In this document: one piece after another, positions 1-64,000 of the stretch
Layout of the letters: the number at the start of each line of letters is the position of its first letter
Numbering within the stretch: position 1 is the first letter of the stretch
Notes under the pieces: generated by a model
Databases searched by the model: none
The model's input: only the letters and a program-made list of their open reading frames with translations
Told to the model about the DNA's origin: nothing
Source of the DNA: Pseudomonadales bacterium
GTDB lineage: Bacteria > Pseudomonadota > Gammaproteobacteria > Pseudomonadales > UBA7239
Assembly (NCBI GenBank): GCA_041395665.1
Contig: JAWLAB010000003.1
Location: 98,961 to 162,960, forward strand
DNA: 64,000 bases
Reading direction: 5' to 3'
Program-made: the position numbers and the translations under genes

Positions 1-315
1 GGATTCCACCAGCAGAGGGCGCATGGCATCGCGCTCGTATTTGAGATCGCCCGCTAAACACTCCAGAGGGTTCTCACCGATCAGTAGCTTGCCCAAGTTT
101 TGTAGGTTGGGTAGGCCTTCCAGAAAGAGAATGCGTTCAATCAGCTTGTCAGCTTCTTTCATTACTCGGATGGACTGTTTGTAGGCGCGATCATTGAGTT
201 TTTCCAAGCCCCAGTTGCGCAGCATACGTGCGTGCAAAAAATACTGGTTGATAGCCGTCAGCTCATTTTTTAAAACTTTATTTAGCGCGTCGATAACTTT
301 TTTATCACCTTTCAT
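1..315 (-). CDS. bfr: bacterioferritin subunit, first 105 codons only (gene runs off the window start)
   Basis: Own translation from ATG at 315..313: [67 protein letters not shown]. It is collinear with E. coli Bfr. Met52 is present, while positions 51 and 54 are V and E. The start overlaps the stop of the upstream bfr (ATGA). Confidence 0.85.
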
Positions 316-791
316 GGGGCGTCTCCCATCTGCGATTGCTGATAGTTTTGCAAGCCGATCATGTCAATCAAACGGAGTTGTTGTTCAAGCCAGTAGGCGT
401 GATCCATTTCTGTGTCATCCAGTTGCAGCAGTAGCATTTCGCGCGTGACAAAATCCTGTGCTGCCTCACTGGCAACGATAGCCTTTTTTAATGAGTCCAC
501 TACATGGTATTCCAAGGCGAGGTCAGACTTGATCATCTCTTGTACAGATTTTCCTACATTGAGTGAATCGCGCTTAGAAAGATCCGGTTTTCCCTCTAAA
601 AATAAAATTCTTTGAATGATTGCCTTTGCGTGCTGTTTTTCATGGTCTGATTCATGCAGGCTTTTTTCAGCGAGTTTTTTCAAGCCAAAGTCTGCATACA
701 TTTCGCCATGAATTAAATATTGATCAACGGCGGTTAATTCGCCAGTCAATAACTTATTCAAAATGTCGATAATTTTTTTGTCGCCTTTCAT
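312..791 (-). CDS. bfr: bacterioferritin subunit (ferroxidase-centre type)
   Basis: The 159-aa ORF begins [25 protein letters not shown]. Bfr-like ferroxidase ligands E18, E51, H54, E94 (ALEY), E127 and H130 (TEMDH) are present. Residue 52 is Lys rather than Met. AAGGAG RBS upstream. Confidence 0.9.
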
Positions 792-891
792 AACTTTTCT
801 CCTTTATATACTGCGTAGGAATGGGAATGAATCGTATTATCATATCCCTTTGATATTTATAGAGTATTTATCGTTCTTATACGAATTAAAG

Positions 892-1761
892 TCAAGTTTT
901 TTGCTGGCGTAATCGTTCAATGAGTACAGATGCATCGCTGCGGTTATGCCCCATGTTTTGTAGTTCTTTGTAGTACTGATTGATTTGTTCAACGCCTTGC
1001 AATTCGCAATGAAAATCTTTCGCAGCGGCAAGAGCGATTTCTAAATCTTTTCTCACCCAATCCACTGCAAAACCAAAGTCGTATTCGCCACGCAACATGG
1101 TGTGAGCACGGTTATCCATCTGCCAAGATTGCGCTGCGCCTTGCGAAATAACTTCCAAAACGGCATCAGTATCCAAGCCTGCACTCTCGGCAAAAAATAA
1201 GCCTTCAGCCAAGCCGGCCACCACGCCGGTAAAGCAAATTTGGTTGACCATTTTGGTGAGCTGCCCAGCGCCTGCGTCACCAATGCGCTTGGCGCGTTTG
1301 CTGTAGGCGGCAATGACGGGTTCGATGCGCGTGAAGGCGGCTGCGTCGCCGCCAGCCATCACTGCCAACTGACCTTTTTTCGCGCCGGCTTGCCCGCCGG
1401 AAATGGGTGCGTCAATGAAATGCAGCCCTTGCTGTGCGGCGAGTACATACAGCTCGCGCGCAACGCGAGCCGAAGTGGTGCTGTGATCCACCCAAATCGC
1501 TTTCGGTTGCATATACGGGAAAGTAATGCTTGTCACTTCGCGTAAATCATCGTCATTGCCGACGCAGGAGAACACGATATCTGCGCCGTTAACGGCTTCA
1601 GCAATCGAAGTGACGCAAGTTTGTCCGTGTTGCTGCTGCCAAAGTGCTGCGCGTTCGGCGTTGCGGTTGTATGCCTGCACTTTGTAGCCAGCTTGTACGA
1701 GATGCCCAGCCATAGGGCCGCCCATGGTGCCGAGCCCGATCCATCCTATCGTCAGTGTCAT
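892..1761 (-). CDS. NAD(P)-dependent oxidoreductase, 3-hydroxyisobutyrate/6-phosphogluconate dehydrogenase-like family
   Basis: The Rossmann motif IGWIGLGTMGGPMAGHL lies at the N-terminus when the start is taken at internal MTLTIGW (1761). Length and downstream blocks (GDAGAGQLTKMVNQ) fit the HIBADH family. Confidence 0.75.
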   Translation of the reverse strand: MTLTIGWIGLGTMGGPMAGHLVQAGYKVQAYNRNAERAALWQQQHGQTCVTSIAEAVNGADIVFSCVGNDDDLREVTSITFPYMQPKAIWVDHSTTSARVARELYVLAAQQGLHFIDAPISGGQAGAKKGQLAVMAGGDAAAFTRIEPVIAAYSKRAKRIGDAGAGQLTKMVNQICFTGVVAGLAEGLFFAESAGLDTDAVLEVISQGAAQSWQMDNRAHTMLRGEYDFGFAVDWVRKDLEIALAAAKDFHCELQGVEQINQYYKELQNMGHNRSDASVLIERLRQQKT

Positions 1762-1827
1762 GAGTGCGCCTCGCAATGGGGTAGAATCGCGCATTCTGAA
1801 CCGTATCCACCAACAGGAAAACCACAC

Positions 1828-2352
1828 ATGGGTCACATTGCTGTCTATAACGTCACGGCCAAAATTCCTGCCGAGAAAGCGTGGGAAAAATTGAAAGATT
1901 TATCGCTGGCACACAACTATGTGCCGAATATCACCAAATGCGTGATCACCACCGCGCAGAAAGAGGGTGTGGGTGCGAGCCGTCGTGTTTCTGGTCCTCA
2001 ACAAGCCTTGGATGAAACGGTAACGGAATGGAACGAAGGACGCGGTTTTGTGATTCGTTTACACAACGGCAGCAAACCAGCTAAACCGTTTGGTGCGGCT
2101 AACTTTACTTACCGTATTGATAAAGTGGATGAGAAATCCTGCAAACTCACTTGCACCATGACTTATGAAATGGGCATGGGCTTTTTTGGTAGTTTGCTGC
2201 ACAGTTTGTTCATTGGTAATTTGATTCGCGGCAATATCCGCGATGTCGCTTTGTCGATGGCGTATTTTTACGAAACAGGTAAAAAGCCATCGAAAGAAGA
2301 TTTGGTGCGTTTGCGCGCTGAAGATAAAAAGAACGCCAAACCTTTCCCTTGA
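1828..2352 (+). CDS. SRPBCC (polyketide cyclase/START-like) family protein
   Basis: Start taken at ATG 1828 (MGHIAVYNVTAKIPAEKAWEKLKDL), divergent from the oxidoreductase. About 175 aa. The opening 'AEKVWE.L.D' type pattern is typical of SRPBCC proteins. Confidence 0.55.
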   Translation: MGHIAVYNVTAKIPAEKAWEKLKDLSLAHNYVPNITKCVITTAQKEGVGASRRVSGPQQALDETVTEWNEGRGFVIRLHNGSKPAKPFGAANFTYRIDKVDEKSCKLTCTMTYEMGMGFFGSLLHSLFIGNLIRGNIRDVALSMAYFYETGKKPSKEDLVRLRAEDKKNAKPFP

Positions 2353-2387
2353 TTGATCGACATCTATTTTTCACTTGGAGAATTGCT

Positions 2388-2708
2388 ATGAAAAAAACAC
2401 TCATCAACAAAACAACTTTATTGGCTGCAGTAACAATGGCAGGCTTTGTTGCCGCGCCTTTCGTAAATGCGGCAAGCAATCCGTTTAGCAATACCGAATT
2501 AGTGTCAGGTTATAACTTTGATCATCCGGCAGAGCATCAGTCGGGTGGCGATAAAAAAGATGAAAAGTCGTGCACTGACAAGAAAGATGAAAAACAGTGC
2601 GATAACAAAGATGGCAAGAAAGACGATGTCATCCCTGGTCACAGTGAAAAAGCAGCCGCAGAGGGCAAATGTGGTGAAGGAAAATGCGGCGAAGGTATGA
2701 TGGACTAA
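2388..2708 (+). CDS. secreted Cys-containing RiPP precursor, HvfA-like (EGKCG motifs)
   Basis: GGAG RBS 8 nt upstream of ATG 2388. Sec signal peptide MKKTLINKTTLLAAVTMAGFVAAPFVNA/AS, then NPF..ELVSGY. The core is K/D/E-rich with 4 Cys and ends in EGKCGEGKCGEGMMD. Sits immediately upstream of the DUF692 and DUF2063 genes. Confidence 0.65.
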   Translation: MKKTLINKTTLLAAVTMAGFVAAPFVNAASNPFSNTELVSGYNFDHPAEHQSGGDKKDEKSCTDKKDEKQCDNKDGKKDDVIPGHSEKAAAEGKCGEGKCGEGMMD

Positions 2709-2721
2709 TCGGTTCATCCTC

Positions 2722-3552
2722 ATGATTCATGCAATGCCCGTAGCGGGTGCGGGTTTAGGTATCCGGCGGGCATTGTTGAATGATTTGCAGCAGATGAATG
2801 CTGCGGTTGATTTTCTTGAAGTTACGCCCGATAACTGGATTCACACGGCAGGTAAGCCGCTCAAACAATTACACGAATTATCCGCGCGTTATCCCATGTT
2901 GGCGCACGGTTTATCGCTTTCTCTCGGCGGAACCGATCCATTGGATGTGGATTTCATCGCAGAACTCAAAATATTCTTAGATACGCATCGCGTTCATGTC
3001 TACAGCGAGCATTTGAGTTTTTGCAGTGCAGAAGGGCATTTGTACGATTTGATGCCAATTCCTTTCACAGAAGAAGCCATTAAAAACACTACGCAGCGTA
3101 TTCGTGAGGTGCAAGAGCGGTTAGAGCGCCGCATCGCCATCGAAAATGTTTCTTACTATGCCGCGCCGTATCAAGTGTTGTCAGAAATAGATTTTATCAG
3201 TGCAATTTTGGTTGAAGCAGACTGTGATTTGTTGCTGGATGTTAACAATGTTTATGTCAACAGCATTAACCATCACTACAACGCACAAGATTTTATTCGC
3301 GCAATACCTACAGAGCGCGTGGCTTACTTGCATGTGGCGGGGCATTACACGCAAGCCGAGGATTTGCGCATTGATACACATGCTGCGCCTGTTTGTGACC
3401 CAGTGTGGGAGTTGCTGGCATATACCTATCGGCAACATGGCATAAAACCAACAGTATTGGAGCGTGATTTCAACTTCCCGCCTTTTGTGGATTTGTTGAA
3501 GGAAGTGCAGCAAATACAGGCTATTCAGCAATCGGTGCAAGGCAATGGCTGA
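2722..3552 (+). CDS. multinuclear non-heme iron oxidase (MNIO, DUF692; MbnB/HvfB/BufB-like RiPP maturase)
   Basis: 276 aa. Opens with GAGLGIRR and contains EVTPDNW, SLSLGG, YSEHLSF, IENVSYY, LLDVNNVYVN, LHVAGH and VLERD, a TIM-barrel block pattern I recognise from DUF692 proteins. Confidence 0.8.
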   Translation: MIHAMPVAGAGLGIRRALLNDLQQMNAAVDFLEVTPDNWIHTAGKPLKQLHELSARYPMLAHGLSLSLGGTDPLDVDFIAELKIFLDTHRVHVYSEHLSFCSAEGHLYDLMPIPFTEEAIKNTTQRIREVQERLERRIAIENVSYYAAPYQVLSEIDFISAILVEADCDLLLDVNNVYVNSINHHYNAQDFIRAIPTERVAYLHVAGHYTQAEDLRIDTHAAPVCDPVWELLAYTYRQHGIKPTVLERDFNFPPFVDLLKEVQQIQAIQQSVQGNG

Positions 3553-4270
3553 ATTGCGTGAGCAGCAGTTGCAGTTTGCTAATCATCTACGCAACCCTGC
3601 AAAATTTCCTGCGCCGCAAGGTGTAGAGGAAAGGCGTTTGCAGATTTATCGTGATTTATTTTTTAATAATATCGCCAATTTATTAGCGAACACTTTTCCC
3701 GTTATGCGCAGTATTTTGAATGACGCTCAGTGGCAAGCCTTGGTACGAGATTTTTATACTGAGCATCATTGTGAAACGCCGTTGTTTCCGTGGATAGCGG
3801 GCGAGTTTGCCGAGTATCTGCTCAACGAGAGCGATAATGTAGGCGTTTTTCCCTTTCTTGCTGAATTGGCGTATTACGAGTGGAGTGAAATTGCGCTGCG
3901 CCACACAGCGGATGATGCAGAAATGCCCATGCGAGTGGGTGATAAACCTGTGCTGTCGCCGCGTTGTTGGGTACTGTCGTATCACTATCCTGTGCATCGT
4001 ATCGGTAAAGATTTTTTGCCGCAGCAGGTAGAGGCTATACCTGTGTGTTTGTTGATGTATTGCAATCAAGATGATGAAGTGAAGTTTGTGGAATCGAATC
4101 CAGCTACTTTTCGTCTATTGCAGTTATTAATGGATGATACATTTATCAATATGGATGTGGTAAACACACAATTGTTGCAAGAAATGCAGCCAGAGAAACC
4201 AGATGTGCTGTTAAAGCATCTGCAGCAAACTATTGCACAGTTACAGGGTTTGGGTGTTTTGCTTGTTTAA
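3545..4270 (+). CDS. DUF2063 family RiPP-maturation partner (HvfC/BufC/MbnC-like)
   Basis: 241 aa. The start overlaps the DUF692 stop by 8 nt (ATGGCTGA). The N-terminal pattern QLQFANHLRNP...RLQIYRDLFFNNIANLLANTFPVMRSIL is typical of DUF2063 proteins that pair with DUF692. Confidence 0.7.
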   Translation: MAELREQQLQFANHLRNPAKFPAPQGVEERRLQIYRDLFFNNIANLLANTFPVMRSILNDAQWQALVRDFYTEHHCETPLFPWIAGEFAEYLLNESDNVGVFPFLAELAYYEWSEIALRHTADDAEMPMRVGDKPVLSPRCWVLSYHYPVHRIGKDFLPQQVEAIPVCLLMYCNQDDEVKFVESNPATFRLLQLLMDDTFINMDVVNTQLLQEMQPEKPDVLLKHLQQTIAQLQGLGVLLV

Positions 4271-4300
4271 TTGCAGTGGTGCAACTATTGCTGTTTTTCT

Positions 4301-4828
4301 TTATAGCCCAGCAGGGCACTGCTCATCTAGCCAAACTCCATTACTTTTCACATCGATTTTTTGCGCGATACTGCGAATAGTAAGAATTAGCTCTGTAGTG
4401 GCTTGCCAATGCCTATCATCCAGTAGACGCACAACGGTTAGCCCTGAACCGCTGGGGGCGGAGCACTGAATCTGAAAGATCAAGACATTGTTCACGCGTT
4501 TTCCACGGCTCACATTGCAGCCGCTACCTTGATCGTTGACGAAATTGCCGCTCGCAATTTGCTGTGTATTCACGCATAACTGCGCGGTGCCATCACTGCT
4601 TACGCGCGCGTGGTTTTGTTGCAGCATTCTGTTGATATGCGTTTGTAGTTTTTGTGGCCCCATCCCTACGAGTTTGCTGAGGTTCGGCACTTGGCGATCA
4701 AACAAAAACACTTGGCTGTCTACCTGCCATAAACCGGTACGCGGAGCTACTGGTTCCGCCGCCCAGCCAGCAGCGGTGATTGAACTTAGCAAGAGGTAGA
4801 GAATGATAGGCAACGCTGTATTTTTCAT
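4301..4828 (-). CDS. secreted protein, DUF3617-like
   Basis: Signal peptide MKNTALPIILYLLLSSITAAGWA, then the TGLWQV motif and spaced Cys residues. This resembles the PGLWE-type DUF3617 family. The family assignment is from memory only. Confidence 0.4.
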   Translation of the reverse strand: MKNTALPIILYLLLSSITAAGWAAEPVAPRTGLWQVDSQVFLFDRQVPNLSKLVGMGPQKLQTHINRMLQQNHARVSSDGTAQLCVNTQQIASGNFVNDQGSGCNVSRGKRVNNVLIFQIQCSAPSGSGLTVVRLLDDRHWQATTELILTIRSIAQKIDVKSNGVWLDEQCPAGL

Positions 4829-4986
4829 GGCAGAAGATGGTATGCAGAATGAACCCGTTGATCATACCTTTTCTGCCAGCTGATTGAAGTGGTCTTTCGG
4901 TCGGCTGCCATTGATGGGGGGATGCGAGGTGGGCGTGTATAATCACCTGAACTTTTGTCTGTATTTACTCGTGGTTACCTACAGTG

Positions 4987-7626
4987 ATGAAAAGCGCACA
5001 AATTCGCCAAGCCTTCCTTGATTTTTTTGCCAGCAAAGGGCACGCCGTGGTGGCGAGCAGCTCGTTGGTTCCGCATGAAGATCCCACTTTGCTATTTACC
5101 AATGCGGGGATGAATCAATTCAAAGATTGCTTCCTCGGCTTGGATAAACGCACCTACACCCGTGCGGTGACTTCACAGAAATGTGTGCGTGCTGGCGGCA
5201 AGCACAATGATTTGGAAAATGTTGGCTATACCGCACGCCATCACACTTTTTTTGAGATGTTGGGCAACTTCAGTTTTGGTGATTACTTCAAGCAAGATGC
5301 CATTCAGTTTGCGTGGGAATTTTTAACATCGCCTAAATGGTTGTTTATTCCACAAGAAAAATTGTGGGTCACCATTTATGCCACTGATGATGAGGCATTT
5401 GATATTTGGCATCAAAATATTGGTATTCCAGCCGAGCGTATTATTCGTATCGGCGATAACAAAGGTGCGCCTTACGCTTCCGACAATTTTTGGGCGATGG
5501 GTGATACCGGCCCTTGTGGTCCGTGTACGGAAATTTTTTACGATCACGGCGAACATATTTGGGGTGGCTTGCCTGGCTCGCCAGAAGAAGACGGTGATCG
5601 CTACATTGAAATTTGGAACAATGTTTTTATGCAATTTAATCGCACAGCAGATGGTGTTTTGCATCCGTTACCTGCGCCAAGTGTGGATACGGGCATGGGC
5701 TTGGAGCGCATTTCAGCGGTAATGCAGCATGTGCACAGCAACTACGAAATTGATTTGTTTCAAATGCTATTAGCGTCTGCGGCGAGTGCTGTTGGTTGCA
5801 ATAATGAAGGTCAAGCCTCGCTCAAAGTGTTAGCAGATCATATTCGTTCTTGTTCTTTTTTGATTGCTGATGGTGTGACACCTTCTAATGAGGGGCGCGG
5901 TTATGTGTTGCGTCGCATCATTCGCCGCGCTGTGCGACATGGCAATAAATTGGGTGCGCAAGATGTGTTCTTCTACAAAATGGTGGCAGCTTTAGTGCAA
6001 GAGATGGGCGAGGCCTATCCTGATCTGAAAAAACAGCAAGCACATATTGAAAAAACACTACGCACAGAAGAAGAACAATTCGCTCGCACACTCGATAATG
6101 GCTTGAAAATTCTTGAGCAGGATTTGGCGGGGCTGCAAGGCACGGTTGTGCCTGGCGATGTCGTGTTCAAGCTGTACGATACTTACGGTTTCCCCATGGA
6201 TCTCACAGCTGATATTGCACGCGAACGCGATTTAACGATTGATGAAGCGGGTTTTGAGCAAGCGATGGAAAAGCAGCGTAAACGCTCACAGGAAGCTGGT
6301 AAGTTTGAGCTGGATTACAACACGCTGATTAAAGTGAATGTGAATACAAAATTCACGGGTTATGAATCCGTTAAAGGCTCTGGGAAGGTGGTTGCACTTT
6401 ACCGTGCTGGTGAGCAAATTGACGCACTGCGTGAGGGCGATGAAGGCATTGTGGTTTTAGATAGCACGCCTTTTTATGCCGAAGCAGGCGGGCAAGTGGG
6501 TGATGCTGGTTTTCTCTACACGCAGTTTGCGCGTTTGGATGTGAATAATGTCACTAAAAGTGGCGGAGCAATTTTGCACCATGTCACGATGACACAAGGC
6601 TATGCAAAATTGGGTGATACGCTGTACGCCAATGTTGCTGTTGATGCGCGTTTGGCAACAGCATCCAATCACTCGGCCACGCATTTATTGCACGCGGCGT
6701 TACGCAAAGTGTTGGGTGCGCATGTGCAACAAAAAGGCTCGTTGGTGGATGATCAGCGCTTGCGCTTTGATTTCTCACATCCAGAAGCATTGAATGATGA
6801 GCAGTTGCAAACGATAGAAGCTTTGGTGAATGATGAAATTCGTCGTAACACGGCTGTTGAAACAACTGTTGGTGATATGGAAACCGCTAAAGCCAAAGGT
6901 GCGATGATGTTGTTCGGTGAGAAATACGGCGATACGGTGCGTATTTTGACGATGGGCGCAGGGTTTTCTGAAGGGCATCCTTTCTCAGTTGAATTGTGTG
7001 GCGGTACGCACGCCAAACGCACGGGTGATATTGGTTTGTTTCGTATTGTTTCAGAAGCGGGCGTTGCATCGGGTGTGCGGCGCATTGAAGCTGTAACGGG
7101 TAGAGGTGCGTTGGCTCGTTTTGATGCAGTGGAAGCAGAAATTGATGATGCGTGTGCGGTGTTAAAAACCAATCGCGCTGGTTTTACAGACAAAGTGCAA
7201 TCGTTGGTTGATATCAATCGTCAGCTAGAAAAACAGTTGGCTCAATTGAAAATGAAATTGGCGAGTGGTGGCAGCAGCGATCTCAGTACACAAGCGAAAG
7301 ACATCAATGGCGTAAAAGTATTGTCAGCACAATTAGATGGTGCTGACATCAATGCCTTGCGTGCTACTTTGGATCAGATGAAAGATAAATTGAAGTCGGC
7401 GGTAATTTTGTTGGCAGCCACAGAAGATGGCAAAGCAACGCTGATTGCTGGTGTTACAGCGGATTTAACAACGCGTTTTAAAGCAGGTGACATCATTCGC
7501 GATTTAGCGCCCTTAGTGGGTGGTAAAGGTGGCGGTCGTGCAGACATGGCGCAAGGCGGCGGCACGGATGTGGCAGGTGTGCCGAATGCTTTATCTGCAT
7601 TAGAAAATTGGGTAGGCCAGCGTTAA
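4987..7626 (+). CDS. alaS: alanine--tRNA ligase
   Basis: [19 protein letters not shown]..., 879 aa, full-length AlaRS architecture. ATG 4987 is preferred over the in-frame GTG at 4984. Confidence 0.97.
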
Positions 7627-7628
7627 TC

Positions 7629-10058
7629 ATGGCAAGACCTGCAAATAAAATGGCTACTCGTCAACGCGTATTACCGTTGGAAGCGTCTGTGCGCGTGCCT
7701 GCTCCGCCTTCGCGTGCCAACCTTGCTTTAGCGCGCGGTGTGCGTGAAATTGGTTTGCTCTTGCTTGCGTGTTTTATTCTTTTTGTGTTTGTGGCTTTGT
7801 TGACTTACAACAGCGCAGATCCAGGTTGGTCGAGCACCGCATCCTTAGGTGATTTCCAAAGTGGCACTATTCACAATTTAGGTGGGTATTTCGGTGCGTG
7901 GCTGGCAGATGTTCTATTTTCAGTGTTTGGTCGCTTGGCGTATTTACTACCCATTGTGTTGACGGTGTACAGCGTGTTGCGTATTCAAAAACGCCACCGC
8001 TTAGAACCATTGGATCCTACCATGTTGGCATTGCGCTTGATTGGTTTGCTGCTAGTTATGGTAGCGGGAACGAGCATTGCGACTTTGCAATGGCCTACAC
8101 AGATAACCAGCGAATTGCCGTTTTCTAGTGGTGGTTTAGTTGGCCAAAGTCTTGCTAAACCTGCGGAAGAAACGCTAGGTTTACTGGGATCAACATCGCT
8201 GTTAAGTATTCTTTTTCTTTTTGGGTTTACTATTTTTACGGATTTATCGTGGCTGTGGTTGATGGATGAAGTGGGACGCATAACGCTGTCTCTGATTGGT
8301 CATTCGCGTCAATCGGTATTGGATGTGCAGCGCGAGCGTTCAGAAAAACGCAGCGCAGATGATGCGCGTGAAGAAAGACAACGCACGATGGACGCACACC
8401 GCTTGCGTATGGAAAAACGCAAAACACCTGCGCCGGTCATTGTGGAGCCACCTGTGTTGGTGGAAAAAGTACAACCGAGTAAACGCGTGGCGCGTGAAAA
8501 ACAAGTGCGTTTATTTTCTGATGATGCAACAGCGGGTGAATTGCCCGCGTTGTTATTGCTCGATCGCGCACAAGCCGCAGATAAGCGTGGCTATTCGCAA
8601 GAATCGCTAGAAGCGATGTCGCGTTTGCTGGAAATTAAATTAATGGATTTTGGTGTCAGTGCTGAAGTGGTTTCTGTGCAGCCGGGGCCTGTGATCACGC
8701 GTTTTGAAATTCAACCGGCTGCAGGCATCAAAGCGAGCCGTATTTCTGGATTAGCAAAAGATTTAGCGCGTTCACTCGCGGTAATTAGTGTGCGCGTAGT
8801 CGAAGTCATCCCAGGCAAATCTTATGTCGGTATTGAAGTGCCGAACGAGCAGCGCGAAATTGTTCGCCTGGGCGATGTATTAGCTTCGCAAGCGTACGAT
8901 GATTCCAAAAGCCCACTCACGCTGGCACTTGGTCACGACATTGCCGGCATGCCGGTGATGGCCGATCTCGCCAAAATGCCGCACTTGTTGGTGGCGGGTA
9001 CAACGGGTTCAGGTAAATCCGTCGGTGTGAATACCATGCTGATGAGCTTGCTGTTCAAAGCAGGCCCCGACGAAGTGCGTTTGATTTTGGTCGATCCAAA
9101 AATGTTGGAACTTTCTGTTTATGAAGGCATTCCGCATTTGCTAACACCCGTTGTGACCGACATGAAAGATGCTGCGAATGCATTGCGTTGGTCCGTGGGT
9201 GAAATGGAACGCCGTTATAAATTGATGGCAGCGCTCGGCGTGCGCAATCTTGCGGGCTACAACAAAAAAATACTGGATGCGAAAGCGGCAGGTGAAACGA
9301 TTGCTGATCCTGTGTGGCGACCTGATCCGATGGCGTTTGAGCCGGTCGATCAACAAACGGCACCGAACTTAGATAAATTGCCGTACATCGTTATCGTGAT
9401 TGATGAATTTGCCGACATGATGATGATTGTCGGTAAAAAAGTAGAGCAATTGATTGCGCGTATCGCACAAAAAGCGCGTGCAGCGGGCATTCATTTGGTG
9501 TTGGCAACACAGCGTCCATCGGTGGATGTGATTACCGGTTTGATCAAAGCGAATATTCCAACGCGTATTGCGTTTCAAGTGTCATCCAAAATTGATTCGC
9601 GCACGATTATTGATCAGGGCGGCGCAGAACAATTGCTCGGTCACGGTGATATGTTGTATTTGCCACCGGGCAGCCCTGTGCCTATTCGTGTGCACGGTGC
9701 GTTTGTGGATGATCACGAAGTGCATGCAGTTGTTGAAGACTGGAAACACCGTGGTGAACCGAATTATTTGGAAGAAATCATGCAAGAACAGACAGGCGTT
9801 TTTGTGCCTGGCTTTTCCAGTGGTGATGAAGAAAGCGGTGAGGGCGGCGATCCTGAAGGTGATGTGTTGTATGACAAAGCAGTCGCCTTTGTTTTAGAAA
9901 CCCGCAGAGCTTCTATTTCTGCCGTACAACGCAAATTTCAAATTGGTTACAACCGCGCTGCGCGTTTGGTCGAAGCGATGGAGGCAGCTGGCGTAGTCAG
10001 TGCTATGAATAGCAATGGCAGCCGCGAAGTTTTAGCGCAAAATCTTTCCATGAGGTAG
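7629..10058 (+). CDS. ftsK: DNA translocase FtsK
   Basis: N-terminal TM segments, a linker, a motor domain with Walker A GTTGSGKS, and a C-terminal gamma domain ([22 protein letters not shown]). ATG 7629 lies just after the alaS stop. Confidence 0.95.
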
Positions 10059-10060
10059 GT

Positions 10061-10687
10061 ATGAAGAAAGTTATCTCGCTTGTTTTTCTTATGAGCGCAT
10101 TCTCACTTTTACAAACAGCGCAAGCCGATGCGCTGCAAGACTTGCTTGCATTATTGGAGCCAGTCAAAGGTATTCAGGCTGATTTTGTGCAGGAAGTGGT
10201 TAACGCCAAAGGTGAAGTGCAGCAGCAGAATAAAGGTGAATTGAAAGCCAAAGAGCCCAATCAGTTTTATTGGAAAACATCTGATCCGTTCCCGCAAGAA
10301 ATCATGACGGATGGTAAAACGCTGTGGGTGTACGACCCAGACTTGCAGCAAGTCGCGGTCAAGCCTTTTGAAGAAAATTACAGCAAAACACCAGCGATGT
10401 TATTTGCTGGCAATGCGGTGGCGATCAGCCAGCAATTTACGGTTGAAAAAATCAACGGTGTAGTGCAAGGCTTCCGCCTGCTGCCCAAACAGCAACGCGA
10501 TTTGTTCTTGTCCTTGGATTTAGTGTTTGAAAACTCTGTGCCTGCCAGCATGACGATTCAAGATGCTATGCAGCAAAAAACCACCATTTCGTTTAGTCAA
10601 GTAACGGTCAATCCTTCATTGGTAAGTGATCTGTTTCATTTTGTGCCACCTGCTGGCGTTGAAGTTTTACAAACAAAAGCACAGTAA
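10061..10687 (+). CDS. lolA: outer-membrane lipoprotein carrier protein LolA
   Basis: 208 aa with a signal peptide. F.Q and W.YDP.L.Q type LolA blocks are present, and the ftsK-lolA-rarA-serS order is conserved. Confidence 0.9.
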   Translation: MKKVISLVFLMSAFSLLQTAQADALQDLLALLEPVKGIQADFVQEVVNAKGEVQQQNKGELKAKEPNQFYWKTSDPFPQEIMTDGKTLWVYDPDLQQVAVKPFEENYSKTPAMLFAGNAVAISQQFTVEKINGVVQGFRLLPKQQRDLFLSLDLVFENSVPASMTIQDAMQQKTTISFSQVTVNPSLVSDLFHFVPPAGVEVLQTKAQ

Positions 10688-12045
10688 TGGCTGATTTGTT
10701 CGACAAAGATATTCACGCTGCTCAACCTTTGGCTGCACGCCAAAGGCCGCAAGTGTTGGATCACTATGTTGGGCAATCACATTTGTTGGCGCAGGGAAAA
10801 GCGCTGCGTGAAGTGATCGAGAAAGGCCATCTACATTCCATGATTTTTTGGGGCCCTCCTGGTGTCGGTAAAACCACCTTGGCGCGATTGCTGGCAGCCC
10901 ATGTGCAGGCACACTTCATTGCCATCTCCGCTGTTTTTTCTGGTGTGAAAGAAATTCGTGCGGCGATGGAAGAAGCGCGCAATATGCGTGACCAATGGCA
11001 AAAACGCACGCTGCTTTTTGTGGATGAGGTACATCGCTTTAATAAATCGCAACAAGATGCTTTTTTGCCCTACATTGAAGATGGCACTGTAGTTTTTGTG
11101 GGTGCCACGACAGAAAATCCTTCCTTTGAATTGAATAATGCGCTGTTGTCGCGCTGCCGTGTTTATGTGTTGCAGGCATTGAATGAAAGCGATTTGCGTC
11201 AAGTCATTAATAATGCTTTGCAGCATGACGAAGTGTTGCTGAAAAAAAATATCAAGATAGAAGATGATGCTCTGCAAATCATGGTGCGTGCCGCACAAGG
11301 TGATGCGCGCATGGCGTTGAATCTGCTGGAAATGTCGGCAGATCTTACTGAAACACAAGCAGATGGTAATTCGCACATTACTGAGCAAGTGCTTGCGCAG
11401 ATCTTGCAAGGCAATATCCATCGTTTTGATAAGGGTGGTGAGATTTTTCACGATCAAATTTCTGCACTGCACAAAGCGGTGCGCGGCTCGTCACCTGATG
11501 CGGCTCTGTATTGGTGTTTGCGTATGTTGGATGGTGGTTGCGATCCACTGTATGTCGCGCGCCGCGTGGTGCGCATGGCGAGCGAAGATATAGGCAATGC
11601 CGATCCGCGCGCGTTAGAAATTGCGTTGAATGCGTGGCAAGTGGTTGAGCGTTTGGGCAGCCCAGAATCGGAGCTGACTTTAGCGCAGGCGGTGATTTAC
11701 ATGGCGTGCGCACCGAAAAGCAATGCGGTGTATCGCGCGTTTAATCAGGCGCGGAAATTGGTTGCAGAAGCGCCAGCGTACGATGTGCCTTTGCATATCC
11801 GCAACGCGCCAACGCATTTGATGAAAGATTTGGGTTATGGCGCGGAGTATCGTTACGCGCACGATCATCCAGACGCGTTTGTAAGTGGTGATAATTATTT
11901 TCCACCCGAACTGAAAGATACGGTCTTCTACGAGCCGACAACTCGCGGTTTGGAACAGAAAATTCGAGAAAAATTGCATTATCTGATTCAAACGAATCAA
12001 CAAAGTGCATGGCAGCGGTATGGAAAGAATGGAGGTGCAGCGTGA
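10687..12045 (+). CDS. rarA: replication-associated recombination protein A (MgsA/RarA AAA+ ATPase)
   Basis: LAARQRPQ..., Walker A GPPGVGKTT, Walker B LFVDEVHRFNK, and the MgsA C-terminal domain (YDQISALHKSVRGS-like). Confidence 0.93.
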   Translation: MADLFDKDIHAAQPLAARQRPQVLDHYVGQSHLLAQGKALREVIEKGHLHSMIFWGPPGVGKTTLARLLAAHVQAHFIAISAVFSGVKEIRAAMEEARNMRDQWQKRTLLFVDEVHRFNKSQQDAFLPYIEDGTVVFVGATTENPSFELNNALLSRCRVYVLQALNESDLRQVINNALQHDEVLLKKNIKIEDDALQIMVRAAQGDARMALNLLEMSADLTETQADGNSHITEQVLAQILQGNIHRFDKGGEIFHDQISALHKAVRGSSPDAALYWCLRMLDGGCDPLYVARRVVRMASEDIGNADPRALEIALNAWQVVERLGSPESELTLAQAVIYMACAPKSNAVYRAFNQARKLVAEAPAYDVPLHIRNAPTHLMKDLGYGAEYRYAHDHPDAFVSGDNYFPPELKDTVFYEPTTRGLEQKIREKLHYLIQTNQQSAWQRYGKNGGAA

Positions 12046-12419
12046 ATGCCGCATGGGTTGCATTAGGTGGTGGTTTAGGCGCTTTGGCGCGTTATGCCTT
12101 TATGATGTTGTTTGCAGATTTCACTCGTCACACCGTTTTTCCTTGGGTAATTTTGTCGGTCAATGTTTTAGGATCACTGTTAGCGGGTGTGGCGTTTGCG
12201 ATGGTGCATGACAAGCAGTGGCTCAGTGTTGCGCCGCAACATTTATTGATTGTTGGCGTGTTAGGCGGCTTTACGACTTACTCTGCTTTTTCTGTTGATT
12301 GTGTGCGTTTAATGCAGGCAGGGCAGTGGTTATTGGCAGGCAGTTATGTGGCATTGACTACCGTGTTGTGCTTTGCGGCAACGGCATTAGGCATGATGCT
12401 GGTTCGTCAATGGTTATAA
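12042..12419 (+). CDS. crcB: fluoride channel CrcB/FluC
   Basis: GTG 12042 overlaps the rarA stop (GTGA). 125 aa: ALGGGLGALARY...GVLGGFTTYSAFS, the CrcB signature. Confidence 0.85.
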   Translation: MNAAWVALGGGLGALARYAFMMLFADFTRHTVFPWVILSVNVLGSLLAGVAFAMVHDKQWLSVAPQHLLIVGVLGGFTTYSAFSVDCVRLMQAGQWLLAGSYVALTTVLCFAATALGMMLVRQWL

Positions 12420-12441
12420 TTTTTTTTGATATTTTTTCTGA

Positions 12442-13734
<1,293 letters not shown>

Positions 13735-13737
13735 TTG

Positions 13738-14190
13738 ATGACCCATGCGCCTGTTAAAACGCCTTGTATTGGCGTGTGTTCAACCGGCATAGGCGACACG
13801 GTCTGCCGAGGGTGCAAGCGTTTCTCGCACGAAGTCATTGCGTGGAATGCTTACTCGCAAGCTGAACGACGCGCCGTTTTGCAGCGCATTGATCAGCTAT
13901 TGGAAATGATTGTTGCGCGTTGGTTGATTGTTGAAGATAAGGAAGTATTGCGTCATCAGCTACAAATGCAACAAATCGGGTTTGATCCTGCGCGTGCACC
14001 AGCCAGCTGGGTAGTTGAGTTGTTAAAGGCAGGCTCTAGTCAGATTGATGAACCTGGGCAATATGGTTTAACGCTTTCTCAACAGGCGCAGGGGACGTCT
14101 CTGCGTGAGTTGCGCGATCTCATCGAAAAAGAATTTTATGAATTGTCTTGCGCGCACTATGAGCGCTATTTCAAACACGCGGCTTTGTAA
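13738..14190 (+). CDS. DUF1289-like Cys-cluster protein
   Basis: The N-terminus TPCIGVCSTGIGDTVCRGCKRFSHEVIAWN matches the C-x3-C...C-x2-C pattern of DUF1289 proteins. The C-terminal ~90 aa are unassigned. Confidence 0.5.
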   Translation: MTHAPVKTPCIGVCSTGIGDTVCRGCKRFSHEVIAWNAYSQAERRAVLQRIDQLLEMIVARWLIVEDKEVLRHQLQMQQIGFDPARAPASWVVELLKAGSSQIDEPGQYGLTLSQQAQGTSLRELRDLIEKEFYELSCAHYERYFKHAAL

Positions 14191-14208
14191 TTTTAAAATG
14201 TAATTGTT

Positions 14209-14826
14209 ATGGCCACAGTTGATATCACTCCCATTACAGATTTTTTGCATTGTCGAACACCGCAGGCGTGGATTGATCGCGCGTTATGCGAACAGGAATT
14301 GTTGCTGATTGATCACGCCAATTGTGAAAAGAAAGCAGCTTCCACGGCGCTTGGTTTAATGTATCGCCATACGGATCAATATGAGTTGTTGCAGAAGTTG
14401 TCGCGCTTGGCGCGAGAGGAGCTGCGTCATTTTGAGCAAGTGGCTGCCATCATGAAAAAGCGCGGCATAGCCTATGTCACGACCACTGCATCGCGTTATG
14501 CAGCGAGTTTGCATGAGCATGTGCATAAACGAGACCCAGATAGGTTGGTCGATACGCTGATTCTCGGCGCGATTATTGAGGCGCGTTCATGTGAGCGATT
14601 TGCTGCGCTTGCGCCACACTTGGATGCTGCACTGCAAAAATTTTACCTCTCGCTATTGCAGTCAGAGTCGCGCCATTTTCAAGATTATTTGACGCTGGCG
14701 AGAAAAATAGCGACTGATGATATTGGTCAGCGTGTTGATTTCTTTCTGCAGCAAGAGCGACTGTTGATTGAGTCTCCGGATCCACATTTTCGTTTTCACA
14801 GTGGTGTGCCGCAGCTCACTGCTTAG
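14209..14826 (+). CDS. miaE: tRNA-(ms2io6A)-hydroxylase MiaE (diiron)
   Basis: 205 aa. Ferritin-like diiron motifs DHANCEKKAA, EELRHFEQV, IEARSCERF and ESRHFQDY are as in MiaE. Confidence 0.8.
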   Translation: MATVDITPITDFLHCRTPQAWIDRALCEQELLLIDHANCEKKAASTALGLMYRHTDQYELLQKLSRLAREELRHFEQVAAIMKKRGIAYVTTTASRYAASLHEHVHKRDPDRLVDTLILGAIIEARSCERFAALAPHLDAALQKFYLSLLQSESRHFQDYLTLARKIATDDIGQRVDFFLQQERLLIESPDPHFRFHSGVPQLTA

Positions 14827-15835
14827 GCGGCATAAAATCTTTTTCCAGCATTGCTGTAATTTTTTCTGCTGCAATAGCATGCCCGATAGCATTGGGATGC
14901 GTGTCGTCTTTTGGGTGAGGGCGCAATGACTCGTAAGGATGTGTGCTGAAGTCATTGAGCAAATCAATATGCGTGATGCCATTAGTTTGTAAAGTGCTAT
15001 TTACCTGTTGATGTATATCTCGCATGGGGTAATTGTTGAAATCAAGCAGCAATGGGAAAACGACGGTGGCAAACTTTGCGCCATCTTCCTGAGTCATTGT
15101 TTTTAAATCGCCCAGAGCCTGTGTCGTTGCATTCCATAAGTTTGGGTTAGCATAGATGCTTTGGTAATTATTTTTCTGATCAAATCGTTGAGTAATACTT
15201 TTCCATTGCAAAAAAATCCAAGCGCCTAATTGTGAGTGTTTAGCGAGTGTTTGGAAGGATGATGCTTGCTGTTTTGCACTGCCGACACTTTTCACGACAA
15301 AAGCCGATGGAATGGGGTCATTCAAAACATAGGCGAGCAACACAATGTCTGGCTTGTATTCATGCACGCGTGTTTTGTAGAGCTCTAATTCAGCGACAGT
15401 GCTGTATCCGTTAACGGCGAAATTTAATACTTCTGCAGGATAGCCATCAGCATTGAGTTGTTTTTCCACTAAACGCGCAAAGGTTTGTTCTAAAGGCACG
15501 CTGTAGCCGTAAGCAACGGAATCACCGAGGATGGCGATGCGTGTCACACCAGTTGTTTTATGTGCTGGAAAGTCAGCACCGCGAAAGCCTGCACTGTTGA
15601 TATTTGGGTCTTTGCGATCGAACTCCATGAATAACACAGGGTTGCTACTGCGGATAAGTTTTGCATTGAAGCGTTTGTTAGGCGTATCGCCTTTATCCAT
15701 GGTTTTTTGGTTAAAAACAGAGAGATAGCCGAAAGATTGCAGCGCGCGAATGCTGTACTCAGCAAAGATGGCTGTGAACAGCAGGGATAAGAGTGTAATG
15801 CTGAGATTGATAAGAAAAGAGCGCACAGTCATCAA
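14816..15835 (-). CDS. membrane-anchored SGNH/GDSL hydrolase
   Basis: N-terminal TM helix. SGNH blocks are ILGDSVAYG (I), NFAVNGYST (II), VLNDP (III) and DDTHPNAIGH (V). Confidence 0.7.
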   Translation of the reverse strand: MMTVRSFLINLSITLLSLLFTAIFAEYSIRALQSFGYLSVFNQKTMDKGDTPNKRFNAKLIRSSNPVLFMEFDRKDPNINSAGFRGADFPAHKTTGVTRIAILGDSVAYGYSVPLEQTFARLVEKQLNADGYPAEVLNFAVNGYSTVAELELYKTRVHEYKPDIVLLAYVLNDPIPSAFVVKSVGSAKQQASSFQTLAKHSQLGAWIFLQWKSITQRFDQKNNYQSIYANPNLWNATTQALGDLKTMTQEDGAKFATVVFPLLLDFNNYPMRDIHQQVNSTLQTNGITHIDLLNDFSTHPYESLRPHPKDDTHPNAIGHAIAAEKITAMLEKDFMPPKQ

Positions 15836-15951
15836 TGCTAATAAAGGCGTATTCCGCTAGACTGTAACAGTGTTTCTGGCGTGTGAAAACCTGCGAATGC
15901 TTGAGCGTCACGCGCCACATCTTGTATCGCGCCCTGAAAGAGGAACAGAAC

Positions 15952-18102
15952 ATGATTTACCAAGGCAACGCCATCAAAGTATCACAGCAGGCGGACGGCT
16001 TCGCCGAGTTGCAGTTTGATTTAACCGGCGAATCCATCAATAAATTTAATGTCGCCACTTTGGATGAGCTGGCTGCTGCACTGGCTGCTCTGCGCAAAGC
16101 CTCAGGTGTAAAGGGCTTGGTGCTGACCAGTGCCAAATCCGTGTTTATTGTGGGTGCCGATATCACCGAATTTAACGGGGTGTTTTCGCGCGGTAACGAA
16201 GCCATTGCTGCGTATCTGTCTCGCGCCAATGATATTTTCAGCGAATTGGAATCGCTGCCATTTCCCACAGTGGTTGCAATCAATGGCTACGCCTTGGGCG
16301 GTGGCTGGGAAGTGTGTTTGGCTTGCGATTTTCGTGTGATGAGTGATGCGGCGCGCGTGGGTTTGCCAGAAACAAAACTCGGCATCATTCCTGGTTTCGG
16401 CGGCACAGTGCGTCTGCCGCGTGTGTTGGGCGTTGATCATGCGATTGAATGGATTGCCGGAGGCGCGGAACAAAAACCTGCGCATGCACTGGAAGTGGGT
16501 GCAGTGGATGCCGTTGTGTCTGCGGATATTTTGCGCGATGCTGCGTTTGATTTGTGCGCACAAGCTGCGACCGGAACATTTAATTACGCCGAGCGTCGCC
16601 AAGAAAAAAACAGCGCGCTGCCTTTGAGCGATCTCGAATTGATGATGGCATTCACCACCGGTAAAGCGGTGGTTGCTGCGCAAGCGGGCAAAAACTTTCC
16701 GGCGCCGATGGCGGCGGTGAATGCGATGGAAAAAGCGGCAAGAATGTCGCGTGATGAAGCAGTCAAAGTAGAAACGGATGCGTTTCTTAGTGTGGCGCTC
16801 ACGCCGCAAGCACAAGCATTGATCGGTATTTTTCTGAATGATCAAGCATTGGCTAAAACAGCCAAGACTTGGGAGAAGAAAGCATCTAAACCGGTTACAC
16901 ATGCAGCCGTTCTCGGTGCGGGCATCATGGGTGGCGGCATCGCGTATCAATCAGCCTACAAAGGTGTGCCGGTGGTGATGAAAGATATTGCACAACACGG
17001 CATCGATTTGGGTTTGGCAGAAGCGAATAAATTGCTGACCAAACAAGTCGAAAAAGGACGCATGAAACCTGCGGTGATGGGCGATACTTTGAATCGCATT
17101 GTACCGACTTTGTCTTACGAGCCTGTGAAGCAAGTGGATATCGTGGTTGAAGCAGTCGTTGAAAATGTCAAAGTCAAACAATCGGTTTTGTCGGAAGTAG
17201 AAAAATATTTGGACGATGATGCGATTGTTGCTTCCAATACCTCCACGATTTCAATTTCTTTGTTAGCAGAAAGTTTGCAGCGCCCACAAAACTTTTGCGG
17301 CATGCACTTTTTTAATCCTGTGCATGCCATGCCCTTGGTAGAAGTGATTCGCGGTAAGAAAACATCGGATGATGCGGTGGCGCGCACGGTGGCTTACGCC
17401 AATACCATGGGCAAAAAAGCGATCGTAGTGAATGATTGCCCTGGCTTTTTGGTCAACCGTGTACTGTTTCCTTATTTCGCAGGTTTTGTGCAGTTGGTCA
17501 AAGATGGCGCGGATTTTCAACAGATTGATAGCGTGATGGAAAAATGGGGCTGGCCGATGGGCCCTGCTTTCTTGTGCGATGTGGTGGGTATTGATACCTG
17601 TGTTCACGCAGCGCATGTGTTGGCGGATGGTTTTCCTGATCGTATGAAGCCTAACTTCAAAACAGCGCTGGAAATCATGTATGACAACAAACGCCTCGGT
17701 CAAAAAAATGGCGTCGGTTTTTACAATCACGAAAAAGATAAAAAAGGTAAGCCGGTAAAAGTGGCAAAAGAAGAAGTGTATGCACTGTTAGCGCCGGAAG
17801 TGGCGGAGCGAAAAGTGTTTTCTGATGAAGAAATTATCGCGCGCATGATGGTGCCTATGTGTACGGAAATGGCGCGCTGCTTGGATGAGAAAATTGTAGA
17901 GAGTGCGGTCGAAGCCGATATGGCATTGATCTACGGTTTAGGCTTCCCTGTATTTCGCGGCGGCGTTTGCCGTTGGATGGATGCAATTGGCATGCAGGCA
18001 TTTGTTGAAATGGCGGATCGTTATTCTGCGCTGGGTAAATTGTATGAACCGACAGTCAGTCAGCGCGCCATGGCAGCCAATCAACAAAAATATTTTGCGT
18101 AA
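15952..18102 (+). CDS. fadB: fatty-acid oxidation complex alpha subunit (enoyl-CoA hydratase / 3-hydroxyacyl-CoA dehydrogenase)
   Basis: [10 protein letters not shown]... start with a GAGGAA RBS. Crotonase domain followed by the NAD-binding motif [13 protein letters not shown]. 716 aa. Confidence 0.93.
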
Positions 18103-18105
18103 TAG

Positions 18106-19320
<1,215 letters not shown>

Positions 19321-19326
19321 ATTTTC

Positions 19327-20610
19327 ATGCAAAAACCATCAATAAAAACACTGGCACTGTCGTTTGTTCAGGATTACCTGCCCAATAAGCCAGTGTTGGC
19401 ATTGATGGCTGCTTGTGAGTTTTCCGATCAGGATAATTTGCAGCGCGCATGTGTCACGGATCAGTGTGATGCGTTGCAGGCTTTGCTTGCACAAGAAAAA
19501 ACTTTAGAAGACATTGCGTCGGCATTGCAGATTGCTGTTTTAGATTTTTCGCGCCCGTTACATTTGCAGCCCGTTTTTATTCCTAAACCTTGGGGTCAGG
19601 AAATTTGGTATACGGGAATTGAGGAACGCGGCGTTGCGTCGGTGGTCAGTGCAAGCGGCTCAACACCGCTGTCTTGGTTGCTGGCTTTGTCGCGCCAGAG
19701 TGTGTTGGGGAATCAAGAACAGATTAATTTATTGAAAATTCTTGATCCATTACCCGACGAGGTCTTTGGCGATTTGTATTTTGAATTGCATGAAAAAAAA
19801 CGCGAAGTGTATATCGTCACGCATGTGGATAAAAAAGCGTGGCCGGATGGCGTAGGTGCAATTCGTTACGGTTTTTCTGCAGAAAAACGCCAACTGTATT
19901 CCAGTGACGATGCGTTTTTGGCAGCGTATAAGCAGTCTGTGAGTGAGTACGCAAAAATTCGTCGAGAAATAGATGCTCAGTTAGATGTCATGCGTGAACG
20001 AGATGGCATTGCCTTGAATGCGCCTGTGAGCGCAGGGCAACTACAGTCATGGCTTGCGCAGATTTCTGTAGAGATGCAAATACAAGAAGCTACTCTGCGT
20101 AAAACAATGGAGAGTTTTACCGCCTTGCGCAACTTGCGAGAGGGCGATGTATTGGCTGTCCCCTTGCGCACGCCGCATGCCTTGCAACACGGTGTGCGCA
20201 CGGTCGAGTTTCAAACGCCCGTTTACGAAAGAAAAATTCTCTCTTTTGCGCAGAAAGTGTTGACCCAAGCACATTGGGATACTGATGCAGCATTACAAAT
20301 TGCTCAGCTAGAAACACCGCCCGATCAGTCTTTTCCTTTGTTATTGGATAAAGACGGTGTGCTGTTAGAGCAAATTGTTCAGTTTGAAGATTTTATCGTG
20401 CAGCGTTTAGTGCTTGCTGCGCATGCTGAGTATCGCTGTGAAACAGCAGGCAGTTATGTCTTAGCGATGACCGTAGTGGGTAGTGTGGATTGCGCTGGAT
20501 CTGTATTGAGCGCTGAGAAAGCGTGTTTGATTCCAGCTTGTTTGGACAGTGTGTTATTAAAAAATGCATCTTCTAACGCGGCGACAGTTCTGTTGGCACG
20601 ACCGCTATAA
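19327..20610 (+). CDS. hypothetical protein, type I phosphomannose-isomerase-like cupin
   Basis: 427 aa. The KPWGQEIWYTGIE block and a later PHALQHGVRTVEFQTP block resemble PMI/cupin motifs, but the canonical QVHP block is replaced (ELHEKKREVYIV). Confidence 0.35.
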   Translation: MQKPSIKTLALSFVQDYLPNKPVLALMAACEFSDQDNLQRACVTDQCDALQALLAQEKTLEDIASALQIAVLDFSRPLHLQPVFIPKPWGQEIWYTGIEERGVASVVSASGSTPLSWLLALSRQSVLGNQEQINLLKILDPLPDEVFGDLYFELHEKKREVYIVTHVDKKAWPDGVGAIRYGFSAEKRQLYSSDDAFLAAYKQSVSEYAKIRREIDAQLDVMRERDGIALNAPVSAGQLQSWLAQISVEMQIQEATLRKTMESFTALRNLREGDVLAVPLRTPHALQHGVRTVEFQTPVYERKILSFAQKVLTQAHWDTDAALQIAQLETPPDQSFPLLLDKDGVLLEQIVQFEDFIVQRLVLAAHAEYRCETAGSYVLAMTVVGSVDCAGSVLSAEKACLIPACLDSVLLKNASSNAATVLLARPL

Positions 20611-20629
20611 ATCGAAGAATAAAAAAAAA

Positions 20630-20944
20630 TTAAATACAGTTATCAGGTTTTGGCAAACCAGCAATTTTAGCCGCGAGTTTTGCTGGGCTTCCTGGGAATA
20701 GCTGTAGAAGATAAATGCTGCTCGATTTTTCTGCACCTAGCGTGGCTTTTAGATATTTGCAGAGCGGGCGCATCGCCGGTGAAAGTCCAAATTGCTGATA
20801 AAAGCTTCGCAGTGCGTGAATCACTTCCCAGTGTGCGGTGGTGAGAGCGATGTTTGATTGTTCAGCCAGTGTATTGGCAACGGCTTCATTCCAATCAGCT
20901 AGATTCAGTAAATAGCCTTCTTCATCGCAAGCGGGCGCACTCAT
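20630..20944 (-). CDS. tusE: sulfurtransferase TusE (DsrC family)
   Basis: 104 aa with the DsrC/TusE fold pattern and a C-terminal PKPDNCI (conserved penultimate-arm Cys). Confidence 0.85.
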   Translation of the reverse strand: MSAPACDEEGYLLNLADWNEAVANTLAEQSNIALTTAHWEVIHALRSFYQQFGLSPAMRPLCKYLKATLGAEKSSSIYLLQLFPGSPAKLAAKIAGLPKPDNCI

Positions 20945-21240
20945 ACAAACCAGCTAATCACTTTTTTATGCTGGCAGCTCATAGCAACAAAATCATCATC
21001 AGTGGCTTTTTGTGCTTTATCGCTATGCGAATGCAGGCCGCGTGCTTGCGCGTCTCTTTCCAAATAAAACAGGCTGACTTTGGCTTGTGATGCAGCTTGC
21101 AGAAAGTGGTTGTCTGTGAGGTTGTAAACCCCGTTTTCAATCAGCAGAATGCTGTCGCCTTGTGCAGTGCTGCGCAGCAAGCGAGCAATAAGGTCAGTGT
21201 TTTCTCGTGCAGAAACATTCAAGGTGTGCAGTGAATTCAT
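20941..21240 (-). CDS. tusB: sulfurtransferase complex subunit TusB (DsrH family)
   Basis: 99 aa, located between tusC and tusE. 4-nt start/stop overlaps on both sides. Confidence 0.75.
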   Translation of the reverse strand: MNSLHTLNVSARENTDLIARLLRSTAQGDSILLIENGVYNLTDNHFLQAASQAKVSLFYLERDAQARGLHSHSDKAQKATDDDFVAMSCQHKKVISWFV

Positions 21241-21605
21241 AGCGCCACCACACAGTCTGCGTGCTGGAATATTGCTGGGATCTGCTCTGCCTGCAATGGC
21301 GTTACTGTGATGGACAGCTGCTGCGCTGTGAGTTGTCGTTCATCTAAAGATTGTTGATCGACATAAACAGAATGGATGTTGTAATACTCCAGAGCGTGCA
21401 AAAGTTTCTCGATGTTTTTTCTGTCGATGAGTTCGCTGTGTTGATCTGGTAGTAGCGACCAAACGCCATCACCACTAAAAAGTAGTTGCACATTTTGTTC
21501 AAATGCTGCGGCTGCCAATGCTGCATCCAGTGTTTCTTGCGTAGCGGTGCTGCCATAGGGTGAGCGCTGCAACACAAAGAGAATGGTTTTTTGTGATGGC
21601 TGCAT
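21237..21605 (-). CDS. tusC: sulfurtransferase complex subunit TusC (DsrF family)
   Basis: MQPSQKTILFVLQRSPYGS..., a DsrE/F-like fold. ATG 21605 is preferred over the upstream TTG at 21617. Confidence 0.8.
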   Translation of the reverse strand: MQPSQKTILFVLQRSPYGSTATQETLDAALAAAAFEQNVQLLFSGDGVWSLLPDQHSELIDRKNIEKLLHALEYYNIHSVYVDQQSLDERQLTAQQLSITVTPLQAEQIPAIFQHADCVVAL

Positions 21606-21609
21606 GGCT

Positions 21610-21999
21610 CTACCCAAAAGTAATCAGGCGATCGCTATTGATGATGGCGTCGGTCAGCAAGCCTAAGCCGCCAATGGGGATTTGTGCCGAGGCATTGCTT
21701 CCTATTTTCTTCCAGCGTTGACTCTCTTTTTCGTCAACGATGCCGCGCTTGAGCGCAGCAGAAACGCAAGTTGTCGCGTCGATATTGTGTGCAAGGCAAA
21801 ACTGCTGCCACGCTTCTGGAATATTGCGTTCATCCTGCGGTGCAATGGCATAAGTATTGGCGTTTTGTACGCCGTCACGAAAAAAGAAAATGCGGTAAAT
21901 GGAATGCCCACTGTTTAGCGCAGCTGTAGCAAAGCGTAGCGCAGTTGCAGGCGCTTCGCTGTTGCTGGCAGATGCGGTAATGAGCAGTGCAAATTTCAC
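21610..21999 (-). CDS. tusD: sulfurtransferase complex subunit TusD (DsrE family)
   Basis: 129 aa: MKFALLITASA...RIFFFRDGV...ATTCVSAALKRG, with the conserved active Cys context. Confidence 0.85.
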   Translation of the reverse strand: MKFALLITASASNSEAPATALRFATAALNSGHSIYRIFFFRDGVQNANTYAIAPQDERNIPEAWQQFCLAHNIDATTCVSAALKRGIVDEKESQRWKKIGSNASAQIPIGGLGLLTDAIINSDRLITFG

Positions 22000-22001
22000 G
22001 C

Positions 22002-22625
22002 TTACGCCTCAAGCAGTGCCAGTGTGGCGTTATAAATCGCTTTTCGACGAAAAATAAAATCCAAACGCGAGCCACCTAGTTGTCGCCACAAAATAGCGGA
22101 GCGCACGCCGCTGAGCAGCGCAGTGCGAATTTGATTGGCGATACTGTCTTGCTTTAATAAATCGGGTTTGCCGTTGACTTGCACGCGAAAATTAAAAGTG
22201 CTGAGCGTGTCGGAATACAAACCGGCAATGCTGGAATACACTTGGCTGCTCACTTCATTGCCTTGCAGTTCAATCTGTCTTTGCACTTGTTGCAGCCTGC
22301 CGCGCAGTGTGGAGAGCATGTTTTCATCGCGCATTAACTGTTTTTGTAGGTGCAACATACTGGCACAGTAGCGCAGCGTTTCTGCATTACTGTTGGTGTC
22401 GCGCTCAAAGGCTTCACGCACCGTTTTTAATCCGAGTGTGAGATGCTGGCGATCAATAAAAATGCTTTCTGTGTCATCTGCATCGAGTTTCAAAATACTG
22501 TGTACCGCGCATTGCATGGCTTGAGCATCTGCGCTGCCGTTACGCGCTAATTGGCTCACCAGTGCAGCAGCTTGTGCGATGCCGGCCAGAGCCAGTGTTT
22601 GATTCATAACCAGTGTGTTGCTCAT
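22002..22625 (-). CDS. hflD: high-frequency-of-lysogenization protein HflD
   Basis: The start at [20 protein letters not shown] overlaps the mnmA stop (ATGA). About 207 aa, in the conserved mnmA-hflD order. Confidence 0.85.
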
Positions 22626-23722
22626 GCGTACTCCGAAGTAAGTTTTTTCTCGATGATGCCGCCGCCCAAGCAAATATCACCGTCGTAAAAAACAATGGAC
22701 TGTCCTGGCGTGATCGCACGTTGTGCTTCTGTAAAATCAACACGCGCATTGCCGTTAGTTAGCTGTGTGAAGCTACAGGCTTGATCTTGCTGACGATAGC
22801 GAATTTTGCAATGTAGTGAGGTGGATGGTGAAGGCGCTGCGCCGCCAATCCAATGCAGTTGTGAACATTCCAACGCAGGTGCATACAGGGCAGGGTGTTC
22901 ACCTTGCGCAACAATTAGCGTATTGGTTGCAAGATTTTTATCCACCACATACCAAGGTTCTTCTGGTGTGTCTTTCACGCCGCCTATGCCTAAACCTTGG
23001 CGTTGACCGATGGTGTAATACATCAAGCCCGTGTGTTTGCCGATTATTTTGTTATCGACCGTTTGAATATCACCCGGTTGCGCGGGCAGATATTGTTCAA
23101 GAAAGTCTTTGAAGCGCCGCTCACCGATAAAACAAATGCCGGTGGAATCTTTTTTCTTGGCGGTAGCAAGGCCATGTTGTTCGGCGAGTTGTCGCACAGC
23201 AGTTTTTTCAAGATTACCAATCGGAAATAAAGTTTTTGCTAATGCGGCTTCTGTGATGGCGTGCAGAAAATAGCTTTGATCTTTGGCAGGATCGAAGCCT
23301 TTGAGTAATTGTGTGCGCTGGTTTTCCGTTTTAGTGCGGCAGTAGTGCCCAGTGGCAATTTTATCTGCGCCTAACAGTTGCGCGTAATCCAAAAACACTT
23401 TGAATTTGATTTCGCGATTGCAGAGGATGTCTGGATTGGGTGTGCGTCCTGCGCGATATTCTTCGAGAAAATGTTCAAACACATTGTCCCAGTATTCGTT
23501 GGCAAAATTGGCGGTATGTAGATGAATGCCTAACTTATCGGCAACGGCTTGTGCATCGGCGAGGTCCGCTTTGGCGGTGCAGTATTCGCTGCCGTCGTCC
23601 TCATCCCAGTTCTTCATGAACAAGCCTTCCACAGCGTAGCCCTGCTGTTGCAGTAGGAGTGCCGTGACGGAGGAATCAACACCGCCGGACATACCGACGA
23701 TGACTTTGGTGGATGTATTCAT
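22622..23722 (-). CDS. mnmA: tRNA 2-thiouridine(34) synthase MnmA
   Basis: PP-loop motif [13 protein letters not shown], 366 aa, catalytic Cys contexts present. Confidence 0.95.
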
Positions 23723-23763
23723 CCCGCTATTCTAAAGGAGAGCGCTACACCCGCCAAAAGTGC

Positions 23764-24219
23764 CTAGCTGTGATGGTAGAGCGCGGAAAGTGGCAGGCGG
23801 ATGCCGCTGCGGTAGTCGTCGATCACTTGTTTCACTAGCGGGCTGCGCAATTCGGCGTTGGCTTCTTTCGCTAGCAGGGTTTCGTAATCCATCCACACCG
23901 CATTTTCTATGCCTTCATCCAACGCGGTCGCGAGAAATTCAGTGGTTTGGCCGGTAAAGGCGACGCGCACATAGGTAATGCCATTAGATGAGGCGGTGTA
24001 GGTGTACAGGCCTAGCCAGCTATCAATAGTCACTGCCCAAGCCGTTTCCTCGCGTGTTTCGCGTATGGCGGCATCGAGTAGCGTTTCGCCTTCGTCCCAG
24101 TGCCCCGCAGGCTGGTTGTAGACCATGCGTTGCAGAAATTTGTCCCACTCATGCACGAGCAGATACTTGCCATCTTGCTCAATAACGGTGGCGACAGTGA
24201 CATGCGGTGCCCATTCCAT
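23764..24219 (-). CDS. nudJ: NUDIX hydrolase
   Basis: Nudix box GHWDEGETLLDAAIRETREETAW. Its position upstream of mnmA matches E. coli nudJ-mnmA-hflD. Confidence 0.7.
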   Translation of the reverse strand: MEWAPHVTVATVIEQDGKYLLVHEWDKFLQRMVYNQPAGHWDEGETLLDAAIRETREETAWAVTIDSWLGLYTYTASSNGITYVRVAFTGQTTEFLATALDEGIENAVWMDYETLLAKEANAELRSPLVKQVIDDYRSGIRLPLSALYHHS

Positions 24220-24309
24220 CTGTGATCTCTACTTCTGTGTAAGGTGTGGGTTGATTTTAGATGATGTCGCTATAATCGCTGCGCGTGGTGAATTAGGAAA
24301 GATACAGCG

Positions 24310-24990
24310 GTGAGTAATGTTTCAGAAATGGCGTTGCCGATGAGTTTTGATGATTGGTGGCGCGTGCGTGGTGAATCGGTTGAGCCTGCCAATGTGCGGC
24401 GCGATGGTGAGAGTGGCGTTGAGCGCATTACTACGCCGTCGTTGGGTATGTTGTATATCAAACGCCAGCGTAATCATTTGTTTCGTAGCTTGCGCTATCC
24501 ATTTGGTTTACCAACGGTGATGCGGGAAAAATTTGCGACAGACGCTCTGCAGAAGCTTGGCATCAAAACACCTGAAATTGTGTTTGCTGAAGCGCGTAAA
24601 GTGGATGGCGATTGGCAGGCTATTTTAGTGACCAAAGCGCTGGATGGTTATGTCGATTTAGAGGCTTGGTATCGTGTGGGTGGCAAAGAGCGCATCGGCG
24701 AGACGCAACATCAAAAGCTCTTGCAGAAATTGGGTCGTGTGCTGGGTGTGATGCACGGTAAACAGTGGCAGCACACTTGTTTATATCCAAAACACATTTT
24801 TTTGACAGCCGGTAGTGTAGAAAGCACACCTGAAGTAGCGTTATTGGATTTGGAAAAAGCGCGCCGCAAGTGCATCAAGGGTCATGCGGCGCGGCGTGAT
24901 CTTGATCAGCTGTATCGTCACAGTCGCAAACTGTGGAGTGAGCAGGAATGGCAAGTTTTGTTGAGTGGTCACAATAGCGCAAATATGTGA
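24310..24990 (+). CDS. lipopolysaccharide kinase InaA/Kdo-kinase family protein
   Basis: 226 aa. LYIKRQ, AILVTKALDGYVDLE, HTCLYPKHIFL and LLDLEKAR blocks are typical of the InaA family. The start is uncertain (GTG 24310 or ATG 24328). Confidence 0.65.
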   Translation: MSNVSEMALPMSFDDWWRVRGESVEPANVRRDGESGVERITTPSLGMLYIKRQRNHLFRSLRYPFGLPTVMREKFATDALQKLGIKTPEIVFAEARKVDGDWQAILVTKALDGYVDLEAWYRVGGKERIGETQHQKLLQKLGRVLGVMHGKQWQHTCLYPKHIFLTAGSVESTPEVALLDLEKARRKCIKGHAARRDLDQLYRHSRKLWSEQEWQVLLSGHNSANM

Positions 24991-25010
24991 AAAAAATATT
25001 GAGGTGATGT

Positions 25011-25682
25011 GTGCGCATTTTATTGGTTGAAGATAATCGCGATATTCTGGCCAACTTGGCTGATTATTTGGAGTTAAAAGGTTACACCGTCGATTGTGCG
25101 CAAGATGGCATGACGGGCTTGCATCTAGCCGCTACAGAACCATTTGATCTCGCTGTTTTTGATGTGATGATGCCAGGTATGGATGGCTTTACGCTGTGCA
25201 AACGCTTGCGTGAAGCGCGCAACAATTTGCCTGTGATTATGTTGACAGCGCGCGACACACTGGATGATCGTTTAGAAGGTTTTTCTGCGGGAGCCGACGA
25301 CTATTTGGTGAAGCCTTTTGAGTTGTCGGAACTGGCGGCGCGCATAGAAGCGGTGTTGCGCCGCACGCACGGTGCGAGTCGGTTGCTCGCTGTAGAGGAT
25401 CTCTCGTTTGATTTGGATTCGCTGGAAGTGACGCGTGCGGGCAAGCACATAAAAATGCACCCGATCGGTTTGAAATTGTTGGAAGTGTTGATGCAACGCA
25501 GTCCATCCGTTGTGCGCCGCGAACAATTGGAAGCGGCTGTTTGGGGTGATGATTGCCCCGATAGCGATAGCTTGCGCAGCCATATCCATCAGTTGCGCCA
25601 ATTGATTGATAAGCCGTTTGAGACTCCGTTATTGCACACCGTACACGGCATCGGCTTTCGCTTGTCTGCACAGAAAGACTAA
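25011..25682 (+). CDS. OmpR-family response regulator
   Basis: GTG start. Receiver domain (RILLVEDN...DLAVFDVMMPGMDG...LTAR...KPF) plus a winged-helix C-terminus (TVHGIGFRL). Confidence 0.9.
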   Translation: MRILLVEDNRDILANLADYLELKGYTVDCAQDGMTGLHLAATEPFDLAVFDVMMPGMDGFTLCKRLREARNNLPVIMLTARDTLDDRLEGFSAGADDYLVKPFELSELAARIEAVLRRTHGASRLLAVEDLSFDLDSLEVTRAGKHIKMHPIGLKLLEVLMQRSPSVVRREQLEAAVWGDDCPDSDSLRSHIHQLRQLIDKPFETPLLHTVHGIGFRLSAQKD

Positions 25683-25711
25683 GTTTCAAAACAATAAAAA
25701 GAGTTTTCGTT

Positions 25712-27010
25712 GTGCAGGGATTGAAAAAAAATCAAAAGTTATCGCGCCGCATTATGCTGGCTTTTGTATTGATGGCGGCAGTTATCAGTGCCTTATTTTC
25801 TGTCGGTATTGTCGTTGTCGTTCAGGTGGTTGAAAAACAATTACTGAGCAACACGCTGCACGATGATTTGACTTTGGCGATGGCGCGCTACAGCGAAGGG
25901 CGTGAATTAGGTTTGTTGCCAGGCTCTAACTTCTACCATGAAAAAATCAATCAAGCAGAAGATTACAGTACGCCGCCAGAGTGGTTGAAAGGATTGAGAT
26001 CTGGGTTCCATGAAGTGTTTCGTGAAGGGCAGGCTTATCACGCCTTGGTGTATGAGCAGGGCGATGAAAAGTTTTTATTTTTGCGCGACCAAACTAATTT
26101 GGAAAGGCGAGAGCATGCTTTGTATCTCATTATTCTTGCCGGCTTTTTATTGAGTGTTGTTGCTGCATGGGTGTTGGGTTATTTTTTGGCGCGGCGCATC
26201 ATGTCGCCGGTTATTTTATTGGCAACACAAGTACGCGGCCGTGAGAAAAAAGCGCCAGAAGAGCTGCCACTAGCTAATGATTTTGCCAATGATGAGGTAG
26301 GGCAGTTGGCAGCGGCGTTTGATGATGTATTAGAGAAAGTTCATCACGCTCTGCAACGCGAACGGTTTTTCACCAGCGATGTCAGTCACGAGTTGCGTAC
26401 GCCATTGACGGTTATCACAACAGCATCTGAATTGCTGCAAGCATCGCCACAGCTCGGTGAGAAGCAAAAAAATCAGCTGGCGCGCATTCAGCGAGCGGCA
26501 CAGGAAATGCGCGATTTGGTGCATACCTTTCTGCAGTTGGCGCGCAACCAATTGGAAGTGGACACCTCGGTCAGCCGTGTCACTTTGGGGGCGATGGCGC
26601 AGGAGCAGCAAGAGCAGTGGCAATCATTGGCGGATAACAAACAGTTGGCGCTATCGTTGATCATTGAATCTGCTCTTCCTGCTTCGCTAGAGGAGCAGCG
26701 TTTCAATACGGCGTTACTGCGAGCCGTGATGTCTAATCTGATACGCAATGCCGTGCATTACACCGATAGCGGCTTTGTGCGGATCGTTCTCACGCGAGAA
26801 GGTTTCCGAGTGGAGGATTCGGGCAAGACAATTGATGAAGGCAGCAAAGAAGCCATTTTTCAGCCCTTTGTGCGTGGCGCAGCGGCGCGCGGTGAAGGCT
26901 TGGGCTTGGGTTTGTCCTTGGTGCGGCGCATCTGCGAGCATCAGGGCTGGGATATCCGTTTGTATCCCTTGTTGGATGGCGGTAACTGCTTTGAAGTCCG
27001 CCTCTGCTGA
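25712..27010 (+). CDS. sensor histidine kinase (partner of the adjacent response regulator)
   Basis: Two TM helices flank a periplasmic loop of about 120 aa. H-box FTSDVSHELRTPL, plus N and G boxes (LIRNAVHYT, GLGLGLSLV). Confidence 0.85.
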   Translation: MQGLKKNQKLSRRIMLAFVLMAAVISALFSVGIVVVVQVVEKQLLSNTLHDDLTLAMARYSEGRELGLLPGSNFYHEKINQAEDYSTPPEWLKGLRSGFHEVFREGQAYHALVYEQGDEKFLFLRDQTNLERREHALYLIILAGFLLSVVAAWVLGYFLARRIMSPVILLATQVRGREKKAPEELPLANDFANDEVGQLAAAFDDVLEKVHHALQRERFFTSDVSHELRTPLTVITTASELLQASPQLGEKQKNQLARIQRAAQEMRDLVHTFLQLARNQLEVDTSVSRVTLGAMAQEQQEQWQSLADNKQLALSLIIESALPASLEEQRFNTALLRAVMSNLIRNAVHYTDSGFVRIVLTREGFRVEDSGKTIDEGSKEAIFQPFVRGAAARGEGLGLGLSLVRRICEHQGWDIRLYPLLDGGNCFEVRLC

Positions 27011-27039
27011 TCGTTTTTTGTACAAAAGTGTTTTTTAGC

Positions 27040-27068
27040 TTGACCAGCCTAGTCTTCCTTCTTATATA
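27040..27068 (+). promoter_or_regulatory. candidate sigma70 promoter for topA
   Basis: TTGACC (27040-27045), a 17-nt spacer, then TATATA (27063-27068), about 55 nt upstream of the topA ATG. Confidence 0.4.
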
Positions 27069-27121
27069 GTCGCACCCTCAATGGGTATCTCAGTCGCAGC
27101 GCGACACCAGCGTAGGCTTAT

Positions 27122-29821
27122 ATGGGCAAATCTCTCGTTATTGTGGAATCTCCGGCGAAGGCCAAGACCATCAACAAATATCTAGGCAACGACTTTGTGG
27201 TGAAGTCATCCATCGGTCATATCCGTGATTTACCGACAGGCGGCGGCAAAGAAGTTGATGCTAAGGCGCGCGCCGAGCAAGCGGCAAAAACACGCAAGAT
27301 GTCGGCTGAAGAAAAAGCGGCGCATCGTGAACAAAAAGCACAAGCGCAGTTGGTCACGCGTATGGGTGTAGACCCTGAAAACGGTTGGAAAGCGCAGTAC
27401 GAAATTCTGCCCGGCAAAGAAAAAGTGGTGGATGAATTGCGCAAGCTGGCAAAGCAAGCCGACACCATCTATCTCGCAACGGACTTGGATCGCGAAGGAG
27501 AGGCGATTGCTTGGCACTTGAGTGAAGCGATCGGTGGCGATAAAGACAAATACCGCCGTGTGGTGTTTAACGAAATCACCAAAAAAGCGATTCAAGAAGC
27601 GTTTGCACAACCCGGTCAATTGGATATCAATCGCGTCAACGCACAACAAGCGCGTCGTTTTTTAGATCGCGTGGTTGGCTTTATGGTGTCGCCGCTGTTG
27701 TGGGCGAAAGTGGCACGCGGCTTGTCAGCAGGGCGTGTGCAATCGGTGGCAGTGCGTTTGGTGGTGGAACGCGAGCGTGAAATTCGTGCGTTTGTGCCAG
27801 AGGAGTTTTGGCAAATTCACGCGGATTTGAATACGCCAGCGGGCAGCACCGTTGTTTTTGAAGTGATGAAGCAGGGCGATGCCAATTTTCGTCCAGTCAG
27901 CGAGCAGCAAGCGCAAGCGGCTGTGGCTGCGCTGCAAAAATCCAATTACCAAGTGGCTGCGCGTGAAGATAAGCCCACACAGTCCAAACCCTCTGCGCCG
28001 TTTATTACTTCTACGCTGCAACAAGCCGCTAGTTCGCGCTTAGGTTTTAGCGTGAAAAAAACCATGATGTTGGCGCAGCGCTTGTATGAAGCGGGCTACA
28101 TCACTTATATGCGTACCGATTCGACCAATTTGTCGATGGATGCTGTGCACGCTTGTCGCGATTTTATCGGCAAGCAATACGGTGAAAAATATTTGCCGAG
28201 CAAACCAAATTTTTACGCCAGTAAATCGGGCGCGCAAGAAGCGCACGAAGCGATTCGTCCGTCTGATGTGCGTTTGCAGCCGAATAATTTATCCGGTGTG
28301 GAGCGCGATGCGGAAAGACTTTATACACTGATTTGGCAGCAATTTGTGGCGTGTCAGATGATGCCTGCGCAATACACCAGCACGCGTGTTGATGTAAAAG
28401 CGGGTGAGTTTGAATTGCGTGCGCGCGGCCGTGTGATGTTGTTTGATGGCTACACCAAAGTGTTGCCGCAGATGAATAAAAAAGACGGTGAGGAAGACAA
28501 CATCCTGCCAGATATGAAAGTGGGCGACAGTTTGACGTTGAAAAAACTGGATCCTACGCAGCATTTCACCAGCCCGCCTGCGCGATTCACCGAAGCGAGT
28601 TTGGTGAAAGAGTTGGAAAAACGCGGTATTGGTCGCCCATCCACTTATGCTGCCATTATTTCGACGATTCAAGATCGCGGCTATGTAAAACTGGAAAAAC
28701 GTCGTCTGTTCGCTGAAAAAATGGGCGACATCGTGACAGAACGGTTAACCGAATCTTTCAGTGATTTGATGGATTACAGCTTTACTGCGAACTTGGAAGA
28801 GTCGCTGGACGATGTGGCGGAAGGGCATAAAGGTTGGACCGCTGTGCTCGATAATTTCTATGGCGATTTTCGTCAAAAATTGGCGCGCGCACACGGTGAT
28901 AAGGACGGTATGCGCGCCAACGATCCCACAGAAACCGATATTAAATGTCCAACTTGTAGTCGCAATATGCAGATCCGTACCGGCAGCACAGGCGTATTTC
29001 TCGGCTGCTCAGGCTACGCATTGCCACCAAAAGAGCGTTGTAAATCGACGATTAATTTGGTGACGGGTGATGAAATTGCCGAAGACGATGATGCCGAAGT
29101 GCAACAGTTGCGTCACAAACATCGCTGCAAAAAATGTAATGCGGCGATGGATGCCTATTTGCTGGATGAAAAACGAAAATTGCATATTTGTGGCAATAAT
29201 CCTGATTGTGATGGCTACGAGATTGAAGCGGGTCAATTCAAATTAAAAGGCTATGACGGCCCGCTGTTGGAGTGCGACAAGTGCGGCTCCGATATGCAGT
29301 TGAAAACAGGTCGCTTCGGCAAATATTTTGGCTGTACCAATAGCGCCTGTAAAAATACGCGTAAATTACTGCGCAACGGCGAAGCCGCTCCACCAAAAAT
29401 GGATGTGGTGAAAATGGAAGAGTTGCGCTGCTTAAAAGTGGATGATTTTTATTTGCTGCGCGATGGTGCGTCTGGTCTGTTCTTGGCAGCGAGCCAGTTT
29501 CCTAAGTACCGCGAGACGCGCGCGCCTTTGGTCTCGGAATTGATTCCACATCGCGATGAAATTGACCCGAAATACGAATTTTTATTTTCTGCGCCGCAGA
29601 AAGATCCAGAGGGCAATCCTGCCATTGTGCGCTTTAGCCGCAAAAGCAAAGAGCAGTATGTGCAGAGCGAAATTGATGGCAAGCCGACAGGGTGGCGCGC
29701 GGTTTATGTCAACGGTCGCTGGGTGGAAAGTCGCGGAGCGGGCGATGATGACAGTGCTCCACGCAGAAAAACATCAACCCAAAAAACAGCTGCAAAAAAA
29801 ACGGTAGCGCGCAAAAAATAA
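27122..29821 (+). CDS. topA: DNA topoisomerase I
   Basis: 899 aa. Toprim N-terminus ([13 protein letters not shown]), catalytic domain, several C-terminal CxxC zinc ribbons and a basic tail. Confidence 0.97.
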
Positions 29822-29838
29822 TCACCCCGCGAGGCCTT

Positions 29839-30786
29839 ATGCAAACCTTGCCAGTATTTTTGAATATCCAAGGCAAACGCTGTTTGTTGGTAGGTAGTGG
29901 TGAAGTCGCTGCGCGCAAACGACGCTTGTTGGAAAAAGCACAGGCACATATTGTTGCGATTACTGAATCGCAATTTTTGGAAGCGTGTTTAGATGGTGTG
30001 ATGCTGGTAGTCGCCGCTAGTGCAGACGAGGCTTTGAATCAGCGCGTTTTTGAAGCCGCCCAAGCGCGGCAAATTCCCGTCAATGTGGTTGATACGCCAG
30101 CATTGTGTACTTTTATTTTTCCTTCGATTGTCGAACGCGGTGTCATTACCGTTGCGGTGACGAGCAATGGCCATGCGCCCGTGTTGGCGCGGCTGTTGCG
30201 TGCGCGAATCGAAGCGTTGCTGCCAGCCTCTTTAGGTGATTTAGCTTTGCAAGTGAGCACCTTGCGTAAACAAGTGTTTACAAAAATTACCGATGCTAAA
30301 CAGCGCATGCGTTTTTGGAATCACAGTTTACAGCGCTATTTAGTGGATGCCGGTGGCGATGATTGCGCGCAACTCTCAGAAAGTATCGCGGAGCAGCTGC
30401 ACTATTTTGAACAACATCAGTACGCGCAAGGTCGTGTGGCGGTGGTGGGTAGTGGCACAGGTGATCCTGATTTATTGACCTTCAAAGCGCTGCGCTATTT
30501 GCAATCTTGCGATTGCGTAGTGTCTGCCGCAGGTGTCAATGCGGTAATCAGCCAGTTGGCGCGTCGTGATGCATACCAGATCAATTTGCAAACGAGTGAC
30601 GATGTTTTTACTGTGTTGCGTGATGGTGTGCAGCGAGGTGAATCTATCGTTTATTTGGTGCCTGGTGATCCTTTGTCATTGCGCGAAATGTCAGGCTTGT
30701 TGATGCGCTTACAGGCAGTCAATATAGCTTTTGAAGTTGTACCTGGTGTAATTGATCAAAATGGGGCACAGTTCGATGCAACATGA
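29839..30786 (+). CDS. cysG: siroheme-synthase-like protein: precorrin-2 dehydrogenase/ferrochelatase module plus a truncated, degenerate methyltransferase module
   Basis: The N-terminus aligns with E. coli CysG (LPVFLNIQGKRCLLVGSGEVAARK...VNVVD...PSIVERG...VAVTSNGHAPVLARLLR). The SUMT part starts at VAVVGSGTGDPDLLT and stops just after VVPGV, about 150 aa short. Confidence 0.7.
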   Translation: MQTLPVFLNIQGKRCLLVGSGEVAARKRRLLEKAQAHIVAITESQFLEACLDGVMLVVAASADEALNQRVFEAAQARQIPVNVVDTPALCTFIFPSIVERGVITVAVTSNGHAPVLARLLRARIEALLPASLGDLALQVSTLRKQVFTKITDAKQRMRFWNHSLQRYLVDAGGDDCAQLSESIAEQLHYFEQHQYAQGRVAVVGSGTGDPDLLTFKALRYLQSCDCVVSAAGVNAVISQLARRDAYQINLQTSDDVFTVLRDGVQRGESIVYLVPGDPLSLREMSGLLMRLQAVNIAFEVVPGVIDQNGAQFDAT

Positions 30787-32146
30787 TTACGATTTGTTAG
30801 TGATTGGTGGTGGTTCTGGCGGTGTGCGCGCAGCGAGAATGTCGGCGGCCACAGGAAAACGCGTTGCGTTGGTCGAAAAGCAATACCTCGGCGGCACTTG
30901 CGTCAATGTCGGTTGTATCCCTAAAAAATTATTTCACTACGCCGCGCAATTGCCTACACAAACGCATGAAGCCATTGGTTTTGGTTGGTCAGAAGTAAAA
31001 CCATCGCATGATTGGTCTGTTCTCACGCGCAATGTCGCCGCTGAAGTGCAAAGACTCAACGGTATCTACAAAAATATGCTGCAGAACGCAGGCGTGGAAT
31101 TGTTTGAAGGCGTGGCGCAATTGTTCGACGCGCATCATGTGACTGTCGGTGATAAGAAAATATCAGCAGAAAGAATTTTATTGGCAACGGGCGGTTATCC
31201 GTGGAAGCCAGATATTGCGGGTATCGAACACGCGATTACTTCCGATGACTTTTTTTCGCTGCCCCATCGTCCTGAGCGTACCATTGTTGTCGGTGGCGGT
31301 TATATCGCGGTGGAGTTAGCGGGTATTTTGCATGCGATGGGCAGTCAAACGACTTTGTTGCATCGCGGCGACAAAGTATTAAAAAACTTTGATGCGGATA
31401 TCAGCCATTTCTTGCAGCAAGAAATGGAAAAGCAAGGTATGGCGTTTCAATGGAATGACAACATCGTATCCATTGAAAAAATAGCAGATGAATTACAAGT
31501 GCATTGCAGCAGCGGCTCTGTACTCAAAACGGATTGCGTGTTGTTTGCCACCGGTAGAAAGCCGGCAACTGCACAGCTCGGTTTAGAGGCGGTCGCTATT
31601 CAGTGTTCACGATCAGGGCATGTTGTTGTGGATGAACACTTTGCTACTAGTGTGCCTTCTATTTTTGCCGTGGGTGATTTGGTTGGGCACAAAGAGTTAA
31701 CGCCGGTCGCCACAGCGGAAGCGATGTGGCTGGTGGATTACTGGTTTGGCAGCCGAATGCGAGAGCGCATTGATTATTCTCTGGTGCCGAGTGCAGTATT
31801 TTCATCACCAGAAGTCGCTTCTGTGGGGATAACGCAGCAGGAAGCAGAATCGCGTTACGGCGTGCATGATGTCGAAATTTTCCGCACCGATTTTCGTCCG
31901 TTAAAACATACCGTCAGCGGCAGCAGCGAGCGCATGATGATGAAGTTGATTGTGCAGCGTTCAACGGGTCGTGTGTTGGGCGTGCACATGGTGGGCGCAG
32001 AAGCAGGCGAGGTGATGCAAGGGTTTGCAGTGGCTTTACAAGTAGGAGCTACAAAAAAGCAATTCGATGCGACGATTGGTATTCATCCAACCGCAGCAGA
32101 AGAGTTTGTGACTTTGCGAACGCCTCTGCCGCGTGCATCCCATTAA
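30776..32146 (+). CDS. gor: glutathione-disulfide reductase
   Basis: MQHDYDLLVIGGGSGGVRAA...GGTCVNVGCIPKK redox-active disulfide, then a C-terminal dimerisation domain with HPTAAEE. Confidence 0.88.
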   Translation: MQHDYDLLVIGGGSGGVRAARMSAATGKRVALVEKQYLGGTCVNVGCIPKKLFHYAAQLPTQTHEAIGFGWSEVKPSHDWSVLTRNVAAEVQRLNGIYKNMLQNAGVELFEGVAQLFDAHHVTVGDKKISAERILLATGGYPWKPDIAGIEHAITSDDFFSLPHRPERTIVVGGGYIAVELAGILHAMGSQTTLLHRGDKVLKNFDADISHFLQQEMEKQGMAFQWNDNIVSIEKIADELQVHCSSGSVLKTDCVLFATGRKPATAQLGLEAVAIQCSRSGHVVVDEHFATSVPSIFAVGDLVGHKELTPVATAEAMWLVDYWFGSRMRERIDYSLVPSAVFSSPEVASVGITQQEAESRYGVHDVEIFRTDFRPLKHTVSGSSERMMMKLIVQRSTGRVLGVHMVGAEAGEVMQGFAVALQVGATKKQFDATIGIHPTAAEEFVTLRTPLPRASH

Positions 32147-32153
32147 AAAATGA

Positions 32154-32480
32154 TTAAAAAGGCATTTTGAAACCTGGTGGCATTTGCAGGCCACCAGTCA
32201 CTTTCTGCATCTGCTCTTGTGAGTTGTGCTCAATTTTTCGCACAGCATCATTGATCGCTGCGGCGATTAAATCTTCTAAAATTTCTTTGTCTTCAGTCAT
32301 TAAGCTGCTGTCGATATTGACGCTGCGCACATCGTGGCGACCGTTCATGGTGACTTTGATCAAGCCTGCGCCTGATTCGCCGATCACTTCCATTTTGGCG
32401 ACATCTTCCTGCATGCGTTGCATTTTTTCTTGCATCGCCTGTGCTTGTTTCATCAGTTCATTCATGTTGCCCAGTTTCAT
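32154..32480 (-). CDS. ybaB: nucleoid-associated protein YbaB/EbfC
   Basis: 108 aa: [17 protein letters not shown]...TMNGRHDV. Conserved position downstream of dnaX. Confidence 0.9.
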
Positions 32481-32510
32481 GGGGATACTCCAAATTAAGA
32501 GAGATAAATA

Positions 32511-34226
32511 TTAGTGAATAGAGCGTTGAAAGGGTTCAATAGAACCTTCAACGATGTGTGCATCAAATTGTTGCAACAGCGCCATGACATTAGGATCGTT
32601 GCGAAAACTTTCTTCTGCCTCTTGTTGCAGTTGTGCTTTTTTCTGCTGCTGCAAACGATGCGGTGTCATATTTGCCGTAGTGCCGGTTGTGATGATGGCT
32701 TCACACGCACTGCCGAGAAACACCCCTAGAGCTTCAGATAAACGCGTGGCATGAGAAGCGTCAAATAAATTGGCTTGTGCGCTGTCCAGTGTGAAGTAAT
32801 AACGCGAGCCTTCGGTGCGATCTAAACAGCAGTGAGCAGCAGTATTGCGCACAATGCCCGCCAGAGGCAGCCTTTGCCACAACGAAGGCCAATCTTGCGT
32901 GTTTAGTGTTGCTGCATGATTTTGCGCAGTAACAGCGGGTTGTGGTGCAGTTGTTGAGGTCGGTGTAGAGGGTGTGAGTGTTAGCGGTGTGGGTTGTTGT
33001 GCAGCGCGAATAGCGGCGCTGCTGTTTACTGCGCTCGCGTTTACTGCATTTGTGTTTGCTGTATTGGTGTTTACTGGATTTGCGTTGGTGTTGGCGTTGG
33101 ACTTGGGTTCAGTTTTTTTTTTCTCGTTGCTCGTTGCTGAGCCTTGTGGGCGAAACGCCAACATACGCAGCAACGCCATCTCAAAACCGGAACGCATATC
33201 TGGCGCTAACGACAAATCGCGCTGACCGTTCAAACCAATTTGGTAATACAGCTGCACATCTTCTGCTGTCATGCTGTTGGTCAACTGCTGCAAACGCTCG
33301 CGCTCATCCGGATATTGATCCAAAACGGAAGGCGCGGCTTGCACAACAGCAATACGATGTAGCAGTGACAACAATTCATCCAGCGCGCCGCTGTAGTCAG
33401 GGTTTTGTTCAGCAAGTTGCGCAATGGCAGCTAATAACGCAGGCGCATCGTTAGCGATCAGTGCATCCAACATCGGATGAATCAAACGGCGATCCATCGT
33501 GCCCAGCATGTCGCGCACGCCGAGTTCAGCAATTTTTTCGCCACCAAATGCGATTGCTTGATCGGTGAGGGAGAGTGCATCGCGCATAGAGCCGTCAGCT
33601 GCTCGTGCTAACAACCATAAAGCAGGGTCTTCGTGCGGAATCATTTCTTTGTCGAGAATATTTTTTAAGTGCTCGACAATTTTTTCTGGCAATAAATTTT
33701 TCAGATTGAATTGCAAACAGCGAGAAAGAACCGTCACAGGTAGTTTGTGTGGATCAGTTGTCGCGAGCAAAAACTTTACATGTGCAGGCGGTTCTTCCAA
33801 TGTTTTTAACAGTGCATTAAAACTGCTGGTGGAGAGCATGTGCACTTCGTCGATCAAATACACTTTGAAACGACCGCGTGCAGGGAGGTATTGCACATTG
33901 TCGAGAATCTCACGCGTGTCTTCGACTTTGGTGCGCGAAGCGGCGTCAATTTCAATCAAATCAACAAAGCGGCCTTCAGTAATTTCGCGGCAGGCGGCGC
34001 ATTGACCGCAAGGTTGTGAGCTGATGCCCGTTTCACAGTTGAGGCATTTGGCGAGTATGCGCGCGATGGTGGTTTTGCCCACACCGCGTGTGCCTGTAAA
34101 CAAATAAGCGTGGTGCAGACGGTTGTGATCCAACGCATTGATCAGTGCTTGCAGCACATGCGTTTGACCAGCCATGTCTTTGAAATGTTGCGGTCGCCAT
34201 TTGCGGGCGAGAACTTGGTAGCTCAT
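32511..34226 (-). CDS. dnaX: DNA polymerase III subunits tau/gamma
   Basis: MSYQVLARKWRPQ..., Walker A GTRGVGKTT, zinc module CGQCAACREI, SRC motif. 571 aa with a low-complexity N/T/A-rich linker. Confidence 0.95.
   Translation of the reverse strand: MSYQVLARKWRPQHFKDMAGQTHVLQALINALDHNRLHHAYLFTGTRGVGKTTIARILAKCLNCETGISSQPCGQCAACREITEGRFVDLIEIDAASRTKVEDTREILDNVQYLPARGRFKVYLIDEVHMLSTSSFNALLKTLEEPPAHVKFLLATTDPHKLPVTVLSRCLQFNLKNLLPEKIVEHLKNILDKEMIPHEDPALWLLARAADGSMRDALSLTDQAIAFGGEKIAELGVRDMLGTMDRRLIHPMLDALIANDAPALLAAIAQLAEQNPDYSGALDELLSLLHRIAVVQAAPSVLDQYPDERERLQQLTNSMTAEDVQLYYQIGLNGQRDLSLAPDMRSGFEMALLRMLAFRPQGSATSNEKKKTEPKSNANTNANPVNTNTANTNAVNASAVNSSAAIRAAQQPTPLTLTPSTPTSTTAPQPAVTAQNHAATLNTQDWPSLWQRLPLAGIVRNTAAHCCLDRTEGSRYYFTLDSAQANLFDASHATRLSEALGVFLGSACEAIITTGTTANMTPHRLQQQKKAQLQQEAEESFRNDPNVMALLQQFDAHIVEGSIEPFQRSIH
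33113..33122 (-). promoter_or_regulatory. candidate dnaX -1 frameshift (or slippage) site producing gamma
   Basis: Minus-strand GAG AAA AAA AAA ACT GAA. This is a 10-A run at codons 369-371. The -1 frame reads AAC TGA immediately afterwards. Confidence 0.5.
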
Positions 34227-34271
34227 GACCAATCAGTGCGTAAAGAAAGGGATGGCTAGTATAAGGGAAGA

Positions 34272-34384
<113 letters not shown>

Positions 34385-34398
34385 ATGAAAGCGGGCGC

Positions 34399-34427
34399 AT
34401 TATGCGGGTGAGGGCAGAGTGATGCAA
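34399..34427 (-). promoter_or_regulatory. candidate sigma70 promoter for ffs
   Basis: Minus strand TTGCAT, a 17-nt spacer, then CATAAT, ending about 14 nt before the predicted mature 5' end. A short processed leader is plausible. Confidence 0.45.
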
Positions 34428-34450
34428 GGCGATGGTTCGCCAATTCACGC

Positions 34451-34479
34451 TTGCAAATCCTGCAAACCGCTCCATAATC
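34451..34479 (+). promoter_or_regulatory. candidate sigma70 promoter for speE operon
   Basis: TTGCAA (34451-34456), a 16/17-nt spacer, then CATAAT/ATAATC (34473-34479), about 95 nt upstream of the speE ATG. Confidence 0.3.
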
Positions 34480-34573
34480 GCGCGCTTCCTTGTACCATAA
34501 ACCTGTATGCCGGCTTGCTCGATAGGCTGGCGGTCATTCTTTTACCCACCACACTGCGGAGAGAAGCAAAGCC

Positions 34574-35437
34574 ATGACTAAGACCTGGAATGAAACACTG
34601 TACGATGCTTGGGGACAACGCCACGACATTGACAAGGTTTATTTCGAGTTTGATACGGGACACCAGCAGTTGATGATTTTTCACAACGCGCTGTTTGGTC
34701 GCGTGATGGTGTTGGACGGCGTGGTGCAAACCACCGAAAAAGACGAATTTATCTATCACGAAATGTTGACGCATGTGCCGATTCTTGCGCACGGTAAGGC
34801 AAAACGCGTGCTGATTATCGGCGGTGGCGATGGCGGTATTTTGCGTGAAGTGTGTCGTCACAGCAGCATCGAACATGTGACGCAAGTAGAAATTGATAAA
34901 GCCGTTATTGATATGGCGATCGAATATCTGCCGAACCATTCCGCAGGTGCGTATGACGACCCGCGCGCCAATATCGTGATTGATGATGGCTGCCGTTTTG
35001 TGGCGAATTGCCAAGAAAAATTTGACATCATTATTTCCGATTCCACCGACCCTATCGGTCCTGGCGAAGTGTTGTTTACCAGCCAGTTCTACAGTGATTG
35101 CAAACGCTGCTTGAACGATGGCGGCATCATGGTTACGCAAAACGGCGTGGTCTTTATGCAGCTGGACGAAGTGAAAACCACGGCGCAACGCATGGCACTA
35201 ACTTTTGGTGATGTGCATTTCTACACCGCTGCAGTGCCTACTTATGTGGGCGGCGTGATGACTTTTGCGTGGTCTAGCGACGATAAATCGCTGCGTCATG
35301 TGGATGCCAATACGATTCGCGAGCGCTTCAAAGCGTCTGGTATTAAAACGCGTTATTACAATCCAGACATTCATGTTGCTTCGTTTGCACTGCCGCAGTA
35401 TGTGTTAGAAGCGGTTGGCAAAACTGATAACGGTTGA
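34574..35437 (+). CDS. speE: polyamine aminopropyltransferase (spermidine synthase)
   Basis: 287 aa: [33 protein letters not shown]...[15 protein letters not shown]...[14 protein letters not shown]. Confidence 0.9.
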
Positions 35438-35446
35438 TGTGCGGCA

Positions 35447-36577
35447 ATGGCCAACTTGTTTTCGGATATTTTGTTCGATGAAACCAAGATGCGCGTTATG
35501 GTCGAGCAGTACGGTTCGCCGTTGCTGTTGCTCGACTGCGCGAAGTTGGCCGACCAATATCAGCAATTAAAAGCTGCGCTGCCGAATGTTGGTTTGTTCT
35601 ATGCGGTGAAGGCGTTTCCGCACGCGGCGATAGTCAATACGCTGAATCAATTGGGTGCGGGTTTTGATATTGCTTCAACGGGTGAAATCAATTTACTGCG
35701 CAAGCAAAAAGTGAATCCGCGCAACACGATTCACACGCATCCCATTAAAAAAGATAAAGATATTCGCGATGCGCTGCGTTTCGGTTGCAGTACTTTTGTG
35801 GTCGATAATCTCGTTGAAATTGCTAAGTTTCGCCAGTACGCGCATCGTGTAGGTTTGTTGCTGCGTGTGGCATTTCGCAGCCCTGATTGTGCCGTCGATT
35901 TGTCGAAAAAATTTGGCTGTTCACCCGAAGAAGTGCCAGCCATGTTGAAAGAAGCGAAAGCTTTGGGCTTGCATGTCAAAGGTTTGTCGTTTCATGTTGG
36001 CTCGCAATCGACATCGCCCAGCACGCATGTAGCGGCGATTGAAGCTTGCACAAAATTAATCAGCGAATACGAAGTGCCGATTCGTATTTTGGATATTGGC
36101 GGTGGTTTTCCTGTCGATTACGACAATGGTGGTGATATCGATATTGCTGCCTTTTGTGCGCCAATTCGTGAAGCACTGAAAAAATTGCCTGAGCATGTGG
36201 AAGTGATTGCAGAGCCTGGTCGCTATTTAATTGCACCTGCGGCAGCCGCAGTAACAACGGTGGTGGGAAAAGCACTGCGCGGTGATCAGCCTTGGTATTA
36301 CTTAGATGATGGCGTATACGGTATGTTCAGTGGTCGTATTTATGATCATGCGCGTTATCCGCTGCATGTTTTTCGTTCGGGGAAAACAATGCCGTCTGCC
36401 GTGGTTGGACCGACTTGCGACAGCATCGATGTCATCGAAGAAGCACTGGAATTGCCAGAGTTAGCGGTGGGAGATTTGTTGATAGGTCGCATGATGGGTG
36501 CTTACACAGCAGCTACTGCTTCCACTTTTAATTCGTTGCCTGTGCCGCGTATTGTTGTACTGAACGAACCGAACTAA
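35447..36577 (+). CDS. fold-type III PLP-dependent decarboxylase (ornithine/lysine decarboxylase-like)
   Basis: 376 aa: SPLLLLD...FYAVKAF (PLP Lys)...GFDIAS.GE...HVGSQ...DIGGGFPV...EPGRY...GPTCDS. These are eukaryotic-type ODC/DapDC family blocks. Confidence 0.8.
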   Translation: MANLFSDILFDETKMRVMVEQYGSPLLLLDCAKLADQYQQLKAALPNVGLFYAVKAFPHAAIVNTLNQLGAGFDIASTGEINLLRKQKVNPRNTIHTHPIKKDKDIRDALRFGCSTFVVDNLVEIAKFRQYAHRVGLLLRVAFRSPDCAVDLSKKFGCSPEEVPAMLKEAKALGLHVKGLSFHVGSQSTSPSTHVAAIEACTKLISEYEVPIRILDIGGGFPVDYDNGGDIDIAAFCAPIREALKKLPEHVEVIAEPGRYLIAPAAAAVTTVVGKALRGDQPWYYLDDGVYGMFSGRIYDHARYPLHVFRSGKTMPSAVVGPTCDSIDVIEEALELPELAVGDLLIGRMMGAYTAATASTFNSLPVPRIVVLNEPN

Positions 36578-36605
36578 CTTTATCTTTCGTAGTAAAAATT
36601 ACGCA

Positions 36606-36637
36606 ATAAAAAAGCCGCATTCACTGCGGCTTTTTTG
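36606..36637. terminator. bidirectional rho-independent terminator
   Basis: AATAAAAAAGCCGCAttcacTGCGGCTTTTTTGG: a 7-bp GC-rich stem with a 5-nt loop. An A-run lies on one side and a T-run on the other, between convergent genes. Confidence 0.7.
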
Positions 36638-36658
36638 GTGGCACTAACTTCTCATTAT

Positions 36659-37426
36659 TTAATGAGCAGGCGTGTCATGATCCGTATTGGCATAAGATTC
36701 ACGCAGATCAACTGGCTTGTGCGCTTTTGCACGCAGGCGAATATTCAGTGCTTCGACAAGAATCGAGAATGCCATGGCAAAGTAGATATAACCTTTGGGT
36801 ACATGGTGACCTGTACCGTCAGCTACTAATACAACACCGACGACGAGCAAGAAACCCAGTGCGAGCATTTTGATGGTAGGGTGATCTTCAATAAATCTGC
36901 CAATAAAACCAGCAAAAGCAATCATCAAACCCACAGAGGCAACCACGGCAGATACCATAACTGGAATTTGGTTACTCATGCCAACGGCGGTGATGATGGA
37001 ATCCAGCGAGAAAACCAAATCGATAATAATGATTTGCGTGATGATGGCAAAAAAATTGGCGCGTACAGCGTGCGTTGCGTGGCCTTCAACACCTTCCAGC
37101 AACTGATGGACTTCTTGTGTGCTTTTCCAGATAAGGAATAAACCACCAGCAATCAGAATGATGTCGCGACCTGAAACACCATGCTCCATAACGGTAAATA
37201 GAGGTGTTGTCATATTGGCAATCCACGCCAGCGTCATCAGCAGTGCGATACGCATGAACATCGCCAAAAACAGACCAAGACGACGAGCAAATTCTCTTTT
37301 TTCTTTCGGCAGTTTTTCTACCAAAATAGAAATGAAAATAATGTTGTCGATACCGAGTACCAGTTCGAGGGTGGTTAGCGTGATAAACGCCATCCAAGCT
37401 TGCGGGTCGGTGAGAAGTTCCATCAT
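36659..37426 (-). CDS. TerC family integral membrane protein
   Basis: 255 aa, polytopic: LELVLGIDNIIFISILV and LVFSLDSIITAVGM, the repeated TerC motifs. Confidence 0.85.
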   Translation of the reverse strand: MMELLTDPQAWMAFITLTTLELVLGIDNIIFISILVEKLPKEKREFARRLGLFLAMFMRIALLMTLAWIANMTTPLFTVMEHGVSGRDIILIAGGLFLIWKSTQEVHQLLEGVEGHATHAVRANFFAIITQIIIIDLVFSLDSIITAVGMSNQIPVMVSAVVASVGLMIAFAGFIGRFIEDHPTIKMLALGFLLVVGVVLVADGTGHHVPKGYIYFAMAFSILVEALNIRLRAKAHKPVDLRESYANTDHDTPAH

Positions 37427-37483
37427 AGGCGTGGTCTCGTGTTGCTCGTTGTATGGTTGTTCGTTGGCGGTTGTTTGGGTGAA

Positions 37484-38680
37484 TTACTTTTGGTTATCCA
37501 TAGCCTGATAGTATTCCATCAAGATTTTGGCAACTTCTGGGCGTGAAAACTCAGGAGGCGGTGCAATACCTTGGCCAAGCATTTGGCGCACTTTAGTGCC
37601 GGAGAGCACAATGAAATCTTCTTCGGTGTGACCTTCTGCTTCGCGCATCATCACCACACGATTCAATTTTTTAGAGAACGCAGTGTTGTCCGCGCCAAAG
37701 ATTTGGATTTGTAATGCACCAGCAGGTACTTTTTCTTCAAAAATAATTTGCGAATCAAAAGGTCCGTAATAGCTGCCAACACCGGCGTGATCGCGACCGA
37801 CGATTAGATAACTAGCGCCCATGTTTTGACGGAAGATCGCGTGCAATACCGCTTCACGAGGACCTGCATACATCATGTCAAAACCGTAGCCGGCAATCAT
37901 CACGGTATTGGGTGGAAAATATTCGTCAACCATTTTGCGGATGCAGGCATCACGCACGCTGGCAGGAATATCGCCCGCTTTTAATTTGCCGAGCAGCATG
38001 TGAATGACGATGCCATCGGCTTGCAATCTTTCTTGCGCCATGCGGCACAGTTCTTCGTGCGCACGGTGCATCGGGTTGCGTGTTTGAAACGCCACCACTT
38101 TTTTCCAACCGCGCTTGGAAATTTCTTCACGGATTTCCGTAGCAGTGCGGAAAGTATCAGGAAAATCGTGTGGAAAATAACTGTAGTTCAATACTTGGAT
38201 AGAACCAGAAACCAAGAAACGACCTGAATTGAGGAATGTGGTAACGCCTGGGTGTTTGTCATCCAGTGTGCTAAAAATATGTTGCGCCATGAACTGCATT
38301 TGTTCATCACTCGCTTCTTCAATAGCAGCAACATCCATCACTGCAATCACAGGATTGCCTTCCACATTCGGATCGCGCAAAGCGATGCGTTTTGCGTTTT
38401 TAATCGCAGACACATCTTTCAAAATATTCACAATTGGAATCGGCCAAAACAAGCCGCTGGTGGTGTGCAGTTTTTCTGCCACCGAAAGACTGTCTGCCAG
38501 ATTCATATAGCCAGTGAGCGGTGTGAAATAACCTGCGCCCATCATCACTGCATTGCCTGCTGCAGCAGAGCTAATTAACACAGACGGCAGTTGCTCTGCT
38601 TCTGCAGTTAACTTGGCGCGTTCGTTGGCATCGGCAACATAGCGAGGTTGGAGTGCATCGGCACCGTGTGGCTTGATCAT
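37484..38680 (-). CDS. sat: sulfate adenylyltransferase (Sat-type ATP sulfurylase)
   Basis: 398 aa: FQTRNPMHRAHEEL, GRDHAGVG and PPEFSRPEV motifs. Confidence 0.9.
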   Translation of the reverse strand: MIKPHGADALQPRYVADANERAKLTAEAEQLPSVLISSAAAGNAVMMGAGYFTPLTGYMNLADSLSVAEKLHTTSGLFWPIPIVNILKDVSAIKNAKRIALRDPNVEGNPVIAVMDVAAIEEASDEQMQFMAQHIFSTLDDKHPGVTTFLNSGRFLVSGSIQVLNYSYFPHDFPDTFRTATEIREEISKRGWKKVVAFQTRNPMHRAHEELCRMAQERLQADGIVIHMLLGKLKAGDIPASVRDACIRKMVDEYFPPNTVMIAGYGFDMMYAGPREAVLHAIFRQNMGASYLIVGRDHAGVGSYYGPFDSQIIFEEKVPAGALQIQIFGADNTAFSKKLNRVVMMREAEGHTEEDFIVLSGTKVRQMLGQGIAPPPEFSRPEVAKILMEYYQAMDNQK

Positions 38681-38780
38681 GATGAATCCTCCTGTGTGGA
38701 AAGAGCAGGCGAGTGCGAGTTTTCGCGGTGCGACATTATAGCTACAATCGCCGCGCCGGTCAGAGCTCGTAAGGTGTTAT

Positions 38781-39920
38781 GTGACGAAGCGAATGCGAGA
38801 GATTTTGATAAAAGATATTGCTGTGCCAACACTGTGCGGTTTGGTGGTGGCATTGCTTTATCTGCAGCACCAAAAAATTCAGACGCTAGAAACATCTGTC
38901 ACCAATATACAGGGCAGTGCGACACAATTCCGTAGTAATACTGTGGCTGTTGCTGGCTCGGCTTCTTACGCCGATGCAGCTGAAATTGCTATGCCTGCCG
39001 TGGTGAATATTTATACGCGCAAATATGTGCGGCGGCTTGCTGTGGAAGGTGATGCATTTGGTCAGCAGTACATCACACCTCAGGAGCGTGTTGAAGGCTC
39101 ACTCGGTTCGGGTGTGATTGTTAGCACAGACGGTTATGTGTTGACGAATCATCATGTCATCGCTGGTGCTTATCAGATTTTAGTAAGCTTGCATGATGGC
39201 CGTGATGCACAAGCTAAATTAGTCGGTGTTGATCAAGAAACGGATTTAGCTGTTTTGAAAATTCAATTACCGGATTTAACAGCGATTCGCTTTGGTGACG
39301 CACAACATATGCGTATCGGTGATGTGGTGCTGGCGATTGGCAATCCTTTAGGCGTAGGGCAAACCGTCACGCAGGGCATTATTTCTGCAGCTGCGCGTTA
39401 CGGTTTGGAATTGAATATCCAAGAAAATTATTTGCAAACGGATGCAGCTATCAATCAAGGAAACTCTGGTGGCGCTTTGGTCGATACAACAGGGAAATTG
39501 GTCGGCATCAATACCGCAATCCAAAGCCCAACGGGTGGCTCAGTCGGCATTGGTTACGCAATCCCCGCTGATACGGCACAAAAAGTGCTGAACGATATTA
39601 TTCAGTATGGCCATGTGATTCGCGGTTGGATCGGTGTGGAATCGCAGGCATTAAATGCATTTGCATCGCGCAGTTTGGGTTTGGAGCCAGGGCAGGGCAT
39701 GTTGGTGCGCAGTGTATTTCGCGACGGTCCTGGAGCGGCGGCTGGCTTACAGCCCGGCGACATCATCACGCATTTTGATGGCGTGCCTGCAACTACTACG
39801 CGCGCAGGCATGAAGCGCATCACCAACGCGCAGCCAGGTGAAAAAATTACGGTAAGTTTTTTGCGCTCAGGCCAGAAAGGCGAAGTATCACTGACTATCG
39901 GTATTCGCCCAGGTGGATAA
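38781..39920 (+). CDS. S1C serine endoprotease with one PDZ domain (DegS/AlgW-like)
   Basis: N-terminal TM anchor. Catalytic triad contexts TNHHVI, DLAVLK and GNSGGAL. Single C-terminal PDZ domain. Start is GTG 38781 or ATG 38793. Confidence 0.85.
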   Translation: MTKRMREILIKDIAVPTLCGLVVALLYLQHQKIQTLETSVTNIQGSATQFRSNTVAVAGSASYADAAEIAMPAVVNIYTRKYVRRLAVEGDAFGQQYITPQERVEGSLGSGVIVSTDGYVLTNHHVIAGAYQILVSLHDGRDAQAKLVGVDQETDLAVLKIQLPDLTAIRFGDAQHMRIGDVVLAIGNPLGVGQTVTQGIISAAARYGLELNIQENYLQTDAAINQGNSGGALVDTTGKLVGINTAIQSPTGGSVGIGYAIPADTAQKVLNDIIQYGHVIRGWIGVESQALNAFASRSLGLEPGQGMLVRSVFRDGPGAAAGLQPGDIITHFDGVPATTTRAGMKRITNAQPGEKITVSFLRSGQKGEVSLTIGIRPGG

Positions 39921-39924
39921 CTTT

Positions 39925-40434
39925 TTAAGATTTCAGCGCCAGTGGTAAGCCAGCGATGACCATCGTCACCGCATCGCATTGTTTGGCTAATTCTTGATGG
40001 AGTCGACCAGCTTCATCGACAAAACGCCGTGTAAGTGGATCCATCGGCACTATGCCCATGCCCACTTCGTTGCTCACCAAAAAAATATCACCTGCTAGTT
40101 GCGGTAGCGTGCTTAAAAAACTTGCTCGCTCGCGTATAAAAACTTCGTTGCCTGCCAGCAAAATATTGGTTAGCCACAGCGTTAAACAATCGACAAGTAT
40201 GCATGTGTCTTTTGCTGCGTGTTGTCGCAGTGTGGCAGCGAGTTGTAACGGCTCTTCAACCGTAAACCAGCGCGCATCCCGCGAAGTTTGGTGATGGTGA
40301 ATGCGTGCTTGCATTTCTCCATCTAAAGCTTCAGAGGTGGCGATGTAAACCAACTTTTTGTTAGTTGCCAGTCCAGTTGTTTCTGCAAAGTGACTTTTAC
40401 CAGAGCGCGCACCGCCGAGGATGAGGTGTTTCAT
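39925..40434 (-). CDS. cobU: adenosylcobinamide kinase / adenosylcobinamide-phosphate guanylyltransferase
   Basis: 169 aa: P-loop LILGGARSGKS, YIAT, H..R block, VSNEVG.GIVP. Confidence 0.9.
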   Translation of the reverse strand: MKHLILGGARSGKSHFAETTGLATNKKLVYIATSEALDGEMQARIHHHQTSRDARWFTVEEPLQLAATLRQHAAKDTCILVDCLTLWLTNILLAGNEVFIRERASFLSTLPQLAGDIFLVSNEVGMGIVPMDPLTRRFVDEAGRLHQELAKQCDAVTMVIAGLPLALKS

Positions 40435-40634
40435 GGCTTAGTTTCTTCTGAAGATGTATTTAGTTTTGTTTCAAGTTGTTTCATGATTTCTGTAGCCAAA
40501 ATTTGGTTGCCTTGTGCAGTCGTGTGAAGATCTGGAAAAAAATAAATATTTCCTTTGTCTTTCTCAGGCTGAAGATTCTTGAATGTTGCAATGGTATCGA
40601 TAAGGTGAGGTGAGGTGAGGTGAGGTAATGGCAT
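40431..40634 (-). CDS. SGNH hydrolase C-terminal fragment (block V), out of frame with the upstream part
   Basis: MPLPHLTSPHLIDT...FFPDLHTTAQGNQILA carries the DxxH catalytic block. Its stop overlaps the cobU start (ATGA). It begins inside the pentanucleotide tract. Confidence 0.5.
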   Translation of the reverse strand: MPLPHLTSPHLIDTIATFKNLQPEKDKGNIYFFPDLHTTAQGNQILATEIMKQLETKLNTSSEETKP

Positions 40635-41436
40635 TGATTGCCTGTGCGGTTCTTATAGTAACTTTATTGGCCTGCTTGTAGTAACCCTTATTGGCCGCAT
40701 AGGTTACTAGGAAAACTTTAATGTTATGGTTCTCGCCATATTGGATAAGTTTTTCCATGTTTTTCTGCATTTCTACTTCTACATCAAAATGCATGCTCTG
40801 TGGACGAAAGCTCATCGAGAAATCAAGTTTTATATTTTTGTAGTTGATAGTGGCGGGTTGTCCTTTGGCTGTTTCAGTTTGTTTAGGGTCAGATGTAGTA
40901 ATTGCCGCTAACGCATCGCCTTGGAAGGGTTCTCTTGAGAGCAGGCAGTAAAGTTTATAAATTCGAGAATACAGTTTGATCCGTTGTATTGGTTGAAAGG
41001 CATTTTGTTCGATAAGCCGTGACTCTGCACTTGCAATTGGTGTCGTCCAACTATCGTTTGTGCCTATCATCACAAGAACAATATCTGGTTGAAATTGTTT
41101 AATTGCCTCTTCGAAATTGGCAACAAGTCGAGAAGAATTGGTACCAGGATAGCCAAGGTTAATTACTTCAATGGCTTTATTTTTGTGGGTGGTGTTCCAA
41201 ATTGTCTCCAGTTGCTTCGGGTAGGAGTCTTCCTTATCAAGATAAAGCCCGTAAGTATTGGAATCCCCCATTGTGACAATGCGAAGGTTTTGTGTGAGCC
41301 AAGTATTGGCTATATTTTTGTGCAAAAAATGCTGATTTAAAGAACTTCCTGCCTGCAACACCAATTCAAGTAACAGAATTGTGGATAGCGGCAGGAATAA
41401 GAGCCAGTAAGCAGTTTTTTTAAAGCGGCGGAGCAT
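40564..41436 (-). CDS. membrane-anchored SGNH/GDSL hydrolase, N-terminal 290 codons (blocks I-III), ending prematurely after a pentanucleotide tract
   Basis: TM helix, then IVTMGDSNTYG (I), LGYPGTNS (II) and MIGTNDS (III). The frame ends ...AITSPHLTSPYRYHCNIQESSA* just past the repeat. Its start overlaps the ettA stop (TAATG). Confidence 0.7.
   Translation of the reverse strand: MLRRFKKTAYWLLFLPLSTILLLELVLQAGSSLNQHFLHKNIANTWLTQNLRIVTMGDSNTYGLYLDKEDSYPKQLETIWNTTHKNKAIEVINLGYPGTNSSRLVANFEEAIKQFQPDIVLVMIGTNDSWTTPIASAESRLIEQNAFQPIQRIKLYSRIYKLYCLLSREPFQGDALAAITTSDPKQTETAKGQPATINYKNIKLDFSMSFRPQSMHFDVEVEMQKNMEKLIQYGENHNIKVFLVTYAANKGYYKQANKVTIRTAQAINAITSPHLTSPYRYHCNIQESSA
40603..40626. repeat. pentanucleotide tandem repeat (AGGTG)4.8, CACCT on the coding strand
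   Basis: Direct reading gives aggtg aggtg aggtg aggtg aggt. It lies at the exact frame break of the SGNH gene. Confidence 0.9.
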
Positions 41437-43097
41437 TATTCTCGCAGCCGCTTGTATTTCATGCGCGTGGGTTGTTGATCGCCCATGCGCGCTTTGTGAT
41501 CGGCTTCGTATTCGGTGTAAGTACCTTCAAAGAACACGGCGCTGCTTTCACCTTCAAAAGCGAGAATGTGTGTGCAAACGCGATCAAGAAACCAGCGATC
41601 GTGCGAAATCACCATCGCGCAGCCGGGGAAGTTTTGCAGTGCTTCTTCCAAGGCGCGCAGCGTTTCTACATCGAGGTCGTTTGACGGTTCGTCGAGCAGC
41701 AAAAAGTTGCCGCCTTCTTTCAGTGTACAGGCCAATTGCAGACGACCGCGTTCACCACCAGACAATTCGCCAACGCGTTTTTGTTGATCAGAGCCTTTGA
41801 AATTAAAGCGACCTAAGTAAGCGCGTGAAGGCACTTCATAGTTGCCAATTTTGATGATGTCGAGTCCGTCAGATACTGCTTCCCAAACGGTTTTGTTGGC
41901 ATCCAATTTTTCACGCGATTGCTCAACATAGGCGAGTTTTACCGTGTCACCCAGCGTGATGCTGCCTTGGTCCGGTTTCTCTTGACCGGTGATCATGCGG
42001 AACAGGGTCGATTTGCCTGCACCGTTGGGGCCGATGATGCCGACGATGGCGCCTTTCGGAACTGCAAAAGAAAGATCATCAACCAGCACGCGATCACCGA
42101 ACGATTTGGTGACACGATCCAGCTCTAATACTTTATCGCCTAAACGCGGGCCGGGTGGAATGTAAATTTCATTGGTTTCATTGCGCGCTTGATATTCTTG
42201 CGAATTCAATTCGTCAAAGCGTGCGAGACGTGCTTTGTTTTTTGCGTGACGACCTTTGGGGTTTTGACGCACCCATTCCAATTCGCGTTCGATAGTTTTT
42301 TGACGCGCTGCTTCAGTGCGCTCTTCTTGTTTCAAACGCGCTTCTTTTTGTTCCAACCAAGAAGTGTAATTGCCTTCATACGGGATGCCGTGGCCGCGAT
42401 CGAGTTCCAAAATCCAACCCGCTGCATTGTCGAGGAAGTAACGGTCGTGCGTGATCGCAACCACCGTACCCGGAAATTCCACCAGAAAATGTTCCAGCCA
42501 TGCGACAGATTCTGCATCCAAGTGGTTAGTCGGTTCATCGAGCAGCAACATATCAGGGCGCGACATCAGTAAACGACACAGCGCCACGCGGCGGCGTTCA
42601 CCGCCAGAGAGTTTGGTGACATCAGCATCCCACGGCGGTAGGCGCAGCGCATCGGCAGCGACTTCCAGTTTGTGTTCGATGCTGTGTGCATCCCACGCCT
42701 GAATAATGTCTTCAAACTCGGCTTGTTTTTTTGCCAGCGCATCAAAGTCAGCATTTTCTTCGGCGTAAGCCGCGTAAACAGCATCCAAACCTTTTAAGGC
42801 ATTGAGTGGTTCTGCTAAGCCTTCTTCCACATTGCCGCGCACATCTTTGTTGGCATCTAACTGTGGCTCTTGTGGTAGATAACCAATTTTTAGATTACTC
42901 ATCGGACGCGCTTCACCGATGAAATCGGTATCAATGCCTGCCATAATTTTTAACAAAGTCGATTTGCCGGAACCGTTTAAGCCTAGTACGCCAATTTTTG
43001 CGCCTGGGAAAAATGACAGTGAAATATCTTTGAGAATTTCACGCTTCGGTGGTACGACTTTACCGAGGCGATTCATAGTGAAAACATATTGAGCCAT
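41436..43097 (-). CDS. ettA: energy-dependent translational throttle protein EttA (ABC-F)
   Basis: MAQYVFTMNRLGKVVPPKREILKDISLSFFPGAKIGVLGLNGSGKSTLL. Two ABC cassettes, 553 aa. Confidence 0.93.
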   Translation of the reverse strand: MAQYVFTMNRLGKVVPPKREILKDISLSFFPGAKIGVLGLNGSGKSTLLKIMAGIDTDFIGEARPMSNLKIGYLPQEPQLDANKDVRGNVEEGLAEPLNALKGLDAVYAAYAEENADFDALAKKQAEFEDIIQAWDAHSIEHKLEVAADALRLPPWDADVTKLSGGERRRVALCRLLMSRPDMLLLDEPTNHLDAESVAWLEHFLVEFPGTVVAITHDRYFLDNAAGWILELDRGHGIPYEGNYTSWLEQKEARLKQEERTEAARQKTIERELEWVRQNPKGRHAKNKARLARFDELNSQEYQARNETNEIYIPPGPRLGDKVLELDRVTKSFGDRVLVDDLSFAVPKGAIVGIIGPNGAGKSTLFRMITGQEKPDQGSITLGDTVKLAYVEQSREKLDANKTVWEAVSDGLDIIKIGNYEVPSRAYLGRFNFKGSDQQKRVGELSGGERGRLQLACTLKEGGNFLLLDEPSNDLDVETLRALEEALQNFPGCAMVISHDRWFLDRVCTHILAFEGESSAVFFEGTYTEYEADHKARMGDQQPTRMKYKRLRE

Positions 43098-43225
43098 GTA
43101 GAAAATCCAAGGTTAAAATTAATAGGAGGTAGCTGTACAAAGGGCTAAAAATATTACGGTGCTTGTGTGTTGTTTATATAGGGCAGGTACTTTTCATTCA
43201 GAAGTATTAGTTGATCCAACAGTGG

Positions 43226-44173
43226 CTACATTGTAGCAACATTGATAGTTGTATATCCGTGTTTGGCCATAAGTAATCGTGTTGCATCGACTTTGTTATG
43301 CCACCAAAGATCAAAAATAATATCTGGTGGGTTTATGTTGCAAGTTTTCTTTAGTTCTACTTTTTTCTTGACGAAGAAAATAGTGGCCAGCCCCTCAATT
43401 CCTTGTGGGACTCTTGGTTGTGAGCGAGTGAGAGAGCACTCCGTCAAACTTCGCTCAATCAGCCCATTGCGATCAGTGAAGTGTAGCTGGTTGGGAAATT
43501 GTGTAGCGAGGTGGTAGGCCACCATACCCATTTGACCACTAAGAATTTGGATTTTTTCATTTTGCTGTATTTTTATTTCTTTGATAATTGGAATTAGGCT
43601 TTCTATGGTGCTGATATTGGCTCGGTTGTCGGGTGAGTTTTTTTCAGAGAATGTATATTGATTGAGTGTGTGTTGATCCAATTTATTAGAAGAATAGTCA
43701 AGGTGAGAGCTGCTTTCTCGTTGGTTGTGAAGCAACTGAGTTATACAAATCCCTACCAAAAGCAGCCGAAAAACAATTGGATTGGGTGCTAATAATGAAA
43801 TGTATCTAGTTACCAGTAGAGCATGAATAGGGGTTAATGCTGCAATGAGACGCTGTTCTGGCATCCAGTCTCCGCCAGCCAAGATAATAAAGATGAGATA
43901 GCCGCTGCTAGTAATTGCAGCTGTAGCAATAAGCGAAGTTTCTTTATGTTTATAGCTTCGCCAAAGTAGATGAGCAGTGGCAAGGATGCTTGCTACTCCC
44001 ATCATTAGATTCATTCCATGAAAACCTTGCGTAAGATAGAGAAATCCGTTTTTTATAGTAGCAATAGATATTCCGTTAGATTTTGCTGCTACAGGTTGCG
44101 GAAAGATATCGCCAAAATATACCCAGCGAAAACAAAAAATAATTAATGCAGTCATTACGCTGATAGCTGACAT
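43226..44173 (-). CDS. polytopic membrane protein, C-terminal part of a split GT-C-like glycosyltransferase gene
   Basis: FGDIFPQPVAAKS, GGDWMPEQR and a C-terminal soluble region (FTDRNGLIERSL, PPDIIF) recall the arabinofuranosyl/GT-C type family. Overlaps the upstream ORF by 98 nt in another frame. Confidence 0.4.
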   Translation of the reverse strand: MSAISVMTALIIFCFRWVYFGDIFPQPVAAKSNGISIATIKNGFLYLTQGFHGMNLMMGVASILATAHLLWRSYKHKETSLIATAAITSSGYLIFIILAGGDWMPEQRLIAALTPIHALLVTRYISLLAPNPIVFRLLLVGICITQLLHNQRESSSHLDYSSNKLDQHTLNQYTFSEKNSPDNRANISTIESLIPIIKEIKIQQNEKIQILSGQMGMVAYHLATQFPNQLHFTDRNGLIERSLTECSLTRSQPRVPQGIEGLATIFFVKKKVELKKTCNINPPDIIFDLWWHNKVDATRLLMAKHGYTTINVATM

Positions 44174-44780
44174 GCCAATCCGCCAGCGTATTCCTTCTTT
44201 GCTGGCTTACAATCACTGTGGTGATTGTAAGTAAGGGAATGAAAATGGGCATTTCTGGCCGCACTAACTGTACGGTGAAGCCAAATAAAGCTGTCAGCCA
44301 TAGATGATGGGTTGATAGGCAATACACATATAACAGTAAGAGCGCTGCACAGATTCCCGTTTCTAAACCTGCATATGTCCAGTACACCAATGGGGTGGTA
44401 ACGCAGAGTAAAACGGATAATGTAAGCTGTTGTTGGCGAGCAATAAGCCACAGTAACGGTATGCATAGCCAACCAAATAGTAATGGTATAAAAAATCCCA
44501 CTAGCGCAGCACTCATATTGCTAAAACGCGCAAAGAGCGCTGTTAGTAATGTATGCAGTAATGATGAACTTTGCTCAACCCTTTCAAAGTTGTAGTTTAG
44601 GATTTCACCATAGTTGGCTAGGGAGTGTGCTGCAAAAAAAGTGATATGAGCATCATCAACACTGGTTGCAAAATTCCAGTAGCTAGAAGCAAAAGCAAAA
44701 AGTACGACGCCTATTGCCAATGCAAAAAAATCGTTTGGATAAGTGCCAAGATTTTTTGTCAATGTTTGCTGCTTAGCCAT
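44076..44780 (-). CDS. polytopic membrane protein, N-terminal part of a split GT-C-like glycosyltransferase gene
   Basis: Early-loop acidic motif SVDDAHITFFAAHSL followed by multiple TM helices. The last ~40 codons (QQRRNTLADWHVSYQRNDC...) look non-native. Confidence 0.4.
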   Translation of the reverse strand: MAKQQTLTKNLGTYPNDFFALAIGVVLFAFASSYWNFATSVDDAHITFFAAHSLANYGEILNYNFERVEQSSSLLHTLLTALFARFSNMSAALVGFFIPLLFGWLCIPLLWLIARQQQLTLSVLLCVTTPLVYWTYAGLETGICAALLLLYVYCLSTHHLWLTALFGFTVQLVRPEMPIFIPLLTITTVIVSQQRRNTLADWHVSYQRNDCINYFLFSLGIFWRYLSATCSSKI

Positions 44781-45538
44781 TGATGAAAACGGTCAAGGAG
44801 TTTGTGGGAAGCTGTTTGGTTTTTGCCGACCAACACAATTGTCGCGTTATCGCGACCGCCTTGCGCAAGTGTTTCATCCAGTAATTCGCGCGCAGCTGTT
44901 TCAATATCGTGCTGTGAATTCAGTCGTGCACTGATTTTCTCAAAAGACAATTCATCAGACAAACCGTCGCTGCACAATAAAATCCATTGATTGGCTTGCC
45001 ATTCGCGTTCCACGGTATCGACACGAATTTGTTCGTTATCCATGGAGCCTAAACATTGCGTGATGACATTTTTATCTTTGTGACTGAGTGCTTCTTGCAT
45101 AGAAATGGTGCCAGCAGCGACCAACATTTGTACATAAGAGTGATCGGTGGTGAGTTGTTCGAGGATGCCGGTGTTCTCGCTAGTTTTTGTCCAGAGATAA
45201 GCGCGACTATCGCCGACCCATGCCACACGGTAGCGCGCCCCTTGTGTTTGCAAGGCGACAACGGTTGTGCCCATGCCTTTAGCGCCGCGTTCGGTGTGGC
45301 TGCTGCTCAAGATATTGTGGTGGGCTGCCAAAATGGCATCCGTCAGATCGCGCCCTTGGCGCACTTGCTCAACGATCGTTTCGATTGCAATTGCACTGGC
45401 GACTTCGCCTGCTTCATGGCCGCCCATACCATCGGCCACCAGCCATAGCCCCAATTCGGGATGGCAGGCGAAAGCGTCTTCGTTATTGTTGCGCACATTG
45501 CCCGTGTGGGTGAGGGCAAAATCTTTCCAGACCGCCAT
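44759..45538 (-). CDS. PP2C-family Ser/Thr protein phosphatase
   Basis: 259 aa: NNEDAF, LVADGMGGHEAGEVAS, GDSR, LCSDGL and GGRDNATIV motifs. Confidence 0.85.
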   Translation of the reverse strand: MAVWKDFALTHTGNVRNNNEDAFACHPELGLWLVADGMGGHEAGEVASAIAIETIVEQVRQGRDLTDAILAAHHNILSSSHTERGAKGMGTTVVALQTQGARYRVAWVGDSRAYLWTKTSENTGILEQLTTDHSYVQMLVAAGTISMQEALSHKDKNVITQCLGSMDNEQIRVDTVEREWQANQWILLCSDGLSDELSFEKISARLNSQHDIETAARELLDETLAQGGRDNATIVLVGKNQTASHKLLDRFHQWLSSKH

Positions 45539-45614
45539 GCGGTATCCTGTTCGTCTTTAAGGGGTCGATCTATTAAAATCGTCGGCCATTATAGTTTGGC
45601 CGGGCGTTCTCCGG

Positions 45615-45917
45615 TTGCTTTCCAGAGAGACGATTTCCTTGGTCAGTCCATCACTCACATCGCGCTCACTCATCCTTTACGGCACACTAGGCTGTCATCT
45701 CTGTGAGGTGGCAGAGCAGCTGTTATTGCCGTTTGTGGCACAAGGTTGGCAAGTCGAACTGGCCGATATAGCCGAGGACGATGTGCTGTTGGCGCGTTTC
45801 TCATTGACCATCCCTGTTTTGGAAGATGTAGATACAGGTCAGTTACTCAATTGGCCGTTCGATACTACACAGCTCTATGCTTTCCTTTGCAGCGACAAAA
45901 CTGTGCAGAGTCATTGA
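45615..45917 (+). CDS. glutaredoxin-like thioredoxin-fold protein (DUF836-like)
   Basis: LILYGTLGCHLCEVAEQLL...TIPVL pattern. No in-frame ATG, so the start (TTG 45615 or later) is uncertain. Confidence 0.55.
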   Translation: MLSRETISLVSPSLTSRSLILYGTLGCHLCEVAEQLLLPFVAQGWQVELADIAEDDVLLARFSLTIPVLEDVDTGQLLNWPFDTTQLYAFLCSDKTVQSH

Positions 45918-45920
45918 GCA

Positions 45921-46397
45921 ATGTGGCGCTGGGTTATTTTGGCATTTGCAGTGCTTTTTATTATTTCGCGGCTAGCGCGCTTACAGCCATCACCGCGTGA
46001 TAAAAAACTCCAGCTGATGCGACAGGCAGCGACGCAGGCCGGCTTGGCTGTGCGATTTTGGACGAAGCGCAACAGTGGATATCAGTCGCGTTTATTGCCT
46101 GAATCAGGCTTTATGTATTACTTTCCTTGGCCGGTTAGTGATCAGCCAAAAAAACACTGGGCAATTTGGTTGGATGTCGAAGGTAATACGCATGGTATTG
46201 CCGGAGAAGTACCTGATTTGGCTCAAAAGTGCCTATATTCCTTTCAGCAAAACTTCCCAAACAGCTGGGCTCTTTTAGAATGCAATGCTGTCGGCATGGG
46301 CTTGCTATGGCAGGAATGTGGTGAGTTGGACGATGTAAATAAAATTGCGCAAGCTTTGGATGTATTGCGCAAAAATTTTGATGTAGTAACGAGTTGA
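45921..46397 (+). CDS. hypothetical membrane-anchored protein
   Basis: 158 aa with one N-terminal TM helix (WVILAFAVLFIISRL). No motif recognised. Tightly packed between its neighbours. Confidence 0.4.
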   Translation: MWRWVILAFAVLFIISRLARLQPSPRDKKLQLMRQAATQAGLAVRFWTKRNSGYQSRLLPESGFMYYFPWPVSDQPKKHWAIWLDVEGNTHGIAGEVPDLAQKCLYSFQQNFPNSWALLECNAVGMGLLWQECGELDDVNKIAQALDVLRKNFDVVTS

Positions 46398-48181
46398 GAG
46401 CGATAGTGGTAATGAGTAGTCATGTTTCTTCGGCAGCAAAGATTTTTACTGGTTTTTTCGTCTGCATTTTGGCCGCGCTAGTTTGGTATACCGCAATCTA
46501 CCCAAGAAGTATAGAAAGTGAGTGGGGTGAACCGTTAAAAAGCGCTTCCTTTGCCCCGTTTTATGATGGGCAATCTCCTTTAAAGAAAGTGTTTCCGTCA
46601 CAAGAACAAATTGAAGCAGATTTGGTGCGATTAAAAGGCGTATTCAGTGGCGTTCGTACTTATACCGCGCGAGATGGTATGGAAGTTGTTCCTGCTTTGG
46701 CAGAAAAACACGGCTTCACCTTGACGCACAGCGCATGGCTGGGGAGAGAAAAAGCGGATAACGACAAAGAAGTGCAGGTGTTGATCGAGACGGCAAATCA
46801 TTACCCGCAAGCAGTGAAGCGAGTGATCGTGGGTAATGAAGTTTTATTGCGCCGTGATCTCAAACCAGATGAGTTGATCGCCTACATTGATCAAGTGCGT
46901 TCTGCTATTAAGCAGCCTGTTTCTTACGCCGATGTGTGGGCGTTTTGGCTGAAAAACCCGCAAGTCGCAGATCATGTGGACTACATCACCATTCATATTT
47001 TGCCGTATTGGGAAGATGAACCGGTTTCGCTGCATGATGCACAACAACATATGTTGGTCATCATCGAAAAAATTAAACAGCGTTTTCCCGGCAAGCCTAT
47101 TTTGGTGGGTGAAACAGGTTGGCCAACAGAAGGGCGTAGCCGTGGCCCCGCCCATGCTGACCTATTAACGGCAGCAGAGTTTGTGCGTTCGTTACCACAT
47201 TTGGCTAAACAATATGATTTTGATTACAACGTAGTTGAGGCGTTTGACCAATCTTGGAAAGCGCAATTAGAAGGCACAGTGGGTGCGCGTTGGGGATTAT
47301 TTGACGCATCGCGCGCAATGAAATATCCATTAACGGGTGATGTGGTTCCATTGGATGATGCAATGCTGCGTGCAGGTGCATCTTTGCTCGTTGGATTATT
47401 GCTTGCGCTGTTGCTGGTGCCTTATGCGCGCACCGTGCGACACACTTTGTTATTGAGTGGGTGGAGCCAATTATTTGCAGCGGCTTTGGTGTTGGCAATC
47501 TATAAAAGTATTCGTTTGTCAGTTGCACCATCTTCACTGACATGGTTTTCTCAGCACTTGCTCTTTTTTGTTGCGGATAAACACTGGATTTCCGATGCCG
47601 ATGTGGCGTTTTGGTATCGCTTGTTACTGCAAATATGGGCAGAACCTTTTGCGCAGTTGTGGGGTTATGTTTTGGTAGGTTTTTCATTGCTGTTTGCTAT
47701 CGGTGGCGTGCAGTGGTTGCGTTCGTTATTAGCAAAACAACTGTCATCAGATTCTGTTGCGTGGGTGCGTCGCGGTTTTGCACTGTACGGTTTGGGTGCC
47801 ATGGGTTTTGCGGTAATGTTTTCGACATCCGGTCGTTACATGGATATCCCCGTTGCACTGTATTGTCTGCCAGTGGTGCTGGCCGTTGGGCTATGGTTAT
47901 CGCGTCGTTGCATTGCAACGATTCCGCAAAGTGCGAGCGCAGTTTTTACATGGAATATTCATGCAAGATTGTTGCTGCCTGCAGCAGCGCTGGCTTGTCT
48001 GTGGGGTGAGGTGAAGGCGATGTTGAAGGGTGAAGATTTCATAACCATGCATCCTACGCTGCAAGAACAACTGCCTTTGATAGCCAATTCTCTGTTGTCC
48101 AATTACCAGCTGCTCTTATGGTGCTTGCTGTGTGTTTTGTTGGCGTTTGCGTTTCAACGAGAAAAAAAGATTGCCCATTAA
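46394..48181 (+). CDS. glycoside hydrolase family 17 domain fused to a C-terminal polytopic membrane domain (NdvC-like)
   Basis: N-terminal TM anchor. GH17/clan-A blocks VIVGNEVLLR (acid/base Glu) and ILVGETGWPTEG (nucleophile Glu), then 6 or more TM helices. Start is TTG 46394 or ATG 46412. Confidence 0.6.
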   Translation: MRAIVVMSSHVSSAAKIFTGFFVCILAALVWYTAIYPRSIESEWGEPLKSASFAPFYDGQSPLKKVFPSQEQIEADLVRLKGVFSGVRTYTARDGMEVVPALAEKHGFTLTHSAWLGREKADNDKEVQVLIETANHYPQAVKRVIVGNEVLLRRDLKPDELIAYIDQVRSAIKQPVSYADVWAFWLKNPQVADHVDYITIHILPYWEDEPVSLHDAQQHMLVIIEKIKQRFPGKPILVGETGWPTEGRSRGPAHADLLTAAEFVRSLPHLAKQYDFDYNVVEAFDQSWKAQLEGTVGARWGLFDASRAMKYPLTGDVVPLDDAMLRAGASLLVGLLLALLLVPYARTVRHTLLLSGWSQLFAAALVLAIYKSIRLSVAPSSLTWFSQHLLFFVADKHWISDADVAFWYRLLLQIWAEPFAQLWGYVLVGFSLLFAIGGVQWLRSLLAKQLSSDSVAWVRRGFALYGLGAMGFAVMFSTSGRYMDIPVALYCLPVVLAVGLWLSRRCIATIPQSASAVFTWNIHARLLLPAAALACLWGEVKAMLKGEDFITMHPTLQEQLPLIANSLLSNYQLLLWCLLCVLLAFAFQREKKIAH

Positions 48182-48199
48182 TTTGAATGAAAGTTTTCA

Positions 48200-48276
<77 letters not shown>

Positions 48277-48318
48277 CATAACAATGAATAAATAGTCGAA
48301 TCAATAAGGAGTAGAGCA

Positions 48319-48954
48319 ATGAACCCGATAGATTTTATTTTGCATATCAATGATCACTTGGCGACGATGATTGAGCTGTACGGCGTATGGGTTTACGCCA
48401 TTTTGTTTTTGATTGTATTCGCAGAGACGGGGTTAGTTGTTACGCCATTTCTACCTGGTGATTCACTGCTGTTTGCAGTGGGCGCTTTGGCAGCATCGAC
48501 AGGGAAACTGGATCCGTGGTTGTGTGGTGCCATCATTATGGTCGCCGCGTTTTGTGGAGATAATGTCAATTATTGGGTGGGAAGAACTTTGGGGCCGCGT
48601 GTTTTTCGCTTCGAAGACTCCATCTTCTTTAATCGCAAACATTTGGAGCGCACTGAGCAGTTTTATAACAAATACGGTTCGCGTGCGGTGATCATTGCGC
48701 GCTTTGTGCCGATTGTTCGTACTTTTGCGCCGTTCGTAGCTGGCGTTGGCAAAATGCCTTATCCGCGTTATATCGCTTTTAGTTCTATCGGTTCTTTGTT
48801 GTGGGTACCAATTTGCGTGGGTGCTGGTGTTTTCTTTGGCGATATGGAAATCGTTAAAAAGAATTTTGAACTGGTGATACTCGGTGTCATCGCTGTATCA
48901 CTTATTCCTATTGCTGTTGAGGTATTGAAAGCAAAATTTGGGAAAACCAATTGA
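48319..48954 (+). CDS. DedA family membrane protein
   Basis: 211 aa: VVTPFLPGDSLLFAVGALAA, FCGDNVNYWVGR, IIARFVPIVRTFAPFVAG. Confidence 0.85.
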   Translation: MNPIDFILHINDHLATMIELYGVWVYAILFLIVFAETGLVVTPFLPGDSLLFAVGALAASTGKLDPWLCGAIIMVAAFCGDNVNYWVGRTLGPRVFRFEDSIFFNRKHLERTEQFYNKYGSRAVIIARFVPIVRTFAPFVAGVGKMPYPRYIAFSSIGSLLWVPICVGAGVFFGDMEIVKKNFELVILGVIAVSLIPIAVEVLKAKFGKTN

Positions 48955-48981
48955 GCGTGCGATTTTATCGCTGAGGCTGTC

Positions 48982-49788
48982 ATGTTAAGCCGTGCGGATG
49001 CTCAATTTTCTGCGCTACAGCAGTGGTACGCAGGTAGTGTCGGCCAAAATATTTGGCGCGCAGAAAAAGCGTTATTGGATCGACACCTACCACATTTATT
49101 CGGTTATCACTTGATGACGCTAGGGGTTTGCCCGTCCTTGCCTTTAGTAGAAGCGAGCCCCATCCATCATTGTTTTTCTCTGAGCGAAGCAGCTTCGGCT
49201 TCGCCAAACATTGCAGCGCGTTGCCACGCATACGCATTGCCCATCGAGAATGAAAGTGTGGATGTGGCAGTGCTACACCACAGCTTGGATTACAGTGATA
49301 CACCGCATCAGTTATTGCGTGAAACTGCTCGAGTATTAATGCCTTACGGTAGCGTGCTGATTTTTGGTTTTCAGCGTTGCAGTACACTCGGCGTGCAACA
49401 TGCACTACAAAAGCGCTGGAGCCCTCTCAATACAGTAGCGGCACACAATAGTTTGAGTGTGCATCGCCTGCATGACTGGTTAACGCTGTTGAATTTTGAA
49501 ATTGTGGAGTCGACGCATACGGTTTATGTGCCGCCGCAATTAGGTGAGGCAGCTAGAAGCCATTTGCAGTGGCTTGAGCGCTGGGGAAGTAAATCCAAGC
49601 TGCCGTGGGGTAGTGTTTATTGTGTGTTGGCGCGCAAAACAGTGGTGGGTGTTAGACCGTTGCTGTTAGAAAAAGAGAAGCGGTCGCTGAATCCTTTGAG
49701 TGCTTTGTCGCCAGTGCCAGTCACTCCGACTGTTCGTCCGTCTACTGTTTCTCCTTCGGCTGCGGTCAATCCAAAAAATAATGTCTGA
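48982..49788 (+). CDS. class I SAM-dependent methyltransferase-like protein
   Basis: 268 aa. [38 protein letters not shown] fits methyltransferase type 11 post-I/II blocks. Conserved position upstream of rnhA. P/S/T/V-rich tail. Confidence 0.6.
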
Positions 49789-49795
49789 AGAGTTT

Positions 49796-50233
49796 ATGAA
49801 AAAAGTTGAAATTTTTACTGATGGTGCGTGTCGCGGAAATCCAGGGCCTGGTGGCTGGGGTGCAGTATTGCGTTATGGCGATAATGAAAAAGAAATGTAT
49901 GGTGCAGAAAGTTTAACGACGAATAATCGCATGGAATTGATGGCGGCTATCGCGGCATTAGAGGCCTTAAAGGATTCGTGTATTGTGGATTTAACAACTG
50001 ATTCACAATATGTGCGCCAAGGCGTAAGCAGTTGGATGGCTAATTGGAAAAAAAATGGCTGGCGCACCAGTGATAGAAAGCTAGTAAAAAACCAAGATTT
50101 GTGGCAACGACTTGATGCGGCTGCGCTCAAACATACGGTGGCGTGGCACTGGGTGAAAGGGCATAGCGGCCACGCTGAAAATGAACGCTGTGATGCACTG
50201 GCCAATCAAGCCATTGATGAAATGCTGGCGTAG
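49796..50233 (+). CDS. rnhA: ribonuclease HI
   Basis: [25 protein letters not shown]...TNNRMEL...DSQYV...[14 protein letters not shown]. Confidence 0.93.
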
Positions 50234-50245
50234 TGAGGTGTAAAC

Positions 50246-50965
50246 ATGATGCGTCAAATTGTTTTGGATACAGAAACAACAGGGCTTGATCCCGCGCAGG
50301 GCAATCGTGTTATTGAGATTGGTTGTGTCGAGGTGATTGGCAGAAAGCTCACGAACAACAATTTTCATCAATACATCAATCCTGAGCGGGACAGTGAGCC
50401 TGAAGCATTGAATGTCCACGGATTAACGACTGAATTTCTTTCAGATAAGCCGTTGTTTAATCAAATAGCAGAATCTTTTCTTAGCTATGTAGATGGTGCG
50501 GAGTTAGTCATTCACAACGCAGCATTCGATGTGGGATTTTTGAATAGCGAGTTGCAGAAAATCTATGGCACAGAATTTTCTCTTGCTGCGCGCTGCAAAA
50601 TTACCGATACCTTGGCGATGGCAAAAGAGCGCCACCCAGGGCAGCGCAATAGCTTGGATGCGCTGTGTAAACGCTACGATGTAGACAATTCGCACCGCGA
50701 GCTGCATGGCGCTTTGTTGGACGCAGAAATCCTAGCGGATGTTTATTTGGCCATGACCGGTGGGCAGACGAGCCTACTCGGTAGTTCGCAAGGTGAGGGT
50801 GGTTTGTCGACTGCACTAGCGCGAGATATCGCTATCAGCCGAGTAGACGCCGCTCTAGCAGCTCAGCTAATGGTGCAGCCTGCAACGGAGAGTGAGTTGC
50901 AGGAGCATGAAGCTTATCTCACGGTGTTGCGTAAGAAGGCTGGAAGCAGTTTGTGGGATGCGTGA
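50246..50965 (+). CDS. dnaQ: DNA polymerase III epsilon subunit (3'-5' exonuclease)
   Basis: Exo I VLDTETTG, Exo II HNAAFDVGFL, Exo III HGALLDAEILADVY. Confidence 0.93.
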   Translation: MMRQIVLDTETTGLDPAQGNRVIEIGCVEVIGRKLTNNNFHQYINPERDSEPEALNVHGLTTEFLSDKPLFNQIAESFLSYVDGAELVIHNAAFDVGFLNSELQKIYGTEFSLAARCKITDTLAMAKERHPGQRNSLDALCKRYDVDNSHRELHGALLDAEILADVYLAMTGGQTSLLGSSQGEGGLSTALARDIAISRVDAALAAQLMVQPATESELQEHEAYLTVLRKKAGSSLWDA

Positions 50966-51025
50966 GCCACTAGGCTATGTGATAAAGTTGCGCGGTTTTG
51001 AACAGTTCAAATAAAGAGGTAGGGC

Positions 51026-51667
51026 GTGTACGAGATTGTATTGGCGGGCGGTTGGATGATGGTGCCCTTGCTGCTGATGTCGATTGCCGTTGTTGCTATC
51101 ACGGCGGAGCGCTATTGGACGCTGAACGCACAAAAAATTATCCCTGCTGCATTACTCACCAAAATTTGGGATTGGTTACAACACGGGCAGGTTGATAGTA
51201 AAAAAATTAAAGCGGTTCACGATTCTTCTCCGTTGGGCCAAGTGTTGGCAGCGGGTTTGAGTAATACGCGCCATAGCCGCGCAGTCATGATTGAAAGCAT
51301 GGAAGTAGCTGCGAGTCGCGTGCAACATGATTTAGAACGTTACCTCAGTGCTTTGAGTGCCATGGCGAATATTGCGCCGCTAATGGGGCTGTTAGGTACA
51401 GTTATTGGTACGATCAAAATATTTTCTGCAATCATGCTGGAAGGTGGTACAGGAAATCCAGGTGCGTTGGCGGGTGGTATTTCTGAGGCACTAATAGCGA
51501 CAGCTACAGGATTGATTGTTGCTATTCCTGCTTCATTGGCGAGCCGCTATTTCTACCGGGTAGTGGATGGCTACATGATTAATATTCAGCAAGACGCCAT
51601 GAAATTAGTCGATGCCTTGTATTCTGATCGTAAGGTCAAAGGCGAAAAATCTAACGCTGAGCATTGA
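51026..51667 (+). CDS. MotA/TolQ/ExbB proton-channel family protein
   Basis: GTG start. Three TM helices. ANIAPLMGLLGTVIGTI and GISEALIATATGLIVAIPA blocks. Confidence 0.85.
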   Translation: MYEIVLAGGWMMVPLLLMSIAVVAITAERYWTLNAQKIIPAALLTKIWDWLQHGQVDSKKIKAVHDSSPLGQVLAAGLSNTRHSRAVMIESMEVAASRVQHDLERYLSALSAMANIAPLMGLLGTVIGTIKIFSAIMLEGGTGNPGALAGGISEALIATATGLIVAIPASLASRYFYRVVDGYMINIQQDAMKLVDALYSDRKVKGEKSNAEH

Positions 51668-52101
51668 GAGTTTTTGTGAAGATTCGCAAACGAGATAGGC
51701 AAGACGATTACATTAATGTCGTGCCGTTTATCGATATCCTGTTGGTGTTGCTTATTTTCTTTATGGTGTCTAGCCGTTTTACTCACAACGCTGAATTAAA
51801 ATTAGATTTGCCAACTGCGGAAGACCCATCGGGTCAGCAGCGTCAACCTGATACGGTTGAATTGATTGTGGCTGAAGACGGAAACTTTACAGTCAATGGC
51901 CGTGCATTGGTGGATAACAAGCCTGAAACTTTACGCAAAGCATTGCACGAGGCGGCGGGAGATCGCACGGATATCCCCGTGATTCTTTCTGCAGATGCAA
52001 AAGCGCAACATCAAGCCGTGGTGACGGCAATGGATGTGGCTGGGCAATTAGGATTTTCTCGCTTAAGCATTACGACTAGGCGTGATGAAAACGCTCAGTA
52101 A
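51664..52101 (+). CDS. ExbD/TolR family biopolymer transport protein
   Basis: INVVPFIDILLVLLIFFM TM motif followed by a periplasmic domain. The start is TTG 51664 (overlapping TGA) or GTG 51676. Confidence 0.8.
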   Translation: MRVFVKIRKRDRQDDYINVVPFIDILLVLLIFFMVSSRFTHNAELKLDLPTAEDPSGQQRQPDTVELIVAEDGNFTVNGRALVDNKPETLRKALHEAAGDRTDIPVILSADAKAQHQAVVTAMDVAGQLGFSRLSITTRRDENAQ

Positions 52102-53116
52102 ACTCTTTGATCGTATTTGGTACGATCAAAAAAAATATTACTGGCCGGTGATATTTCTATTACTTCCGCTGTCGTTAGCTTTTTTTATTGTTACATTTAT
52201 TCGTAAACAGTTACTTATTAAAAAACAATCACATCTACCAGTGCCTATTATTGTCGTTGGTAATATCTCTGTCGGTGGTACAGGAAAAACCCCGTTGTTA
52301 TGTGCTTTGGCGCAAGCATTTACTAAACGCGGAAAGCGCGTTGGTATTGTGAGCCGTGGGTACGGCGGTAACTTTGCAGAGTGCACACGGCTTGTGTCGG
52401 TTAATGACGATGCTATTAGTGTGGGTGATGAACCTTTATTGATTGCACGCACGACAGAATGCCCTGTGGTTGTTGGTCGTGATCGTGTTGCAGCCGCAAA
52501 GCACTTATTGTCTGCGCATAAAGTGGAAGTCATTTTGTCTGACGATGGCTTGCAGCATTACGCACTGCCGCGTGATGTTGAAATTGTTGTGGTCGATGCG
52601 CAACGCGGGGTGGGTAATGGATTTTTTTTGCCAGCAGGGCCGTTGCGTGAGCCTGCATCGCGTCTACAGTCTGTTGATTTTGTTGTTGTGAATGGTCTGG
52701 CAAATTCTTCTAATGCTTTACCTAACGCAAAAAATATTTTATCTGTCAATTTAACGCCTCAGCATTGGGTAGCGGTTGCGTCTGGCAATATTTTCCCTTT
52801 GGAGTTTCTCGCTAAAAATACAGTTGTACATGCAGTGGCAGGTATAGGTAATCCATCAAAATTTTTTTCTACCTTAACATCGATAGGGTTTTCAGTTATC
52901 GAGCATGCTTTTTCTGATCATCATATTTTTTCAGAACGAGATTTTCAGTTTGATGACAATCTTCCAGTATTGATGACAGAAAAAGACGCAGTGAAATGTA
53001 TGGGGTTTGCTAAAGAGAATTGGTATGCATTGCGTGTGGCTATGTCGTTATCAGATGAGTGGGTTGATACTGTTTGGCACAAAGCCTCTCAAGTACACAG
53101 TAATTATGTAGGGTGA
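52085..53116 (+). CDS. lpxK: tetraacyldisaccharide 4'-kinase
   Basis: P-loop VGNISVGGTGKTP, then ILSDDGLQH. 343 aa. Confidence 0.9.
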   Translation: MKTLSKLFDRIWYDQKKYYWPVIFLLLPLSLAFFIVTFIRKQLLIKKQSHLPVPIIVVGNISVGGTGKTPLLCALAQAFTKRGKRVGIVSRGYGGNFAECTRLVSVNDDAISVGDEPLLIARTTECPVVVGRDRVAAAKHLLSAHKVEVILSDDGLQHYALPRDVEIVVVDAQRGVGNGFFLPAGPLREPASRLQSVDFVVVNGLANSSNALPNAKNILSVNLTPQHWVAVASGNIFPLEFLAKNTVVHAVAGIGNPSKFFSTLTSIGFSVIEHAFSDHHIFSERDFQFDDNLPVLMTEKDAVKCMGFAKENWYALRVAMSLSDEWVDTVWHKASQVHSNYVG

Positions 53117-53120
53117 TGTA

Positions 53121-53882
53121 ATGAGTTTTGTGGTTGTTATTCCTGCGCGATTTGCCTCAACGCGCTTGCCGGGTAAGCCTTTGATAGATATTGCAGGCAA
53201 GCCGATGATTGAGCATGTTTGGCAACGCGCCAAACAAAGCGGTGCCAGTGAAGTGTTGATAGCAACGGATGATTCTCGCATTGCGGAAGCAGCAGAAAAG
53301 TTTGGAGCCAGAGTTGTGATGACGCGCGTCGATCACCCATCGGGTACTGATCGCTTACAAGAAGTGGCAAAACAGCGCGGCTGGCCCGATGAGCAAGTGG
53401 TGGTCAATGTGCAAGGCGATGAACCATTAATTCCGTCAGCAGTTATTGATCAAGTCGCTGCATTACTGCTAAAAAATACGCAAGCCGATATGGCAACTCT
53501 GTGTGAAGCCATTACCGACGAAGCGCAATTTCGTGACCCGAATGCTGTAAAAGTGGTGAGTAATGCAGCGCAACAAGCTTTGTATTTTAGTCGCGCGCCG
53601 ATTCCATGGCCGCGTGAAGGGCAGCCATTAGTCTCTGCGGACGGAAAAACGGTCTGGGGGTATCGGCATATTGGTTTGTATGCTTATCGCGCAGGCTTTT
53701 TACATCGCTATGTGCAGTGGGATTCCTGCTTGTTGGAGAACACTGAAAAATTAGAACAGCTACGCGCTTTGCATCAAGGTTCCATTATTCAAGTGGCTGA
53801 ATCTTGTGTGAGTATTCCTGCGGGTGTTGATACGCCGCATGATCTTGATATCGTTCGTCGATACATTGCAGCGCAGGGGTAA
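53121..53882 (+). CDS. kdsB: 3-deoxy-manno-octulosonate cytidylyltransferase
   Basis: VVIPARFASTRLPGKPL, VVNVQGDEPLI, EQLEQLRAL. Confidence 0.93.
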   Translation: MSFVVVIPARFASTRLPGKPLIDIAGKPMIEHVWQRAKQSGASEVLIATDDSRIAEAAEKFGARVVMTRVDHPSGTDRLQEVAKQRGWPDEQVVVNVQGDEPLIPSAVIDQVAALLLKNTQADMATLCEAITDEAQFRDPNAVKVVSNAAQQALYFSRAPIPWPREGQPLVSADGKTVWGYRHIGLYAYRAGFLHRYVQWDSCLLENTEKLEQLRALHQGSIIQVAESCVSIPAGVDTPHDLDIVRRYIAAQG

Positions 53883-53885
53883 TGC

Positions 53886-54368
53886 ATGACAGTTAAAGTA
53901 TTGTTCGTTTGCTTAGGCAATATATGCCGCTCTCCAACTGCGCACGGCGTTTTTGAGCAACGCGTACAGCAAGCGGGTTTGACTAAAAATATTTTGGTGG
54001 ATTCTGCTGCAACAGCCGCATTTCATGTGGGGAACCCTCCTGATCCAAGAACTATTCGTGCGGCGGCAACGCGTGGTTATGACTTAAGCGCGCAAGTTTC
54101 TCGCCAAGTGACAAAAAATGATTTTTTACATTTCGATTTTATTTTGCCGATGGACAGAATCAATTTGAGCAACTTGCGTGCCATTCAGCCGAAAGATTTT
54201 GTAGGACATTTAGGGTTGTTTATGGATTTCAGCAAGCAGCGTCAGTACACACAAGTGCCTGATCCCTATAACGATGGCGCGGAAAGTTTTGAACTGGTTT
54301 TAGACTTGGTTGAAGATGCCGCTGATGGCTTGCTGAAACATATTGTTTCAGCGCGCTTACAAGGATGA
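53886..54368 (+). CDS. low-molecular-weight protein-tyrosine phosphatase
   Basis: Active-site loop VLFVCLGNICRSP, and DPY near the C-terminus. 160 aa. Confidence 0.85.
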   Translation: MTVKVLFVCLGNICRSPTAHGVFEQRVQQAGLTKNILVDSAATAAFHVGNPPDPRTIRAAATRGYDLSAQVSRQVTKNDFLHFDFILPMDRINLSNLRAIQPKDFVGHLGLFMDFSKQRQYTQVPDPYNDGAESFELVLDLVEDAADGLLKHIVSARLQG

Positions 54369-55403
54369 TTGCTTGTGTTGCGTGAGTCTGTTGAACTACA
54401 GCCGTACAATACTTTGTCTTTGCATGCGCGTGCAGCGCTATTCTGCGAAACTAAAAACATAGAAGAATTGCAGGCGGCATTAGCGCTGGCGCGAGAAAGG
54501 AAATTATCCGTATTGCCGTTGGGCGAGGGGAGCAATATTGTTTTAACGCAAGATTATGATGGTATGGTTTTGCGTTTTCGTGATGAAACAATCAAAGTTG
54601 AATACGAAGATGAAGCGTGCGTGCATGTCAGCGTTGGTGCTGGTATGCGTTGGCATGACTGGGTTGAAAGCTCCATTGCCTCATATTGGTATGGTTTGGA
54701 AAATTTGGCGTTGATTCCTGGTATGGTTGGTGCGGCTCCCGTACAAAATATTGGCGCCTACGGTATTGAAGTGGCTGATTTTATTGAGGCTGTGCGTGGT
54801 GTTTATATCGATAGTGGCGAAAGTTTTGAATTGGATAATACCGCCTGCCAATTTTCTTATCGTCATAGTGTATTTAAAGGCGAGCTATTTCAAAAAACAG
54901 TGATTACATCCGTATTATTTCGATTGAATAAAACAGCGAATATCCACTGCCACTATGCGGCATTGCGAGAATACTTGGCTGAGCATCATCCCGTTGAATT
55001 GGAGCGTGGTCTGCTTAGTGCTGTAATGATTAAAGATGCTGTTTGCGAAGTCCGTCGTTCTCGCTTACCCGATCCAACGCGCCTTCCTAATGCTGGAAGC
55101 TTCTTTAAGAATCCACAGGTATCGCCTGAGCACTTTGTGCGTTTGCGAGAGCAATTTCCCCATGTGATTTTTTATGCAGGCGAGCAGGGAAAATTCAAAA
55201 TTGCAGCAGGGTGGTTGATTGATCAGCTAGGCTGGAAAGGGCGTTGCATAGGTGCTGCCTGTGTGCATGAAAAGCAGGCTTTAGTTTTGGTCAATCGTTC
55301 CAATGCCAATGGAAAAGAAATTTTGGCGTTGGCAGATGCAATTGCTGCTGATGTATTGAAAGTCTTTGGCATAACGCTGGAATATGAACCACTGGTTATA
55401 TAG
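54369..55403 (+). CDS. murB: UDP-N-acetylenolpyruvoylglucosamine reductase
   Basis: FAD-binding domain (LPLGEGSNIV), GAAPVQNIGAYG, GSFFKNP, KIAAGWLID. Non-ATG start (TTG/GTG 54369-54375). Confidence 0.9.
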   Translation: MLVLRESVELQPYNTLSLHARAALFCETKNIEELQAALALARERKLSVLPLGEGSNIVLTQDYDGMVLRFRDETIKVEYEDEACVHVSVGAGMRWHDWVESSIASYWYGLENLALIPGMVGAAPVQNIGAYGIEVADFIEAVRGVYIDSGESFELDNTACQFSYRHSVFKGELFQKTVITSVLFRLNKTANIHCHYAALREYLAEHHPVELERGLLSAVMIKDAVCEVRRSRLPDPTRLPNAGSFFKNPQVSPEHFVRLREQFPHVIFYAGEQGKFKIAAGWLIDQLGWKGRCIGAACVHEKQALVLVNRSNANGKEILALADAIAADVLKVFGITLEYEPLVI

Positions 55404-55411
55404 CTTGGGTG

Positions 55412-57124
55412 TTACTTGGGTGTTGCAGTGTTGCTTAATCGAGTCTTATACCATTGATGTGTGGCATCAATTTTTGGCATGAGTGCGTCAAGATTGATGG
55501 TTTTCAAGTCTTCAAAACTGCACTGAAAAATAAGAATGTCGCGGTTTCTATAAAGAACATTATTCATACAGGCTGCACTAATGGGTGCAACGGCTGGATC
55601 AAAACTCAGAGTTTGCAAGGAAAGCACTAAAGTAAATGCCAGTGGAGACTTCCATTGGTAGTGTTCCCCAACCCTAATGACATGATCTTCTATTAAATCT
55701 AAGCAATCAGCAAAGTTTTGCGATGTTGGCAAGCGGTATTCAATATGGCGGGGGTAGCCGTTGTAGCCACAACCTGCTAATTGACTGGCATGGGTATTGG
55801 TTAGGTGTTGGATAGCTTGATCTAAGCCCGCCGTTTTTTGTACGGCGTTGTTATCCCACAAAAATACAGATTTTCTTGTGGCTGGCTCCATTATTACGCC
55901 AATGGATAATAAGACAACGAGACTTGTAAGCGCTGTATTTTTGAAAGCACATTGCGTGGAAAGGAGTTGCGCTGCCAATACAAACAATAACCACAGGCTC
56001 CACTGCATAGGAAAATATAAATGCCCTGGTGACATCGCCATGGCGAATATCACAAACCACAATATATAAATCAATATGCAGGTATTGATTGAAAAGATCA
56101 GCCATGTAAAAGGTGATACATCACGGCATTGAATTATTTTCTTGAAAGTGATGATGGAAATAGCTATCAATCCCAGTACATAAAGTATGCCTACAATATG
56201 ATAGATGTCAGCAGGTTCGTTGCCTAAAAAAGGATTCTTTATACCGAACTCTGCCAAACCTTCTTCGACAAAATAGAGATTCTTGTTTGCATTGCGAAAC
56301 AGATAGGGAAGTTTTTCTTCGGCTTGCAGCCATTGCCCAATACCAGAGCCGTGATGGTGGATAAAGTCTTGTTTATACTGTTGATAGTTTGCTTGGTAGA
56401 TTGTTGAGTAATCTTGTAGTGCATTTTTTTGCAATAAGAAGGATGTGCTGCTAATAAAAATTGACGGAAGGACTAATAAAACGATTAGGATCAATAGTTT
56501 CTTAGCTTGTATAAAAACTGACAATAAAAAAACAAGGTTCAACCAGATAAACGCGGGTAATAGAAGTGGCTTGATGAGTAGACTAATGCTGGTCGCTATT
56601 CCTAGAAACAATGCACAATTTTTAATGCTGTAAGATTTGTTGAATGACACACAGGCAGATAATAAAAACAATAAGCTGCCGGTGTAATAGCCAATTAACG
56701 ATGAAAAATCTTGTGCAAACGCAGCGACAATACCGCCGCACAAGCAGAGCATGATCAAGGCAGGGTTTCTGCCATAGCGGCGAATCTGCCATAAACATAA
56801 AGCAGAAAGTACGAGGTTGACTGCCCAGCCCGTAACGCCGCCTATCCACCATTGATTGCCGAAAATTTTTATCAAGAGGGCTGCTGGTAGTAGTAGGGCT
56901 GCGGGACCGGTGAAATCAGGATTGAAGGGGATTTTTTCGCTGTAACTGGTGGCCCATCCGTAGTCGTTAAGCCAATTTTTAGGGACAGATAAAAAAAGCG
57001 CGTCGTCACTGGAAGGTGAGCGCTCAAATGCCAAAATCCCTTGGCCGATAACAAAGGCAATAAACAGAACGAGAGCGATGATATTGATCAGGGCTTCCGC
57101 CCGATTCGCCTTGAAATACAGCAC
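55412..57124 (-). CDS. large polytopic membrane protein, GT-C/PMT-like (hypothetical)
   Basis: 570 aa, GTG start, about 12 or more hydrophobic segments. An early-loop acidic motif SSDDALFL and a C-terminal soluble domain of about 150 aa. Composition is visibly A/T-rich. Confidence 0.4.
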
Positions 57125-57138
57125 CTTACCCCCATTTA
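57110..57138 (+). promoter_or_regulatory. sigma32 (heat-shock) promoter of htpG
   Basis: CTTGAAA (57110-57116), a 13-nt spacer, then CCCCATTT (57130-57137). This matches the consensus CTTGAA-N13-15-CCCCATnT, about 45 nt upstream of the htpG start. Confidence 0.6.
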
Positions 57139-57183
57139 GCAGATGTTCCCCACGATTCTAACTGCTTTATGGAGATTTCTACG

Positions 57184-59085
57184 ATGTCTGTTGCTGATAA
57201 ACCTACCGCTGAAACCCTAGGCTTTCAAACAGAGGCTAAACAACTCCTGCAATTGATGATCCACTCGTTATATAGCAACCGTGAAATTTTCTTGCGCGAG
57301 TTGGTTTCCAATGCGTCGGATGCCTGTGACAAATTGCGCTTTGCCGCGTTGGCGGATAGCAGCCTTTATGAAAACGATGGTGAGCTGAAGGTTCGTATCA
57401 GTGTGGATGAAGATGCACGCACCATCATCATTGATGATAATGGTATTGGCATGAGTCGCGAGGAAGCGGTTTCGCATTTGGGCACGATTGCTAAATCAGG
57501 CACAGCAGAATTTATTCGCAATTTATCGGGCGATGAGAAAAAAGATTCGCATTTAATTGGTCAGTTTGGTGTCGGTTTTTATTCGGCTTTTATCGTTGCG
57601 GATAAAGTGGAAGTGTTGAGTCGCCGCGCAGGGCAATCAGCCGCAGACGGTGTGCATTGGGTATCATCTGGTGAATCGGATTTCTCTGTTGAAACGATTG
57701 ATAAGCCAGAGCGCGGTACACGCATTGTGTTGCATCTCAAAGAAGATGCGGCAGAGTTTGCGAATGATTGGCGTCTGCGCAGCATCGTGCGTAAATATTC
57801 CGATCACATTGCTGTGCCTGTGCAAATGCGTCAATACATGCCGCCAGCGGAAGAAGGCAAAGAGCAAGAAATTGGCGAGTGGGAAAATGTAAACAGTGCC
57901 ACCGCGCTGTGGATGCGCAGTAAGAATGAAATTTCTGATGAGGAATACCAATCTTTTTATCAGCATGTGTCGCACGATTACGCTGAACCTTTGGCGTGGA
58001 GCCACAATAAAGTGGAAGGCAAGTTAGAGTACACCAGCTTGCTGTATATCCCAACTGAGGCACCTTTTGATCTTTATCATCGTGATGCTGCGCGTGGATT
58101 GAAGTTGTATGTACAGCGCACTTACATCATGGATGATGCCGAACAGTTTTTACCGTTGTATTTGCGTTTTGTGAAAGGCGTAGTGGACTCAAACGATTTG
58201 TCTCTCAATGTGTCGCGTGAAATTCTGCAACAGGATGCCACGGTAGAAAGCATGAAGTCAGCGTTGACCAAGCGTGTGTTAGATATGCTGGAGAAGCTAG
58301 CAGAAGACAAAGAAAAATATGCTGCATTCTGGAAAACTTTTGGCAATGTATTGAAAGAAGGTATGGTGGAAGATGTCGCTAATCGCGAGCGCATCGGCAA
58401 GCTGCTGCGTTTTGCAAGCAGCACTTCATCAAAAGAGCAGGATCAATCACTGGATGATTACATTGCTCGCATGAAAGAAGGGCAGACGCAGATTTATTAC
58501 ATTGTTTCTGATCATTACGACACGGCCAAAAATAGCCCTCACTTAGAAATATTCCGTGCCAACGATGTGGAAGTGTTGTTAATGCACGATCGTTTGGATG
58601 AATGGATGATGGGCTATTTCCGCGAATACGCAGGCAAAGCGTTTGCCGATGTTGCGCGTGGCGATTTGGATATTAGCCATTTAATGAAGGATCCACAGCC
58701 CGAGAAAAAAGCCGAAGATGAATCGGCAGCGGATAATGCCTTGCTTGAACGCATCAAAACTTTGCTGAGTGAACAGGTGGAGTCGGTACGCTTTTCTACG
58801 CGCTTGGTGGATTCGCCTGCCTGTCTTGTGGTGGGTCAGGCAGATATGGGTATGCAGATGCGTCGCATGATGGAAGCGGCGGGGCAAGCTGTTCCAGATG
58901 CAAAGCCAATTTTTGAACTCAACGAAAAGCACGCGTTGGTGAAGCGTTTGACGGGTACGAGTGATGCTGCACGGTTCGAAGATTTGGCGCTGGTGTTGTT
59001 GGATGAAGCGCGGTTGTCGGCGGGCTTGACGCTAGAAAACCCTGCGGGATTTGTTGCGCGAGTCAACCGCTTGTTGAATGCTTAA
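57184..59085 (+). CDS. htpG: molecular chaperone HtpG (Hsp90)
   Basis: [38 protein letters not shown]. 633 aa. An alternative in-frame ATG lies at 57169. Confidence 0.95.
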
Positions 59086-59155
59086 TAGGTCTTGGCGTTG
59101 GTTATTTGTGCTATCGTTTGCACGATTGAATTGATGCTAGAAAAGACGAAACAGA

Positions 59156-60202
59156 ATGGCTAAATCGAAAATCGTGGTGATGGGCGGTGGCAGTTTCGGC
59201 ACCGCCATCGCCAATATCTTGGCAGAAAATGATTTTCAAACCGTGTTGTGGGTGCGCGATGCAGAAAAAGCATCTGCTATACAAACTACACGCGAAAATA
59301 AAACTTATCTTCCTAACTTAATCTTGCACAATAGTTTGCAAGCAACAGCCGACATGACATTGGCTTTGCAAGACGCTGAGATTGTTTTTGTTTCTGTGCC
59401 GAGTAAAGTTTTTCGTTCTGTTGTGCAACAGATGCGTCCATTGTTACCGCCGAATGCAATAGTGGTTAGCACGGCAAAAGGCATTGAAACGGGAGAAAAT
59501 CATCAAGGATTTTGGTTGATGAGCGATGTGCTGAAACAAGAACTTCCAACGCACCGCATTGCTGTCTTGAGCGGTCCAAACTTGGCGGGAGAAATCGCAG
59601 AAAAACAATTAACGGGCACAGTGGTAGCGAGCAGTGATGCAGCCGTTTGTCAGCAAGTGCAAGATTGTTTGCGTAGCCCGTATTTTCGTGTTTACAGCAA
59701 CAACGATGTTTATGGTGTTGAATTGGGCGGTGTATTAAAAAACAGTTATGCCATCGCTTGTGGCATGGCGGCGGCACTGGGTTTGGGTTACAACACCATC
59801 AGTATGCTGATCACGCGCAGCTTGGCAGAAATGGGGCGATTTGCTGCAAAACTCGGTGCTGACCCGCTGACTTTTATTGGTCTTGCCGGTGTGGGTGATT
59901 TAATTGTTACTTGTACTTCACCGCGTTCGCGCAATTACCGTATTGGTTTTGCGATTGGTCAAGGGCGCAGCTTGCAAGAAGCCATTACCGAAGTAGGGCA
60001 AGTGGCAGAAGGCATCAACACAATTCACTTAGTGAAATTAAAAGCAGATGAATTGGGCGTTTATATGCCTTTAGTTAGCGCGTTGAATGATATTTTGTTC
60101 AATGGTAGAAGTATCGCTGATGCCAGCGCCGCATTGATGGGTAGCGATAACAACAGTGATGTGGAGTATCGCGCCAATATCACCGCATCAAATAATGCAT
60201 AA
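59156..60202 (+). CDS. gpsA: NAD(P)H-dependent glycerol-3-phosphate dehydrogenase
   Basis: [32 protein letters not shown] and GEGV-like blocks. 348 aa. Confidence 0.93.
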
Positions 60203-61055
60203 CTCAGAAATCCCTGAGCAAATTTCTTTTTCCGTACTAGGATTGAAGCTAGCGGCACAGCGTTGGCATCAGGGCGCAATGCCTGTTCTTGCTTTGCATG
60301 GCTGGTTAGATAACAGCGACAGCTTTTCTCTTATCGCGCCTGAAATGCCTGATGTCGATTTGGTGGCATTGGATATGGCAGGGCATGGTTGGAGTGATCA
60401 TCGCGCTGCGCACGCCAGTTATTTAATTTGGGATGATTTTCGTGAAATTCTCTCGGTTGCCGATCAATTAGGCTGGCAGCGTTTTGGTTTGTTGGGGCAT
60501 TCTCGCGGTGGGATTATTGCCGCACTGTTGACCTCTGCTATGCCTGAGCGTGTAACGGCGCTTGGTTTGATTGATGGCTTGTGGCCACAGACCTGTGAGG
60601 CTGCGCAAACCCCCACGCAAATTGCCCATAGCTTGCGCGCGCAGCAAAAGCAGCCATCGTCACGAGCGTATCCTTCTTTGGATGTTATGGCTCAGCAGCG
60701 ATTGCGTCATGGATTTCCTGTATCCGAGGAGACGGCGCAGGTTTTGGTGCGCCGCAATGCGGTGCAAAACGAAGAGGAGCAGTGGCTGTGGCGGATGGAT
60801 GCACGGCTGCGCCATCCTTCCATGATGATGCTAACGCCAGAGCAGATGCGCGCCTGCCATCGTGCGATTGCCGTGCCAACTGAACTGCATCTGGCGCAGC
60901 AGGGTTTGGTGCAGGCATACCCTGATTATGCAGAGAGCTTGCTCGCGCTGCCGCAAATCAATTGGTCCGTGCATGAGGCTGGCCATCATTTGCACATGGA
61001 AGGGGTGCAAAGCATACTTGGGCAAACCTTTAACATATTCTTTCAACGCCTGTGA
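60195..61055 (+). CDS. alpha/beta hydrolase
   Basis: [14 protein letters not shown], nucleophile elbow LLGHSRGG, and a C-terminal GHHLH. The start at ATG 60195 overlaps the gpsA stop. Confidence 0.75.
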
Positions 61056-62542
61056 TTTCACGCCTCAAAAGCATACCGGTTAAACAACAGCTGATTCTGA
61101 TGATTTGTGCCATCAGTTTTTTGGGGCTGTTAATGGCTGGCTCTGCTTTTGTTATGTATGACCGCTATGCCTATCGCGATAATTTGGTTCATCAAGCGAC
61201 ATTGTTGGCGCGTGTGGTTGCTAGTCACAGCGCTAATGCAGTGGCGTATGGTGATGTCTATGATGCAAGAAAAAATCTACAAAGTTTTGGTATTGACCCT
61301 TCTTTATATTCAGCTTGCATAAAAAACGAATCCGGCCAAGTTATTGCGATGTATTTGCGTGGTTACTATCAGCCACCTGAGGACATGGATAGCGTTATTA
61401 CTGGTGTTGAATGTTTAGCTGATGGAAATTTTATTTCTCGTTTTCAGAATGGCTATTTGGATTTAATACAGCCAGTTCTTTGGGATGATTCTCAAAAAAT
61501 AGGGCAGTTACATTTGCGCGTATCGCTTGAGGCGCTGGATGATCGTTTCATCGCATTCAGTGTAGTGATGTTACTCATTGTTATGCTCGTTGGCATGATA
61601 TCAATCGTTCTATCAAGCAAAGTACAGTCATTTATTTCTGCACCACTTTTGATGCTTGCGCAGATTGCTAACACCATCAACCGCTTCAAAGATTATTCAT
61701 TGCGCGCGCGCACAGATCGTCATGATGAGTTGGGACAGTTGGTTCAAGCTTTTAATGGCATGTTGGATACCATTGAATTGCAGAACCGTGCTTTGCTGCA
61801 CGCCAATGAACACTTGGAGGAAAAAGTACAGCAGCGTACCAGTGAGTTGCGCGCAATCAATACAGAGTTAGAAGCCTTTACTTATTCTGTTTCGCATGAT
61901 TTGCGTTCACCGTTGCGATCAGTCGATGGTTTTAGTGCCGCATTGCTTGAAGATTGTGATGACCGCTTAGATACAACAGCTAAAAATTATATTGCGAGGA
62001 TTCGTGCCGCGAGTCAGCGTATGGGGACATTGATTGATAGTTTGCTGCATCTCTCGCGTGTTTCACGACAAGATATGCGCTATGCCACGGTCAATTTAAC
62101 GGAATTGGCCGATAAAATTGTTGATGATTTGCGTGCAAACAATCCAAATAGAGAAGTGAAATTTATCCGCCCCAATAATTTATTGGCGCGTGGGGATAAC
62201 GACCTTCTAACGGTTGTATTGGAAAATCTGCTCAATAATGCTTGGAAGTATACAGGGAAGGTGGAAAAGCCTTTGGTGGAGTTGGGTGTGCATGATCGAA
62301 GTGGTGACACGGTGTATTTTGTACGCGACAACGGTGCAGGCTTTGATATGGCTTATGTGGATAAGTTATTTGGTGCGTTTCAGCGGTTGCACAGTGATCA
62401 TGAATTTCATGGGTTAGGCGTTGGTTTGGCGACGGTTGCGCGTATTGTGCATCGTCACGATGGCGAAATTTGGGCAGAGGCGCAAGTGGATCAAGGCGCT
62501 ACTTTTTATTTCACCTTAGCGCCATCGGTTAATGATTTGTAA
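61052..62542 (+). CDS. orphan sensor histidine kinase (periplasmic sensor domain, HAMP, HisKA, HATPase)
   Basis: GTG start. Two TM helices around a periplasmic domain of about 140 aa. HAMP-like segment, H-box FTYSVSHDLRSPLRS, N box LLNNAWKYT, G boxes DNGAGF and GLGVGLA. Confidence 0.8.
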   Translation: MISRLKSIPVKQQLILMICAISFLGLLMAGSAFVMYDRYAYRDNLVHQATLLARVVASHSANAVAYGDVYDARKNLQSFGIDPSLYSACIKNESGQVIAMYLRGYYQPPEDMDSVITGVECLADGNFISRFQNGYLDLIQPVLWDDSQKIGQLHLRVSLEALDDRFIAFSVVMLLIVMLVGMISIVLSSKVQSFISAPLLMLAQIANTINRFKDYSLRARTDRHDELGQLVQAFNGMLDTIELQNRALLHANEHLEEKVQQRTSELRAINTELEAFTYSVSHDLRSPLRSVDGFSAALLEDCDDRLDTTAKNYIARIRAASQRMGTLIDSLLHLSRVSRQDMRYATVNLTELADKIVDDLRANNPNREVKFIRPNNLLARGDNDLLTVVLENLLNNAWKYTGKVEKPLVELGVHDRSGDTVYFVRDNGAGFDMAYVDKLFGAFQRLHSDHEFHGLGVGLATVARIVHRHDGEIWAEAQVDQGATFYFTLAPSVNDL

Positions 62543-62545
62543 TTT

Positions 62546-63070
62546 TTATGGCAATTTATCCCAAACGGCTTGCAGTTCTTCTTGCCAATTCTGGGTGTTT
62601 AAATCACCAACATGCTTATAGCGAATCACTCCGTTAGAATCGACAAAATAAGTTTCTGGCGCACCAAAAACACCGAGATCAATGCCTAATTTCCCATCGG
62701 CATCCACAATAACTTCACGGTACGGGTTGCCTTTTTCATTTAGCCAAACTTTCGCTGCAGCATTGCTGTCTTTATAATTAATGCCATAAATAGCGATATT
62801 GTCTTTGGCTAACTTCATCAAAAAAGGATGCTCAACACGACAAGTGACACACCAAGTTGCCCAAACATTAACGAGGCTTTTTTGTCCGTGCAGATTTTTT
62901 TCAGTCAGCGAAGTAGCTGTGTTGAGAGATGGCAGCGTAAAAGTAGGGAAGGGCTTATTGATCAGCGCGCTAGGCATCTCAGTTGGATCTAGCGTTAAAC
63001 CGCGCATTAAAAAAATACCCAGCACAATAAAGCCGAGCAATGGAATAAACAGCGCAAGTCGTTTGTTCAT
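62546..63070 (-). CDS. ccmG: thiol:disulfide interchange protein DsbE/CcmG
   Basis: TM anchor, VWATWCVTCRVEH (CxxC) and GVFGAPETY. Overlaps the ccmF stop by 4 nt. Confidence 0.88.
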   Translation of the reverse strand: MNKRLALFIPLLGFIVLGIFLMRGLTLDPTEMPSALINKPFPTFTLPSLNTATSLTEKNLHGQKSLVNVWATWCVTCRVEHPFLMKLAKDNIAIYGINYKDSNAAAKVWLNEKGNPYREVIVDADGKLGIDLGVFGAPETYFVDSNGVIRYKHVGDLNTQNWQEELQAVWDKLP

Positions 63071-64000
63071 GCGGAGGCTTTCTCTGTGGAATATTTGCTG
63101 ATGCTGCGGTGACTATAGCGTTTATCGAGTACGGCGATAATTGCGCCGAGTGCCATTAATAGAGCGCCAAGCCAAATCCATCGGACAGCAGGTTTTACAT
63201 GCAGACGCAGTGACCATGCGCTGGCGTTACCCAATTCAGGTTGTAGCGCTTCGCCCATAGAAACATAAATATCACGCGTGAAACCAGGCCATATAGCTGC
63301 TTCTGTCATCACTTGATTGGATGCCAGATAAGTGCGTTTTTCAGGGCGCATGATGTACAGCTCCGCATTGGGAGCGAGTACCCGAAACACAGCATGTTCT
63401 GCCGTGTAGTTGGGGCCTTGTGCTTGTTCCACTGATTCAAAATTGAATTGGTATCCGGCCATATTGGTAGATTGGCCTGGAGCCAAGCGGAGATCTTTTT
63501 GCTCGCTAGCCAGCGAAGTGAAAGCAATTCCCATGACGCTAACTGCAAGTCCGATATGTGCAATGCACATACCCCAATAACTGGCGCGTAACGATTGCAG
63601 GCCTTGCCATGGAGAACGAGCGTTGCGCAACTTGTGGCGAATATCCATCAGTGTGCTGATGATGACCCATAAACCAAGCCATGTAGCCAGGAGTGTTTGA
63701 ATTGAAAAAGGCAGTGATAGGGCGAGCACCAATAAGGGCGTGAAAGCCAGCGAAGCAATCAGCGGTTTTTTCGCCCATAAAATAAACAATTGCGTCAATG
63801 AAAATTTGTCATGCCACTGCAATTGCACGCCTACGGGTAGCAGCAGCAATACACAAAACATTAAAGGAACAAAAAAACTATCGAAGTAAGGTGGGCCGAC
63901 AGAAATCTTTCCCCATCCCATCGCGTCAGCAATCAACGGATATAGCGTACCTAAACAAACGGTTGCCAGAATGATGGCCATTAAACAGCTGTTGAGCAGT
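63067..64000 (-). CDS. ccmF: cytochrome c-type biogenesis heme lyase CcmF (3' part; the gene continues beyond the window end)
   Basis: GTLYPLIADAMGWGKISVGPPYFDSFFVP plus later TM segments match the C-terminal half of CcmF. The frame stays open upstream of the listed Met to position 64000. Confidence 0.88.
   Translation of the reverse strand, partial: LLNSCLMAIILATVCLGTLYPLIADAMGWGKISVGPPYFDSFFVPLMFCVLLLLPVGVQLQWHDKFSLTQLFILWAKKPLIASLAFTPLLVLALSLPFSIQTLLATWLGLWVIISTLMDIRHKLRNARSPWQGLQSLRASYWGMCIAHIGLAVSVMGIAFTSLASEQKDLRLAPGQSTNMAGYQFNFESVEQAQGPNYTAEHAVFRVLAPNAELYIMRPEKRTYLASNQVMTEAAIWPGFTRDIYVSMGEALQPELGNASAWSLRLHVKPAVRWIWLGALLMALGAIIAVLDKRYSHRSISKYSTEKASA

Follow-up and report, generated by a model that had tools for sequence, protein, structure and literature searches.

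Our analysis indicated that positions 2388..4270 (forward strand) of the window, the whole 64-kb stretch of DNA that was analysed, hold three tightly packed, co-directional genes encoding a precursor peptide, an MNIO and a DUF2063/RRE partner. The locus is chromosomal, in an uncultured Pseudomonadales-like gammaproteobacterium, and, as judged from its sequence, is an ordinary member of the HvfABC (oxazolin/captophorin) copper-binding peptide family. We consider it very probable that the three genes form an hvfABC-type (EGKCG or 'Lys-Cys' captophorin) RiPP operon, copper-buffering mechanism included. The sole and mild peculiarity of the locus is its reduced precursor, which has one EGKCGEGKCG pair and two conserved non-canonical cysteines. 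A sequence-only reading had, at its core, proposed an HvfABC-type system in which a DUF692/MNIO maturase and a DUF2063 partner accompany a Sec-exported EGKCG peptide; curated family models confirm this core.

Organization of the locus and family assignment of HvfB and HvfC

The near-zero spacing of the three co-directional genes, as well as the overlap of the DUF2063 start with the DUF692 stop, had been read from the sequence and was borne out by measurement: 13 bp separate the hvfA stop from the hvfB start, and the hvfC ATG overlaps the hvfB stop by 8 bp (ATGGCTGA at 3545-3552; Table 1). The precursor, previously given as 107 aa, is one residue shorter. A comparison of the window with the two closest related loci (L007 and L008) revealed GGAGA as the sole conserved block upstream of hvfA; an operator in the gap between the SRPBCC gene and hvfA was rejected, since conservation there was limited to this Shine-Dalgarno sequence.

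Table 1. Features of the hvfABC-type locus and its surroundings (window coordinates)
Feature	Position	Strand	Evidence or remark
Ferritin-like gene	312..791	-	Pfam; a second ferritin-like gene is cut by the window start
3-Hydroxyisobutyrate-dehydrogenase-like gene	892..1761	-	Between the ferritins and the SRPBCC gene
SRPBCC (Polyketide_cyc2) gene	1828..2352	+	Ends 35 bp before hvfA
Shine-Dalgarno-like GGAGA	2377..2381	+	6 nt 5' of the hvfA ATG (sequence reading)
hvfA-family precursor gene	2388..2708	+	ATG 2388, TAA 2706-2708, 106 aa (ORF and translation)
Sec-type signal peptide, residues 1-28, predicted cleavage VNA/AS	2388..2471	+	Sequence reading
Conserved N-terminal block NPFSNTELVSGYN of the mature peptide	2478..2516	+	Conservation, 37 homologues
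27-bp tandem duplication encoding the KDEK(S/Q)C repeat, carries C62 and C71	2556..2608	+	TRF
Core motif EGKCGEGKCG, residues 92-101	2661..2690	+	Conservation, repeat, model match
hvfB, MNIO (DUF692) maturase, 276 aa	2722..3552	+	PF05114, NF003818, PDB 3BWW, residue conservation
hvfC, DUF2063 and RRE-type partner (PME1), 241 aa	3545..4270	+	PF09836, PF22106, NF050145, PDB 3DEE
Terminator-like hairpin and T-run	4273..4301	+	3 nt past the hvfC stop (consensus scan)
DUF3617 gene	4301..4828	-	Convergent with hvfC

Profile-HMM searches placed the second and third proteins in the DUF692/MNIO and DUF2063 families, as the sequence-only reading had proposed. HvfB matched PF05114 (MbnB_TglH_ChrH) in Pfam with 341 bits (E=5e-102) and the HvfB-family equivalog NF003818 with 414 bits against a cut-off of 360 (E=3e-124), the latter match covering residues 9-269 of 276 aa, and its nearest solved-structure relative was PDB 3BWW (1e-72), reported to be 72% identical to NTHi HvfB. 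HvfC matched the Pfam models PF09836 (DUF2063; 95.7 bits, E=2e-27) and PF22106 (NGO1945_C; 78.3 bits, E=6e-22), the HvfC-family equivalog NF050145 (264 bits against a cut-off of 142, E=1e-78) and PDB 3DEE (NGO1945/NgoC; about 5.5e-9). Both structures are tied to the HvfABC-type family in the literature (PMC13097082). At the level of model scores, the family assignments of HvfB and HvfC are far beyond chance.

The comparison covered 80 related loci, 81 HvfB homologues and 37 precursor homologues, and HvfB residues were assigned to iron sites by alignment and from the literature. Conservation of at least 97% across the 81 homologues was found for H62, H97, E141, D173, N176, H204, H208, D218, H220 and E247, and likewise for R15, R16, D249 and F250, which equal the specificity and catalytic residues of FonB (PMC13097082) in both identity and numbering. 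The DTH and LDVNN motifs of HvfB align to 3BWW, and their counterparts in NTHi HvfB are the essential N175/D242/H244 (bioRxiv 10.64898/2026.07.17.739211). According to this alignment, the putative iron-ligand, catalytic-base (D249) and gating (R15, R16, F250) residues are conserved.

The precursor peptide

The precursor reads MKKTLINKTTLLAAVTMAGFVAAPFVNA up to the predicted cleavage site and ASNPFSNTELVSGYNF...AAAEGKCGEGKCGEGMMD beyond it, with AEGKCGEGKCGEGMMD at its C-terminal end. Signal peptides define the HvfA-type precursor family (PMC11252979, PMC12452194), and the Sec signal peptide claimed earlier agreed with our inspection, which found a positive, K-rich n-region (MKKTLINK), an 18-residue hydrophobic core and V-N-A at -3..-1. 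A28, at the end of this segment, is invariant in the 37 precursor homologues, as are M1, N31, P32, F33, L38 and G41. The block NPFSNTELVSGYN is a candidate recognition segment for the RRE domain of HvfC.

Cysteines occur at residues 62, 71, 95 and 100 in the contexts KSCT, KQCD and, twice, GKCG, with no CK motif. The first two lie in the KDEK(S/Q)C repeat (TRF: period 27, 2.0 copies, 76% matches), and the DNA encoding EGKCGEGKCG is a 15-bp repeat of 1.9 copies (TRF). E92-G101 are conserved at 90% or more in the 37 homologues, and EGKCGEGKCG matches positions 10-29 of the KCGExKCG_twice model. The precursor scored 23.4 bits against NCBIfam NF050137 (HvfA family RiPP metallophore, KCGExKCG domain; cut-off 19.5), a match that covers only half of the KCGExKCG_twice domain, and with the strict HvfA equivalog NF050188 it reached 19.6 bits, short of the cut-off of 95. 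In the Pfam scan, no domain was found in the precursor, DUF2282 included. The position of the gene directly upstream of hvfB, together with its two EGKCG copies, is a feature of membership among EGKCG precursors.

Predicted maturation and copper binding

The ORF, the Shine-Dalgarno sequence and the 37 conserved homologues show that hvfA is translated into a 106-aa pre-peptide. HvfC, a DUF2063 protein with an RRE-like C-domain, would bind this precursor before Sec export, probably via the invariant NPFSNTEL.SG block, and, by analogy with HvfC-HvfA binding in Haemophilus, would present the C-terminal EGKCGEGKCG to HvfB. Homology further suggests that active HvfB would contain a mixed-valent Fe(II)/Fe(III) MNIO cofactor and use O2 for the four-electron oxidation of C95 and C100, the predicted conversion sites, to 5-thiooxazoles (-4 Da each); in oxazolin, fontiphorin and gonophorin, no EGKCG repeat is left unmodified (PMC13097082). 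Sec export and cleavage after VNA28 are predicted to yield an acidic peptide of 78 aa, with a pI of about 5 and an unmodified mass of 8,362.9 Da, in which the two thiooxazoles may act as N,S ligands for Cu(I), with roughly one site per peptide or a site shared between peptides. By comparison with oxazolin, fontiphorin, gonophorin and the bufferins, the peptide would buffer excess periplasmic copper. The modification, export and copper binding proposed here for the window peptide rest on homology.

The oxidation product deserves comment, as the sequence-only reading took conversion of the EGKCG cysteines to oxazolone/thioamide as established. That was the original 2024 assignment of HvfA chemistry (PMC11252979), and NCBIfam model names still read 'oxazolone/thioamide-modified'; in 2026, however, oxazolin was reassigned to 5-thiooxazole by two independent studies (PMC13097082; bioRxiv 10.64898/2026.06.05.730506), the latter by the original oxazolin authors. 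Every MNIO-PME1 cluster characterised makes 5-thiooxazoles, with absorbance near 305 nm, and the window MNIO reached only 41.6 bits against the MbnB model (TIGR04159; cut-off 325). That HvfB in this same cluster installs methanobactin-like oxazolone/thioamide pairs is, in our view, highly improbable.

The number of converted cysteines bears on how many copper sites the 5-thiooxazole peptide would offer. C62 and C71 are conserved across the sub-family, and FonBC modifies some non-canonical motifs once, such as NVCGG and LVHCY (PMC13097082), so that conversion of all four cysteines, giving two copper sites rather than one site and a disulfide, might be envisaged. However, both C62 and C71 lack Lys at -1 and Gly at +1, Asp follows C71, and D, E or K follows C62 in close relatives; motifs with a charged residue after Cys are not processed by FonBC (PMC13097082). 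Furthermore, the non-motif C38 and C43 of HvfA stay unmodified and form a disulfide (PMC11252979). We regard fourfold conversion as unlikely. Since the KSCT and KQCD contexts are of a kind not processed by the characterised homologue FonBC, C62 and C71 most likely remain cysteines, and, given the behavior of FonBC and the analogy with C38/C43 of HvfA, they probably pair as a disulfide.

Motif loss in the clade of the window locus

In sister sequences, the equivalents of C62 and C71 flank an internal EGKCGEGKCG, a motif that the clade of the window precursor (P0001-P0005) has lost, with a K/D/E-rich spacer replacing the internal EGKCG motifs of the sisters. The two canonical motifs of the window precursor stand at the low end of a family whose median is seven KCG per precursor. 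This loss of most modifiable motifs, together with a window devoid of DoxX and about 45 Pfam-scanned ORFs devoid of copper genes (see below), could point to a decaying cluster whose precursor is no longer a productive substrate or metallophore. Several observations argue against decay. All three ORFs are intact, and the catalytic residues of HvfB are all conserved. The terminal AEGKCGEGKCG persists in each of the clade's five clusters at 90% identity, and 90% or more of the 37 homologues keep it as well. An identical HvfB protein occurs on 23 independent metagenome contigs, with the same gene order in all six of these loci that were fetched. Precursors with two or fewer KCG motifs are likewise found in 12 of 59 relatives, and HvfA cut down to one repeat still undergoes modification (PMC11252979). 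Decay is hard to credit on this evidence.

The same motif loss could instead be seen as natural minimization. In such a captophorin, one EGKCGEGKCG pair would be the Cu(I) site, supplemented by a duplicated KDEKxC bracket-Cys module and maybe the SRPBCC protein; the bracket cysteines may be joined in a disulfide sensitive to redox state or may bind metal at a second site that involves no heterocycle, and the tightly linked, highly conserved SRPBCC protein may stand in for DoxX. If true, the clade would represent a new sub-type whose metal binding is ordered and 1:1, and its logic would resemble that of Buf1 more than that of stochastic multi-site EGKCG peptides. We consider this scenario speculative and very doubtful.

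Neighboring genes, DoxX and regulation

The bacterioferritin pair, the SRPBCC gene and the DUF3617 gene listed earlier as neighbors are indeed present, but the 3-hydroxyisobutyrate-dehydrogenase-like gene had been left out of that list. The position of the SRPBCC (Polyketide_cyc2) gene, co-directional with hvfA and separated from it by a short gap with no sigma-70 consensus promoter, suggested a four-gene SRPBCC-hvfABC operon in which the SRPBCC protein is a new accessory factor replacing DoxX. The SRPBCC-hvfA adjacency is also found in L007, and identity between L007 and the window is 93% for SRPBCC, 83% for HvfB, 67% for HvfC and about 48-49% for HvfA; on the upstream side of the SRPBCC gene, the divergent intergenic region shows 93% identity as well. 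However, L007 is the only one of the 80 related loci with this adjacency. In L008, second closest to the window, the SRPBCC gene is set apart from hvfABC by two unrelated genes, hvfABC there follows a gene on the opposite strand, and the other 78 loci yielded no SRPBCC homologue. SRPBCC proteins are also not reported among the conserved genes of MNIO clusters (PMC12452194). A four-gene operon with such a factor is therefore very unlikely. The DUF3617 gene was found, among the related loci, in L007 only; in L008 the two genes are separated or absent, and the other 78 loci lack both. Since their adjacency is limited to this closest relative, SRPBCC and DUF3617 were rejected as parts of the system. 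We conclude that the SRPBCC, DUF3617 and bacterioferritin neighbors represent local synteny and lie outside the system.

The cluster had also been described as a minimal version. A DoxX HMM, built from 22 DoxX-like neighbor proteins of related loci (two of them Pfam-confirmed as DoxX), recovers 30 of the 80 related loci and, run against every window ORF of 40 aa or longer, gave no match at E<=10. The absence of DoxX in that description was upheld, but it is unremarkable, as DoxX is also absent within 6 kb in 50 of the 80 related loci. DoxX does not define such clusters, for which 'various combinations' are described, and sigma/anti-sigma genes are a trait of Buf1 bufferins, not of EGKCG clusters (PMC12452194).

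Copper-related, regulator or transporter genes were sought by a Pfam scan of about 45 window ORFs (the three cluster genes, four neighbors and 40 larger ORFs elsewhere). No copper gene or copper-responsive regulator was found among them, in line with the earlier claim that no copper regulator lies near the locus. The scanned ORFs are mostly housekeeping genes (alaS, ftsK, lolA, serS, miaE, fadBA, mnmA, topA, dnaX, speE, htpG, lpxK, ccmF and others), alongside two histidine kinases, one response regulator and five ORFs with no Pfam match. A consensus scan detected no sigma-70 promoter directly upstream of hvfA, and counts of promoter-like sites in the region were at or below shuffled expectation. 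With no copper-responsive regulator, promoter or copper gene in the scanned window, the link of the locus to copper has no local support. The Rfam scan of positions 1..6000 (E<=1) returned one chance-level match and no riboswitch or leader. Downstream, the terminator-like hairpin sits in the 30-bp gap between hvfC and the convergent DUF3617 gene, and it is only suggestive because terminator-like sites in the region do not exceed shuffled expectation.

Comparison with known systems

The HvfABC/oxazolin system of nontypeable Haemophilus influenzae (NTHI1441/1443/1444; PMC11252979) shares with the window locus the order of precursor, MNIO and DUF2063-RRE partner, a Sec signal peptide on the precursor, a C-terminal AEGKCGEGKCG and two extra N-terminal cysteines outside the motif, and the window proteins passed the HvfB- and HvfC-family models. 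The Haemophilus precursor has three AEGKCGEGKCG units (six target Cys), whereas one unit (two target Cys) is present here. The window locus further differs in the absence of a DoxX/HvfX gene from the window, in a precursor below the strict HvfA equivalog, in non-motif cysteines placed in a K/D/E-rich 27-bp duplication, and in a host that is environmental and Pseudomonadales-like instead of a pathogen.

Fontiphorin (FonABC, Fontimonas thermophila) and gonophorin (NgoABC, Neisseria gonorrhoeae), the 'Lys-Cys' captophorins (PMC13097082), have in common with the locus an EGKCG repeat precursor, an MNIO and a PME1 partner. R15, R16, D249 and F250 of FonB are found at identical positions in the window HvfB, and the window HvfC matches the NgoC structure. 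The product expected here by analogy would likewise contain 5-thiooxazoles absorbing near 305 nm, with two motifs available in place of the seven 5-thiooxazoles of fontiphorin.

The bufferins Buf1 (DUF2282) and Buf2 are encoded by BufABC plus DoxX and sigma/anti-sigma genes (PMC11626156, PMC12452194). They resemble the window system in a related MNIO, the same type of PME1 partner and a Sec-exported precursor and, as predicted for the window peptide, in Cys-to-thiooxazole chemistry and a role in periplasmic copper buffering; the four cysteines of the window peptide, two of them predicted targets, would also parallel Buf1. In contrast, the window precursor has neither a DUF2282 domain nor Cys-Lys motifs, and no DoxX or sigma/anti-sigma genes accompany the locus. 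Membership among the bufferins (BufABC) was rejected: the NF050167 score of 272 bits is below the cut-off of 310, and there is no DUF2282 or Cys-Lys precursor with 6 or 12 Cys.

The resemblance to methanobactin (MbnABC) would lie in an MNIO-superfamily enzyme that turns cysteines of a ribosomally made peptide into a copper ligand. Here DUF2063/HvfC takes the place of MbnC as the partner, a Sec signal peptide replaces the leader peptide on the precursor, and the ligand is oxazolone/thioamide in methanobactin and 5-thiooxazole in the HvfABC type. Methanobactin serves to take up copper, and copper starvation induces it (PMC13097082), whereas the HvfABC family is thought to serve in sequestration or detoxification. 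Membership in the methanobactin (MbnABC) family was also rejected, in view of the TIGR04159 score, the DUF2063/HvfC partner and the Sec-type precursor. The DUF692/DUF2063 pair, which the sequence-only reading had linked to methanobactin-like and bufferin maturation, is present, but the locus is HvfB-type and not BufB- or methanobactin-type.

Occurrence and annotation

Among the 80 related loci, hvfB and hvfC adjoin in every case, and a KCG-motif precursor lies directly upstream of hvfB in 59. Published surveys count about 2,000 EGKCG precursors and more than 24,000 MNIO–partner loci, which are found in about half of Pseudomonadota reference genomes. Our locus is one more data point indicating that DoxX-less, three-gene, few-motif EGKCG clusters are common in environmental Gammaproteobacteria, and its significance extends little beyond annotation. 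In the public record of the MAG lineage, the hvfABC genes currently stand as 'hypothetical' or 'low-complexity' proteins. Confident names can now be given to them: hvfA codes for a 5-thiooxazole RiPP metallophore precursor of the HvfA family, hvfB for an MNIO maturase of the HvfB family and hvfC for the HvfC-family partner. With two motifs and 78 residues, the mature peptide could be a handy small substrate of natural origin for work on one thiooxazole pair and the stoichiometry of its copper binding, a use that represents convenience rather than discovery. The suspicion that a gene caller could easily miss the small precursor did not hold: the 106-aa hvfA gene was called on all five metagenome contigs that hold it whole, as well as in an NCBI MAG, named only as a 'hypothetical' or 'low-complexity' protein; in one further locus (L005), hvfA is cut by the contig end.

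Gene organization and family assignment

Reading of the ORFs confirmed the three-gene MNIO cluster that the sequence-only reading had described at 2388..4270 on the forward strand; its account of the ORFs, their close packing, the overlap and the Sec-type peptide held, whereas the precursor length had to be corrected from 107 to 106 residues. The precursor runs MKKTLINKTTLLAAVTMAGFVAAPFVNA-ASNPFSNTELVSGYNF...EKSCTDKKDEKQCDNK...AAAEGKCGEGKCGEGMMD, with predicted signal-peptide cleavage between the first two segments, classical Sec-type n-, h- and c-regions by inspection, and four cysteines (residues 62, 71, 95 and 100). The mature peptide after predicted cleavage is acidic, with 78 residues, a computed unmodified mass of 8,362.9 Da and a pI of ~5.

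Features of the hvfABC locus and its surroundings (window coordinates)
Feature	Position	Strand	Remarks
Ferritin-like (bacterioferritin) tandem pair	1..791 (whole copy 312..791)	-	159 aa each; one cut by window start
SRPBCC/Polyketide_cyc2 gene	1828..2352	+	174 aa; 35-bp gap to hvfA
GGAGA	6 nt 5' of hvfA ATG	+	read from sequence
hvfA (precursor)	2388..2708	+	106 aa, read from sequence; ATG 2388, TAA 2706-2708
hvfB (MNIO)	2722..3552	+	276 aa; 13 bp gap after hvfA
hvfC (DUF2063/RRE partner)	3545..4270	+	241 aa; ATG overlaps hvfB stop within ATGGCTGA
DUF3617 gene	4301..4828	-	175 aa; Pfam 30 bits, weak
ORF, no Pfam match at E<=1e-5	19327..20610	+	427 aa
ORF, no Pfam match at E<=1e-5	43226..44173	-	315 aa
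ORF, no Pfam match at E<=1e-5	45921..48181	+	158+595 aa
ORF, no Pfam match at E<=1e-5	55412..57124	-	570 aa

The profile-HMM search suggested with that reading matched MNIO, DUF2063 and HvfA-family models. In Pfam, MbnB_TglH_ChrH (DUF692/MNIO) was assigned to HvfB as a full-length domain (341 bits, E=5e-102), and DUF2063 (95.7 bits) together with the RRE-type C-terminal domain of NGO1945 (78.3 bits) to HvfC. The NCBIfam cut-offs were passed by the HvfB-family maturase (414 bits vs 360), the HvfC-family maturation protein (264 vs 142) and the precursor on the KCGExKCG domain model 'HvfA family ... RiPP metallophore' (23.4 vs 19.5), supporting, with corrections, a secreted EGKCG peptide with DUF692 and DUF2063 partners of HvfABC type. 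Bufferin and methanobactin identities were rejected: the window MNIO is related to BufB but under its cut-off (272 vs 310 bits), and lies far under that of MbnB (41.6 vs 325) as well as under both the ApyH and ChrH cut-offs. By these scores the locus belongs to the HvfABC family and is neither a bufferin nor a methanobactin cluster. The precursor stays under the cut-off of the strict HvfA equivalog (19.6 vs 95 bits) and is therefore a divergent member of the family, not an orthologue of Haemophilus HvfA.

Active site and proposed chemistry

Relatives with solved structures were 3BWW for HvfB (Histophilus somni MNIO, 1e-72) and 3DEE for HvfC (N. gonorrhoeae NGO1945/NgoC, 5.5e-9), which serve as structural representatives of the HvfABC-type family (PMC13097082). 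Ten HvfB residues (H62, H97, E141, D173, N176, H204, H208, D218, H220 and E247) were at least 97% conserved among 81 homologues. R15, R16, D249 and F250 align at the same positions as in the fontiphorin enzyme FonB, where they are substrate-gating residues and the catalytic base (PMC13097082 section 14), and the LDVNN and DTH motifs are counterparts of N175, D242 and H244, essential for activity of HvfB from nontypeable Haemophilus influenzae (NTHi; bioRxiv 10.64898/2026.07.17.739211).

Gene structure, family membership and residue conservation were established directly here, and the mechanism is proposed by homology. HvfC would bind the precursor and present it to HvfB, which would use O2 and a mixed-valent diiron cofactor to oxidize C95 and C100 to 5-thiooxazoles. 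Export by Sec and cleavage by signal peptidase would free the 78-aa acidic peptide, which may bind Cu(I) through N and S of the thiooxazoles and so buffer periplasmic copper. The oxazolone/thioamide chemistry cited in the sequence-only reading is the 2024 assignment for HvfA (PMC11252979), since revised to 5-thiooxazole by the original authors themselves (bioRxiv 10.64898/2026.06.05.730506) and, independently, by another group (PMC13097082).

A reduced motif set in the precursor

Across 37 aligned precursor homologues, conservation was found in the signal-peptide cleavage region, an N-terminal NPFSNTEL.SG block and the terminal EGKCGEGKCG. Sister precursors (P0006 onward) carry an internal EGKCGEGKCG between two further cysteines, plus an upstream GGEGKCG. 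The window clade (P0001-P0005, 65-100% identical) has lost the internal EGKCG motifs and kept both bracket cysteines, which now lie in KDEK[S/Q]C repeats that arose as a tandem duplication of 27 bp. Neither of their contexts, KSCT (C62) and KQCD (C71), has Lys at -1 or Gly at +1, and Asp follows C71. FonBC did not process motifs in which a charged residue comes after Cys (PMC13097082 section 13), and in HvfA the pair of cysteines outside the motifs (C38 and C43), to which the bracket pair can be likened, are unmodified and form a disulfide (PMC11252979). The predicted product therefore carries two 5-thiooxazoles (C95, C100) and one disulfide. The reduced motif set is the one mildly unusual feature of the locus. 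It is very improbable that it marks a separate, minimised sub-type in which copper is bound at one ordered site, the bracket disulfide is functional and the SRPBCC protein acts as an accessory factor.

Neighbouring genes and regulation

Among 80 related genome loci (HvfB 55-83% identical, mostly Gammaproteobacteria), the SRPBCC and DUF3617 genes accompany hvfABC only in L007, the closest relative; in L008, a pair of unrelated genes intervenes between SRPBCC and hvfABC, and the DUF3617 gene is missing. Both were therefore rejected as parts of the system and treated as synteny. Identity between the window and L007 falls from SRPBCC (93%; L007 5008..5532) through HvfB (83%) and HvfC (67%) to HvfA (~48-49%), and a stretch 93% identical between the two genomes includes the 66-bp divergent intergenic region 5' of the SRPBCC gene (region and gene together, 1762..2352), with a TAGAAT -10-like box. 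SRPBCC-hvfABC co-transcription is possible in this lineage only. The DUF3617 protein (56% identical in L007) has a signal-peptide-like N-terminus and four cysteines; its gene converges on hvfC across a 30-bp gap containing a shared hairpin. Consensus scans found no sigma-70 promoter upstream of hvfA and a weak terminator-like hairpin 3' of hvfC, neither result being above chance, and an Rfam scan of 1..6000 found no elements. Pfam identified no copper-related genes among the 40 larger remaining window ORFs, which are ordinary chromosomal genes, mostly housekeeping; four sizeable stretches among them are without a match (table). On longer contigs, a Fer2_BFD (bacterioferritin-associated ferredoxin) gene follows the ferritin pair (metagenome locus L001, 4847..6070), and no evidence was found for a functional link between this iron-storage trio, ~1.6 kb away, and the iron-dependent MNIO cluster.

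Occurrence and relatives

An identical HvfB protein is encoded on 23 metagenome contigs, and the neighbourhood was the same in all six loci fetched from these. The 106-aa precursor was called as a gene on all five containing the whole ORF (cut by the contig end on L005), and the identical NCBI protein is 'hypothetical protein R3E63_05130 [Pseudomonadales bacterium]'. hvfB and hvfC were adjacent in 80/80 related loci, and 59 had a KCG-motif ORF directly upstream of hvfB, with 1-24 motifs (median, 7; two or fewer in 12/59). The locus had been called a minimal version; an HMM search indeed found no DoxX anywhere in the 64-kb window, but a Pfam-confirmed DoxX gene lies within 6 kb in only 30/80 loci, so that three-gene clusters lacking DoxX are common. 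The layout agrees with the published description of EGKCG clusters as 'various combinations' of RiPP, MNIO, DUF2063 and DoxX genes (PMC12452194). With ~2,000 known Buf_EGKCG/oxazolin precursors (PMC12452194), >24,000 MNIO-PME1 loci spread over about half of the Pseudomonadota reference genomes (PMC13097082) and curated NCBIfam models already naming all three proteins, the family is thoroughly catalogued, and the window locus is an uncharacterised member at the motif-poor, DoxX-less end of its known range.

In Methylophaga and relatives (L018, L022, L027, L035), a ~250-aa ORF that is not an EGKCG peptide ends just 5' of hvfB; this protein type (cluster 11, six loci) begins with a signal-peptide-like sequence, shares a conserved 'LLCGCPI' segment, and could represent another class of MNIO substrates or a mere neighbour. 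Xanthomonadales-type precursors (L016, L021, L023, L040, L047, L053, L056, L069) carry EF-hand-like calcium-binding segments between EGKCG blocks (e.g., DTDKDGKVS...DTNKDGFID), like the Buf_EGKCG/EF-hand fusions on record (PMC12452194). A gammaproteobacterial-type hvfABC-DoxX locus (L037, CAVYIJ010000003.1; HvfB 59% identical to that of the window) is titled as an 'uncultured Halobacteria archaeon' MAG, most likely because the record was misbinned or misclassified and not because the cluster is archaeal.

Follow-up and report, generated by a model that had tools for sequence, protein, structure and literature searches.

On the minus strand of the window, by which the whole 64-kb stretch of DNA analysed here is meant, an SGNH/GDSL hydrolase gene (40431..41436, supported by its ORFs, Pfam matches and the SGNH fold of its AF2 model) is frameshifted at a perfect pentanucleotide tract. 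The tract (40603..40626, minus strand; TRF and sequence) comprises 4.8 units, reads ACCT(CACCT)4 on the coding strand, with AGGTG as the unit on the plus strand, and lies at about 82% of the ORF, near its 3' end. It divides the gene into a 290-aa part with blocks I-III and a 67-aa part with the Asp/His block. The upstream reading frame (40564..41436, minus strand) begins with an N-terminal transmembrane helix, carries the blocks as GDSNTYG, GYPGTNS and GTNDS, and ends 13 codons past the tract; its product is identical to NCBI MEZ5539370.1. The downstream reading frame (40431..40634, minus strand) starts at an internal ATG located 7 nt before the tract and carries block V (FFPDLHTTAQGN). In all these respects (coordinates, blocks and tract), the TRF output and the ORF list agree with the earlier note, which had described two SGNH ORFs split at (CACCT)4.8. 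The same note had called the gene at 14816..15835 paralogue-like; it does encode an SGNH protein, but 29% identity over 86 residues makes it a distant family member.

As the unit is 5 nt long, each unit gained or lost by slipped-strand mispairing in replication shifts the reading frame. Frame arithmetic bears out the repair that had been proposed, as one ORF is regained either by adding one unit (+5 nt; 336 aa, reading ...AINAITSPHLTSPHLIDTIATFKNL...) or by removing two (-10 nt; 331 aa), while changes of -5, +10 and +15 nt leave the gene out of frame. TRF reports this tract as the single perfect period-5 array of the window (4.8 copies, score 48, 100% matches), and neither TRF nor an SSR scan found another pentanucleotide array, or any other short-unit array of at least 4 copies, within the 64 kb. 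The longest period-5 run in first-order Markov simulations of the window measured 11-17 nt, and none of the 300 simulations reached the observed 24 nt.

The repaired protein matches Pfam Lipase_GDSL_2 with an E value of 3e-17 and, since the match covers residues 56-309, it spans the break. The SGNH/GDSL profile scores exceed their cut-offs (64 bits against 32.9 for PF13472 and 35.9 bits against 23.6 for PF00657), while NCBIfam gave sub-threshold generic matches only, and a weak Pfam ALGX match below threshold (E 0.04) was set aside. All 18 orthologues retain the residues of blocks I, II, III and V (S59, G98, N127 and D304/H306) unchanged, and the alignment also shows D58, N60 and D128 as invariant. 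Block V is out of frame in the window allele, and OFF alleles, that is, those with an out-of-frame tract, are predicted from their reading frames to lose Asp304 and His306. The AF2 model (pLDDT 80.7) has the three-layer alpha/beta/alpha SGNH fold, and its Foldseek matches, SGNH esterases and acyltransferases, include acetyl-xylan esterase, TesA and PatB (E 2e-8 to 1e-7). In this model, the tract-encoded residues 272-279 form a lower-confidence coil between the helix 251-271 and the strand 280-281. The membrane anchoring claimed in the earlier note agrees with the model as well, which predicts an N-terminal helix (residues 2-38); the N-terminus (RRFKK) is basic. Overall, the product is probably a membrane-anchored enzyme of the esterase/acyltransferase type with a periplasmic catalytic domain, and its substrate may lie in the envelope.

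SGNH esterases and O-acyltransferases that act on the envelope or on polysaccharides, such as PatB/Ape1, the SGNH domains of OafA/OafB, acetyl-xylan esterases and TesA, share with this protein the SGNH fold (Foldseek E 1e-7 to 1e-8), blocks I, II, III and V with Ser59, Gly98, Asn127 and His306, and the predicted extracytoplasmic topology. They differ from it in sequence (identity of 12-18%), in an insertion of about 80 residues present here (136-215) and in block V, which is D-x-H here and not D-x-x-H. Unlike PatA/PatB, AlgI/AlgJ/AlgX and OafA, the enzyme has no adjacent or fused MBOAT/AT3 partner: no Pfam match to such a partner was found in the block, whose conserved neighbours are PP2C, GT-C, EttA, CobU and DegP.

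The gene lies within a conserved synteny of PP2C, GT-C, EttA, SGNH and CobU. Directly upstream, an ettA-like ABC-F gene (41436..43097, minus strand) has a stop codon that overlaps the SGNH start (TAATG); its assignment derives from the Pfam ABC_tran/ABC_tran_Xtn domains found on the identical genes of two other loci (L002 and L005). Directly downstream lies cobU, for adenosylcobinamide kinase (39925..40434, minus strand). In ON alleles, those with an in-frame tract, its ATG and the SGNH stop overlap (ATGA). In the window allele, SGNH translation ends 130 nt before the cobU ATG, so that translational coupling to cobU would be lost in OFF alleles. Some conspecific strains miss the SGNH gene altogether. 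The missing segment (1003 nt, corresponding to 40435..41437 on the minus strand of the window; L061, L063 and L064) has been removed precisely in at least three runs among the matches listed, and the ettA stop overlaps the cobU start in these strains. On the other side of ettA, an uncharacterised gene for a GT-C-fold glycosyltransferase (43226..44780, minus strand), which encodes 541 aa in other assemblies and whose product has no NCBIfam match, is split in the window by an extra A at 44198 and shortened by a TCG->TAG change at 43227. Between 39.5 and 46 kb, a promoter and terminator scan found no signal exceeding that of shuffled sequence. Rfam matched an SRP RNA only and no rRNA that could serve as a taxonomic marker.

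The same gene is present in at least 10 other public assemblies of the species, at approximately 99.3-99.9% DNA identity, and its tract differs in length among them. Across the window and the other assemblies, tracts of 14, 24, 29, 44 and 54 nt are found. Those of 2.8, 5.8 and 8.8 units are in frame, adding TSPHL residues to the loop and giving products of 331, 336 and 341 aa, whereas those of 4.8 and 10.8 units are out of frame and give products of 290 and 300 aa. The cluster formed at 90% identity around the repaired protein contains six near-identical proteins (290, 300, 331 twice, 336 and 341 aa) that vary in the number of SPHLT repeats and otherwise only by one Y->H (P0095) and one N->T (P0097) substitution. 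Over up to 11 kb, their loci match the window at 99.3-100% identity, with tract runs of 14, 14, 14, 29, 44, 54 and 54 nt at the seven loci compared; a third 54-nt allele, with one T->A interruption, occurs at L066. Additionally, one Logan contig (k=31) begins within the tract, its first 30 nt being pure repeat, which means at least 6.8 units there; such a break could arise from heterogeneity of the tract or from a tract that exceeds k. A collection of 15 billion proteins contained none of nine hypothetical alleles (1.8, 3.8, 6.8, 7.8, 9.8 and 11.8-14.8 units), and two exact-pattern searches of metagenome contigs from JGI, each using one flank of the tract, found no match, the species being absent from that collection.

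Outside the tract, length variation is almost absent. Seven sequences compared over about 11 kb have 77 SNP columns, only two of them in the 1-kb SGNH gene, and across about 15 kb, for which up to 12 other assemblies were available for comparison, the sole indel outside the tract is the extra A private to the window. The comparison of tract length in related strains that the earlier note had called for thus gives 2.8, 4.8, 5.8, 8.8 and 10.8 units and both frame states, and a hypermutable tract that changes by slipped-strand mispairing is favoured, since near-identical genomes differ in unit number while the gene is otherwise almost unchanged. Three attributes of a contingency locus were found here: a perfect tandem repeat within an ORF, its unit length not divisible by three; five unit-number alleles among assemblies at least 99.3% identical, far above the background of indels; and both ON and OFF alleles in an otherwise intact gene, although the assemblies behind the OFF alleles are less robust. 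Tetra- and pentanucleotide tracts that are hypermutable typically have at least 5-6 units. By this norm the 8.8 and 10.8 alleles qualify, 4.8 and 5.8 are borderline and 2.8 falls short; the last of them, present in three assemblies, is probably too short for frequent slippage. The length polymorphism could also have built up slowly between strains.

How far the individual alleles can be trusted differs. The best-assembled ones (2.8, 5.8 and 8.8) are all ON: the 2.8 allele is found on an 11-12-kb NCBI contig and in Logan, the 5.8 allele measures 29 nt and is thus below the k of 31 used by Logan, and the 8.8 allele lies on an 11.9-kb contig. The OFF state of the window, in turn, is read from a single MAG contig of 409,585 bp, and the remaining OFF alleles from three short contigs of 2.4-2.9 kb; where a tract exceeds the k of the assembler, only its length modulo 5 is guaranteed. 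Of the earlier reading of the gene as a candidate for phase variation that is currently OFF, the first part gains support from the length polymorphism and from the ON and OFF alleles of near-identical genomes, while the second depends on that one MAG contig. An assembly error confined to the window, with a true tract of 5.8 or 2.8 units and an intact gene, is unlikely. It would fit the single-contig source, the 290-aa product, which gave no record in an exact look-up and occurs in no other assembly, and the split GT-C ORFs of two related MAGs whose contigs are very long (L008 and L009), as expected from indel-prone long-read assemblies. Against it, the window shows just that one indel outside the tract, and long A/T homopolymers are concordant between assemblies. 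Even if true, such an error would alter only the current OFF state and not the nature of the locus.

Another alternative is that only the length of the loop varies, viable genomes differing in steps of three units by in-frame (TSPHL)n insertions, and that the 4.8 and 10.8 alleles are assembly or consensus artefacts, or transient deleterious variants, without any adaptive OFF state. The frame of the three most reliably assembled alleles agrees with this, as do the private 1-nt indel of the window, 3.6 kb from the tract in the GT-C gene, and the SNP haplotype, which switches at the tract in L003, and probably also in L004, and could thus indicate strain-chimeric joins. We nevertheless regard this explanation as unlikely. 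The 10.8 allele is present in three assemblies, and its interrupted form has the same total length, which argues against a k-mer collapse artefact; a de Bruijn collapse is likewise an unlikely source of the 54-nt allele, given that common k values do not yield 54. The other private differences of the window, one frameshift, one nonsense and one missense change, are all located in the GT-C gene (P=0.028 by chance), so they look like real mutations rather than consensus errors. Moreover, slippage by single units between the observed ON alleles must pass through OFF variants.

The age of the tract and the selection acting around it are indicated by orthologues of 43-69% identity, which keep all catalytic residues and have no tract at the site (...NH(Y/H)PYLINTI...), a poorly conserved loop; the tract is therefore young and lineage-specific. 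Compared with these orthologues, pN/pS is approximately 0.26-0.3 on either side of the tract, and from the value of about 0.3 it follows that the downstream 67-aa segment has been kept as coding. These data bear on plain pseudogenisation, in which the enzyme would not be needed, the frameshift of the window would be a fixed loss and the length differences would reflect neutral microsatellite drift. The whole-gene deletions and the inactivated GT-C gene in the window strain speak for such decay, and 4-5 ON against 3-4 OFF assemblies do not deviate significantly from the neutral expectation of one third in frame; since the gene is dispensable, the OFF alleles could be the first steps of decay. 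However, no allele carries a second disabling change and the post-tract segment is intact in every OFF copy, three different lengths are in frame (under pure drift, the chance of all being so is about (1/3)^3 = 0.04), and purifying selection acts on the orthologues both before and after the tract. The earlier note had associated a fixed pseudogene with relatives that carry the same broken frame; near-identical genomes carry in-frame alleles instead. Pseudogenisation is thus distinctly unlikely.

Expression might also be rescued with no change in DNA, by a programmed +1/-2 ribosomal frameshift on the repeat or by the assembly of separately made halves. The internal ATG before the tract is preceded by AGG and shares the frame of block V when the tract has 4.8 or 10.8 units, so the two OFF alleles observed are of the class in which this ATG reads into the C-terminal part. 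Yet the orthologues consist of a single ORF with no repeat, so the device is not conserved, and an SGNH fold split ahead of its final strand and helix would probably not be active. No X XXY YYZ slippery heptamer, and no stop or rare-codon pause, was found at the tract. Rescue of this kind is highly improbable.

The explanation that we consider probable is a lineage-specific hypermutable coding repeat that generates ON and OFF alleles of an enzyme which is conditionally dispensable and probably acts in the periplasm on the envelope. A species-specific CACCT microsatellite would have arisen in a tolerant surface loop of the SGNH enzyme, located after the last long helix and ahead of the strand that leads into the catalytic Asp-x-His block. 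Tracts of 2.8, 5.8 and 8.8 units (and 11.8 and so on) would then yield the full-length enzyme, with 0, 1 or 2 added TSPHL in the first three, and other unit counts would truncate it before Asp304/His306 and leave it inactive, the window carrying an OFF allele of 4.8 units. The species would thereby show graded states, from deletion of the gene, through a short and probably stable ON form (2.8), to longer ON and OFF alleles prone to switching. Fluctuating selection on a dispensable envelope-modifying activity, for which phages or grazers are plausible agents, would yield such states. Replication slippage appears to be the cause of the variation, and switching within a clone may be frequent and reversible.

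Copy-number alleles, some in frame and others broken, are the hallmark of on/off contingency genes, which are best known from pathogens. Phase variation through simple sequence repeats (SSRs) is textbook knowledge in Neisseria, Haemophilus, Campylobacter and Helicobacter; to our knowledge, it has rarely been documented in uncultured environmental bacteria. As the source is an uncultured Pseudomonadales MAG, it was reasonable of the earlier note to call pentanucleotide phase variation unusual for this kind of genome. Coding-SSR loci of host-adapted pathogens include opa (CTCTT) and modB (CCCAA) of Neisseria and the tetranucleotide LOS genes of Haemophilus influenzae, among them oafA (PMC9558356, PMC5909438, PMC11868660). 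The present locus resembles them in its perfect, short tandem repeat within an ORF, again of a unit length not divisible by 3, in the in- and out-of-frame unit-number alleles among near-identical genomes, and in its target, a dispensable enzyme likely acting on the envelope. It differs in its host, which is not a known host-adapted pathogen, in being known from sequence alone, with no second SSR locus in the 64 kb, and in its shorter tract (2.8-10.8 units), placed at about 82% of the ORF and not at the 5' end, near which classical contingency loci carry the repeat (Lin and Kussell 2011, PMC3315296). Also comparable are the GCACA(n) pentanucleotide tracts that Type III mod genes carry in environmental as well as pathogenic bacteria (Atack et al. 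2018, PMC5909438), in that phase variation of a pentanucleotide coding repeat was deduced from sequence surveys, environmental species included. Here, by contrast, the target is an SGNH hydrolase and not a DNA methyltransferase, and the evidence consists of allele variation across the metagenome assemblies of one species rather than of a survey of databases.

Public metagenome assemblies alone thus show that a coding microsatellite is hypervariable, with alleles of both states, and that the gene carrying it is present in some strains and absent from others. Bet-hedging of the contingency type, directed at envelope chemistry, accordingly seems to extend to uncultured environmental bacteria, and it seems that such loci can be mined by comparing the assemblies of one species. 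A more far-reaching proposal, which we put forward tentatively, is that of a genuine contingency locus in an uncultured, probably free-living member of the Pseudomonadales, with deleted, short-tract locked-ON and long-tract switchable tiers and a possible tie to the GT-C gene. If true, it would be a case of SSR bet-hedging, for example against phages, documented by metagenomes outside host-adapted pathogens. Regarding the tie, the SGNH enzyme may be functionally linked to the equally fast-evolving GT-C glycosyltransferase, which is knocked out in the OFF strain. The co-inactivation of both genes (n=4, Fisher p=0.25) is weakened as an idea by an intact GT-C gene in runs of the project that contains the SGNH deletions, not necessarily in the same strains. 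The proposal, if true, would also offer a way into the function of a large family of GT-C proteins for which Pfam has no model, and this family and the fast-evolving SGNH enzyme are candidates for the modification of surface structures under fluctuating selection.

The SGNH/GDSL hydrolase gene on the minus strand of the window (40431..41436) is interrupted at a pentanucleotide repeat, where that strand reads ...GCC ATT ACC TCA CCT CAC CTC ACC TCA CCT TAT CGA.... TRF describes a single perfect array with period 5 and 4.8 copies (40603..40626, score 48), the sole pentanucleotide array in the 64 kb, and a separate scan of the window for other simple repeats turned up only some short A/T runs (8-10 nt) and a lone (GC)5. 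Its 24 nt compare with longest period-5 runs of 11-17 nt in 300 windows simulated with a first-order Markov model of the window. The upstream ORF (40564..41436, minus strand, 290 aa) stops 13 codons past the tract, and the downstream ORF (40431..40634, minus strand, 67 aa) starts 7 nt ahead of it in the next frame. The sequence, TRF and the ORF positions thus bear out the earlier note, which held that the tract splits the gene. Its frame arithmetic is also correct: gaining one unit yields a 336-aa ORF and losing two yields 331 aa, while one unit fewer, or two or three more, leave the ORF broken. Pfam Lipase_GDSL_2 matches residues 56-309 of the frame-restored product (E 3e-17) and therefore spans the break. 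The gene at 14816..15835, described in that note as paralogue-like, does encode an SGNH protein, but the identity is only 29% over 86 residues.

A search with the repaired protein retrieved a 100% identical 336-aa protein, whose 90% cluster holds six near-identical members (290, 300, 331, 331, 336 and 341 aa). These differ in SPHLT repeat number alone, bar Y->H in P0095 and N->T in P0097, and the 290-aa member is NCBI MEZ5539370.1 ('MAG: Pseudomonadales bacterium'). At the DNA level, the corresponding loci share 99.3-100% identity with the window across stretches of up to 11 kb. The ORF is in frame (ON) with 2.8 units (14 nt; GCA_054403615.1 and SRR34691382; GCA_054403755.1), 5.8 units (29 nt; SRR15900772) and 8.8 units (44 nt; GCA_054403515.1), and out of frame (OFF) with 4.8 units (24 nt; the window) and 10.8 units (54 nt; GCA_020049675.1, GCA_029559105.1 and, interrupted by a single T->A change but equal in total length, GCA_020049695.1). 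The k=31 contig of SRR34691375 opens with 30 nt of pure repeat, giving at least 6.8 units; nine further hypothetical tract alleles, looked up in the protein collection, were not present there. With 2.8 units, the tract is probably too short for frequent slippage.

These findings agree with a slipped-strand locus of the contingency type: a perfect non-triplet repeat within an ORF is polymorphic in unit number among near-identical genomes, giving ON and OFF alleles of a gene that is otherwise intact, selectively maintained and yet conditionally dispensable. The alternative that the OFF alleles are assembly artefacts needs care, since all three of the best-assembled alleles are in the ON state, a single MAG contig underlies the OFF call in the window, and the SNP haplotype switches at the tract in L003 and probably in L004, two of the assembled loci. 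Against this, the 10.8-unit length was found in three assemblies, one of them with the interruption. Positions 1..448 of L004 (contig JAKQCP010000166.1) are unrelated to the SGNH locus, and this contig is probably chimeric.

The distribution of variation sets the tract apart. A multiple alignment of seven sequences over 11 kb contains 77 SNP columns, two of them within the 1-kb SGNH gene, and two indel loci, namely the tract, with five alleles, and one window-private extra A; extending the comparison to ~15 kb with ten more contigs revealed no additional indel. Per base, at least four length changes in 24 nt exceed one indel in ~15 kb by some three orders of magnitude, which is a rough minimum estimate. 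Dense SNP patches at ~42,800..42,900 (5' part of ettA, the gene directly upstream) and ~44,005..44,200 (in the neighbouring GT-C gene), in surroundings >99% identical, look like short recombination tracts; there are ~17 differences in 90 nt versus L002, L005 and L007, and the GT-C patch is divergent in L054 and L055. Numerous independent Logan contigs from this species break off at one point in ettA (~42,022..42,051), suggesting either a repeat there (second ABC domain) or a breakpoint caused by strain variation.

Orthologues with 43-69% identity retain all catalytic residues (D58 S59 N60, G98, N127 D128, D304, H306); among them are those of MAGs L008-L012, where the synteny PP2C, GT-C, EttA, SGNH, CobU, DegP is conserved. 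At the tract position the orthologues read ...NH(Y/H)PYL(I/V)NTI... or ...NQY(x)DFIDx..., without the repeat, so that, judged from these sequences, the CACCT repeat is young and limited to this species-level lineage. pN/pS against orthologues is ~0.26-0.3 on both sides of the tract, with synonymous sites saturated, and the stretch that OFF alleles place out of frame has accordingly been preserved as coding sequence. In the AF2 model (pLDDT 80.7), the tract-encoded residues 272-279 form a coil of lower confidence between helix 251-271 and strand 280-281, after which comes block V; this placement accounts for the tolerance of 0, 1 or 2 extra TSPHL units.

In Neisseria, opa and modB are well-established cases of switching by a pentanucleotide repeat in the coding sequence. 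For mod genes of environmental species, switches of this type have been inferred as well (PMC5909438), and H. influenzae oafA is a known phase-variable O-acetylation enzyme (PMC9558356). The SGNH locus would resemble all of these in its working; however, its tract lies ~82% along the ORF, whereas repeats of classical contingency loci are biased to the 5' end (PMC3315296). What is new is that the organism is an uncultured Pseudomonadales MAG, that the target is an unassigned, predicted membrane-anchored SGNH enzyme, and that the evidence at population level comes from metagenome assemblies.

In other strains the gene is missing altogether (SRR34578565, SRR34578576, SRR34578581 and six similar places not shown): exactly 40435..41437 is absent, which brings the stop of ettA into overlap with the start of cobU. 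Set against the window, L061, L063 and L064 show the SGNH gene to be cleanly present or absent among members of the species. Their flanks are 99.6% identical to the window on the cobU side and just 96.7% on the ettA side, which suggests that the gene-absent haplotype is old or recombined. The Logan contig L067 (SRR34691345) tracks the window to 40532, within the SGNH 3' end, and continues (2172..2201) with 30 nt, ATCTTGTTTGGCATACCAATGATAGCGATC, matching nothing in the window or other loci; this junction could mark a further structural variant, or else an assembly tip.

In a Foldseek search of the PDB, all matches were SGNH relatives of a generic kind (acetyl-xylan esterase 7ddy, TesA, PatB; E 2e-8 to 1e-7, identity 12-18%), and an NCBIfam search gave no match above threshold. 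The N-terminus (MLRRFKK and helix 2-38) predicts, by the positive-inside rule, a membrane-anchored protein with its catalytic domain outside the cytoplasm. The gene start overlaps ettA (TAATG) and its stop overlaps cobU (ATGA), directly downstream, with no prominent terminator-like sites around the gene in a promoter/terminator scan. With 4.8 or 10.8 units, translation ends 130 nt ahead of cobU, and translational coupling to cobU would therefore be lost.

Two genes upstream, the GT-C gene (43226..44780, minus strand) encodes a 541-aa multi-pass membrane protein that matches nothing in Pfam or NCBIfam. It has 130+ homologues and carries an invariant acidic pair in the first loop, and its confident AF2 model (pLDDT 93) matches GT-C glycosyltransferases (AftB, E 1.6e-8; also ALG12/9, ArnT and PglB). 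The GT-C and SGNH genes evolve fastest in the block (41-52% and 52-66% identity to counterparts, versus 91-96% for EttA), which fits enzymes of surface structures. The GT-C gene is inactivated in the window only, by an extra A at 44198 (leaving 234 + 315 aa) and TCG->TAG at 43227, accompanied by Q->E at 43717; all three changes are missing from 12 other assemblies. They are the only differences from L050, a 99.94% identical contig, and since all three fall in this gene (P=0.028), they look like genuine inactivation, unlike random consensus error, which also speaks against an artefactual OFF tract. In the window strain, tract OFF and GT-C inactivation occur together. The GT-C orthologue is likewise in two ORFs in L008 (~800..2263) and L009 (641..2274), MAGs with very long contigs, and unbroken in L010 and L011, which are short-read MAGs; either indel errors of long reads or repeated inactivation could account for the splits.

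Elsewhere in the window, dnaX (32511..34232) carries a degenerate 15-nt repeat (33023..33138, minus strand, 4.3 copies) in the tau/gamma linker region, encoding NANTNANPVNT..., and immediately 5' of it an A10 run (T10 on the plus strand, 33113..33122) encoding ...EKKK.... Other bacteria use sites of this kind for frameshifting or transcriptional slippage in dnaX. A bacterial small SRP RNA lies at 34281..34376 on the minus strand (Rfam RF00169, 66 bits).
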